Assembly: GCA_964016885.1 (NCBI GenBank) | Contig: OZ024752.1 | Span: 34,348,001-34,412,000, forward strand | Origin: Eledone cirrhosa | Lineage: Eukaryota | Length of the DNA stretch: 64,000 bases | Reading direction: 5' to 3' | Made by a program: the position numbers and the translations under genes | The notes under the pieces: model-generated | The model's database searches: none | What the model was told of the DNA's origin: nothing | The model's input: only the letters and a program-made list of their open reading frames with translations | Shown: positions 1 through 64,000 of the stretch, in pieces | Position numbering within the stretch: the stretch's first letter is position 1 | How the letters are laid out: every line of letters starts with the position of its first letter

Positions 1-3000
1 CCTTCTTCCGAAATGGTATCGGAAGAAAAGGACCAGTTGTTGGCCGGAGAGAAAGGTGTCCGACCTCAGCCCTTTCAGACGCGTCCACCATATAGCCTCT
101 TTTACCATGGCTATTACACAGAGGAAGACCGCCTCTCCTTCATTTTTGAAGGGGGGAGGCGGCTTGATCGTTACAATGGACTCGGTGGTCAACCTAATTG
201 GTCCCACCCGTGACAGCAGTTGTTCGACATAGCCCCACAGATCGGCAACGCCCGGGCAGTGCACCAATGCGTGCGCGACGGTTTCCTCGTCGCGCACGCA
301 TCTGGGACAGATCTTTTTCGAGGGGTCCCTACCCGGGCGCCCGTGTCTGTAGAGCTTATCCCGAACGGGCAGAGCCCCTCGGTAGCACTGCCAGGCCAAG
401 GACTTCTGGAAGTTGTCCATAGGTCCCGGGCCGAAAGTCCTACCGAATAGACTGGCCAGTTCGTCCTCCTCCATGCCTAGGGCTTCTCCGAGGGCGTCGT
501 CGCACCCGCTAACCACCAGCCCTCTATAGAATGACGAGGTGGAGTCTCCGTCGATAGCCGGGTCCGCCTGCCAGAGAGCCGTGAGCGCCTGGGCACACTC
601 GGTGTGCCAGTCGCCCAGTTTTCTCGGTCTTTGCTTCACCCAGGACTGCAGCTCGGTGAGCGAGACGAGCCTCGGGAAGGCTCGCCTCACAAACGGGGCC
701 CACACCGGTTGACCGGTGAGGAATACGTGGAGGTGCCTTAGCCTCAATGCGTGTTTACGCATTTTTAGCCACGGCATCCCCAGCCCTCCTTTCAAAGGGT
801 GTTGACAGCAGATGGATCTCCTCACCAGAGGAGACCTCTTCTTCCAAAAGAAATAAAAGAGGGCGCGCTCCATTTTGGCGAGGATCTCACCCGGGCAAGG
901 CACGACAGTCAAGCGGTAATAGATGACGGACGCTATGTAAGCATTCGCCACCTCCGCCCGACCTTTTAGGGATAGTTTGCACTCGGCCCACTTCTGGGTC
1001 AGTGCAAACACCCTATTCGTCACCTCACCCCAGTTTTTCTCCACCTGGAGGTCCGGTCCGAACCAGACCCCAAGCAACTTCACCGGGCCCTCCGTCCACC
1101 GTCCGACGATACCGTCGCACGACATCGCTTTGCCCCTCCACTCGCCGAGTTGCAAAGCGACTGACTTGTCCCGGTTCAGCTTAGCCCCTGTCAACCTTTC
1201 GTACTCCTCTAGTAAGGTGCCGATTGCCTCGATTTCCGAGGCGGTCGACACCATTACTGTTACGTCATCGGCGTAGGCCGACACCGCTTTGCGCAATCCC
1301 GGTTCCAAAGGGATGCCCTGCAACAACTCCAACTTCCGCAGTAATGGCTCGAGAGTCAACACATACAGAAGGGAGGAGAGAGGGCACCCCTGTCGGATGG
1401 AGCGGGTGATTTCGAACGGCTCCGAAAGGTAGCCGTTCACCTTGACTCTAGAGCAGATGCGGCTGCTGTGCATGGCAGTGATCCAGCCCCTGAAAACGGG
1501 TCCGAACCCAGCCGCCGCTAGCACCGCATCCAGGTAACCATGGTCCACTCTATCGAACGCTTTAGACTGATCTAAATTTATCAGGGCCCCACCAAAGCCG
1601 GGTTCGTTCCCAACCCTCTCTATGATGTATCGCATGAGGTGGAGGTTGTCGTGGATGGACCTGGACGGGATAGCGCATGTCTGCGCATCTCCCACCAGGC
1701 CCCCCACGACAAGCGCCAACCTCTTCGCTAACACCTTCGCCAAAATCTTTAACTCTGCATTTAGCAGAGTTATGGGCCTAAAATTACTAATGTCATCCCC
1801 CTTGTTCTCGTCCTTCCTCACTAGCGAGACTACGCCCTTGGTCACAGAACAGGGAATTCTCCCGTTCTGTTGCCAGTTGCAGTAGACCGCCTCGAGGAGA
1901 TCGGGGAACAAGTCCGGCATATTAATATATAGTTCGTAGGGCAGACCATCGAGTCCTGGAGATTTGCGTTTGCCGCATAGGCTCAGCACGTCCCCTATTT
2001 CAGCAGCTGAGATCGGCCCGTCGCAGGACCTCGCCTCCCTGTCCGAAAGACGCGGCAGGCCGTCGAGGTATGGACCGAAATCCACATCTCCAACCGGCTC
2101 CCCGCCCCTCCCGAACAATTGGGCAAAGTGCCTTTGAAAGGCCTCGCACATTTGCTTAGGTTCAAGGATCAGCCGTCCATCCTGGTCTCGCAAAGACCGG
2201 ATAGTGGATTTAATCCCACTTTTCGCTTCTGTCACGCGGGCCCAGCTAACAGCTTTGGTCCCCTCGTTTCCCAGAGCACGTATTTTGCTTCGGACAACGC
2301 AGCCTTCGTGTTTCGCGTCGAAGAACTGGTTCAAGACCGTTCTCGACGCTTGCACTCTGGCCACGTTGCCGCTTCTCATTGCCTCTTCAACATTAACTAC
2401 CAACTCCCTTTCCTTCCTATTTCTATCTGTGGCTAACTCCTTACTAACTCCTATTGAAACTACTCTAATCTCTCTTTTTAGAGAGCCCCACCACCTGTTG
2501 TTGACGATGGCGCCCGTCAACTACTCCTTAACTAAGGTTCTAATCCGGTCCCTGTAAGCTCTACTTGCCGGTAAGGACAAGTTGAGCTTCCAGTAACCGG
2601 GCCCCTGCCTATGCGTTCTATCAAGGTGGACTACGCAGGTCACTAACTTGTGGTCTGAATAGCCCACCATGAGCATTTCTGGACAACTTAAAAAGTCCCT
2701 ATCCTTAATTCTAACTAAGAACCTATCTAGGTACGATCTAGATTGACCACTGTTATTTGACCAGGTCCAGGTTGGTACAGTCGGAAAATCTAGTCGGTAT
2801 CTATCGGCCAGGTCGAATCGGCCGATTAACCCCTTAAGGCTGTTACACCCCCCTCTATCGGGACATGCCCCTACATAGTCCCAACGTGCATCTAGGATAC
2901 CATTCCAGTCCCCCACTAAAAGCAAGGAGCGGGACGTCCCTAGAAAAGTCTCCAGACGATGGAAGAAGTCCGACCGCATTGCCCCAAAAGGGGCGTATAC

Positions 3001-3330
3001 GGCGACAAGCCTAAAAGCTTCGCCTTCGCCATTGCCAAGGTCCAGAACCACGAGTCGACCCTCCGGGTCCAAGTGTACCGTCTGTGTAGCGAGACCCAGA
3101 TGTTTTTGCAGCAGAACGACAACCCCACCCCCACCTCCGGGCTGACAGAGAGATGCGTGCATCTCAAAGTCATCAAAGGTGGGGGTTAGCTGTCGCATGC
3201 TGCTGATCCGGGCCTCGCAAATAACCATCACATTTACACATTGTGACCTGAGGTCACTTAGAAGTTTAGCTTGCTTCCAAGGTGAGCCCAGGCCACGCGC
3301 ATTTAGACAACCCACTCTTAAGACAGCCAT
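1..3330 (-). pseudogene. Retrotransposon ORF2 (APE endonuclease + reverse transcriptase + CCHC) with one in-frame TAG at 2521-2523
   Basis: APE motifs LNARGL, GDWN, SYLDRF, SDH. I translated past the stop: the same frame is open from 2520 to base 1 and contains KSPGLDGLPYE, FRPITLLN, LDQSKAFDRV, RQGCPLS, YADD (1264-1275), LSLKGR, GGLGMP and CPRC..ETVAHALVHC. Confidence 0.92.
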
Positions 3331-3353
3331 GTTGGTGGCAAAGAAAGAGGCAC

Positions 3354-5114
3354 TTACCTCTCTGCGTCCCGGGGTTCGGGTCGCTCAGTTTCCATGGGGC
3401 TGGTGGCGGGGTTGATGGGTGGGGTGGTGGTTTGTGGTGGTGTGGGGGTATTGGTGTGTGGAGGGGTTGGGATCTTTGGAGTTGTGTGGGTGTTTGAGGA
3501 GGGGAGGGGAAAACCTTTCAGGAGGACGCGGTTGAGTGGCCTGGTGCAGGGTGGGCCCACGTCCTCAGGGTACATGTCTTTTAAAGTTTTAAAAATGTCA
3601 AGTGGGATTTTCACCATTTTCAGGTTAGGGAGCCCCATTGCCGTTACGAAATTCGGCCCTTCGGTTTGTATCGAAGGGTTGTTTTCTATTTTTAAAGTTA
3701 GGTTTTCATTGTTTTTGTTTATGTATGTGTAGAGTTTTTGTGTTGTTGTGTTTGTTTTTGCTTGTTGTTGTTGAGTGAGTTTGCGTTTTATTGTCTGTGT
3801 TGTGTTGTCAGGTGGGGTTATTTTTGTTGTTGTGGTGTGTGTACGTTTTTTTCTTTTTACTTTTTGGAAGGGAGCCCCCTCGTCTTCCGACGATATGAGC
3901 TCCTCTTCCGTATTGGAGGGGAGGGGTATATCTCCGGGTTGTGTATGCACTGTTTTTGTATTTGTGTTCTGTGGGGTGGGGCTGGGTGGGACCGTGTTTT
4001 GGGTTGTTTTCTTGAGCTGTTGTTGATGTTGTTGTTGTTGTTGTGGTGGTGGTGGTGGTGGTGTTGTTGGTTTTTGTTGTTCTGGTGGTGATGGTAGTGT
4101 ATTTTGTTGTTTTTGTGATGGTGGTGCTGGTTGTTTTTGTTGTTGTTGTGGTGTTTGTAGCAGTGGTTTTTTAGTTGTTAGTAGAGGGCAGGCCATCCTC
4201 AGGTGACCTCTGCCAGCGCAGTGGTAACATGAGGGTCTCCTGCCTTGCACTGTGATATTTATGTAGGTTCGCCCATCCAGTAGCACTCGGTCGGGTATTC
4301 CGGAGATTCTCTCAGGTGTCATCTGTAAGAGAACCTCCAGACTTTTCCCCCCGAACAGTCCACTGGTGGACTCCCCTGCTGAAATTAGTATGTCCTTATC
4401 TAGGTCGGTAAATCCTGTTAGGACGGACCAGATGTTAATTTCTGGCGTAGGGCTCCACATTCTTATCCTTTGTGTTCTTCTTCCTTTATATGTGGGGAAG
4501 AAGGTGTATTGTGGTGACACTATAGGTGCCACCGAATATTTCTGAGCCAGCATTTCGTCCTTCATTCGGACCATAATGCTGGCATACAGCTTTCCTCTTT
4601 GAATAAAGAGTATGTCATTTTTAATTTCTTTCAGAACCAGCTCGATTTGACTTTCGGTCAATTGCGCTGGCTTTCTCGTTTCGTTGGTTATGGTTCTGAA
4701 GCTTACGGTATTCTTGTAAATCTGTTGACGCACTTCTTCTGGGGAGTTGATCGTAAAAGAACCATCCTCCCCAAAAGATACGTATTTTCTAGCCTCTAGC
4801 AAATTTTCCTTGGCGTTCGTGATGTCAATGGCTTTGTACTCCGTGGCTCTCTTGAGTGTTTGGGCAAAAGAAATTTTGTCTTTGTTTGTTGTTGTAATGT
4901 TGTTGGTTTCCTTATTTGTGGTGTTATTTTTTTCTTGAAAATTAATTTTTTCATTTGAATTGAAATTCTTTTTTTCATTGGAGAGGAGGGGTTGTTCAAC
5001 AGTTTGAACTGTTGTTCCCTCTTTCCCGCTTGTTTTTTTGGTCGGCGTGGCGTTCGCTTCCAATATGGCGATATCGTTTTCGACGATATCGTTATCAACG
5101 ATATCGATAAACAT
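3354..5114 (-). CDS. Retrotransposon ORF1 (gag-like nucleic-acid-binding protein, 586 aa)
   Basis: Open 586-aa frame with CYHCAGRGHLRMAC (C-X2-C-X4-H-X4-C) followed by a P/Q/T-rich tail; ends 23 nt before the ORF2 ATG. Confidence 0.88.
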   Translation of the reverse strand: MFIDIVDNDIVENDIAILEANATPTKKTSGKEGTTVQTVEQPLLSNEKKNFNSNEKINFQEKNNTTNKETNNITTTNKDKISFAQTLKRATEYKAIDITNAKENLLEARKYVSFGEDGSFTINSPEEVRQQIYKNTVSFRTITNETRKPAQLTESQIELVLKEIKNDILFIQRGKLYASIMVRMKDEMLAQKYSVAPIVSPQYTFFPTYKGRRTQRIRMWSPTPEINIWSVLTGFTDLDKDILISAGESTSGLFGGKSLEVLLQMTPERISGIPDRVLLDGRTYINITVQGRRPSCYHCAGRGHLRMACPLLTTKKPLLQTPQQQQKQPAPPSQKQQNTLPSPPEQQKPTTPPPPPPQQQQQHQQQLKKTTQNTVPPSPTPQNTNTKTVHTQPGDIPLPSNTEEELISSEDEGAPFQKVKRKKRTHTTTTKITPPDNTTQTIKRKLTQQQQAKTNTTTQKLYTYINKNNENLTLKIENNPSIQTEGPNFVTAMGLPNLKMVKIPLDIFKTLKDMYPEDVGPPCTRPLNRVLLKGFPLPSSNTHTTPKIPTPPHTNTPTPPQTTTPPINPATSPMETERPEPRDAER

Positions 5115-5288
5115 TTCTCAAATATTTATTTTTCACCCCAAAAGGGGTGAAAATATATTTACCCGACGTCTAGAGTCCCAGACTAGGGGTTACAGTTAAT
5201 TATACAAAATAATTCAAAAAAATCCACTCACAAAATTAGCAGGTAAAAATCCAAATCACGGAGCGATACGAAACACATCTACTATCCT

Positions 5289-5420
5289 CAGACAGACAGA
5301 CAGACAGACAGACAGATAGACAGGCAGATAGGGAAGATGTAAGTAAGCAAAGACACCTGACCAACCTTGCCTCAAGTGGCACAACTCCCGTCTAACACAG
5401 ACAGACAGACAGACAAACAA

Positions 5421-5461
<41 letters not shown>

Positions 5462-5462
5462 T

Positions 5463-5505
<43 letters not shown>

Positions 5506-5665
5506 TGGACAGGCAGATAGGGAAGATGTAAGTAAGCAAAGACACCTGACCAACATTGCCTCAAGTGGCACAACTCCCGTCTAACACAGACAGACAGACA
5601 GACAAACAAACAAACAAACAAACAGACCGATAGACAGGCAGATAGGGAAGATGTAAGTAAACAAA
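5289..5665. repeat. (GACA)n tracts interleaved with a short unique core repeated 2+ times
   Basis: caggcagatagggaagatgtaagtaa recurs at ~5321, ~5510 and ~5635. Confidence 0.85.
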
Positions 5666-5981
5666 GACTCCAAAGGTAGCAGCAATGGTGATGGTGGTGG
5701 TGGTGGTGGTAGCAGCAATGGCGGCGGTGTTTTCTCGTTCCCGTCACAGAAACCCTATCAACTCTATCAACAATTCTATTAAAGTTGGTGGAGATAAATG
5801 TCTGGTATTGATTTCACATCTGTCATTTCCAACTAAGTAAGATGGCTTCTCTCAAATCTAAACTCGACAAAATGTCCGTTTATAAAGGATATTTTAACGA
5901 CCGGTGGGATTCAACATTCCGGAATGTTATTAGCATTTTGTTTTGTTAGCGTTGTTGTTGTTGTTGTTATTATTGTTCCAT

Positions 5982-6302
5982 TGGATTGGCAGTATCGGTA
6001 GAGCGTCGGACGCCATGCTTTGTAGCATAGAGTTACGGCCCTTTACGGTCTGAGTTCAAATCCCGCCGAGGTTAACTTTTCCTTTCATCCTTACGGGGTC
6101 GATAAAATAAAGTACCAGTAATGTACTGGTGTTGATTTAATCGACTCCCCCCCCCCATCCCAAATTGCTGGCCTTGTGCCTATACTAGAAATCATTATTG
6201 TTCCCATTTAAGGGCCGTGGATTGGCAGCAATCGGTAGAACGTCGGAAAATATGCTTTGTGGCATAGCGATACGGAATTTTACGGTCTGAGTTCAAATCC
6301 CC
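5982..6302 (+). mobile_element. tRNA-derived SINE (main family, long variant) plus a second partial copy
   Basis: A-box-like TGGCAGTATCGG, B-box GAGTTCAAATCCC, central ctttcatccttacggggtcgataaaataaagtaccag (resembles the Meta-SINE domain, from memory), AT-rich tail. Confidence 0.85.
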
Positions 6303-6850
6303 GCACCGCCATTTTTACATATTAGGTGGTTTGAATATTTTTTGTTGTTGTTTAGAAAGTCTGTGAATTCTGTTTTGGGAAAGAATATATAGAGGAAGTG
6401 AGAAGGGAATCTACAGGTTGGTACGAGTAGTATTTTGAATGAGAGTCGATAGGGGTCGCTACTTGACGGATGAATTAGTTGTAAAAGAGAAAAGATGTCG
6501 TCCAGTATTGATGTACAAGATGGCGAATATTCGGGAAATGGGGAGAGAGAAGGACAAAAGAGAAGGAAAAAAAGAAACAAACAAAAAAGGAAAGAAAGTA
6601 AATATAACAAAAAAAAAGGCAGGTGGAAGTTTTCTAACCAGATAGCTTTGGTTACTAGAAATATAATCAGGGAGTTACAGATGAAGAAAAAGGAATTGGT
6701 TATTACACGTTGTACACCAGAAGTTCTCAAACTTGTGACCCCCCCTCACGGCTACGTAATACCCTCAGCGCCCCCCAAGCCTATTTCCAGAGAGACCTGC
6801 CTACACGTAAATAATATATAATACATAATATAAAATAAATAAAATCGTTA

Positions 6851-8113
6851 ATTTATATATAATAAATAATTGTTTCTATTTTAGGCACAAGGCCAGCAAT
6901 TACCCAGAGTGCATTACTGGTACTTTATTTTATCGACCCCGTAAGGATGAAAGGCAAAGCTAACCTTGGCGGGATTTGAACTCAGACTGTAAAGGGACGT
7001 AACTATGCTAGAAAGCATGTCGTCCAACCCTCTACCGATACTGCCAATTCACCGCCCTTATTTATATATAATAAATAATTGTTTCTACTTTAGGCACAAG
7101 GCCAGCAATTACCCAGTACATTACAGGTACTTTATTTTATCGACCCCGTAAGGATGAAAGGCAAAATCAACCTCGGCGGGATTTGAACTCAGACTGTAAA
7201 GGGACGTAACTATGCTAGAAAGCATGGCGTCCAACCCTCTACCGATACTGCCAATTCACCGCCCTTATTTATATATAATAAATAATTGTTTCTACTTTAG
7301 GCACAAGGCCAGCAATTACTCAGTGCATTACTGGTACTTTATTTTATCGACCCCGTAAGGATGAAAGGCAAAGTCAACCTCGGCGGGATTTGAACTCAGA
7401 TCGTAAAGGGACGTAACTATGCTGGAAAGCATGGCGTCCAACCCTCTACCGATACTGCCAATTCACCGCCCTTATTTATATATAATAAATAATTGTTTCT
7501 ACTTTAGGCACAAGGCCAGCAATTACTCAGTGCATTACTGGTACTTTATTTTATCGACCCCGTAAGGATGAAAGGCAAAGTCAACCTCGGTGGGATTTGA
7601 ACTCAGATCGTAAAGGGACGTAACTATGCTGGAAAGCATGGCGTCCAACCCTCTACCGATACTGCCAATTCACCGCCCTTATTTATATATAATAAATAAT
7701 TGTTTCTACTTTAGGCACAAGGCCAGCAATTACCCAGTGCATTACTGGTACTTTATTTTATCGACCCCGTAAGGATGAAAGGCAAAATCAACCTCGGCGG
7801 GATTTGAACTCAGACTGTAAAGGGACGTAACTATGCTAGAAAGCATGGCGTCCAACCCTCTACCGATACTGCCAATTCACCGCCCTTATTTATATATAAT
7901 AAATAATTGTTTCTACTTTAGGCACAAGGCCAGCAATTACCCAGTGCATTACTGGTACTTTATTTTATCGACCCCGTAAGGATGAAAGGCAAAATCAACC
8001 TCGGCGGGATTTGAACTCAGATCGTAAAGGGACGTAACTATGCTGGAAAGCATGGCGTCCAACCCTCTACCGATACTGCCAATCCACCGCCCTTATTTAT
8101 ATATAATAAATAA
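6851..8113 (-). repeat. Tandem array of six ~207-bp SINE copies
   Basis: Units start at ~6868, 7077, 7284, 7491, 7698 and 7905; the 19-bp atttatatataataaataa bounds the array and separates the units. Confidence 0.93.
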
Positions 8114-8117
8114 AATA

Positions 8118-8289
8118 CCGTATTTCCCGGCGCCGAAGACGCTTCGTCCTCGAGGACGCACCCTAATTTTGACAACCAAAAATTTGAAAAAAATAAAATA
8201 ATAAACAACCTTCGGCCTCCAGGACGCATTGTAGATTTTTTAGACTTATTTTAGGAAAAAAGTAGCGTCTTCGACGCCGGGAAATACGA
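8118..8289. mobile_element. Tc1/mariner-superfamily MITE (CCGTATTT termini)
   Basis: TIRs ccgtatttcccggcgccgaagacgc / gcgtcttcgacgccgggaaatacga, TA on both sides; second copy at 56149-56529. Confidence 0.85.
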
Positions 8290-8591
8290 TAATATATACT
8301 ATGTATAAATATATATTATATATTTTTTTATTTCACTATATTTATATATAATATATATCATTTGATATTTAATATACTATTATATCATCTCTACTGCACC
8401 CTTAGCCCCAGCTCCCACTGGACCTTCTCAACGCCATTCCGTGGGGCGGTAGCGCCCAGTTTAAGAACCTCTCTTGTACACCAATTCAGTAGTTTGTTTC
8501 ACTTCGTTTATGTCTCTAATGCCCAGGGGCAGGCGCATGAATACAATTCCGTACCTAATCGATGTTTACAATAACTGACTGAATCTAAGCT

Positions 8592-8728
8592 TTTACGTAT
8601 TTCTACGTATTTCTACGTATTTTTACGTATTTCTACGTATTTTTACGTATTTCTACGTATTTCTACGTATTTCTACGTATTTCTACGTATTTTTACGTAT
8701 TTCTACGTATTTCTACGTATTTCTACGT
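8592..8728. repeat. 10-bp minisatellite (ttYtacgtat)n
   Basis: About 13 direct copies. Confidence 0.9.
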
Positions 8729-9072
8729 TCGCTTCATACTGTGAAGGATTCCAAACAAAAGCCACTCTCTCCCTCTTTTGACAGCAATAATTGAGGTTAC
8801 GAAAAGATTCAACAACAGAACCTAGAACCTTCTAGCTGTTTCACAGCTTCCCTTGCTTCCCATTTTTTCTTTATCCCTTTTTAATGCTTATTTTGCCTCC
8901 CGTTGGCCTTCCCTATTTAATTTTTTTTCTTCAAACTTTATTTTTATTTTTATATCCACTTATCTCTGTATATCTTGTTTTTTTTTTTTTTTTTTTCTTT
9001 TGATTTGTTTCTTAACTGTAAGAAGTACTAGATACTTCCCCTAGTCTGTTATGGCTTACTAGCTCAATAAAT

Positions 9073-9281
9073 AAATAATGATTTCTACTATAGGCACAAG
9101 GCCAGTAATTTTGGGGAGAGGGGAAAGTCGATTAAATCAACATTACTGGTGCTTTATTTTATCGACCCTGTAAAGATGAAAGGCAAAGTTAACCTCGACA
9201 GTATTTGAACTCAGACCGTAAAGGACATGCTGCAAAGCATGGTGTCCGACCCTCTACCGATACTGCCAATTCACCGACCTT
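9073..9281 (-). mobile_element. tRNA-derived SINE, long variant
   Basis: Main family with the extra ggggagaggggaaagtcgattaaatc segment. Confidence 0.82.
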
Positions 9282-9498
9282 CAATAAGTAAATAATAGAT
9301 GGAAGGCTTATTCGTTCTCTGTAACTCTTCAGTGATCATGTGATAGGAGAATGAAAAGCAAGTTTTCCTATTCTCTCGATGTATTGAGTCCAACCATACC
9401 ATCTCCAACGGAGAAACAAAACCCATTAGAAAAACTTGAGGTCTACAAAGTGATATGAAACATTTTTCAGCATAATTCGAAGCGAAATCTTGTTGTAA

Positions 9499-9893
9499 TC
9501 TCCTTATAATATATAAGCAGCAATTTCTCTGTTTGTCTATCTGTCTGTCCGACAGTGGAAACACGTGCGCGCGTGCGAATGTTTTTTGCGCACGCGTAGA
9601 GAGAGAGTGAGAGTGAAAGAAAGAGGCAGACTACGAGAGGGGGATAGCGGGAGGGAGAAGGGGAGAGAGAGAGTGAATAGACACTAAAACACGTGCGCGC
9701 GTGCGAATGTTTTTGCGCACGCGTCGAGAGAGAGAGTGAGAGTGAAAGAAAGAGACAGACTACAAGAGGGGGATAGCGGGAGGGGGAGAGGGGGGAATTG
9801 AGGAGTGCTACAGAAACATATATACATTTCTGTGTGTGTATAATATATATATATATACTAACAGAAAACCACCCGTGGGCGGTTTTCTGCTAG
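9499..9893 (+). mobile_element. Non-autonomous Helitron-like element 1
   Basis: 5' TC..cttataatatataag..tgtctgtcc start; 3' hairpin cagaaaacc..ggttttctg then CTAG (9890-9893); internal ~120-bp duplication. Confidence 0.6.
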
Positions 9894-10532
9894 TCTATAT
9901 ATCTAAAACAGAGAATGTCTGTCTGTCTGTCCGATCACTAAAACTTGAGAACCACCCAACCGATTGTTTTCAAACTTTACACATGTAATACTTATAGTCC
10001 TGTGGGTGTTTTGAGCAAAAAGAATTTCAAATTTTCAATGCCCTAGGGACCGCATTAGGCGATCTCTCTCAATAATTCTTAGTCTTTCTCTTTTTAGATA
10101 GGTACATAGATATAACGTTGCGCCCTTATAATATCTGTCTGTATGCCTGGATGTCTGCATTACGTCATTATGACGCGGTGTGTGTGTGTATATATATATA
10201 CACACTATATATTCGAAAAACGTTACACACTATATATAGTGTGTAACGTTTTTCGAAATATTTACTTCTGCGTTCACAGATTGATTTTTTTTAGTTTCAG
10301 AAGATCCCGTTAAGGGTGAAAGCAACGATTCTTTGCTTAAACTTTAATCTGTTATTTTAATATATATATATATAAATATATAATTATATATTCGTGTACA
10401 GATATTTTTGCATACACAATAACAAAATATAAACAAACGTATTTATTTCATGAGGCTAGATAAGGATAAATATATATCAAATATATAAGAACCCTAGAGC
10501 AAATCCCGAGCAACGCCGGGCCATTCTGCTAG
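9894..10532 (+). mobile_element. Non-autonomous Helitron-like element 2
   Basis: 5' TCtatatatctaaaac..gtctgtctgtcc; 3' cccgagcaacgccggg hairpin then CTAG (10529-10532). Confidence 0.82.
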
Positions 10533-11201
10533 TCTATATATATAAAACGGAGGATGTCTGTGTGTGTGTGTGTGAGTTTGAATCCCTAAAACTAGAGAAG
10601 CACCAAACCGACTGTTTTCAAACTTTACACATGTAATACTTATGTTTCAGGGAGTGTTCTGAGCAAAAATTGTTTCACATTTTCAATGCCCTAGGGACCG
10701 CATTAGGCGATTTAGCGATCTCTCTCTATAATTCTTAGTCTTTCTCTTTTTAGATAGTTACATACATATAACGTCGCGCCCTTATAATATCTGTCTGTAT
10801 GTCTGGCTGTCTGCATTACGTCATTTCCCACAATTCCCTCTCCGTCCAGAACGCACCCTTATAATATCTGTCTCTATGTCTGACTGTCTGCATTACGTCA
10901 CTTCCTTCAATTCACTCTGCGTCCAGAACGCACCCTTATAATATCTGTCTGTATGTCTGGCTGTCTGCTGCCTCCGGTTATTCAGCCACCCTTGCTCAAG
11001 ACAAATCTCACACTCATTCCCCAAACAGTTGGTAAGTGCACACAACTTATTCCTCACGTTTTAAGCCACAGTGTTGCTTACTTACGTACCACCAGACCCT
11101 TACTTCTTTGCCATCCGTGGTTGTGACAATACTAAGCTTAGCTAAGGCGGTTATATATTTCACAATACCTTATCCCGTGCAACGCCGGGTACCACAGCTA
11201 G
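10533..11201 (+). mobile_element. Non-autonomous Helitron-like element 3
   Basis: 5' TCtatatatataaaac; first ~280 bp homologous to element 2; 3' cccgtgcaacgccggg hairpin, CTAG (11198-11201), then T. Confidence 0.82.
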
Positions 11202-11992
11202 TGTTAAATATAATTGCATACACCATAAATACACATGCCGAATACGAAGAGGTAATGCGCTGCATGACCTAAACCGGAAGTAGTAACTGCAATGAACAGA
11301 TATATGTTTGGAATAGTATAGAGAATTGTTAGTGATGAGTTTGTTCCTCGGAGCATCTGAAAGTTAATGAAAGTTAACTCTAAGTCTGTTTGATGACAAT
11401 TACTCCCACTATTTGTAATGGGATCCAAAATGGGTTACAAATTATATGCACCGTCTTCTTAGATGACATTAGGTGACATTAAAATACAGCTCTGGAATGA
11501 TATATTGTTTACTGACCACCGAAATTATGAACAGTGCAGTTGACCTCGGCAGTGGAGTGGCAGCGGTACGGAAGTGTCATACAGCGTTTCTTGGACATTT
11601 TTTTATAACCTGACAGAACCCATCCCCTCTCCAGATCTAAATACAGCCTATTTCTTGCAAGAGAGAGAGAGGGGGGGGGGGTCCCAATACTAGACTGGTA
11701 TATTTGTTTATCAACCTTGAAATGATGAAAGGCAAAGTTGACCACGGCAGGATTTGAACTCAGAAAGCAGAGAACAGAAAGCCGTAACGAACACCACAAA
11801 GCGTTGTATCCGACGCTCTAACGACTCTGCCAAATACACCACCTTAATATTTGAATTAAGAAAGCAAAAAGCCGGATCAAATACTGGATCAAATACCGAG
11901 GTATTTTAATCAAACTTCTTATCGTATTCACAAGAATATCAGTTACAAAACTTGGCTAGATGTGGTTCAGCAACAGCTAAACACATTGCTGT

Positions 11993-12460
11993 CCTTTAAA
12001 TATCCCCATTTCCAGCAGGGGTCATATCAGGAGGTGCTTCGTAGTCTGTGATTCAATGCCGCAGTCACACGACGCCCCCGTACTTTAAATATCCCCATTT
12101 CCAGCAGGGGTCATATCAGGAGGTGCTCCGTAGTCTGTGGTTCAATGCCGCAGTCACACAACGCCCCCGTACTTTAACTATCCCCATTTCCAGCAGGGGC
12201 CATATCAGGAGGTGCTCCGTAGTCTGTGGTTCAATGCCGCAGTCACACGACGCCCCCGTACTTTAAATATCCCCATTTCCAGCGGGGGCCATATCAGGAG
12301 GTGCTCCGTAGTCTGTGGTTCAATGCCGCAGTCACACAACGCCCCCGTCCTTTAAATATCCCCATTTCCAGCAGGGGCCATATTAGGAGGTGCTCCGTAG
12401 TCTGTGGTTAGATCAGCAGTCACACAACACCCGTCCTCATCCTTTAAATATCTCCATTAT
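11993..12460. repeat. 89-bp GC-rich tandem repeat, ~5 copies
   Basis: tatccccatttccagcagggg..gccgcagtcacac..cccccgtactttaa repeated at period 89. Confidence 0.92.
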
Positions 12461-12711
12461 GCAAGATTGACTTTTGCACGTCCAACACCAGCTCATAGTC
12501 TGTTTAGACATTTCCACACTGCATAGTTTACATCTGCTCCAGGGGACAGTGCCTCGATCGCCTTTAGCTCCATTGTTGTTACAGAGGGGGGGGGGGGTTA
12601 AGCTTTTCTTCCCAGCGAGTGACTCTTTCGCTACTAATGCTTGATGCTGGATTTAAGGTGACACAACCAATTTACTATCATGGCGGTAAATTGTATAAAG
12701 AAATTAGAGAA

Positions 12712-12881
12712 ATAACTGTTTCTACTTTAGGCACAAGACCAGCAATTACCCAGTACATTACTGGTACTTTATTTTATCGACCCCGTAAGGATGAAAGGCA
12801 AAGTTAACTTTGGCGGGATTTGAACTCAGACCGTAAAGGGACGTAACTATGCTAGAAAGCATGGCGTCCAACCCTCTACCG
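12712..12881 (-). mobile_element. tRNA-derived SINE, 5'-truncated
   Basis: Main family sequence. Confidence 0.8.
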
Positions 12882-13049
12882 AACATATGTACATACATAT
12901 ATATATACATACTACTGACATTAGATAGTGCCGAGTGTGAAATAAAATATCCAACAGAATATACGAGAATGAAATATATACAACTAAGACATTTACAACA
13001 CATTTTTAGAGATTTGATACTGTCAATTGATGTTTGTTTTATTTCTCTA

Positions 13050-13243
13050 ATAATTGTTTCTGTTTTTGGCACAAGGCCAGCAATTATCTCAGTGCATTAC
13101 TGGTACTTTATTTTATCGACCCCGTAAGGACGAAAGGCAAAGTTAACCTCGGCGGGATTTGAACTCAGAATGGCAAGGACCGTAACTCTATGCGTCAAAG
13201 CATGGCGCCCGACCCTCTACCGATACTGCCAATCCACCGCCCT
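13050..13243 (-). mobile_element. tRNA-derived SINE with target-site duplication
   Basis: Full copy flanked by ttatttctctaataat on both sides. Confidence 0.88.
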
Positions 13244-13384
13244 TATTTCTCTAATAATATTTCTTCTTCTGAGAAAAGAAAAAAAAATTCGATTTTGAAT
13301 AAAGCTATTTATTGATTTCAGACATTTGTTGAGTAAACAACGCAATAATATTGATGGGAGCCATATTGATATTAATGTAGATGG

Positions 13385-15095
<1,711 letters not shown>

Positions 15096-15517
15096 GTTGC
15101 CTTTTACGTATCTATCATCAGTCGGACGTGTCGATAGAGCCGTGTTGATACATGTAATAGATGTGATTCTGTTGTGGTGGTGAGTTGATGGATTTGTCGG
15201 TGGAGAGGGAGTTAAGACTTTCCCTAACAACGGGAACCTGTCACAATGAAAGATATCTCGAGTAATAAATAAATAACTAAAATGGCGGCCGAGTTTGTTC
15301 GGTGAATTTGCCGAGAGAAGACATAAACAGCAAATGTAGAAAAAGGAGCAGAAACTGAAGAGGAGGGAGAAAAGAAACGTTAGAAAAAGTTGAGAACAGA
15401 AAACGAAACAACAAAAAATAAGGAGTTAACAAATAGGCTGTGTTCGATATATCGGCATATAAGAATATTTTGTTACATAGACACAAGGCCAGAGATCTTT
15501 ATAGAGGTCGATGTAAA

Positions 15518-16265
15518 GGAACGATCGACTTTCGTCAAAACGGACCGAGGAAACAATGTTTCCATTGGTCTTTCCAGTTGCTAATACTATCTATCGATGG
15601 CAACTCCAGGTAGAAGGAGCAACGTGAAATAAAGTGTCTTGCTCAAGGACATACGCATCCCCCGGTGAATGTTTAGTAAATCAGTTCGACCATAACCCTC
15701 CCCCCAGTTGTTGATCTTGTGCCTATATTAGATACTATTATTAGAAATTGGATTGGCAGTATTGGTAGAGGGTCGGACGCCGTGCTTTGCAGCAAAGAGT
15801 TACGTCCCTTTATGGTCTGAGTTCAAATCCCGCCGAGGTTAACTTTGCCTTTCATCCTTACGGGGACGATAAAATAAAGTACCAGTAATACACTGGGTAA
15901 TTGCTGGCCTTGTGCCAAAAGTAGAAATCATTATTATAATTATTTCTGATTGGCAGTATCGGTAGAGGGTCAGACACCATGCTTTGCAGCATAGAGTTAC
16001 GGTCCTTTTACTTTGCCTTTCATCTTTATGGGGTCGATAAAATAAGTACCAGTAATGTACTGGCATCTTGTACACTCAGTCGCTTCATGTCACGGAAACC
16101 TGGATAAACACCAGCCTGATGAGACTCCTGGCTCGAAACCAACTTTAACCTTGCGATGGACTGGTGTCCTGTCCAGGGGAGAGTCTTGTACTCTCAGTTA
16201 TTTAACATTACGGAAGCCGGAATAAGATCCGGCCTCATGAGCATCCGGGCTCAAGACAGACTTTA
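15518..16265. mobile_element. Cluster of SINE fragments from three families
   Basis: CORE-like SINE (minus, ~15518-15660), main family copies (+, ~15748-16062), V-domain-like cttgcgatggactggtgtcctgtccagggg tail (~16148-16265). Confidence 0.72.
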
Positions 16266-16998
16266 AAAGTACTACTACTTTGATCACTGGTACTTATGTC
16301 ATAAAAGAAAAAAACATGCTAAAGGTGCCACATGGTGTATTTGAACCCAGATTTGGATAAGGTCTCTGTAGTAATTATAATTATTACATGACCAGAAGGT
16401 TGTGGTGTTAAAACCGGGGGATGTATTAAGTCTATCACCTAAGTAGGTCACGGTGGAATTTGAACAGCTACAAGTAGGTCATCGCTGATTCAGATTCCTG
16501 AACTGTCTGTGTGCATTTTTTTCTGCTTAGTGCGTGTTTTACCCCACGTTTTGTCATACTGATAGAATTTATCTAGAAACATCGATTCAAGATAAAAAGA
16601 ATCGATTCGAAAAAAAACAAAAAGAAAAACAAAAAGAAAACACTTTTCTTCTTCTTCATCGTCTTTTTCTTCTTCTTCTCCTCCTCCTCTCCCTTCTCAC
16701 CCTCCTCCTCATTATACCCCTCCACCCACCCCTGCTAAATATGAGTCCCCCCCCCTCCCCGATGCTATTTATGCATACCTATGTATTAATTCAGCAACCC
16801 TGTAACGAAATCAATCTATATTGAGTACTGCATCCCTTTGATCTTCTACATCCGGATACAGTCATCCTTTGGAAAGGTTTTAGAGTTTAGAGTGGGGTAC
16901 GCGGCATAGGTTCTGTTTCACAGCCTATATTGCAGTGTAAGGTGAATGATGTAGACACAAGCAATTCCCCATCTACACATACATCCACTTACCTAGTT

Positions 16999-17051
<53 letters not shown>

Positions 17052-17409
17052 ATATCTATCTATCGATCAATCTATCTATTTATTTATCGATCAATCTATC
17101 TATCCATCCACCAGTCTCATGCACTCTTAGTAAATATAGTTCACGTTATGTATGTAAAATTCTCTGTCTAGAAATGTGCGTGTGTGAGAATCAAATACGC
17201 AAACACACACTCAAATACACATATAAACACACACATATGTATACAGGGTGTTTAAAAAAATTAGATATCATTTGAGATGTAAATATCATAGAAACTACCA
17301 AGTCTAGGACAATGAGACTGAGCAGGTTTAAGGTTGAGCAACGTAAGATTTATTCCTCAAAATTTATGAACATTATAACATTAATTCACAATATATTTAC
17401 CGTTGCAAA

Positions 17410-17592
17410 GGCGGTGGATTGGCAGTATCGGTAGAGGGTCGGACGCCATGCTTTCCAGCATAGTTACGTCCCTTTACGATCTGAGCTCAAATCCCGCCGA
17501 GGTTGACTTTGCCGTTCATCCTTACGGGGTCGATAAAATAACGTACCAGTAATGAACTGGTATTTGCTGGCCTTGTGCCTAAAGTAGAAACA
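17410..17592 (+). mobile_element. tRNA-derived SINE with 20-bp TSD, inside a mariner-like remnant
   Basis: aatatatttaccgttgcaaa on both sides; TA-CAGGGTGT terminus at ~17244. Confidence 0.88.
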
Positions 17593-17710
17593 AATATATT
17601 TACCGTTGCAAATAAACTGAATTTTTTTTTAGAACATTCAAGTGTTGGTTACATAGTGTAAAAAATCCAGTGTGACATCGCTATTATTTAAGTTTTTCTA
17701 CCAAATATAC

Positions 17711-17760
<50 letters not shown>

Positions 17761-19059
17761 TCATAACTAATGTGAGCATTACATGACTATTAACTACCCA
17801 AGTATATCGAATGTTAATAGAAAAAGAAAAAAATACTATTAACGTCAAATACACAAGACAGAAGTACTTTTCTGTAAAGTTATGACTGTGGTATGTTTTA
17901 TGCTTTTCTGAATAATTGATCTGCACACTTATTTAAAGGTATGAAAGCCGCCTATCTTTGTCATTAATAAATTGGTTACATCTGTATGTTATTTGTATTT
18001 TTTAAAAATCACAAAAGTTTAACTGTTCGAGTAGCTAGCCTTTGCCTTATTAGGATTTTGCCTGCTAAAACCTACTTCTAACTAGGGGTACTAGGTTCTA
18101 AAACCAGCCCGGGATTCCGGGTAACACCGATTATAAGATTACTGACCGCCAGAAGTGTATTTTTAAAGCTCAGTTAAAACAACCTCCATTTTCGTTTCAA
18201 TCTTTGTGCAGCAGTTATAACCTCATTTTTTTTTCGTAACATTTTTCAGCTGTGTTGTGTATTTTTTTTATTTATTACTCAGTTCAGCAGTTCAACCAGC
18301 GCCGGGCGTTGCCCAATTGACCGTGTATGGCTAGTCCACCCCAGCCTCTAGTCTATTGTAAATTCTCGCATCCCCCTCCTCACGAAACATTCGTCTAGAA
18401 TTCACCTCTTTATCTATCTGACGGCTATGTCTTTCCCGACCTTTCTTTACACATTCCTTATTTGAGTTTCGTAGCCTAGGTAAGTAGATATTTATCGATG
18501 TTCTCCTGAAAGGTATTAAAGGATTTATAGCTGTAGGATAAGTACTTTTAATGATCTCCCTTCAAAGCTAAGATGAGAATATTATATTCAATGTGATTAT
18601 CTGAAAACCACAATTATATACACACAATATTAACCTCTCGAGTTAATAATTTCACTTTGATGTGGTTTTCTTCTTAACCCAGACGAGTGTTTAGAATTGT
18701 AATTGTATCATATAGATAGGATACATTTTAACACTTGAACATGATCAGAACTGGATTAGAATAAGTTGTTTTTTTTTTTAAATATATATTTCTATGAATG
18801 CTTAAATCTATAAAGAATGAAATACTAGATTTTCTGATATTGATAGAAATCTTAAGTGTAGCAGTAAATTGGATTTTGGAAAGAGGCGACTAAATATCGC
18901 GAACCTATCGCGACAAACGCAACAATAACTAGTATCAGCAATTGGAAAGATCAATGGAAACATTGTTACCTTGGTCCGATTTGACGAGTTCCATCCCACT
19001 CTGTAAGCGAAAGGTCTGGGATCTAGTCGATCATTCAAACAAAAAAAGGAAATGCTAGG

Positions 19060-19878
19060 AAAATTATTTTAGTGTTTTAATCTAATCCCTACGGTAGAAA
19101 ATAATTTTAGTGTTTTAATCTAATTCCTACGGTAGAAAATTATTTTAGTGTTTTAATCTAATCCCTACGGTAGAAAATTATTTTAGTGTTTTAATCTAAT
19201 CCCTACGGTAGAAAATTATTTTAGGGTCTTGATCTAATTCCTACGGTAGAAAATTATTTTAGTGTTTTAATATAATCCCTACGGTAGAAAATTATTTTAG
19301 GGTCTTGATCTAATTCCTACGGTAGAAAATTATTTTAGTGTTTTAATCTAATCCCTACGGTAGAAAATTATTTTAGGGTCTTGATCTAATTCCTACGGTA
19401 GAAAATTATTTTAGTGTTTTAATCTAATCCCTACGGTAGAAAATTATTTTAGGGTCTTGATCTAATTCCTACGGTAGAAAATTATTTTAGTGTTTTAATC
19501 TAATCCCTACGGTAGAAAATTATTTTAGGGTCTTGATCTAATTCCTACGGTAGAAAATTATTTTAGTGTTTTAATCTAATCCCTACGGTAGAAAATTATT
19601 TTAGGGTCTTGATCTAATTCCTACGGTAGAAAATTATTTTAGTGTTTTAATCTAATCCCTACGGTAGAAAATTATTTTAGGGTCTTGATCTAATTCCTAC
19701 GGTAGAAAATTATTTTAGTCTTTTAATCTAATCCCTACGGTAGAAAATTATTTTACGGTCTTGATCTAATTCCTACGGTAGAAAATTATTTTAGGGTCTT
19801 AATTTAATCTCTACAGTAGAAAATAATTTTTGGGCCTTAATTTAACCCCTAGGGTAGAAAATAATTTTAGGGTTTTAA
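19060..19878. repeat. 38-bp satellite, ~21 copies, with 76-bp dimeric order
   Basis: Monomers alternate gtgttttaatctaatccc and gggtcttgatctaattcc. Confidence 0.92.
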
Positions 19879-21235
19879 GGTAGAACTAATCAATAATCTC
19901 ACGAGTTTCAACAAAGTCGCTTCTCTACAAATTGTTCCTTCGCACTCGTTTATCAAACAGCGACCCGTAGATTCTTGTAAGATCTTCCTGTAAGAGTCAT
20001 TTTTATTCGTTCTTTTATCTGCCAAAATAATATTCTCTGTCTTTCTTTATATCTCATGATAAACTCAATTCTTCACCTGTTTCTACAAAATTTCTCATCT
20101 TTTTACTCCTACAACATAGATTACTATTTATTATCTGTCTATTCTTCTTCTTCCATACTTTCTAAATGTTCTTCTTTTGCACTATTCAGCTTCACCAATT
20201 CCTACACTTACAGATGTTCTTTCCATATAATCTACCCTTTTATATTTCTACTACTACTGCTGCTACTTCTTAAATCACACAAATCTACGTTTTTCTCTCA
20301 CAATTTATCATTTATCTTCTGCTTGCCGGAACAAATGAACATCGGTCGGCTGTCGGCCAATATTCACTTACTTCTAGACTAAACAAGATATATTTTCAAT
20401 GTTATGGACATCAGCCGAATTTATCCAGTGCTAGAAATATATTTACGTCTGAGGGCCCCCGCCCAGGCCGCCCTCATACAGAACAGACAAGCAGACAATA
20501 GAAATAACAATGGTTATTCTTATTATTGTTTGTCTGAAATATTTCATTGCGTGTTTTATTATCGAATTCCTCTTTTTAGCCCCCGTTCTGCTAGCATGTA
20601 TTACTCACGCTAAGGCGGGGGAATTGGCTGAATCGTTAGAACGTCAGATAGAATACTTTGTGGCATTAGTTTCGCCTCGCTACTTTCTGAGTTCAAATCC
20701 CACCGAGGTGAACTTTGCCTTTCATTCATTCAAAGTCGAGAAAAAGGACCAGTCAAGTACTGGGGTCGATTCATCCTCTATATCTCTTTCTTACTTTCAT
20801 TTTTTTCTATCATTCTCTATATTTCTCTGGAAAAAATCTGATGAATTCAGACGTGGAGAGGAGATGGACTCCACCAGATTATAAAAATGTCCTAGAAATG
20901 CCGTGTATCAATACTGCACCCTCACAACACCCCCAGGAGTTACGAGACCATGCATGCATTACTCACACATAGCTGTTAACCTTATTCTTAACACCAAAAC
21001 AGTAGAAGAGAGATGGTCAATGGTCATTTAGAAAAGTTATGGTACTAACACCATTCCACAGGGTGTTGTTCGAATTCTCTGTACGACTTCAAGCTATTTT
21101 TGGCTTTGAAAATACAATTAATTTCATGTTGCCTGTTACCGGTGATCGAATATGAACAAAACTAACGGTCTTTTTTATTATTAACTTTTATTTAAAAAAT
21201 ACCGTTACTTTTGTCGCACTCTATATATATATATA

Positions 21236-21441
21236 TAGGAACGAGTAGGACCCCGACGGCTGAGCTCAAGCCGTTTCGACGGCTAATTCTGGACTGTATT
21301 CTAGTCTAGAATTAGCCGTCGAAACGGCTTGAGCTCAGCCGTCGGGGTCCTACTCGTTCCTATTACCTACACTACTACCCTAAGTATTGAGTACTTTGGT
21401 GCGTTATGGTCCACCTGGGTCCTTACCACATTTCCTTCGTT
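21236..21441 (+). mobile_element. Penelope-like terminal fragment with fold-back inversion in (TA)n
   Basis: ~125-bp palindrome, then a tail shared with 22489, 24075, 57400 and 59428; holds the 3' half of the hammerhead seen complete at 57888-57983. Confidence 0.7.
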
Positions 21442-21649
21442 ATATATATATATATTTATATATATATTTTAGGATCGATCGACTTTCGTCAAATCGGACC
21501 GAGGAAACAATGTTTCCGTTGGTCTTTCCCGTTGCTAATACTACCTATCGGTCGCAACTCTAGGTAGAAAGAGCAACGTTAAATAAAGTGTCCAGGAATG
21601 GAACTCACAACCTCAACAATTCTCTAACTACTCAACTACACGCTTTCAC

Positions 21650-21719
<70 letters not shown>

Positions 21720-21735
21720 AAATATATATATATAC

Positions 21736-21933
21736 AGGAAAAGAGTCAGGACCCCGACGGCTGAGCTCCGGCCGTTTCGACAGATAGATCCGAACTGTTC
21801 GGATATAGCTGTCGAAACGGCTGGAGCTCAGTCGTCGGGGTCCTGACTCTTTTCCTATTACCCACTCTACTACCCTAAGTATTGAGTACTCTGGTGCGTT
21901 ATGGTCCACCTGGTATCTTACCACACCTGCTTT

Positions 21934-21937
<4 letters not shown>
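21736..21937 (+). mobile_element. Penelope-like terminal fragment (sister subfamily) with fold-back inversion
   Basis: Palindrome centred on ccgaactgttcgg; relatives at ~29600-29690 and 54391-54593; all between TA runs. Confidence 0.68.
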
Positions 21938-22017
<80 letters not shown>

Positions 22018-22108
22018 TCAGTTAAAGTTGTTTTGGTAAAAAAGTAAGCATGAAATAATTATAATGAATAAACGAATTATGTAATCTCAGCATCTTTCTT
22101 AATGCTAT

Positions 22109-22152
<44 letters not shown>

Positions 22153-22241
22153 ATAATAATAAATTTGAAGACTAAGATCCAAAGAGGGCTCGATAAGGAT
22201 AAATATATATCAAATATATAAGAACCGTAGAGCAAATTTTA

Positions 22242-22287
<46 letters not shown>

Positions 22288-22452
22288 TAAAAAACGAAAA
22301 ATCAGTGATGCATCTGGACTCAGTTTATTGCGTGTTACAATTGTTTCGCCGGCAGGTAGCTCGAGACATGATCACTGTATGGATCTGGCTGATTCTACGG
22401 CTGATTCTTGGCATACCGCCTATGGAAGCAACATAGCTACCATTATACACAC

Positions 22453-22490
<38 letters not shown>

Positions 22491-22605
22491 CGAAGGAAAT
22501 GTGGTAAGGAACTAGAATTAGCCGTCGAAACGGCTTGAGCTCAGCCGTCGGGGTCCTACTCGTTCCTATATATATATATATATATATATACACGTACTAT
22601 TTTTG

Positions 22606-22787
22606 GTGAAGGCGTGTGGTTGAGTGGTTAGATTCCTTCCTGGACCGGGCGATGTGTTATGTCCTTGAGCAAGACACTTTATTTCACGTTGCGCCTTCTA
22701 CCTGAAGTTGCGACCGATAGATAGTATTATCAATTGGAAAGACCAACGGAAACATTGTTTCCTCGGTTAGATTTGACGAAAGTCGAT
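22606..22787 (+). mobile_element. CORE-like SINE
   Basis: tRNA-like head, gtccttgagcaagacacttta motif, tail ending gacgaaagtcgat; minus-strand copies at ~15518, ~21472 and ~27298. Confidence 0.72.
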
Positions 22788-23169
22788 ATATATATATATA
22801 TGTACGTACTAAGGTTGTTTAAATGGATTGTGTCCTTCCATAAAATGGATGACATTGAGCCAAAGTTTGAAATCCTTATTATTTATTTTCTTCTTCTTGT
22901 CGATAATTCCGACATCTTAGCAGAATCTAACTCTGATCTGAAAGAACTAGGCCGGTCAGATGTTACTCGGAGCTTTAAGGGTCCTTAAGAAAGTGATAAC
23001 ATCTCATTTAAGTCAATTCACATATACTCTAATGACAGCTACAAGTGTATTACAAATAAATTCACTGATATAACTATCACATTTCAAGATATTGTTATCG
23101 AGCGGAGTAGCTTTGAAGAAGACTTCCTAGAACGTATGTTATACACACATGTAGCTATGTAGCTGTAGT

Positions 23170-23358
23170 AATAATTGTTTCTACTTTAGGCACAAGGCCA
23201 GCAATTATCTCAGTGCATTACTGGTACTTTATTCTATCGATCCCGTAAGGATGAAAGGCAAAGTTAACCTTGGTGGGATTTGAACACAGAACGCAAAGGG
23301 CCACAACTCTATGCTGCAAAGCATGGCGTCTGACGCTCTACTGATACTTCCAATCCAC
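23170..23358 (-). mobile_element. tRNA-derived SINE
   Basis: Main family sequence. Confidence 0.82.
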
Positions 23359-23586
23359 AATACTGCTTTGAAAGCAAACATTGTAATACATCAATTGTTG
23401 ATTGTAATTCTCTTGTCTTGTTCACCTGTTATAATACGTCTGTACGAAAGAAATGTAATATAATTAGATGACAAGGCGCTCCAATGTAAATCTCCATCTT
23501 AAAACTTTGTTGGATGTAATAATATATGTAGCCAATCTTTTGGACTTTTAAGCACTGAGAATACACAGAGCGAGAGAGAGAGAGAA

Positions 23587-23663
<77 letters not shown>

Positions 23664-23893
23664 TTTATCATAAGTACAGATTAAAGTTTAAGCAAAGAAT
23701 CGCTGCTTTCACCCTTTTACGGGATCTTCAGAAACTGAGAAAAATCATTATTACTATATATATATATATATATATATTTCTCTCTCTCTCTCTCTCTCTC
23801 TATTATATATATATATATATATATATAAAAACATGAGAAGAAAGAAGAATACTGCGTGGTTTGCACATGGGTTACATATGATAAAAATAGTCC

Positions 23894-23964
23894 TTCGTCA
23901 GTGATTTTCCAACCATCATTGGTATTTCATCGCATTAAAAATCAGATACCTCAGGTTGGTGCGA
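23894..23964 (-). ncRNA. Candidate strand-reordered (pseudoknotted) hammerhead ribozyme, copy Y
   Basis: Minus strand: TCGCA CCAACC TGA GGTA TC^TGATTTT TAA TGCGA T GAAA TACC AAT GAT GGTTGG AAAATCA CTGACGA A; all helices pair; lies in a TA-flanked element at 23827-24045. Confidence 0.62.
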
Positions 23965-24041
23965 GCAATAACTAAAAAAAGTTATTGGGACCAGTAATCG
24001 CGTAAAGCGAGGGGGACAAGTGAACAACATAGAAGGATAAA

Positions 24042-24077
<36 letters not shown>

Positions 24078-24214
24078 AACAAGTAAGACCCCGTCGAAAC
24101 GGCTTGAGCTCAGCCGTCGGGGTCTTACTTGTTCCTATTACCCACTCTACTACTCTAAGTATTGAGTACTTTGGTGCGTTATGGTCCACCTGGTTCCTTA
24201 CCACATTTCCTTCG

Positions 24215-24311
<97 letters not shown>

Positions 24312-24634
24312 TAAGTTTGAAGAATAGTCAGACAAAATCTATCCAATTCTTTTCCTAATTAGTCCGTAGAAATTAAGTAGATAAATAATCATTTAAACGG
24401 AGCTAAGTTTAAAATGTAACTTTGAAGAAATAACAGATACATGTTGTCGATATTCCTCTATGAGGAACAGACAGATTAAATTTACCTAGTCTTTTCTCTT
24501 AGTCCGTAGAAATTAACTAGAAAAATAATCAATGAAACGGAGTTAAGTTTAAAATCTAAGTTTGAAGAAAAAAATAGAAAAAACCTTACCAATATATATA
24601 CAATATACATTTTATTAAGACTACATAGTGAGTC

Positions 24635-24680
24635 TTGTTACTCTGGAGTTTCGCCTGTTTATCACAGGATCATCAGACAA
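24635..24680 (-). ncRNA. Type I hammerhead ribozyme (PLE minimal type)
   Basis: ttgt CTGATGA t CCTGT gataa ACAGG c GAAA CTC ca GAG TA^acaa. Confidence 0.72.
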
Positions 24681-25055
24681 TAACAAGGTCTGAATTCAGC
24701 AGATTTCTTTTAGATAAGGAGAGAGAGAGAGTTTTAATAGTCTCTCTATGACCTTTTCAGCCCACTCCCGTAAAATAGAAATCTATTACGGTGGATACCT
24801 TGAGAAAAGAAAACGAAAAACAAGAAGAAGAAAAAATGATTAATACGCTAAGGTGAAAATTTGGACTTGAAATCTGTTGTTGCAAATTATCAATCGAAGC
24901 GATGTCACCACTGTGCTAACTCGACTAACCAGCTCCAACATACCTAACTGAAATGGGGTACCAGAAATAAAAGCGACTGACATACATGCTTACAATTTAC
25001 GTACACACACGCAAATACCAACAGACATACTACTGTAGTGGAGGATGGTGAAAGT

Positions 25056-25127
<72 letters not shown>

Positions 25128-26112
25128 CTCTCTTTCTCTCTCTCTCTCACACACACACTCTCTCTTACCCACACACACACACTCTCTCTCTCACACACAC
25201 ACTCTCTCTTACTCACACACACACACTCTCTCTTACTCACACACACACACTCTCTCTATCTCTCTCCCACTCACACACACTCTCTCTGTCAGTTACACTC
25301 ACTCTCTCTCTTACACACACACACACACTCTCTCTCTCTCTCTCCCACTCACACACACCCTCTCTCTCTCACACACACCCTCTCTCTTACACACACTCAC
25401 ACACACTCTCTCTCTCACACACCCACACACACACACACACCCTCTCTCTTACACACACACACACACTCTCTCTTACACACACACACACACTCTCTCTTAC
25501 ACACACACACACTCTCTCTCTCTCACACACACTCTCCTCTCTGCTAGATAAATACAAACAGTATGTTTGGTATTGCTGTTATTTATTCAACAGCAATATA
25601 TTATAAAAGGTGACTGGAATTCGGAAAGACTCAATTACGAGATATTTCTCATTCAGGTATTAAAAAGAAAGAAATAAAACAACTAAAACAACCACCACAA
25701 CAACTAAAACAACCACCACAACAACAATAACAACCACCGCAGCAACAACAACAGCAACAAGAATACCAAAGAACGATATGATTATAAAGGGACAGACATT
25801 GATGCATCATAAACTGTCCAGTGAAAATAAAAGAAAGGAAAAAGGAATACTGATATTAAAGCATTCTTGAGATAACTGACCTTGACCTTAACTGTTGGTC
25901 TTTCATTGAAAAAAGGTCAATTGTCAAGTCTAACGAAGATGAATCGAAATATCTTGCATTCTATTTCCTTCTTAGCCACCATTTTGTTTTGTTTTGTTTT
26001 GTTTTGTGACGGGCTGTGAGAGGTAGAAGTAGGGTGGGGGTGATATTGCTTGTGTGGGTTGGTAACAACAGTTAGACCCCCTTTCTATTAGAATGTTCGA
26101 GTCTTAGAGAAT

Positions 26113-26149
<37 letters not shown>

Positions 26150-26251
26150 GAAGAAGAGAAGGGAAAGGGGTAGAGATAGAGAGAGAGAAGAAGGAAGATA
26201 GAGAGAGAGAGAGAAGAGGAAGAGATAGAGAAAGAGAAGGGTGGGTGAGAG

Positions 26252-26291
<40 letters not shown>

Positions 26292-26460
26292 GGAAGAGAT
26301 AGAGAGGAAAGAGAAAGAGGAAGAAAGAAAGAGAAAGGGTTGGAGAGAGAGAGAAAGGGAGCAGAGAGGAGGGGTATACAAATTGTATATGAGTGTGTTT
26401 GCTGATAAGAGGTAGTTTTGATTATATATGAGTGTGTGTGGTTACTATGTGTGTATGTGT

Positions 26461-26491
<31 letters not shown>

Positions 26492-26639
26492 GTTACTATG
26501 TGTGTATGTGTGAGTGTGTGTATGTGTGTGTGTATGTGTGTGTGTGATTATTATGTAGATGAACAGAAGAGAGAGTGTGAGTTTGTGTTTTAGTTAGCAT
26601 GGTTTTGTTTTTATTTATATTTTTGTGTGTGTGTGTGTC

Positions 26640-27192
26640 TGTGTATGTATATGTGTAAGTATGCTTGTATGTGTATGTATATGTGTAAGTATGCTTATGT
26701 GTGTATGTATATGTGTAAGTATGCTTGTGTGTGTGTATGTATATGTGTAAGTATGCCTCTGTGTGTTTGTATATGTGTAAGTATGCTTGTATGTGTATGT
26801 ATATGTGTAAGTATGCTTGTGTGTGTATGTATATGTGTAAGTATGCTTGTGTGTGTATGTATATGTGTAAATATGCTTGTGTGTGTATGTATATGTGTAA
26901 GTATGCCTCTGTGTGTATGTATATGTGTAAGTATGCTTGTATGTGTATGTATATGTCTAAGTATGCTTGTGTGTGTATGTATATGTGTAAGTATGCTTGT
27001 GTGTGTATGTATATGTGTAAGTATGCTTGTGTGTGTATGTATATGTGTAAGTATGCCTCTGTGTGTTTGTATATGTGTAAGTATGCCTCTGTGTGTATGT
27101 ATATGTGTAAGTATGCTTGTATGTGTATGTATATGTGTAAGTATGCTTGTGTGTGTATGTATGCCTCTGTGTGTTTGTATATGTGTAAGTAT
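26640..27192. repeat. 30-bp minisatellite, ~18 copies
   Basis: (gtgtgtatgtatatgtgtaagtatgcttgt)n. Confidence 0.9.
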
Positions 27193-27297
27193 GAGTGAGT
27201 GAGAATATGCACGAAATTGAAAGTGTGTTTGTGTGAATGCGTATACTTGTATACTTCTGCATAGTGTGAGCTGAATGATATATATATATATATATAA

Positions 27298-27457
27298 AAG
27301 GAACGATCGACTTTCGCCAAATCGGACCGAGGGGACAATGTTTCCGTTGGTCTTTCCAATTGCTAATACTATCTATCGGTCGCAACTCCAGGTAGAAGGA
27401 GCAACGTGAAATAAAGTGTCTTGCTCAAGGGCATAACGCATCGCCTGGTCCAGGAAT
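27298..27457 (-). mobile_element. CORE-like SINE, truncated at the LINE junction
   Basis: Reverse complement of the 22606 family. Confidence 0.75.
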
Positions 27458-28679
27458 CCTTTGACAGGGTTGATCATAACATTCTACTGAGAAAGCTGTC
27501 CAATATTGGTGTCACTGGAAAGCTGCTGCAGTGGATCAAGAGCTTCCTGTCAAACAGAACCCAACATGTTGTAGTTGAGGGAGTCAAATCCAGCCCAGCC
27601 AAAGTCAGTAGTGGGGTCCCACAAGGCACTGTGTTGGGCCCACTTCTCTTCATCATCTATATTAATGACATCACTGACATCATCAAACACAGCAACATTA
27701 AAATTTTCGCTGATGATTCCAAGCTCCAAAAGGTCATCAATGGCGTGGATGACCGGTTAAGCCTTCAGTCAGACCTACTGGCTGTTACCCAATGGGCGGA
27801 AAAGAACAACATGTTACTGAACGAAGACAAATTCGAACTGATCCACTTTGGAAAAGAGGATGCTCTGAAACTCCCGTACTCCCTTCCCTCCGGGGAAACT
27901 CTCGTGGCATCTAACAACATCAGAGACTTGGGAGTAACCGTGGACAGCAACATAAGCTGGACCACGCATATAAGCAGCAAAGTTGACATAGCCCGCAGAA
28001 TGTGTCCTGGATCCTCAGAACCTTCCAGTCGAGAGATTCCCACACCATTATCCTTCTCTTCTCTACTTTTGCCCGACCACACCTTGAATACTGTTGTCCA
28101 CTGTGGTCTCCCCACACGAAACAAAGTATCATGAAACTTGAAGCTCCTCAAAGGGCAATCACGAAAAAGATAGATGGCATGTCAGACGTTGACTACTGGG
28201 GTCGATTAGAAAACCTGAATCTTTACTCACTCCAACGTCTCCGTGAGCGTTATATTATCTGCATGATGTGGAAAATGTTCCATCATCACTGCCCAAATGA
28301 TGTTGGCATCGCCTTCAAGATACACCCAAGGCTTGGGCCCCGTGCTATCCGTCCCATTCAAAAATCTAAATCGCAACTCATAACAACAATACGGCACAAT
28401 TATTTCACCTCAATCGGCCCTGCTCTCTTCAACATCACACCAGGACACGTCAAAACAGAAACTGACCACACAAAATTCAAGAAGTCTTTGGACAAATTCC
28501 TCCAAGTAATCCCGGACAAACCACCCACACCCGGATATGTCTCCGCAAACAGTAATTCTCTTCTCGAATGGGCCATGGTGCCCAAATCCTGAATTGAAAG
28601 ACTTCGCCAGGTGGTGCTATTAAGTTAGACATGGCCTGGGCCAATACTGGCCAAAACATTTCAAAGTTATTCAAAGTTA
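27458..28679 (+). mobile_element. 5'-truncated CR1-type LINE (RT 3' part and 3' UTR), frameshifted near 28000
   Basis: FDRVDH, SGVPQGTVLGPLLF, FADD, RPHLEYCCPLWSP, LYSLQR; tandem ttcaaagtta tail; a second 3' end on minus at ~59575-59648. Confidence 0.9.
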
Positions 28680-28741
28680 TATATATATATATATATTTTA
28701 ATATAGATGAGATTCTACAGGACTAGAACTGTTTCATTCTT

Positions 28742-28790
28742 GATTCCTGATGATTTCTAAAGAATGAAACAGTTCTAGTCCTGTAGAATC
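28742..28790 (+). ncRNA. Type I hammerhead ribozyme in a fold-back PLE terminus
   Basis: gattc CTGATGA tttctaaagaat GAAA CAG ttctagtc CTG TA^gaatc; its 3' part is inverted at 28697-28741; a related inverted fragment lies at 28926-29078. Confidence 0.68.
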
Positions 28791-28877
28791 TCATCTATAT
28801 TAAAACTTTTATACTCTGCAATGTAATGAGTACCTTACTTACTGTGGTTACCTCCGATTCAACCCGGAATAACGTAC

Positions 28878-28928
<51 letters not shown>

Positions 28929-29075
28929 GGGTTCAATCGGACGTAACCACAGTAAGTAAGGTACTCAATACATTAGTAGAGCGTAAACATCAAATTTAAT
29001 ATAGAAATGGCTTCCACAGGACTAGAACTGTTTCTTTCGAATGGAACAATTCTAGCCCTGCGGAATCCATTTCTG

Positions 29076-29141
<66 letters not shown>

Positions 29142-29197
29142 CATTTCGCTCTAGATGGCTGAATACAATAAATGTAATCTGAGCTTTTCGAATATTA

Positions 29198-29389
29198 ATA
29201 ATTGTTTCTACTTTTGGCACAAGTCCAGCAATTATCCCAGTGTATTACTGGTACTTTATTTTATCGACCCCTTAAGGATGAAAGGCAAAGTTAACCTCGG
29301 TGGGTTTTGAACTCAGTCCGTAAAGGGACGTAACTGTGCTGCAAAGCATGGCGTCCGACCCTCTACCGATACTGCCAATCCACCGCCCT
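29198..29389 (-). mobile_element. tRNA-derived SINE with TSD
   Basis: Flanked by ttttcgaatattaataat. Confidence 0.88.
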
Positions 29390-29508
29390 TTTCGAATATT
29401 AATAATAACATTATTTTCGTTTTCAATTATGCAAACAAGCCTCCATTTTATAGCCATGTCAGTAGAATGAACCCTTCATTCTTGCTCTTGAGTTGACACG
29501 CGAACAGA

Positions 29509-29554
29509 ACTGCAGACACTAATGTTTCTGGGTATCATCCTTCATCAGTACAGC
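29509..29554 (-). ncRNA. Type I hammerhead ribozyme, slightly decayed
   Basis: gctgta CTGATGA aggatgataccca GAAA cattagtg TC^tgcagt; next to a TA run. Confidence 0.58.
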
Positions 29555-29564
29555 TCACTGTTCA

Positions 29565-29602
<38 letters not shown>

Positions 29603-29706
29603 CTAGCTGTCGAAACGGCCGGAGCCCAGCCGTCGGGATCCTGATCCTACGTATTGAGTACTCTGATATCTTACCACGCCCTCTTTGTTATATATATATA
29701 TATATA

Positions 29707-29707
<1 letters not shown>

Positions 29708-29757
<50 letters not shown>

Positions 29758-30290
29758 TTTACGTCCGCTTTTCCCTGCTTGCAAGGGTGTGACGGGTCTT
29801 ATTCAGCACAGCATCTCTCCACTCGTCACGGTCCTTCGTCATCTCCACCGTGAGCTTCAGCGATCTGAGGTCTGTTCTCACCACCTCCGCCCATGTTTTT
29901 CGTGGTCTACCTCTACCACGTCTTCCTTCAACTGGCATTTCCTGGCACTTCTTCACCCATCGGTCATCCTCCACGCGCATCACATGTCCATACCACCTCA
30001 GTCTCCTCTCCCGTACACTACATTCTATCCCTCTCAGACACAGTTTCTCTCTCAACACATCACATGTCCATACCACCTCAGTCTCCTCTCTTGCACACTA
30101 CATTCTGTCCCTCTCAGACACAGTTTCTCTCTCAACGCATCACATGTCCATACCACCTCAGTCTCCTCTCCCGTACACTACATTCTATCCCTCTCAGACA
30201 GAGTTTCTCTCTCAACACATTCATGCTGGGTCGTTCACGCACATTGACATTGCACATCCAATGGAGCATGCTTGCCTCATTTCTATATAT
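29708..30290 (-). mobile_element. RTE-clade LINE 3' fragment with (ATG)n tail and internal 80-bp triplication
   Basis: RLRWYGHVMR..GRRGRGRPRKTW; repeat units at 29978, 30058 and 30138. Confidence 0.85.
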
Positions 30291-30588
30291 ATGAGGTTCT
30301 CTGAGTCAGTGAACCCATGTATGTATACGGGTGTATATAATTGTATGAGTAAACATACATTACACCCTGTTGTTGAATGAATCAAATTATGTGTATTTCA
30401 GCTAATATATTTCTCAAACGTTTGACCTCGAAAGGATGAAAGGCAAAGTTGACCTTGGCAGGATTTGAACTGAGTGAGAGGAGAGAGCCGGAACGAACAT
30501 CACAACATATTCCATCCGTAGTTCGAACGACTCTGCCAACTCGCCGTCTACATCTGAATATAAGAGAGGTTAAACTTTGCTGTGTAAT

Positions 30589-30760
30589 CCGTGTCGGGTT
30601 TAGGACAAATGTTGCCCTGTGCTAGTTAAGTTATGACTTCCCTTACTTGGGCTGGGCCCTGAAAAAGGAAAAGAAAAATTTTGGGCAGGAATATGAACCT
30701 CCCTGGTCAACGGGGCCCTGTGCTTAAGCACATCTAAGCACAATGGTAAATCCGGCATTG
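30589..30760. mobile_element. Decayed hAT-like MITE
   Basis: Imperfect TIRs ccgtgtcgggttta / taaatccggcattg; no TSD seen. Confidence 0.4.
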
Positions 30761-30798
30761 ATTTCAAACGCAAGGTCTTTGCTGTGGTCACGCTTTAA

Positions 30799-31018
30799 CC
30801 CTTTAGCATTTACATTACTCTAACATACTATTGTATTTTCGCAGTAAAGGCTTTATCTCACGCAATTATCTCACATAATATCGAATCTATGCGATTTTGA
30901 TATTATTTATTTTGAGAACAATACTTTAACATCAGTATGAGTGGTTAGTTACGATTGATTTGAACAAAAAGAGGTGAGAGAATTCTGGCCGGATATGGCC
31001 GGTTTAAATGCTAAAGTG
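30799..31018. mobile_element. piggyBac-like MITE
   Basis: TTAA-ccctttagcattta ... taaatgctaaagtg-TTAA. Confidence 0.78.
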
Positions 31019-31801
31019 TTAAAGTCAAGTGGTCTTCATTTAACAAGTGAACCCTTATCCAATAAAGACATTCTAGCCGTGACCATCACATTTTTTTTGT
31101 TTTTATTCAGTATATATTTAGAATTGTACTATCCACTGTGTCGTTTCAATTTTTTTTAAAAATGGCTGTGGGGTGTAATTTAAGGGTAAATTGGCTGCTA
31201 TTTCTAGCAGGTCGAGTAGCTGCTAAGAGGCTCTCTCGATAGCTCGTAAAATCAGTAGGTTGTTGAGTGAGATTTAGCAGTTAGATTGCATCCATATGTG
31301 TTTGTTGCACACGTGTTTGTTTGCATACTTTGCATGTATGAGCGTTAGCGTCTGTTTTTGTTTAGAGGGAGCGATAAAAAGTGATAAAGAGCGGAGGAGG
31401 GGTGGAGAAAGATGAGGAAGACGAGAGATTTTATGAAACACAACTTAGTAAAGCGAAAAGAAAAGTGAAAAAAAAAAAAATGTATACATTTTTGACTAAT
31501 TGGACGAAATGCGATTTCACATCAACTCCGTTCAATTGTCTTATCCTACAGCTTTTTAAAATATACTTAAATCTAATATCATATCCACCCTTCTCTAGAA
31601 ATATAAAGGTTTGAGTCGATGTGGTTGTTAGTAAAGTGGTAGAATTTAGAGGAAAGGTACGTGTCGGGCTAAATGTCTTCTTCAATTTAGTTTTGTCCCA
31701 TTTCTAGCAACACCATTAACTCACTAAAACCATTGTTATCAGTAATGAGAACAAGATAAACAGGAACAACAACTGAAACAGCAATAGTTAGCAATATTAA
31801 C

Positions 31802-32982
31802 AAACTTTAATAGTGTTACTAAAACTTTAATAGTATTACTAAAACTTTAATAGTGTTACTAAAACTTTAATAGTGTTACTAAAACTTTAATAGTGTTACT
31901 AAAACTTTAATAGTATTACTAAGACTTTAATAGTGTTACTAAAACTTTAATAGCGTTACTAAAACTTTAATAGTATTACTAAAACTTTAATAGTATTACT
32001 GAAACTTTAATAGTGTTACTAAAACTTTAATAGTGTTACTAAAACTTTAATAGTATTACTAAAACTTTAATAGTATTACTAAAACTTTAATAGTATTACT
32101 AAGACTTTAATAGTATTACTAAGACTTTAATAGTATTACTAAAACTTTAATAGTATTACTAAGACTAATAGTATTACTAAAACTTTAATAGTATTACTAA
32201 AACTTTAATAGTGTTACTAAAACTTTAATAGTGTTACTAAAACTTTAATAGTGTTACTAAGACTTTAATAGTATTACTAAGACTTTAATAGTATTACTAA
32301 GACTTTAATAGTGTTACTAAGACTTTAATAGTGTTACTAAGACTTTAATAGTGTTACTAAAACTTTAATAGTGTTACTAAAACTTTAATAGTATTACTAA
32401 AACTTTAATAGTGTTACTAAGACTTTAATAGTGTTACTAAGACTTTAATAGTATTACTAAGACTTTAATAGTATTACTAAGACTTTAATAGTATTACTAA
32501 GACTTTAATAGTATTACTAAAACTTTAATAGTGCTACTAAAACTTTAATAGTGTTACTAAGACTTTAATAGTATTACTAAGACTTTAATAGTATTACTAA
32601 AGCTTTAATAGTGTTACTAAGACTTTAATAGTGTTACTAAGACTTTAATAGTATTACTAAGACTTTAATAGTATTACTAAGACTTTAATAGTATTACTAA
32701 GACTTTAATAGTGTTACTAAGACTTTAATAGTATTACTAAGACTTTAATAGTGTTACTAAGACTTTAATAGTGTTACTAAGACTTTAATAGTATTACTAA
32801 GACTTTAATAGTATTACTAAAACTTTAATAGTATTACTAAGACTTTAATAGTATTACTAAAACTTTAATAGTGCTACTAAAACTTTAATAGTATTACTAA
32901 GACTTTAATAGTATTACTAAGACTTTAATAGTATTACTAAGACTTTAATAGTGTTACTAAGACTTTAATAGTATTACTAAAG
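31802..32982. repeat. 20-bp satellite, ~59 copies
   Basis: (aaRactttaatagtRttact)n. Confidence 0.95.
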
Positions 32983-33058
32983 CTATCTCTACAACCACAG
33001 CCATGAGTTCTGTCTGTCTATCATCATTGTGCATCTTCGCTCCATTCTTTCCACGAAC

Positions 33059-33274
33059 TAGTATATACTCGAATGTAAGTCGAGCAATATGTGACAACAA
33101 ACAAAAGAAAATCGATGAAAGAAGGGCCGGGGTCGGCTTATATTCGAGGTCAATATTTTGACGATTTTCATCAACTTCAAATTCTACGTAAATAACGTTT
33201 GGAAATATTTTTTGTCCATTTTCTCAGACATAAAATAGTGGGGTCGACTTATATTCGACATTATTTATATACGG
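33059..33274. mobile_element. Decayed Tc1/mariner-type MITE
   Basis: gtatatactcgaatgtaagtcga ... tcgacttatattcga..tatatacgg-TA. Confidence 0.55.
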
Positions 33275-33766
33275 TAAGAACTAATTACTCTACCACCTCC
33301 AATCATCACCACCAACACCAACAACAATAACAATAATACTAAGGAGCAACATAAACATTAATAAGAACAACATTATTATTGTTTGTTAAAGCATAACTGC
33401 CTGCTAGTAGCTGGAATCAAGCCAGAGAATGTTACCAGCAAGCGATGACAAATAACCAATTACCATGTAGGAAAATTCGTCTGGTATCTTAGAAGGAAGT
33501 CGGAATGCCATTTGTACTAAAAGGTCATTTGTACCTAATAAACGGAAAGACCAGGTCAAAGGTCAGAAGGAGGGAACAGGGTATGTTTAATCTCTGTGAG
33601 TGGCTTGGTTTGGCTTGGTTAGATATGTTAAATATTTGTTCTAACAGTGTTTTTGTTGTTACGGTTATCTCTCTCTCTGTTCAACGTCGGTCATTTACAG
33701 GTACATTCATTCTATCTGTGTTCAGCGTCGTACATATACAGGTATATACAGGTACAGGTACATTTA

Positions 33767-34371
33767 CAGACCTGCCAATCTCTAAAATCCCAAACAGGGA
33801 GTACCATGAAAAACAGTACCTCCCGAAACGGGGAGATTTTACATAATTGTTTCTACGTTTTGGCACAAAGCCAGCAATTACCCAGTGCATTACTGGTACT
33901 TTATGTTATCGACCCCGTAAGGATGAAAGGCAAAGTTAACCTCGGCGAGATTTGAACTCAGAATGGCAAGGGCCGTAACTCTAATATGCCAAAGCATGGC
34001 GTCCGATGAAAGCTAAACTCATTTTTACAAGAAATTACATTTGTCATCCACCCCAAAGTGGGTGGGAGATCTCCCCGTCGGACGGGAAGAGTTGATAGCT
34101 CTGCAGTTATTCTATCTACCACGACATAGAATTATTATATCTGTATCTGTATATGTCATGGTAAATAGAATAAATGCAGACCTGTCATCTCTCCCCGTCC
34201 GACGGGGAGATCTCCCACCCACTTTGGGGTGGGTGAGAGATGTCTTCTCTTGGGAAAATGGGTATAGTTTTCATTATGTAAAATCTCACCATTTTGCTTC
34301 ATTTCTCCCCGTTTAGGGGCAGTTTTTCTCATGGTACTCCCCGTTTGTGTTTCTAGAGGTTGACAGGCCTG
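33767..34371. mobile_element. Two inverted copies of a ~195-bp hAT-like MITE (33767-34103, with a SINE at ~33845-34007; 34177-34371)
   Basis: CAGACCTGYCA-like termini; the second copy is the reverse complement of the first minus the SINE; no 8-bp TSD found. Confidence 0.7.
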
Positions 34372-34372
34372 T

Positions 34373-37300
34373 CTCTACCACGATATATACAGGTACAAAT
34401 ATAATCAGTCCATCTACCACGATATATACAGGTACATCAATGATCATTCCATCTACCACGGTACAAATATCAGTCCATCTACCACGATATATACAGGTAC
34501 AAATATAATCAGTCCATCTACCACAATATATACAGGTACAAATATAATCAGTCCATCTACCACGATATACACAGGTACAAATATAATCAGTCCATCTACC
34601 ACGATATATACAGGTACAAATATAATCAGTCCATCTACCACGATATATACAGGTACAAATATAATCAGTCCATCTACCACGATATATACAGGTACAAATA
34701 TAATCAGTACATCTATCACGATATATACAGGTACAAATATAATCATTCTATCTACCACGATATACACAGGTACAAATTTAATCAGTCTATCTACCACGAT
34801 ATATACAGGTACAAATATAATCAGTCCATCTACCACGATATATATAGGTACAAATATAATCAGTCCATCTACCACGATATATACAGGTACAAATATAATC
34901 AGTCCATCTACCACAATATATACAGGTACAAATATAATCAGTCCATCTACCACGATATATACAGGTACAAATATAATCAGTCCATCTACCACGATATACA
35001 CAGGTACAAATATAATCAGTCCATCTACCACGATATATACAGGTACAAATATAATCAGTCCATCTACCACGATATATACAGGTACAAATATAATCAGTCC
35101 ATCTACCACGATATATACAGGTACAAATATAATCATTCTATCTACCACGATATATACAGGTACAAATATAATCAGTCCATCTACCACGATATACACAGGT
35201 ACAAATATAATCAGTCCATCTACCACGATATACACAGGTACAAATATAATCAGTCCATCTACCACGATATATACAGGTACAAATATAATCAGTCCATCTA
35301 CCACGATATATACAGGTACAAATATAATCAGTCCATCTACCACGATATATACAGGTACAAATATAGTCAGTCCATCTACCACGATATATACAGGTACAAA
35401 TATAATCAGTCTATCTACCACGATATATACAGGTATAAATATAATCAGTCCATCTACCACAATATATACAGGTACAAATATAATCAGTCCATCTACCACG
35501 ATATATACAGGTACAAATATAATCAGTCCATCTACCACGATATACACAGGTACAAATATAATCATTCTATCTACCACGATATATACAGGTACAAATATAA
35601 TCAGTCCATCTACCACGATATATACAGGTACAAATATAATCAGTCCATCTACCACGATATATACAGGTACAAATATAATCAGTCCATCTACCACGATATA
35701 TACAGGTACAAATATAATCAGTCTATCTACCACGATATATACAGGTATAAATATAATCAGTCCATCTACCACAATATATACAGGTATAAATATAATCAGT
35801 CCATCTACCACAATATATACAGGTACAAATATAATCAGTCCATCTACCACGATATATACAGGTACAAATATAATCAGTCCATCTACCACGATATACACAG
35901 GTACAAATATAATCATTCTATCTACCACGATATATACAGGTATAAATATAATCAGTCCATCTACCACAATATATACAGGTACAAATATAATCAGTCCATC
36001 TACCACGATATATACAGGTACAAATATAATCAGTCCATCTACCACGATATACACAGGTACAAATATAATCATTCTATCTACCACGATATATACAGGTACA
36101 AATATAATCAGTCCATCTACCACGATATATACAGGTACAAATATAATCAGTCCATCTACCACGATATACACAGGTACAAATATAATCATTCTATCTACCA
36201 CGATATATACAGGTATAAATATAATCAGTCCATCTACCACAATATATACAGGTACAAATATAATCAGTCCATCTACCACGATATATACAGGTACAAATAT
36301 AATCAGTCCATCTACCACGATATACACAGGTACAAATATAATCATTCTATCTACCACGATATATACAGGTACAAATATAATCAGTCCATCTACCACGATA
36401 TACACAGGTACAAATATAATCATTCTATCTACCACGATATATACAGGTACAAATATAATCAGTCCATCTACCACGATATATACAGGTACAAATATAATCA
36501 GTCCATCTACCACGATATACACAGGTACAAATATAATCATTCTATCTACCACGATATATACAGGTATAAATATAATCAGTCCATCTACCACAATATATAC
36601 AGGTACAAATATAATCAGTCCATCTACCACGATATATACAGGTACAAATATAATCAGTCCATCTACCACGATATACACAGGTACAAATATAATCATTCTA
36701 TCTACCACGATATATACAGGTACAAATATAATCAGTCCATCTACCACGATATATACAGGTACAAATATAATCAGTCCATCTACCACGATATATACAGGTA
36801 CAAATATAATCAGTCCATCTACCACGATATACACAGGTACAAATATAATCATTCTATCTACCACGATATATACAGGTACAAATATAATCAGTCCATCTAC
36901 CACGATATATACAGGTACAAATATAATCAGTCCATCTACCACGATATATACAGGTACAAATATAATCATTCTATCTACCACGATATACACAGGTACAAAT
37001 ATAATCAGTCCATCTACCACGATATATACAGGTACATCAATGATCATTCCATCTACCACGGTACAAATATAATCAGTCCATCTACCACGATATATACAGG
37101 TACAAATATAATCAGTCCATCTACCACAATATATACAGGTACAAATATAATCAGTCCATCTACCACGATATATACAGGTACAAATATAATCAGTCCATCT
37201 AACACGATATATACAGGTACAAATATAATCATTCTATCTACCACGATATACACAGGTACAAATATAATCAGTCCATCTACCACAATATATACAGGTACAA

Positions 37301-38540
37301 ATATAATCAGTCCATCTACCACGATATATACAGGTACAAATATAATCAGTCCATCTACCACGATATACACAGGTACAAATATAATCAGTCCATCTACCAC
37401 AATATATACAGGTACAAATATAATCAGTCCATCTACCACGATATATACAGGTACAAATATAATCATTCTATCTACCACGATATACACAGGTACAAATATA
37501 ATCAGTCCATCTACCACGATATATACAGGTACAAATATAATCAGTCCATCTACCACGATATACACAGGTACAAATATAATCATTCTATCTACCACGATAT
37601 ATACAGGTACAAATATAATCAGTCCATCTACCACGATATATACAGGTACAAATATAATCAGTCCATCTACCACGATATATACAGGTACAAATATAATCAG
37701 TCCATCTACCACGATATATACAGGTACAAATATAATCAGTCCATCTACCACGATATATACAGGTACAAATATAATCAGTCTATCTACCACGATATATACA
37801 GGTATAAATATAATCAGTCCATCTACCACAATATATACAGGTACAAATATAATCAGTCCATCTACCACGATATATACAAGTACAAATATAATCAGTCCAT
37901 CTACCACGATATACACAGGTACAAATATAATCATTCTATCTACCACGATATATACAGGTACAAATATAATCAGTCCATCTACCACGATATATACAGGTAC
38001 AAATATAATCAGTCCATCTACCACGATATATACAGGTACAAATATAATCAGTCCATCTACCACGGTACACATATAATCAGTCCATCTACCACGATATATA
38101 CAGGTACAAATATAATCATTCTATCTACCACGATATACACAGGTACAAATATAATCAGTCCATCTACCACGATATATACAGGTACATCAATGATCATTCC
38201 ATCTACCACGGTACAAATATAATCAGTCCATCTACCACGATATATACAGGTACAAATATAATCATTCTATCTACCACGATATATACAGGTACAAATATAA
38301 TCATTCTATCTACCACGATATATACAGGTACAAATATAATCAGTCCATCTACCACGATATATACAGGTACAAATATAATCATTCTATCTACCACGATATA
38401 CACAGGTACAAATTTAAACAGTCCATCTACCACGATATATACAGGTACATCAATGATCATTCCATCTCCCACGATATATACAGGTACATCAATGATCATT
38501 CCATCTACCACGATATATACAGGTACAAATATAATCATTT
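34373..38540. repeat. 39-bp satellite, ~107 copies
   Basis: (ccatctaccacgatatatacaggtacaaatataatcagt)n. Confidence 0.97.
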
Positions 38541-38926
38541 TACTTTTCCTATAACTATCTATTCAGTTATGTGACAGCAGTAGAGCCTTAATGTTTTCTT
38601 TTTAATTAAGGTAAACTGGAAAGCAGAGATTGGTAGAATCGTTAGTGTTGGACAAAATACTGTTCAGTGTCGGACACATACAGGTACATTCATTCTATCC
38701 ACCACCTATTAATCTACCTCATTCGTCTTTACCCCTCCTCTAACCCCATCTGTTGTTTTTTGCCCGCCATCTCTCTGTCGTCCTGTTTATTCTGTTTTGA
38801 ATTTAGTAAAACCAAGGGTTCGAAGGAGTATGAATTTTTTTTGTACTTTTTCTTATTTTATTTTATATCGGGGGTTCGTAGTTTTATTTTCAGTGAAAAC
38901 CTGAAGCACATTTAAACAATCTATCT

Positions 38927-39135
38927 AGGGTGGGTAAAATTCCCGAGAACCATGGGCGAGTTCTGTCCAGCGGTCTCTGTCCTTCATCATTGTCGCCATG
39001 CCCTGCGTCTCCCAGAGATCAGTATCTGTCCTTAGGGCATCAACATATGTCAATCTCAGTCTCCATTATCCCGTGTGTCCGTGTAGGGGCTCCCACAGGA
39101 CGACTGAGTGCAGTGTCAACTCTGAATGTAGGCGA
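38927..39135 (-). mobile_element. RTE-like LINE 3' end
   Basis: Homologous to 46188-46400. Confidence 0.65.
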
Positions 39136-39368
39136 GAAGCGAAATCTCACTATGTCTTGAAACACTATTGCCGTTATATAAAAAAATTATTGAGCAGCGT
39201 CTCGAGTCGGAAGGCTCATCAGACTGATGCGTATCCTGGTTTCCGCGACATGAAACGACTGAGAGTTCAAGACACCCTGCCCCCATGGACAGGATGCCAG
39301 TCCATTGCAATACATAGATACGTCCATACATATGTACATACAAACATACATACATAATGCATACGTAC

Positions 39369-39403
<35 letters not shown>

Positions 39404-39489
39404 GAAAAATTGAACAGGGACAGAACAGAGAGGCAGTACGACAAATGTTTATTAGATTCACGCTCAGGAGAGTGGGGGGTAGGTGGAGG

Positions 39490-39520
39490 ACGACGTTTCG
39501 GGCAAAGCCCTTCTTCAGGT
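39490..39520 (-). ncRNA. Minimal PLE-type hammerhead ribozyme
   Basis: ac CTGAAGA agggctttgccc GAAAC GTC^gt, inside a TA-flanked fragment at ~39400-39582; stem I is weak. Confidence 0.6.
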
Positions 39521-39579
39521 GAGAGTTCAAAAGGTGTGTAGGGGAGTGGTGGAGAGACATATAGCGAAAGGAAACGGTG

Positions 39580-39582
<3 letters not shown>

Positions 39583-39617
<35 letters not shown>

Positions 39618-39937
39618 GTACGTATATACATACATGTGTATATATATACATTTGTGCGTGTGTCTTCTGAAACAATAGGGAAAAATAAGAAAAAATAATT
39701 TAGTTTTTTCTATGTATGTACACACAAACACATATTTACATACACACACATACATATATACATGCACACGCACACACACATATACACATGCATATATACA
39801 TACGCACACACACACATATATATATACTTATATACACACACATCCACATATATATATACACACACACCCATATATACACACACACATATATATACACACA
39901 CAGACACACACATATATATACACACACACACCTATAT

Positions 39938-39985
<48 letters not shown>

Positions 39986-40205
39986 GCACACACAATTCAT
40001 TTGAGTTGGATTGTAACATTTCTTTACTAAATACTTATTGGCGATCCTCTTAAAATTGAAACACACAGTAACAGAAGCAACATGTTTACCTACGAACAAC
40101 TAATGTTGGCACAGGGCCTAAACAGAACATGGCCGAGAGTAGGCAAGTAAAGAATATATATATATATATATACACACACACATATATATATACAAACATA
40201 TATAT

Positions 40206-40236
<31 letters not shown>

Positions 40237-40353
40237 GAGAGAGTGAGAGAGTGAGAGAGAGTGAGAGAGAGAGAGAGAGAGCTAGATAGATAGAGATAGA
40301 GAAAAAGAGAGAGTGAGAGAAATATATATATATATATATACATACATGCATAT

Positions 40354-40410
<57 letters not shown>

Positions 40411-40633
40411 AATAGATAGGTAGATAGATAGAGATGGAGAAAGGGAGGGGAGGAAGTGAGAGCAAGATATATATATATATAAATAGAAAGAGGGAGAGAG
40501 AGAGAGAGAAAGCTAACTAGAGATAGATAGATAAATAAATAGGATGAGAGAGGAGAGGAGATGAAAGATAGATAGATAGATAGAGAGGGACAGAAAGAGA
40601 GAGACTAGAGGGAGATAGATAGAGAGAGAGAAG

Positions 40634-40665
<32 letters not shown>

Positions 40666-40673
40666 CTAGGGGG

Positions 40674-40758
<85 letters not shown>

Positions 40759-40763
40759 AGGGG

Positions 40764-40826
<63 letters not shown>

Positions 40827-40849
40827 AGACTAGGGGGAGATAGATAGAT

Positions 40850-40906
<57 letters not shown>

Positions 40907-41129
40907 AAGAAGAAATAAAGGCAAATGTAACACGCCCCTCTCTAGGATTTGTTTATATAGCTTCAGTTAGATCAACTGGCCGCTGGTCATTCCGTGCAGA
41001 GAATACGTAAAACAAAGAAAGAAAGAAAGAAGCAAGAAAAAGAAATAGTTTTCGTTGAAGAGTTTAACAGAGATGTGTTTTACTGGGGGGAAAGAACAAC
41101 AAAACTAGATAAAAACTAACAAAAGTAGA

Positions 41130-41206
<77 letters not shown>

Positions 41207-41207
41207 C

Positions 41208-41242
<35 letters not shown>

Positions 41243-41243
41243 C

Positions 41244-41294
<51 letters not shown>

Positions 41295-41295
41295 C

Positions 41296-41359
<64 letters not shown>

Positions 41360-41366
41360 CACACAT

Positions 41367-41425
<59 letters not shown>

Positions 41426-41571
41426 GTGTGTGTGTGTGTGTATATATATATATACATATTATATATATATATATATATATTCACAGACACACATACACAT
41501 ATATATATATATATAATATGTGTATATATATATATATATATATATGTATATGTATATATATGTATATGTAA

Positions 41572-41619
<48 letters not shown>

Positions 41620-41670
41620 GTATATATATGTATATGTATATGTATATATATATGTATATATATAAATATG

Positions 41671-41702
<32 letters not shown>

Positions 41703-42140
41703 TGTATGTATATATATATATATATATATACACACACATATATATAAATAACAATAACATGAAATAAGGAAACAGAGGAAGAAGGGAGAGTAGGAAAACA
41801 AAGAAGAAAGAGAGTAAGAGAGGGGGAAGAGAAAGAAAGCGAGAGAGAGAAAGAGGAGGAGGGGGAGAAAGAGAGAGGGTGAGAGAGAGAAAGAAAGAGT
41901 GTGAGACAAAGAGAAACCGAGAGACAGAGATAGGCAGAGAGAGAAAGAGAGAGAGAGAGAGTGAGTGGAAGATAGAGAGGGAGAGGGGTAGACAGAGAGA
42001 GAGAGAGAGAGAGAGGGAGATAAAGAGAGAGAGAGAGTGAGTGAGTGGACGATAAAGAGAGAGAGAGAGAGAGTGAGTGAGTGGAAGATAGATAGAGATA
42101 GGAAGAGAGAGAGAGGGGTAGACAGAGAGAGAGAGATAGG
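39583..42140. repeat. Compound (TA)n/(CA)n/(GA)n/(GATA)n microsatellite block
   Basis: Directly visible. Confidence 0.9.
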
Positions 42141-42453
42141 GAATGCAACAAGAAGAAAATGGCTGCTAAAAATGTGTAAAAGTTGTAAAGACTCGGGAAA
42201 GAATACGACAATCATTGTTTCTATTGGACAAAGGCTGGTCTTTATTTCATTCATCTGTTGTTTCTAAACTACCCCCACCCTCCTCTCCTCTCCTCCCTCC
42301 ATCCTTCCTCCTCCTCGCCTCGTCTCTCATTCGTCCTCTCTCTTCCACACTCTTATTTTCCGTTCGGTATGTCTGGGTATGATAGGTGGACACAACAGTC
42401 AAATGAGTTTGAAAGCAAGATTATCAGAGATATTATCATTATGTTATACAGTT

Positions 42454-42650
42454 GTGGATTGGCAGTATCGGTAGATAGTCGGACACCATGCCTTTGAAGC
42501 ATAGAGTTACGTCCCTTTATGATCTGAGTTCAAATCCCGCCGAGGTTAACTTTGCCTTTCATCCTTACGGGGGGGGGGGGGGTCGATAAAATAAAGTACC
42601 AGTAATGTGCTGGTTAATTGCTGGCCTTGTGCCTAAAATAGAAACAGTTA
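42454..42650 (+). mobile_element. tRNA-derived SINE
   Basis: Main family, with an expanded poly-G. Confidence 0.82.
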
Positions 42651-42664
42651 TATAGTTATCTATA

Positions 42665-42845
42665 GATAATGAACACAACAACCACAAGGAAATGGTCCGA
42701 ACGTGGAAGAGCCGGACTCCCACTGTCACTGCCCCTATCTCTCTCGCCCTCCCCATCTCTTCGTATGGTAAGCAAATGGGGTCCCACGTGCTGGCTTCCC
42801 CCACAGCCCCGGCGGACAGAATGTAGAAGGCGTTTCCCCGGAGGT
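42665..42845 (-). mobile_element. CRE-like (restriction-like endonuclease) non-LTR 3' end
   Basis: Encodes RGNAFYILSAG, matching RGNAFVVLSAG at ~55850. Confidence 0.5.
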
Positions 42846-43286
42846 TGGTCAAGTTATAGTGTAGTTATAAGGCCTTAACTCTCTACTATACTGTATTTAC
42901 ACTCTACTATCCTAAGTATCGAGTACTCTGCTGAACAATGGTTTTTTTTTTTACTAGTTTAAAACTGTTAAAATCCTGTTTTCCCTCTTTCTCGTGTGTG
43001 TATATGTGTAAGTAAAAGAGTGTGTGTGTGCTTGTAAGTACGAAGCTATGAGCAAAAGTATGTTAATATAAGTGTGTGTGTGTGTGTGTGCATACAGAGC
43101 TGTGAAGGGAAAAGTGGAGTGTGCATATTTTGTTGGTCTGTATTAGCAGTAAAAGAATATGTTTCTGACCATAAGAGAGCCATAGGAATCTAGGGGGTGA
43201 ATGTACAAGCGTGTGTGATAACGGACGGGGTATTAAAGAAATTGGGGAGGGGAGTTGAGTCCATGAGGGAAATAGGACCGAAGGCG

Positions 43287-43328
<42 letters not shown>

Positions 43329-43371
43329 TAAGGGAACAAAGATTCAGTGTTGCATCATAACATATGTATAT

Positions 43372-43562
43372 ATAATTGTTTCTACTTTTGGCACAAGGCC
43401 AGCAATGAACCAGTGTATTACTGGTACATTATTTTATCGACCCCGTAAGGATGAAAGGCAAAGTCAACCTCGGCGGGATTTGAACTCAGACCGTAAAGGG
43501 ACGTAACTATACTGGAAAGCATGGCGTCCGACTCTCTACTGATACTGTCAATCCACCGCCCT
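43372..43562 (-). mobile_element. tRNA-derived SINE
   Basis: Full copy; tgtatatataat on both sides. Confidence 0.85.
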
Positions 43563-43718
43563 TTGTATATATAATGGGTGTTGTGTATATATATATGTAT
43601 ATATGCATGTGTATATATATATATATAAAGTGTGAGGTACCGAGATCAGGGAGACCACAAATCAGGGGAGTACTCTATGCACGGGAAGAAGCAAAGTGGG
43701 TAGAGAAGAAGGTAAAAT

Positions 43719-43771
43719 CCCGACCGCGATGCCTCGCAGTTTCGGCTTTATTCAGCAAGCCTTTTCGAGGG
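43719..43771 (-). ncRNA. Type I hammerhead fold with variant core (U3-A8, C4)
   Basis: ccc TCGAAAA GGCTT gctgaata AAGCC GAAA CTGCGA ggca TCGCGG TC^ggg. Confidence 0.6.
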
Positions 43772-44082
43772 TGTACCCCTAGATGTACACACCTCTCCTA
43801 TCACAATCTCTACTTTGTCTGCAGAACCTGCAGCCTTTTGAAATAGTTGCTCAGTCTACATGTTCTATTCAAGTACAAACTGCAAAAATTCACGTTAAAC
43901 GTTAACTATCAGTCTAAGAAGACCTTTAGAGGCCATGGGCCCTGTGTTTGCTTTTGGCTATTTAATAGATATAAATGATAAAAAAAGATAATCAGTGCTA
44001 CGAAGACTGGGACTCTTTTCTTCCCAAGAAAGCCTGCACATTGTACTCTACATGTAATTGGTGTTCCACTGAAGCAGGTGGG

Positions 44083-44462
44083 TATGTTTAAGTTTCCCGA
44101 GATACTTGAAGATGGTCGGATAACAGCTACGAGGTCGGCTGGTCTCGCTTGGCGATCCAGCCAAGAAAATTGGAGGCGGTTGCTTTTGACAAGACACGCT
44201 AGAAAGAGTGTTTGAGGACTCTGGCCTTTGACCCTCCTAGGTATAAGTGGGCTAACAAGAAGAAGACGAAGATATGTTTAAGTTTCCCGAGATACTTGAA
44301 GATGGTCGGATAACAGCTACGAGGTCGGCTGGTCTCGCTTTGGCGATCCAGCCAAGAAAAATTGGAGGCAGTTGCTTTTGACAAGACACGCTAGAAAGAG
44401 TGTTTGAGGACTCTGGCCTATGACCCTCCTAGGTATAAGTGGGCTAAGAAGAAGAAGAAGAT
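44083..44462 (+). mobile_element. Tandem duplication (190 bp) of an RTE/Rex3-like LINE 3' end with (AAG)n tail
   Basis: Translates RWSD..WSRLAIQP..LEAVA; two near-identical units. Confidence 0.65.
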
Positions 44463-44696
44463 ATTATGTATGTAATGTCTGTTTATGTTTAGAGAAGCTA
44501 TGGTGGAGATTTATGACAAGTGTTTACAGGACATGTATTACATACAGAGCTCACGTTAGCGACTAATGGCTGCAATAAACATCAATATCATATTCCTATA
44601 AAATGTTTATATATATAATTCCAGATGTATGTATATTAGGGGTGTATATTCTTGGTGTACAGCCAATCCGCCAAAGATGGTAAATACATAATAAAT

Positions 44697-45915
44697 ATTG
44701 CTTTCTTATATGGGCACAAGGCCAGCAATTTTGGGGGGGAGGAGAAAGTCGATTAAATCGACTCCCAGTGCGTGACTGGTACTTCATTTTATCGACCCCC
44801 CGTATGGATGAAAAGCAAAGTTAACCTCGGCGGGATATGAACTCAGATCACAAAGGGCTGTAACTCTATGCTGCAAAGCATGGCGTCCGATCCTCAACCG
44901 ATACTGCCAATCCACCTCCCTTAAATTCATAATAAATATTAAGTTCACTTAGGCACAAGGCCAACGATTTTGGGGGAAGGGCATAGTCGATTAAAATCGA
45001 CTCCAGTGCGTTACTGGTACTTTATTTTATTGACTCCTTAAGGATGAAAGGCAAAGTTAACCTCGGCGGGATTTGAACTCAGAACGTAAAGGGCCATAAT
45101 TCTATGCTACAAAGCATGGTGTCTAACGCTCTACCGATTCTGCTAAAAGAAATATTTAATAATTGTTTCTACTTTTAACAAAAGGCAAGCAATTATCCTC
45201 AGTGCATTACTGGTACTTTATTTTATTGACCCCGTAAGGATGAAAGGCAAAGCTAACCTTGGCGGGATTTGTTGAAATCAGAACGTAAAAGTCCGTACTT
45301 ATATACCACAAAGTATGTTGTCCGACACTCTACCGATTACTGCCAATCCACCATCTTTTCTAAATCTAATAATTGTTTCTACTTTAGGCACAAGGCCAGC
45401 AAATACCCAGTGTATTACTGGTACTTTATTTTATCGACCCCGTAAGGATGAAAGGCAAAGTAAACCTCGGCGGGATTTGAACTCAGACCGTAAAGGGACG
45501 TAACTATGCTGGAAAGCACAGTGTCCGACTCTCTACCGATACTGCCAATCCACCATCTTTTCTAAATCTAATAATACGCAGCCGGAAACATAGATTAACT
45601 CAGGTCGATGTCTGGGTTATTGACGTAAAAATATCAGCTGTTAGTATGATAACAGTAAAACTGACGTACAAGCAAATTTAAGTAAAATTATCCAGTGTTT
45701 TTATTTTAAATTCTATGTCTAAGATAATTGTTTCTACTTTTGGCACAAGGCCAGCAATTATCCCAGTGCGTTACTGGTACTTTATTTTATCGACCCCGTA
45801 AGGATGAAAGGCAAAGTTAACCTCGGCGGGATTTGAACACAGATCATAAAGGGGCGTAACTCTCTGCTGCAAAACATGGCGTGCGTCTGACCCTCTACCG
45901 ATACTGCCAATCCAC
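44697..45915 (-). mobile_element. Cluster of five same-orientation SINE copies (long and short variants)
   Basis: Copies at ~44697, 44948, 45158, 45368 and 45724. Confidence 0.85.
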
Positions 45916-46155
45916 ATCTCTTAGTTGGCAATTTATACAACTGATAGAATATTAAAAATTTGGTTTCTTGATGCATTATAAGTTATATCTGTAAATAAGG
46001 ATATAGGACCGCCAAGTACCTAAATCTGAACGTGGGTACACCAAGAACAAACACAAAGTAATCACTGAATCACCTTTAAGTCCAACAAACTCCAGTATGT
46101 CCAGTAGAGGAAGGGTAGTGTCGTGGGAAATTCTACCCCAAACAAACCAGTATGT

Positions 46156-46187
<32 letters not shown>

Positions 46188-46189
<2 letters not shown>

Positions 46190-46542
46190 AAGGCGGGTAA
46201 AATTCCCGAGATCCATGGACGAGTTCTCTCCAGCGGTCTCTGTCCCTCATTATCGCTGCCATGTCCTGCGTCTCCAACAGACCAGTGTCTGTCCTTAGGG
46301 CATCAACATACGTTAACCTTGGTCTTCCTCTTCTAGTGTGTCCATGTAGGGGCTCCCAAAGGAGCACTGAGTGCAATGTCAACTCTGGATGTCGGTGAGC
46401 ATGTCCAGCTCAAGGATCGATCTGGTCCGAATCTAGAGATTTTGATTCCAGAGTCGGGCCAGATCGATACAGATCGAACCTTGAGCTGATCAGTAGCGCG
46501 CCACCAATCAATAAACGTAATGAAGGAGTAACCACTCGTCCT

Positions 46543-46545
<3 letters not shown>
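46188..46545 (-). mobile_element. RTE-like LINE tail joined to a non-coding hairpin-rich 5' part
   Basis: LWEPLHGHTRRGRPRLTYVDALRTDTGL; long imperfect inverted repeat at 46406-46489. Confidence 0.62.
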
Positions 46546-46639
<94 letters not shown>

Positions 46640-46640
<1 letters not shown>

Positions 46641-46862
46641 AGGTGAGTTCTATTGTAGTACAATAAAGCAATGCAGATATCGGATAAGAAGCACTCTACA
46701 GTTTGTAGGATTTAAAACTGCACTATCCACAAGTGTTTTTTAGCCTTCATATCATGTTCTCCTGTTTTATCTGATGAAAACACAAATATTATTGCATGAT
46801 GATGTTTGTTTTTGAAATGCGCATAATAAAATACATGGAACTCCTTTAACCATCTTTTGATC
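46640..46862 (+). mobile_element. Decayed Penelope-like 3' end with degenerate hammerhead (46767-46826)
   Basis: ttat CTGATGA long stem GAAA tgcgc ataa, followed by aataaa; TA runs on both sides. Confidence 0.5.
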
Positions 46863-46863
46863 T

Positions 46864-46915
<52 letters not shown>

Positions 46916-47174
46916 GAAATAGGGTACGCACAGGACAAAAGCGATAGAAAAAAATCGGAAAGATGGACTGACCCATGTCCTCAGTCAACCTCTAGAAATT
47001 ACTACAGTTTCGGCTAATAAAGGTCAGTATCGTTCATACCAGTGCACATTGGGACATAACAAAACAGGCAGAGACAAGCTATGCCTTTAGGCAAATTACA
47101 CAAATATAGAAAGCGCAAGGGCTGAGACAAAGGAGAAAAAAACATATATATACATATATATACTTACACACACC

Positions 47175-47206
<32 letters not shown>

Positions 47207-47538
47207 CACACATACACATATATACACACACACATACACATATATATACATACACACATACACATATACACACACACATACACATATATATATACATACA
47301 CACACACATACACACACATACACATATATATACATACACACATACACATATATACACACACACACACATATATATACATACACACACACATATATATACA
47401 TAGACACACACATATACACACACACACACATATATATATATACATACACACATATATACACACACATACACATATATATACATACACACACATATACACA
47501 CATATATATACATACACACACATATATATACATACACA

Positions 47539-47580
<42 letters not shown>

Positions 47581-47605
47581 TATATATACATACACACACA
47601 CATAT

Positions 47606-47677
<72 letters not shown>

Positions 47678-47685
47678 ATATACAT

Positions 47686-47756
<71 letters not shown>

Positions 47757-48182
47757 TGCATGCATGCACCTGTTCGTGGGTGAATTACGCGAAAAATATC
47801 CCTACCACATTTTTATACCACTTTACTCCCACCAAATGACATTCGCAAATTTGGGTTTTTAAGACGTGGGAGGTTTTCAAACTCCCGCGCGAATAAATTG
47901 ATCTGGAGAGACAATTTAAAGAAGCAGAGATTCTACCACCCTAGAGAATGACTGAGAAACCCTTTAAGATCTGTCTGTCTGTCTGTCTGTATGTATGTTT
48001 GTTTATTTGTTTATTTATGTTTGTATGTATGTTTGTTTGTTTGTTATTTCTTTCAATATGCATGCATGTATGTGTTTATTTACGTAAGGAGAAAGTAACG
48101 GTGCAGATTATATTATGACTTAGTGTCTGCTAGACAGATCGTATGAGTTGTAAAATATAAAGAATTTACGATTGAAAGCGTA

Positions 48183-52981
<4,799 letters not shown>

Positions 52982-53351
52982 GGTGGCTGCCAACTCGTTT
53001 TCGAGTACAGCCACTACTTTATATCCATGTAGTAGAACCCCTACCGGTGCGCTGAACGAGTGTGACTTTTTAGTCCAGCCAGCGACTTGAAAACTCTGGT
53101 ACAAACACTACACTTGTGACAATTACTGACACATAGTGCTGGGCCCATGGTGCCATGTGATGACAAGTGCAGAGAGATCTCCAGATATAAAGCAATGCCT
53201 GTGCCGTGAAGCTTTTATAGTGAGCAAAGGCACTGCACAAAGCCAGTCCCACTCTCTTAACCAAGATGATATTTACCAAAATATGATGGTATCCAATGAT
53301 GTTGACTTGTTCTTCTTTTTGGTATATGTGTATATATATATAGGTATGTTT

Positions 53352-53397
<46 letters not shown>

Positions 53398-53407
53398 ATG
53401 CGTGTGC

Positions 53408-53463
<56 letters not shown>

Positions 53464-53474
53464 TCTCTTATGAC

Positions 53475-53523
53475 AGGCTTAATGAGTTAGGAGGGTCCAG
53501 AACCCAACGAAACTTAAGTACCT
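53475..53523 (+). ncRNA. Degenerate type I hammerhead
   Basis: agg CTTAATGA gtt..aac GAAA cttaag TA^cct; core altered; between TA runs. Confidence 0.4.
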
Positions 53524-53558
53524 TGTTGTAACTATATATATATATATATATATATATA

Positions 53559-53828
53559 AGTATGTACACGTACATACATATATGTATACAGACGTACAGT
53601 AGTATGTATATATATATATACATACTACATGCACACATATATATATATATGTACGTATGGATTCACCGAACATTTATTATAATGCTCGGTGTGTTTGTAA
53701 ACAAACATCCCGTATTATGTTCGGTGAATCCATACGTACATATATATATATGTGTGCATGTATGTATATATATATATACATACTACTGTACGTCTGTATA
53801 CATATATGTATGTACGTGTACATACTTA
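53559..53828. repeat. ~270-bp fold-back inverted repeat
   Basis: ~115-bp arms ending ggattcaccgaacat / atgttcggtgaatcc. Confidence 0.85.
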
Positions 53829-53884
53829 TATTTAAGTAACAGCCGTACTAAGAGTGGGAAATGAAATATCGTTTCATTTTTTCC

Positions 53885-53922
<38 letters not shown>

Positions 53923-54157
53923 AGATTTGAATTCCTTTCAACTAAACTGTATCCATTCAAATCTTTCTATTTTTCTCCGGATTACTTTTGGAACTACAAC
54001 TGGAACCGTCGAGCAAACTCTACGTGAGCTGTCAATCTACCGTGTGTAATATTTATATTACAATACAACGGAAAATACTGTATATATATATATATAAAAA
54101 AACATAAGAAAGAATACTGCGTGGTTGCACATGGGTTACATATGATAAAAATAGTCC

Positions 54158-54229
54158 TTCGTCAGTGATTTTTCCAACCTTCATTGGTATTTCATAGCTT
54201 TAAAAATCATATACCTCCGGTTGGTGCGA
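54158..54229 (-). ncRNA. Candidate strand-reordered hammerhead, copy Z
   Basis: TCGCA CCAACC GGA GGTA TA^TGATTTT TAA AGCTA T GAAA TACC AAT GAA GGTTGG A AAAATCA CTGACGA A; one helix has two mismatches. Confidence 0.55.
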
Positions 54230-54329
54230 GCAATAGCTATATAAAGCTATTGGGACAAGTAAATCGCGTAAAGCGAGTGAGACAGTAAACAACAAGGAAG
54301 GATAGCAACGCAAAGATAGGAAAAAACAA

Positions 54330-54394
<65 letters not shown>

Positions 54395-54590
54395 AAAAGA
54401 GTCGAGACACCGACGGCTGAGCTCCGGCCGTTTCGACAGCTAGATCCGAACAATTTGGATCTAGCTGTCGAAACGGCCGGAGCTCAGCCGTCGGGGTCCT
54501 GACTCTTTTCCTATTACCCACTCTACTACCCTAAGTATCGAGTACTCTGATGCGTTATGGTCCACCTGGTATCTTACCACTCTTTCTTTG

Positions 54591-54624
<34 letters not shown>

Positions 54625-54707
54625 AAGTTTGTCCTCATCAGTGGCCTTCCAACCGTCGTAGGCATTTCGTCGCATTAAAGGCCATAACGACTTTGTTTAG
54701 CCGTTGC

Positions 54708-54778
54708 TCGCACCAACCTGAGGTATATGGCCTTTAATGCGACGAAATGCCTACGACGGTTGGAAGGCCACTGATGAG
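54708..54778 (+). ncRNA. Candidate strand-reordered hammerhead, copy X
   Basis: TCGCA CCAACC TGA GGTA TA^TGGCCTT TAA TGCGA C GAAA TGCC TAC GAC GGTTGG AAGGCCA CTGATGA G; inverted partial copy at 54620-54686. Confidence 0.62.
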
Positions 54779-54827
54779 GACAAACTTTTTCATATGTAAC
54801 CCATTTGCAGCGCCGCAGTTCCATTAT

Positions 54828-54863
<36 letters not shown>

Positions 54864-54917
54864 CCTGTAGAAGTAATCAAAGTGTGTATACGTTTTTTTT
54901 TTGGGGGGGGGGACACC

Positions 54918-54968
<51 letters not shown>

Positions 54969-55071
54969 GGGTGTCCCCCCAAAAAACGTATACACACTTT
55001 GATTACTTCTACAGGCAATATTTATTAGAATGCTGTTGAAGTGTGTATATATTTTTGGGGTAGTAGTGGTA

Positions 55072-55287
55072 TAGGGTGAGTCATAAGTAACCGGGCAGTC
55101 CAACATTTATATTCCAAAAAATAATATTTACTACAATACTTTACCAAATAATAAATACATTAAACAAAAGTAATTTAAAAAACACAAACTTGGCTGATCA
55201 CTCATAAATAAGTGGATGTTCAAAACATTATCTGTGAACCTTGCAATAAAAATACATTGACTGTCCAGTTACTTATGACTCACCCTG
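55072..55287. mobile_element. Tc1/mariner MITE
   Basis: TIRs agggtgagtcataagtaac / gttacttatgactcaccctg-TA; another left end at ~56744. Confidence 0.8.
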
Positions 55288-55330
55288 TATATATTGCAAC
55301 CAAACATTGCTGTAGCATAATAAAGTCTAA

Positions 55331-55610
55331 AGTCTGTCTTAAGCCAGAAGGCTCATTTGGCCGGTGCTTATCCCGGTTTCATGGTGTCAACCGACTGAGA
55401 GTACAAGACTCTCCTCCTCCCCTGGACAGGAGGCCAGTTCATCGCAGGGTTAAACCTCCAGCTATTGCTGGTACTCATTTTCAGCTGAATATACTGGAGC
55501 AACGTGAAATGAAGTGTTTTGTTCAAGAACACACAACACAGCCCAGGTATCGAACCCACGACATCATGATCGTAAGTTCAACCCCCTTACCACTAGGCCA
55601 CGTGCCTTCA
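55331..55610 (-). mobile_element. tRNA-derived SINE with CORE-like and V-domain-like segments
   Basis: tggcctagtgg A box, ggttcgatacc B box, gtgttcttgaacaaaacactt, ccctgcgatgaactggcctcctgtccagggg. Confidence 0.72.
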
Positions 55611-55729
55611 CCGTATATAAAGTAGGTAACCGGAATTACAAACTCGTTGTTGTTAGTGGAACCGCCTCGAAAATTCCAAGGAAAGCATGGATTATATGTT
55701 GCATTACATATATATATATATATAATTCA

Positions 55730-56130
55730 ATGTGGACCCCTACAGTGGAGCTCCTCCGCAAGATCAGAACGTCGGCGGCCCGTCTGAAGAAGTAAGCCCG
55801 CGAGGTGGGGGTGGCTGTTGCAGCGGGTGTCGCTGGCCATTGTCCGCGGGAATGCGTTTGTGGTCTTGTCCGCGGGGCACAGCCCCTCTACCGCCACGCC
55901 CTAGGTCCAGAGCCCAATCATCCTCCCCCTTCCCCCTCCTCATTCCTCTGTGACACTAGAGTTCTCGCCCCCCCCCCCCCTTCCCGTTTTTTTTCTATCT
56001 TTTTCTATCTTTTTCTTTTTTTTTCATTATATTTTCCTATTTTACACTCCATTCTTCTCAATCTAAATTTTCTATTTTTTTTTTTTCGTTTTCTATTAAA
56101 CTGTATTTAGATGATATATTCGATAAATAA
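55730..56130 (+). mobile_element. CRE-like non-LTR retrotransposon 3' end
   Basis: A frame absent from the ORF track reads LQRVSLAIVRGNAFVVLSAG, the QRxSxAIxRGNA C-terminal motif; pyrimidine-rich 3' UTR. Confidence 0.6.
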
Positions 56131-56148
56131 GATAAGTTATTCAATAAA

Positions 56149-56529
56149 CCGTATTTCCCGGCGCCGCAGACGCTTTGTCCTTAGGACGAACCCTAATTTT
56201 GTGAAAAGAAAGAATGATTTCTAGTATAGGCTCATGGCCAGCAATTTGGGGGAGGAGAAAGTCAATTAAATCGACGCCAGTATGTTACTGGTACTTTATT
56301 TTATCGACCCCATAAGGATGAAAGGCAAAGTTAACCTCGGCGGGATTTGAACTCAGACCATAAAGGGCAGTAATTCTTTGCTGCAAAGCATGGTCTCCGA
56401 CTCTCTACCGATACTTCAATCCCCCGCCCTTGTGAAAATAATAAACAACCTTCGGCCTCCAGGACGCATGGTAGATTTTTGAGACTTATTTTAGGACAAA
56501 AGTAGCGTCTTCGAAGCCGGGAAATACGG
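56149..56529. mobile_element. CCGTATTT MITE with nested SINE (~56208-56430, minus)
   Basis: Same TIRs as 8118-8289; ttgtgaaaa on both sides of the SINE. Confidence 0.85.
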
Positions 56530-56537
56530 TATATTAT

Positions 56538-56727
56538 TAATTGTTTCTACTTTAGGCACAAGGCCAGCAATTACCCAGTGCATTACTGGTACTTTATTTT
56601 ATCGACCCCGTAAGGATGAAAGGCAAAGTCAACCTCGGCGGGATTTGAACTCAGATCGTAAAGGGACGTAACTATGCTGGAAAGCATGGCGTCCGACCCT
56701 CTACCGATACTGCCAATCCACCACCTT
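56538..56727 (-). mobile_element. tRNA-derived SINE with TSD
   Basis: tatattattaat on both sides. Confidence 0.88.
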
Positions 56728-57234
56728 ATATTATTAATGTTAACGGGTGAGTCATAAGTAACCGGACAGTCCCACATTTATAATTCCAAGTAATATTTAC
56801 TAAAATTCTAGTCATAGAGTACGAAATTATGAATAAACCAAACAAAAGCAGTTAAAAATATATAATTAAAGTAAGTGTTTGAAAAGCTGACCTCGTTGTT
56901 CAATACATCTTGAAGTGGATGTTCAAAATGTTATCTGTGAACCTTGCAATAAGGAAAATGCATTGATTCACCTTGTCTATTGTTTTTCTCTCTTGTTTCT
57001 TCTCAAGTGGTATTTTCTGCAGCTATTATCTGATGTTTACCAGAAATAATGACTGGAAACTCACCTGAATGTCTACATGTTTTTGCCCTTTTTTAAATAA
57101 TATTTAAAAAAACATATTTTTATGTTTCTTTCATAAGTTTTGAAATATAATTGTTTCTACTTTTGACACAAGGCCAGCAATTATACCAGTGTATTACTGG
57201 TACTTTATTTTATCGACCCCGTAAGGATGAAATA

Positions 57235-57328
57235 TAATATACACCAGTGTTATATGGCAGTGAAACTTGGGCTACAACGAAGAGAGAAGAGCAGAGGCTG
57301 GTAACGGCTCAAAAAGCCATGGAGAGAT

Positions 57329-57329
<1 letters not shown>
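57235..57329 (+). mobile_element. Short RTE-clade ORF fragment
   Basis: PVLYGSETWATTKREEQRL..QKAMER. Confidence 0.6.
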
Positions 57330-57399
<70 letters not shown>

Positions 57400-57400
<1 letters not shown>

Positions 57401-57998
57401 GGAGGAAATGTGGTAAGGAACCAGGTGGACCATAACGCACCAAAGTACTCAATACTTAGGGTAGTAGAGTGGGTAATAGGAACGAGTAGGACCCCGGCGG
57501 CTGAGCTCAAGCCGTTTCGACGGCTAATTCTGGACTAAATGAACATTTTTATCCTGGTATTTGAATAGCCGAGCTTCTCAAGGGGTAATTCCATATATGG
57601 TCAAAGTGATTGTCACAAGGATTGGTCAAAAGTTTGTTGTTGAGACATAATAATTCTATGATGGCAATTTGTGGAGGGAAGGGGTAGCTAAACCTGCCAG
57701 TAGGAGAAAGAGGGAGAGGGGGTGGAGGAGACCCATTCATGCGTTGATAGTGCCGACTACAGCTGGGCATGAGGTCAAAGAAGATACTAGGGAGGGGGAG
57801 GGGGAGGAAGTCGACTAGAATTATTATGTCTCAACAACAAACTTTTGACCAATCCTTGTGACAATTACTTTAACCATATATGGAATTACCCCTTGAGAAG
57901 CTCGGCTATTCAAATACCAGGATAAAAATTTTCATTTAGTCCAGAATTAGCCGTCGAAACGGCTTGAGCTCAGCCGTCGGGGTCCTACTCGTTCCTAT
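57400..57998. mobile_element. Penelope-like terminus with ~180-bp inverted arms
   Basis: Arms at ~57477-57658 and ~57816-57997, each with a hammerhead fold; flanked by TA runs. Confidence 0.75.
57888..57983 (+). ncRNA. Type I hammerhead ribozyme, U3-A8 core
   Basis: acccc TTGAGAA gct CGGCTA..TAGCCG tc GAAA CGGCT tgagctc AGCCG TC^ggggt; the mirror copy at 57491-57586 has GUC mutated to GCC. Confidence 0.7.
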
Positions 57999-58055
57999 AT
58001 ATATATATATGTATATATATATATGTGTGTGTGTGTGTGTATGTGTGTGTATATA

Positions 58056-58134
58056 CAGGTTGTCTCCACAAAAAATGTATACATACTTCAACAGCATTCT
58101 AATCAAAGTGTGTATACATTTTTGGGGGGAAACC

Positions 58135-58137
<3 letters not shown>
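58056..58137. mobile_element. ~80-bp mariner-type MITE
   Basis: TA-caggttgtctcc..tgtataca / tgtataca..gggaaaccctg-TA; related ends at 54862-55060. Confidence 0.7.
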
Positions 58138-58205
<68 letters not shown>

Positions 58206-58540
58206 TATAAAGGATGGTGTGCTCAAGTGCAGAGATGCTATAAATTAGCTTGTAAAATAAAATAGGATTAAAACCACTAAAAGACGCATTTTAAGGGTCT
58301 TTATCATATTTTATAACATCTCTGCGCTTGAGCACACCATCCTTTATACCTATATATAAAAAGACATCTGCAAAACATACTAAGGTGACTTAGATCTGAT
58401 AGTTAACAGTAAAACCAGGATTTTATAATGTTATATCGTGCAATATATACATATATATATATATATACATTATGAAGAGAGAAGAAACATTTAGATATAA
58501 TTAGTAATAAAATGTATCATACCTAAACTGTTCCTAAATT

Positions 58541-58626
58541 CCTCGACTACGTAGTTTCGTGGCATAAACAAAAACAATATATCAAAGATATAGAGTCCTT
58601 GCGAGGTCTGCCGACTTATCAAGAGG
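58541..58626 (-). ncRNA. Type I hammerhead ribozyme, U3-A8 core, palindromic stem III
   Basis: cctc TTGATAA gtcGGCA..TGCCac GAAA CTACGTAG TC^gagg. Confidence 0.68.
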
Positions 58627-59176
58627 ATACCTCATTTTACTAGTCTCAAGAACGCGTCTACACGACGTGAGAAAGAATCCCAAAAGGCGGAGGGGGAGAC
58701 AGTCACGCGATATAACGGTCGAGAAACAGAGCTAAGCCTCTTATAACCACGAAGAAAATACCACGGAGGCGGAGGGGGTATTCATATCGAGGCCGTAGAA
58801 GAGGTAGTGAAGAAGGCGAGAAGTATGAGTAATGGAAGCTTTCCAGTTGTCCCCACACCTCAAAGATTGCTCGACCAGAGGGAGTTATTAATATATTTAG
58901 AAACACACAGATACATGCGGACACACACATATATACATGAATGCATCCGCACCCAACTGTGAGTTAAGGGTGCCAACTTCACCGATGTTGCTCAATGAAT
59001 GACTGGGACAGACCAATTCAGTTTGAACCAGACTGAACCAGTATCAGAGTTAAAAATACATTATGAAGAGAGAAGAAACATTTAGATATAATTAGTAATA
59101 AAATGTATCATACCTAAACTGTTATATACGATATTAAACAAATGGAAACTATATTTATAAAACCATATTTATTTCA

Positions 59177-59231
59177 TTATACATATTTCGGGGATACCAT
59201 ATTAAAAATATGGCATGCCTTCTTCAGATAA
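59177..59231 (-). ncRNA. Degenerate PLE-type hammerhead
   Basis: CTGAAGA aggcATGCCATATT tt AATATGGTAT cccc GAAA tatg TA; stem I poor. Confidence 0.45.
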
Positions 59232-59372
59232 AATACAATATATAAACATTTTATAAATAATTTTGACGTACCATATTTGTTTAATATCGTATATCTACTC
59301 CAAAACTTGTCGAGTGCTTTATATCAGTTATAAAATATTTACTTGTAACACAACAATTTTATATAAAACTTT

Positions 59373-59429
<57 letters not shown>

Positions 59430-59919
59430 CGAAAGAAATGTGGTAAGGAACCAGGTGGACCATAACGCATCAAAGTACTCAATACTTAGGGTAGTAGAGT
59501 GGGTAATAAGAACGAGTAGGACCCCGACGGCTGAGCTCAGCCGTCGGGGTCCTACTCGTTCCTATATATATATATAACTTTGATAACTTTGATAGGTTTC
59601 GGCCAGTATTGGCCCAGGCCATGTCTAACTTAATAGCACCACCTGGCTATATATATATATATATATGTGTGTATGTATCGACTAGCTTTCCCGTATATAC
59701 ATTGAAAGAGAAATGAAATTATGTAACGACCATTGCTTTACAAGAATGGAAGTAAAAAGTAAACTGGTTTCAACTGAGAATCGAAACCGGACGGGAACCG
59801 TCGTCCCGTCCCCCAATAACCGACAACTTACATCTACGGTGTTCCTGGCTGTTAGCTTGTTACTTTGATACAAACAATGATTGTTTAGTTTTTCGCATCT
59901 GTTTGATTTCGTTACATAT

Positions 59920-64000
<4,081 letters not shown>

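Follow-up and report, generated by a model that had tools for sequence, protein, structure and literature searches.

A standard kink-turn as the likely hinge of a re-ordered hammerhead in a Penelope-like repeat of Eledone cirrhosa

Introduction

A 64,000-nt stretch of the Eledone cirrhosa genome (positions 34,348,001 to 34,412,000 of contig OZ024752.1, assembly GCA_964016885.1; here called the window) contains several copies of a repeat in which a hammerhead core is combined with an internal loop resembling a kink-turn (k-turn). An earlier note on this DNA had compared the loop in three copies. It proposed that the bend is selected and could bind an L7Ae-family protein such as SNU13/15.5K, by which cleavage would become protein-assisted. 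The question raised by the locus is thus what a k-turn does in a self-cleaving RNA, and whether a protein is involved. Our reading of the sequences is that the standard k-turn in this re-ordered hammerhead is likely a hinge, predicted to fold in Mg2+ without protein; we give this a probability of about two in three.

The locus and its predicted fold

The copy at 54097..54332 belongs to a repeat whose close relatives here occur as tandem units of about 520 nt each. It comprises the following parts, given in the direction of the minus strand.

54097..54332, minus strand: copy, truncated at its 5' end, of a non-coding Penelope-like repeat; flanked by (TA)n runs
54253..54256, minus strand: GUCC, partner of the GGAC after the CUGACGA core (outer helix)
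54231..54252, minus strand: hairpin of 8 bp that likely forms an arm of a four-way junction at stem II
54225..54229, minus strand: UCGCA, third strand extending stem II, pairs with 54199-54195; two mismatches in this copy
54219..54224, minus strand: distal (NC) helix of the k-turn, 5' strand
54216..54218, minus strand: non-bulged strand of the k-turn (G3n, G2n, A1n)
54203..54215, minus strand: block S, i. e. stem III 5' strand (C helix of the k-turn, -1n = G), AUA triplet and stem I 5' strand
54186..54202, minus strand: UAA linker, stem II 3' strand and block G (U11.1, GAAA, stem III 3' strand with -1b = C)
54180..54185, minus strand: bulged strand of the k-turn, loop AAU (L3 = U), then G1b, A2b, A3b
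54174..54179, minus strand: distal (NC) helix, 3' strand
54154..54173, minus strand: block C, i. e. stem I 3' strand (one extra A), CUGACGA, A10.1 and GGAC

The hammerhead blocks stand in the order cleavage site, GAAA, CUGANGA with the full core intact, which makes this a type-SGC, non-circularly permuted hammerhead. Folding as a canonical type I, II or III hammerhead was rejected, as GAAA comes after the site block, with which it pairs across stem I. By analogy with other hammerheads, the cut is predicted between 54210 and 54209, after the AUA triplet of block S on the minus strand. Stem II consists of one pair and its third-strand continuation, at a likely four-way junction. The stem II extension, stem III and stem I mutually cross, their far ends are joined by 0-3 nt, and all six strands of the fold lie within about 105 nt of one copy. 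The k-turn loop interrupts the extended stem III of the motif. In the copy at 54097..54332 it consists of GGA (54218-54216) opposite AAT-GAA (54185-54180), flanked by a 6-bp helix (54224-54219/54179-54174) and a 4-bp helix (54215-54212/54189-54186).

This copy had been suspected of decay because of two mismatches in its TCGCA helix. Both mismatches are present (in the order pair, mismatch, pair, pair, mismatch). Among the 30 closest loci, 28 relatives could be placed by script for comparison, and 26 of these carry AGCGA on the partner strand, so that the distal A.A mismatch is a property of the family. Private to this copy are one base of the partner strand and the extra A in stem I. Hence one mismatched base speaks for decay, whereas the family-wide A.A mismatch and the intact hammerhead core and k-turn speak against it. 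Eight of the 28 relatives have no G2n; all eight fall within a single duplicated stretch of contig C12 and are treated as a single event.

Further copies were located elsewhere in the window, the fourth of which the earlier note had missed.

23827..24039, minus strand: third copy (U.U, loop AAU), 88% identical to the copy at 54097..54332
46973..47047, minus strand: fourth, diverged copy of an older family (UGA / AGU, G1b lost)
54614-54686, minus strand: inverted partial copy without 3' tail, joined to the second subfamily copy
54690-54830, plus strand: second subfamily copy (C.U, loop UAC), within 54614..54830

The loops of the two other full copies are TGA/AAT-GAT at 23.9 kb (23953-23951/23920-23915, minus strand; third pair U.U) and TGA/TAC-GAC at 54.7 kb (54719-54721/54752-54757, plus strand; third pair C.U). 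The three loop sequences are as the earlier note had given them, and the coordinates bear out its series of third pairs (U.U, C.U, A.G). All three copies have G1b.A1n and A2b.G2n, a 3-nt bulge 5' of G1b and C-G at -1b.-1n. ViennaRNA predicted the 3x6 loop in the copies at 54097..54332 and 23.9 kb (z -2.3 and -2.9); for the 54.7 kb copy, whose excised sequence lacked the 5' helix strand, the minimum free energy fold did not contain it (z 0.05). A search of the whole window against Rfam at the gathering threshold gave no hits.

Other repeats of the window were recorded in passing. Hammerhead-like cores in canonical order (CUGANGA...GAAA) occur in other repeats at 16116-16140 (plus), 39222 (minus) and 39518 (minus), again with no Rfam match at the gathering threshold. 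Another (TA)n-inserted repeat with fold-back 5' ends lies at 54390-54600, 21235-21945, 24093-24284, 57331-57526 and 59376-59576; it is 5'-truncated, and what it carries resembles half of a canonical hammerhead, namely GAAA, stem III and the UC site. At 54860-55020 and 28700-28800, short inverted fold-back repeats next to (TA)n resemble inverted 5' repeat ends, and 34340-38800 is a tandem array with a period of 39 nt and units about 96-98% identical.

Conservation of the helices and of the k-turn

The fold was examined in an alignment of 78 copies (71 of a position-ordered sample of 72, the three window copies and four diverged copies), from which one copy with a deletion had been excluded; pairing statistics refer to the 69 distinct rows. 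Pairing was found in 92.0% of cells, compared with 81.3% after shuffling and 30-44% in slid controls; the model was derived from the same, related rows, so these percentages are not probabilities. Changes on both sides of a pair occurred in 18 of 23 pairs, including 6 of 6 in the NC helix and 4 of 5 in the C helix, i. e. in 10 of the 11 pairs that flank the k-turn. The C and NC helices were 95.1% and 93.5% paired, stem I 96%, stem III 95% and the third strand of stem II 83%, and pair 10.1-11.1 was formed in 87% of rows by four pair types.

Genome-wide, the pattern GAAA-N7-GA-N14-CTGANGA matched 25,677 places (347 in the control), and the repeat has about 25,000 copies. Conservation of the bulged strand was assessed by such patterns across the genome, that of the non-bulged strand in fetched samples. 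With base-loss patterns slightly stricter than the one above, a changed A2b was matched 527 times (65 in the control) and a changed catalytic G5 796 times (136 in the control; about one third of the listed matches are an unrelated palindrome). Thus A2b decays no faster than the catalytic base. A changed G1b gave 2,312 matches (1,278 in the control), which include a tandem array and register-shifted families.

The array, at G000:C1:81.63-81.70 Mb, consists of units of this repeat of about 514 nt with many cores lacking G1b or G5, and was likely amplified as DNA after decay. Short palindromic repeats with CUGAUGA-like arms on both strands (L215, L243, L252 and many others) are either chance matches to the core or a distinct element. 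Further GAAA...CUGANGA families exist at other spacings (L254, L241, L223, L225; 2,695 matches against 401 in the control, and 3,601 against 439); several of these failed the SGC filter and may have other architectures.

For the non-bulged strand, the first 100 of the 25,677 places were taken, of which 98 were recovered and filtered on cleavage site, stem I and distal helix. This left 74 intact copies; the 24 removed were truncated, inverted or chance matches, together with five real diverged copies. Since sampling was at fixed spacing, the bulge length in this set is given by the pattern, and register-shifted families exist. The following counts are of related copies and not of independent events. 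A1n was present in 70 and G2n in 68 of the 74 copies, and GA at 2n,1n in 66. The -1b.-1n pair was C-G in 66 copies and G-C in none. As the third pair we found U.U (32), C.U (15), U.G (11), A.A (6), A.G (4) and others (6). A Watson-Crick third pair occurred in one of 67 distinct copies against 13.3 expected by shuffling (the copies being related), and on the tree the third pair moves repeatedly among non-Watson-Crick states. No constraint is apparent at loop position L1; at L2, 73 of 74 copies have a purine, and the complete box C/D-like UGAUG / CUGA was found in 15 of 74.

Judged by sequence, these results support a standard k-turn that is selected across subfamilies. The earlier proposal that the bend is under selection agrees with them in three respects: the helices covary, A2b is lost no more often than G5, and the third pair avoids Watson-Crick states (1/67).

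Families without the GA pairs

The earlier note had also called the tandem GA pairs and the 3-nt bulge invariant. This is true of the three window copies it had compared and does not extend to the whole family. Several families have U at 2n instead of G2n, a known k-turn variant represented by Kt-23 (PMC5061560). In a sister family whose general layout is the same (136 exact matches, none in the control), none of 30 copies has GA at 2n,1n. In about 12 of these 30, the bulged-strand GA forms Watson-Crick pairs behind its 3-nt bulge; among the rest, a 5x2 loop or an opposite-strand bulge is the usual arrangement. Most intact copies of this sister family fold with a 3-nt bulge or an asymmetric loop at the place of the k-turn. 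A further family carries its bulge, of 5 nt, on the other strand.

Published Naiad ends, read by eye in the supplement of PMC8557442, are similarly divided. The 3' ends of Naiad_Obim and Naiad_Ovul have the same hairpin, the SGC order and a k-turn, with UGA opposite AAU-GAU or AGU-GAU and U-A as the -1 pair. Five other Naiad ends have the SGC order and bulges, and no GA pairs. The constant feature at this place is asymmetry. The sister family without GA pairs always keeps a bulge or loop there, and hence the bend, rather than the k-turn, looks essential from these sequences.

Folding without protein and the hinge

In known hammerheads, stem III is directed away from stems I and II. Far-end links of 0-3 nt therefore need a sharp bend. 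For SGC hammerheads it has been noted that a direct link from the far end of stem III to stems I and II is hard to fit to the known structure (PMC10085705), and the bend of a k-turn leaves an included angle of about 50 degrees between the helical arms (PMC5061560). We propose that the k-turn is a hinge which would fold stem III back so that its far end meets the far ends of stems I and II. The sharp bend would be supplied by the k-turn in most subfamilies and by other bulges in the sister families. It is predicted to need no protein for its formation in Mg2+. Once folded, the ribozyme would release monomers from tandem transcripts for retrotransposition through a partner of the Naiad type. In subfamilies with L3 = U the RNA may be stabilised by an L7Ae-family protein, which is probably not required for cutting.

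The expectation of folding without protein follows published rules. Box C/D k-turns fail to fold in Mg2+ mainly through their -1 G-C pair (PMC5689011); -1 C-G folds and G-C does not (PMC5689011, PMC8191799), and at least some folding was seen in all constructs with -1n = G (PMC5689011). Folding is promoted by 3n = G or 3b = C and blocked by a Watson-Crick third pair (PMC4382518, PMC8191799). The assignment of U.U to the box C/D type and of A.G to the Kt-7 type in the earlier note agrees with the literature (PMC4382518, PMC5689011). A.G, C.U and U.G are ion-folding types. With its -1 C-G pair and A.G third pair, the copy at 54097..54332 is predicted to fold unaided, its type being the best folder by these rules. 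The commonest type, U.U with G-C at 4b.4n, is by the same rules only a middle folder, and -1 U-A, present in the older family and the two octopus Naiads, a weak one. Tertiary contacts alone can also fold a k-turn and rescue weak ones, and other kinks can substitute for it (PMC5061560). In protein-free transcription assays, cleavage rates of 0.007-0.19 per min were reported for SGC ribozymes (PMC10085705).

Is a protein involved, or is the loop a plain bulge?

That an L7Ae-family protein would bind this k-turn in vitro is very likely. Whether binding plays a role in the cell can be approached through loop position L3, which sits in the protein pocket of 15.5K/Snu13p and L7Ae (PMC1874613), while the sequence of the bulge loop hardly affects ion folding (PMC5689011). 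Among 93 distinct sample copies, L3 was U in 67 of the 70 without 3b = C and in 1 of the 23 with it; the three exceptions without 3b = C are two sister-family copies and one chance match. Ion folding does not explain this retention of L3 = U, which therefore hints at binding of the SNU13 type in part of the family. Possibly, selection in that part has favoured in vivo binding of the k-turn by host SNU13/15.5K or another protein of the L7Ae family, which would there speed or time cleavage, or protect the monomer, where the third pair folds weakly; subfamilies with 3b = C would be independent of it and L3 would drift. We hold this idea as tentative and on balance doubtful. In its favour, 3b = C is also carried by 82 of the 100 listed among 5,700 genome matches with L3 other than U (23 in the control; counted by eye), and L2, at which a purine raises Snu13p affinity (PMC1874613), is nearly always a purine although L1 varies. 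On the tree, the L3-free state with 3b = C turns up at three separate places. Moreover, U.U was preferred in Snu13p selection (PMC1874613), and the older family and the two octopus Naiads keep UGAU/UGA as well. However, about 22% of copies, including a young abundant family, have no U at L3, and A.G and U.G, good folders by rule, retain L3 = U, which leaves the trade-off incomplete. Spread is also seen in families with U at 2n, one of which has L3 = C with 3b = U, and in the sister family without a k-turn. The association of L3 with 3b amounts to only three or four independent events, and the Fisher p overstates it.

A stricter dependence, in which the RNA stays extended until SNU13 binds, as in U4 and box C/D RNAs, is very improbable. 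The complete UGAUG / CUGA in 15 of 74 copies and U.U as the commonest third pair would fit it, but the features that block folding are absent (-1 G-C in 0/74, a Watson-Crick third pair in 1/67), the copy at 54097..54332 itself carries the best-folding A.G, and there are sister families without the binding site. The earlier suggestion of protein-assisted cleavage is thus opposed by the -1 C-G pair in 66 of 74 copies, with G-C in none, and by the k-turn-less sisters; what speaks for it is the retention of L3 = U in copies without 3b = C. At the other extreme, the loop could be merely a flexible bulge with GA pairs kept by descent, or two RNAs could form a dimer in which no sharp bend is needed. 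The sister-family copies that keep GA on the bulged strand in Watson-Crick pairs (about 12 of 30) would suit the former. For the latter, small Penelope hammerheads reportedly cleave as dimers, and the copies are often tandem. Yet G1b, A2b and A1n persist despite rewritten helices, including in the old family and the published Naiads, the third pair moves only among non-Watson-Crick states, and all six strands fit into one copy. We regard both forms of this explanation as quite unlikely, and favour the hinge that folds without protein.

The element carrying the ribozyme

The relatives of the copy at 54097..54332 are tandem and 5'-truncated, lie inside (TA)n and are often joined to inverted copies that stop short of the 3' tail. 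Of the cores, 36 end about 15 nt before the TA run and 90 at 55-69 nt. Penelope-like elements and Naiads likewise use (TA)n targets and form tandem and inverted 5'-truncated copies with a tail at one end (PMC8557442). The link to a Naiad-type element comes from the published Naiad ends, as read by eye. Upstream of GAAA, 38 non-intact copies matched over anything from 1 to 29 nt; 2 stop at the predicted cut and 7 are untruncated, and the 5' break points do not accumulate at this cut.

An autonomous Naiad-type partner with this 3' end was not found among 20 examined loci of 150 scored for GIY-YIG. In their open reading frames RT precedes EN, and they do not end in an SGC motif themselves; being C-terminal-EN elements in which the repeat is at most nested, they were rejected as partners. 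Three loci (L296, L297, L298) have Penelope-like open frames of 839-1096 aa with RT before GIY-YIG. A 395-aa frame upstream of one copy was also rejected, since by its translation, read without a family scan, it looks like a LINE-type RT. Upstream of the diverged families no partner frame was found.

Comparison with known systems

The k-turn of the copy at 54097..54332 shares with Kt-7 of H. marismortui and the SAM-I k-turn the 3-nt bulge, the G.A and A.G pairs, the -1 C-G and the A.G third pair (PMC4382518, PMC5061560, PMC8191799). The role proposed here, a hinge for a long-range contact, would be shared with Kt-7 and the SAM-I riboswitch's k-turn. Unlike these, it sits in the arm of a retroelement hammerhead, has G-C at 4b.4n and the loop AAU with L3 = U. 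With the box C/D and U4 k-turns bound by 15.5K/Snu13 (PMC5689011, PMC1874613), the commonest subfamilies have U.U, UGAU/UGA and L3 = U in common. In contrast to box C/D, the -1 pair is C-G and not G-C, the copy at 54097..54332 has A.G instead of U.U, the D-like strand comes first, and there is neither a guide nor a snoRNA layout nor an Rfam match in the window.

HRIMA-1 and its variants, the type-SGC hammerheads described in the main text of Eckert et al. 2023 (PMC10085705), have the same S-G-C order, full core, 3-nt linker between stems I and II and crossing helices. They come from metatranscriptomes, none from genomes of known organisms, and the word "kink" is absent from that main text. What sets the repeat apart from HRIMA-1 is a stem II made of a single pair and a third strand, likely at a four-way junction, and a stem III that continues through the k-turn. 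Naiads (Craig et al. 2021, PMC8557442) and non-LTR retrozymes (bioRxiv 10.64898/2026.07.22.740005) resemble the repeat in (TA)n, in tandem or inverted 5'-truncated copies and in the tail at one end; neither "kink" nor "SGC" occurs in the main text of the 2026 preprint. Naiads were reported to be without canonical hammerheads (PMC8557442), and unlike Naiads this repeat is non-coding. In the literature searched, which covered few subscription papers, we found no natural hammerhead with a k-turn, no animal SGC hammerhead and no small self-cleaving ribozyme tied to a core host RNP protein.

Implications

The hinge would answer a geometric puzzle of SGC hammerheads, i. e. how stem III can bring its far end to stems I and II. 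It would also place the rare SGC topology in tens of thousands of copies of an animal retroelement, from a group reported to be hammerhead-less. Among the subfamilies, full k-turns with five kinds of third pair, a variant with U at 2n, a plain bulge and a bulge on the opposite strand make up a natural series, in which the folding rules of k-turns may be readable as cleavage rate. If the L3 pattern reflects binding of SNU13, the repeat would link a small self-cleaving ribozyme to a central protein of host RNPs. One could then imagine a natural RNP hammerhead: Naiad-type retroelements would have given a knotted ribozyme a k-turn of the snoRNA style, host SNU13 would gate their self-cleavage or shelter the monomer, and lineages would escape by changing 3b to C or by adopting a plain bulge; this we consider rather unlikely.

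Follow-up and report, generated by a model that had tools for sequence, protein, structure and literature searches.

Eckert et al. (2023) split the hammerhead ribozyme into the blocks C, G and S and, in addition to types I, II and III, which correspond to circular permutations of the order C > G > S, defined a type SGC comprising HRIMA-1 and a variant (PMC10085705). According to the accessible parts of this source, cleavage of type SGC was shown at the predicted site with rates of 0.007-0.13 per minute, monomers cleave co-transcriptionally, and all four stems are required. Stem I is typically connected to stem II by a 3-nt link, and a fourth helix binds the other sides of stems I and II; its join with stem III was flagged as not obviously compatible with the crystal structure. 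All 583 examples are metatranscriptomic, the RefSeq searches gave none, and scrambled strand order has so far been published for virus-like RNAs from soil only (PMC10085705). In the literature outside most subscription journals, the term 'type-SGC' was found only in Eckert et al. (2023).

Non-LTR retrozymes resemble the repeats described here in being non-coding tandem repeats of low GC content with one hammerhead per unit and a proposed mobilization by Penelope-like elements (PLEs) (PMC7229834; bioRxiv 10.64898/2026.07.22.740005). As far as these sources are accessible, retrozymes are defined and searched by type I hammerheads, whereas our copies show the order S > G > C; their size was first reported as 170-400 nt (PMC7229834) and given as 51-972 bp in the preprint, compared to units of 520-630 bp here. 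Eight of nine predicted Xenopus retrozyme dimers did not cleave (bioRxiv 10.64898/2026.07.22.740005). The pseudoknot (PK) hammerhead, compared by description, shares the trait of hammerhead chemistry with a helix as peripheral brace; it is described with pistol connectivity, and the accessible part of the source does not mention permutation (PMC11300833). Among PLEs, Craig et al. (2021) reported Naiads to be without a canonical hammerhead, applied the flags 'core' and 'half core' (eight half cores), and suggested that ribozymes may merely ride on PLEs (PMC8557442).

The motif in the window and its relation to type SGC

The stretch of Eledone cirrhosa DNA analyzed here, referred to as the window, comprises 64,000 nt (contig OZ024752.1, positions 34,348,001 to 34,412,000). 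The original prediction had marked a hammerhead core with reversed strand order at 54687..54781, and every segment it named is found at its coordinates in the window sequence. All parts of the motif lie on the plus strand. The upstream hairpin P0 (54686..54706; AACGAC / 8-nt loop / GCCGTTG) is truncated and is followed by TCGCA (54708-54712), the 5'-donated strand of the distal stem II with its partner at 54738-54742, by CCAACC (54713-54718), the 5' strand of the bracing helix (named helix 'I' in type SGC) with its partner at 54758-54763, and by TGA (54719-54721), the non-bulged strand of a kink-turn-like (k-turn-like) loop (3n U, 2n G, 1n A). Block S (54722..54727) combines the stem III strand GGUAU (54722-54726) with H17 (A54727); the adjoining stem I strand UGGCCUU (54728-54734) is connected to stem II by the 3-nt link UAA (54735-54737). 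Block G (54738..54751) consists of UGCGA (54738-54742) and C54743 of stem II and of G12-A13-A14-A15.1, with GAA at 54744-54746 and the stem III strand ATGCC at 54747-54751. Behind the bulged strand of the k-turn-like loop, TAC-GA-C (54752-54757; UAC, G1b, A2b, C3b), the 3' strand of the bracing helix, GGTTGG (54758-54763), runs directly into AAGGCCA of stem I (54764-54770). Block C comprises CTGATGA (54771-54777, C3 to A9) and G54778, which may pair with C54743. The 3' end of the element (54779..54830) passes from the closing-helix strand over the short end and along a tail of 40 nt, at whose end lies the long end, followed by (TA)n.

The window copy contains the full hammerhead core (C3 U4 G5 A6 N7 G8 A9, G12 A13 A14, A15.1-U16.1, H17) with its blocks in the predicted non-circular order S > G > C, which is not a circular permutation of C > G > S as in types I, II and III. 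There is no canonical-order reading at this copy, because no GAAA occurs within 200 nt behind CTGATGA. Contigs from independent public runs span the motif in the same strand order, which shows its presence only. The expectation that standard descriptors miss the motif was borne out: Rfam gave no match at gathering score in the window, and for the loci L003, L040, L207 and L115 no hammerhead family was among 59 matches at E<=10. The claim of a new architecture has to be withdrawn, since the order NUH > GAAA > CUGANGA was published as type SGC in 2023 (PMC10085705).

With type SGC, as far as its description is accessible, the motif shares the S > G > C order, the full core, a link of about 3 nt between stems I and II, and a bracing fourth helix whose 3' strand stands immediately before stem I. 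In contrast, the strands of stem II and of the fourth helix are located behind CUGAnGA in type SGC, judging by the SGC-1 oligos and the descriptor, while both are located 5' of block S here. In our copies, the chain opens at position 10.1 or beside it, with a hairpin and a closing helix sitting at the opening, and stem III continues into the fourth helix via the k-turn-like loop or a bulge. Type SGC is defined by at least two further pairs behind CUGAUGAG, whereas the pair 10.2-11.2 occurs in 7 of 43 of our copies, which is below the null. Our own re-implementation of the published type-SGC descriptor matched none of 101 distinct copies, and one of 101 with a relaxed core; this may explain why the RefSeq search missed them. 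As block C has no stem II strand of its own, we file the motif as an SGC variant and not as a member as defined. Judged by its sequence, the motif is in effect a type SGC re-opened near position 10.1, a variant and not an architecture of its own; its novelty lies in the chain opening point, in the brace by a k-turn and in being found in the DNA of animal retroelements. No description of this wiring, of its scale in an animal genome or of the link to Naiads and RLE LINEs was found in the literature outside most subscription journals and Repbase/Dfam notes.

A pattern representing the 3' half (GAAA, 7 nt, GA, 12-16 nt, CUGANGA) matched four times in the window versus 0.02 times expected by shuffling, namely at the main motif, at an inverted truncated arm and at two copies of other families. 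The arm is a second, 5'-truncated copy on the minus strand (54620..54686), which is 99% complementary to 54726-54798 and extends down to the short 3' end. A copy of the second family with a CUGACGA core lies 0.45 kb upstream of the main motif (54116..54255, minus), and a copy of the third family, intact including P0, is located at 23855..23995 (minus). As claimed, stem I reads TGATTTT/AAAATCA in both (23895-23928 and 54159-54193, minus). The AGCTA replacing TGCGA in the copy at 54159-54193 is a private change, the family of that copy having AGCGA. The region 46900-47080 (minus), with CTGAGGA at 46984, resembles a decayed member of an older family with the same motif, the one represented by L294-L320. 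Near-perfect inverted repeats flanked by (TA)n at 53551-53834, 54390-54514 and 54854-55025 are apparently inverted truncated insertions of other repeats.

The span marked originally covers the core and falls short of the full extent, as intact copies add the upstream hairpin P0 and a closing helix, in which GGAC behind the core is a possible partner of a 4-nt strand 5' of P0 (TGTC or GGTC). The cut in the window copy is at 54686, and part of P0 and the closing-helix strand are missing from it; if transcribed through, this copy would be masked by a 73-bp hairpin with the inverted arm. It is a 5'-truncated insertion paired with this arm and probably inactive in place, and its truncation and the facing arm make it a poor test construct.

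Covariation, k-turn-like loop and copies in the genome

For the covariation analysis, 192 anchored copies (101 distinct), picked by spacing and not by pairing, were reduced to 52 representatives at 90% identity. Nine of these carried a foreign 5' part (inversion junctions or truncations) and were dropped, which left 43 rows, with the invariance of the core being built in by selection. In these diverged copies, all four predicted helices lie above a tree-aware null. The bracing helix shows 217 of 258 cells paired (null 138+-20) and 10.3 compensatory events (null 1.1), neither of which was reached in 500 simulations. Similarly, 222 of 258 cells are paired in stem I (6 bp; null 126, 0/500), with 8.7 events versus 0.8, and 152 of 172 variable cells in stem III (null 89, 0/500; events 23/500). 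The distal stem II is the weakest of the four in this genome, with 152 of 215 cells paired (null 107+-19; two of 500 simulations as high) and 3.6 versus 1.2 events (17/500); 5-6 bp complementary versions of it occur in the RLE-LINE and Naiad copies. The pair 10.1-11.1 (33 of 43 versus 22+-7; 42/500) is not significant. Of the stem II proposed originally, the 5-bp distal pairing is supported, and the pair G54778-C54743 does not reach significance on its own. Five slid-register controls stayed at null level, and the helix test on all 52 rows had a similar outcome with weaker stem II events (38/300).

A covariation check on a larger alignment had been proposed, and it is positive at the level of helices and negative at the level of single pairs: in a per-pair G-test with a tree null, none of the 26 proposed pairs reached E<0.05 with 43 rows, and likewise none with 52 rows. 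Proposed pairs nevertheless make up 10 of the top 25 among 2,628 pairs (43 rows). A pair-count tool found 84.6% of the cells paired versus 63.8% in shuffled and 27-46% in slid alignments, and RNAalifold, run blind, recovered the bracing helix and stem III. The bases linking stem I to stem II read T, A and A in 39, 40 and 42 of 43 copies, respectively. The lone fold of 54687-54795 has a z of 0.03 against shuffles and does not produce the proposed helices; support for the structure comes from covariation and not from folding energy. RNAfold finds P0 and the closing helix in three of four copies of non-coding families that were folded, not in the main-motif family, which misfolds even when intact; we count this against our best explanation. 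By the covariation of their sequences, the four helices are under selection and form a real, conserved RNA structure.

In a kink-turn, as described, two helices are separated by a bulge of 3 nt and, behind it, tandem G.A and A.G pairs (PMC12510878), and the loop between stem III and the bracing helix fits this sequence definition, as predicted. At positions outside the selection pattern, 1n is A in 41 of 43 copies and 2n is G in 29 and U in 10; one family has U at 2n, which we again count against the best explanation. The invariant GA of the bulged strand is no evidence, because GA was part of the selection pattern. At 3b.3n, 23 of 43 copies have U.U. The k-turn seems to be optional, as it is by eye absent from coral and squid Naiad versions. 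The loop would let stem III bend back to the bracing helix. K-turns can be bound by L7Ae-family proteins. The words 'kink' and 'k-turn' are absent from the supplement text of Eckert et al. (2023), as far as accessible (PMC10085705); if the fold cleaves, the k-turn would be a concrete answer to the question of stem III/brace geometry in type SGC.

In the 3.0 Gb of genome searched, a general motif pattern gave 20,384 matches versus 260 for the reversed pattern used as control; about nine among 100 listed matches look unrelated by eye. Eight of these 100 rows (e.g., C1:5753701-5753739) belong to a family of short palindromic repeats (ATCATCAGGAA...TTCCTGATGA) that have CUGAUGA on each strand; this family is related to window 28700-28800. 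Patterns for diverged families gave 1,104 matches versus 6 and 319 versus 9 in the controls, and P0 alone 10,922 versus 0. The main-motif family has 1,641 candidates, with full-length matches 99-100% identical among 40 scored; the other two families of the window have 1,556 and 1,440 candidates (the sets may overlap). P0 occurs in the paired variants CAACGAC/GCCGTTG, CAATAAC/GTTATTG, CGATAAC/GTTATCG and CAATAGC/GCTATTG. Out of 30 loci picked by P0 alone, 27 are in register; block G is intact in 26 and the whole core in 22 of these. The five core changes in the copies picked by P0 are all different, whereas stem changes are common to families. Read from the genome sequence, there are thousands of copies in many families, and the core is intact in most of them.

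Host repeats, Naiads and RLE LINEs

The main-motif family consists of a non-coding, pyrimidine-rich unit. In a set of 30 loci, some of which overlap, it forms tandems of 620-628 bp in 11 and occurs in both orientations (inverted pairs) in 11. The second family has a repeat period of approximately 525 bp, and most of the copies read are non-coding repeats of 520-630 bp, arranged in tandem or inverted within (TA)n and ending in Penelope-like tails of 40 nt. Behind the core, (TA)n starts at +14 in 9, at +54 in 13 and at +62 in 5 of 44 family copies, while 13 of the 44 continue beyond 140 nt. The two 3' ends at 14 and 54 nt are 40 nt apart, matching the tail of PLEs; in the window insertion, one arm carries the long end and the other the short end, so that a tail is present on one arm only. 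PLE insertions are recognized by partial tandems, an inverted 5'-truncated copy, a tail of 30-40 nt at one end and (TA)n targets (PMC8557442, PMC11167929), and the family copies show tandems, inverted truncated copies, tails and the (TA)n target. The Penelope-like terminus proposed originally is supported by tail and inversion signature, and the host range has to be widened to RLE LINEs as well as PLEs.

No autonomous ORF joined to the main-motif family was found in the loci examined, and its mobilizer is therefore deduced indirectly. A PLE ORF beside the copy at L232 was considered as host and rejected: it is a separate insertion, and its family has no CUGANGA in the 3' UTR (24 loci). Further PLE fragments near copies are likewise not joined to them. 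The three units did not match the Neptune-like and RLE loci of this genome. As side observations, L268-L291 (e.g., L275) represent an abundant, very young PLE with a C-terminal GIY-YIG domain and a CxC-type linker, for which 150 of 150 scored matches are 96-100% identical, many of them with open frames near 785 aa; its 3' UTR has no CUGANGA in the loci read. In L234 (minus), about 450 nt behind a GIY-YIG fragment, the 3' UTR of another PLE family contains a hammerhead-like core in canonical order whose stem II region is long.

Among 19 CTGATGA places shown from the published Naiad consensus sequences, eight reveal the same fold by eye, in that they have the order S > G > C, a 5'-donated stem II and a bracing helix, with differing stem letters (PMC8557442). 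In the parts of this supplement shown, the eight records are three from corals, two from octopus, one from Euprymna and two without a visible header, with one more doubtful; the k-turn is seen by eye in the octopus records only. Judged by eye, many families here agree with Naiad_Ovul and the preceding record (Naiad_Obim by file order) in fold, in k-turn and in the 8-nt P0 loop. Similar to Naiads as described, our repeats have (TA)n targets, partial tandems, an inverted 5'-truncated copy and a tail of 30-40 nt; in contrast to Naiads, they have no ORF. No Naiad ORF was located in this genome, and a Naiad-like short pattern gave eight matches versus eight in the control, some of them decayed motifs, with no ORF upstream. 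Due to the 8-nt P0 loop and k-turn shared with octopus Naiads, Naiads are the likeliest source or mobilizer. The idea that all 'half cores' represent this fold was discarded, as nematode Naiad half cores, where shown, resemble ordinary type I hammerheads whose stem II is long. At the 3' ends of ostracod or spider Naiads, a GAAA stands 35-50 nt upstream of CUGACGA, and these may be further rearranged hammerheads (PMC8557442 supplement, in part).

With a tight pattern, structured copies were found in none of 45 matches in viral contigs, none of 28 in prokaryote genomes and 4 of 58 in metagenomes, where the nulls do not show absence because the pattern fixes stem III letters. The four metagenome matches that pass the pairing test each lie shortly behind an ORF ending in an RLE-type domain, and their contigs look fish-like. 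The encoded protein matches L1 and R2 RT structures, and homologues of the ORFs are RT proteins of many fishes with R2-like names. These RT-RLE LINEs presumably belong to the Hero clade of the R2 superfamily. In relatives in this genome, found by protein alone, the fold directly follows the stop codon at 15 of 20 loci, and two copies stand in tandem 3.6 kb apart. Hence the 3' UTR of RT-RLE LINEs of the R2 superfamily carries the same fold as our repeats, with no sequence likeness outside the fold. In the RLE-LINE version, stem II is formed entirely from the 5' strand, and a 12-bp closing helix starts from A9. Ribozymes known from R2-superfamily LINEs, according to the sources accessible, are HDV-like and located at the 5' end, in contrast to the 3' fold described here.

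As for the enzyme mobilizing the non-coding repeats, the Naiad type is our favored candidate with moderate confidence; an RLE LINE is a possible but doubtful source, and any other enzyme is less likely still. More distant RLE-LINE families (L253, L258 and L263) contain S > G > C motifs with other stem letters near the RLE domain, two of which are decayed. In the window, an RT-like region (1045-2019, minus) has 24% identity to an RT-RLE protein over 337 residues.

Predicted cleavage and competing explanations

With fairly high confidence, we regard the motif as an SGC-type hammerhead, re-opened elsewhere, at the 3' end of a non-coding, retrozyme-like retroelement; self-cleavage of this fold is considered likely. 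By analogy with type SGC, the cleaved bond is predicted between 54727 and 54728. The monomer would fold such that stems I, II and III build the usual hammerhead core, and the 3-nt link and the bracing helix would hold the tips of stems I and II together, replacing loop-loop contacts. Cleavage would take place behind A54727, G12 serving as the base and G8 as the acid, and would cut tandem or read-through transcripts into unit RNAs of approximately 620 nt in this family, which may circularize. A PLE enzyme would then reverse-transcribe the unit RNAs into (TA)n from two internal starts 40 nt apart.

The position of the 3' ends at 14 and 54 nt behind the core is also what is expected of a start signal, and the fold could instead be a recognition or priming platform for a retroelement protein, its core being vestigial or cleaving only with protein help. 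In the parts of the source accessible, the Poseidon PLE hammerhead needs protein and can be dispensed with for in vitro insertion, and RNA-seq gave no reads with an end at its site (PMC11167929); furthermore, in the loci read of the abundant Neptune-like PLE of this genome, CUGANGA is absent from the 3' UTR, which indicates that PLEs can spread without one. We consider such a platform unlikely, as it would not need C3, G5, G8, G12, A13, A14, the A15.1-U16.1 pair and a non-G H17, and the core letters are fixed while the stems turn over between families, two retroelement classes and phyla.

Even less likely, in our estimation, is cleavage solely by way of a conventional fold from two units or molecules, in which S and C are provided by one and G by the next. 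Dimeric minimal PLE hammerheads set a precedent, tandem units are common, covariation cannot separate cis from trans, and the stem III/brace geometry was flagged by Eckert et al. (PMC10085705). However, the units are 520-630 nt apart, and 3.6 kb in the RLE-LINE version, while the conserved links of 0-3 nt between helices are needed by the monomer only; moreover, the published type-SGC monomers cleave co-transcriptionally in the accessible account (PMC10085705). The region is full of inverted repeats and the z of 0.03 for 54687-54795 is no better than chance would give, but a chance motif, or a by-product of template switching or palindromes at (TA)n that was passively amplified, is very improbable in view of compensatory changes that appear in register and not in slid registers, and of the recurrence of the fold, written in unrelated letters, among other element classes.

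If the re-opened SGC hammerhead cleaves, the statements that type SGC is in no known organism's genome and that Naiads are without canonical hammerheads would need revising, and a pseudoknotted hammerhead would be among the most numerous ribozymes of this genome. With moderate confidence, we suggest that the 5'-donated type SGC is the missing ribozyme of Naiads from corals to cephalopods, a 3' UTR module of fish-wide RT-RLE LINEs and a constituent of non-autonomous repeats numbering in the tens of thousands. In that case, RNAs with a non-circular permutation would be common in animal genomes, where two retrotransposon classes would either share them or have re-invented them, and the k-turn might act as a switch through which a protein, for instance of the L7Ae family, gates cleavage. 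The fold yields a descriptor usable on any animal genome and offers a test of the roles of 3' ribozymes in the life cycles of PLEs and RLE LINEs.

The 5' ends of copies at the scissile bond are suggestive of cleavage; the signal, which is without a control elsewhere in the unit, is weak because most joins lie in a T-run and the filter hides one (TA)n phase. Among 87 truncated rows inspected by eye, about 60 joins fall into the T-run 2-8 nt downstream of the predicted bond, whereas 21 rows are intact from +1 and two start one base later. The 21 divide into 10 that start there, 3 that start one base earlier, 3 further up and 5 ambiguous cases. In a set of 17 truncated copies, three look like internal indels, and of the 14 others one retains the four native bases ahead of the bond. 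In the window, the start of the inverted arm lies 1-2 nt upstream of the bond predicted to be cleaved, and in L354 the switch to other sequence occurs exactly behind H17.
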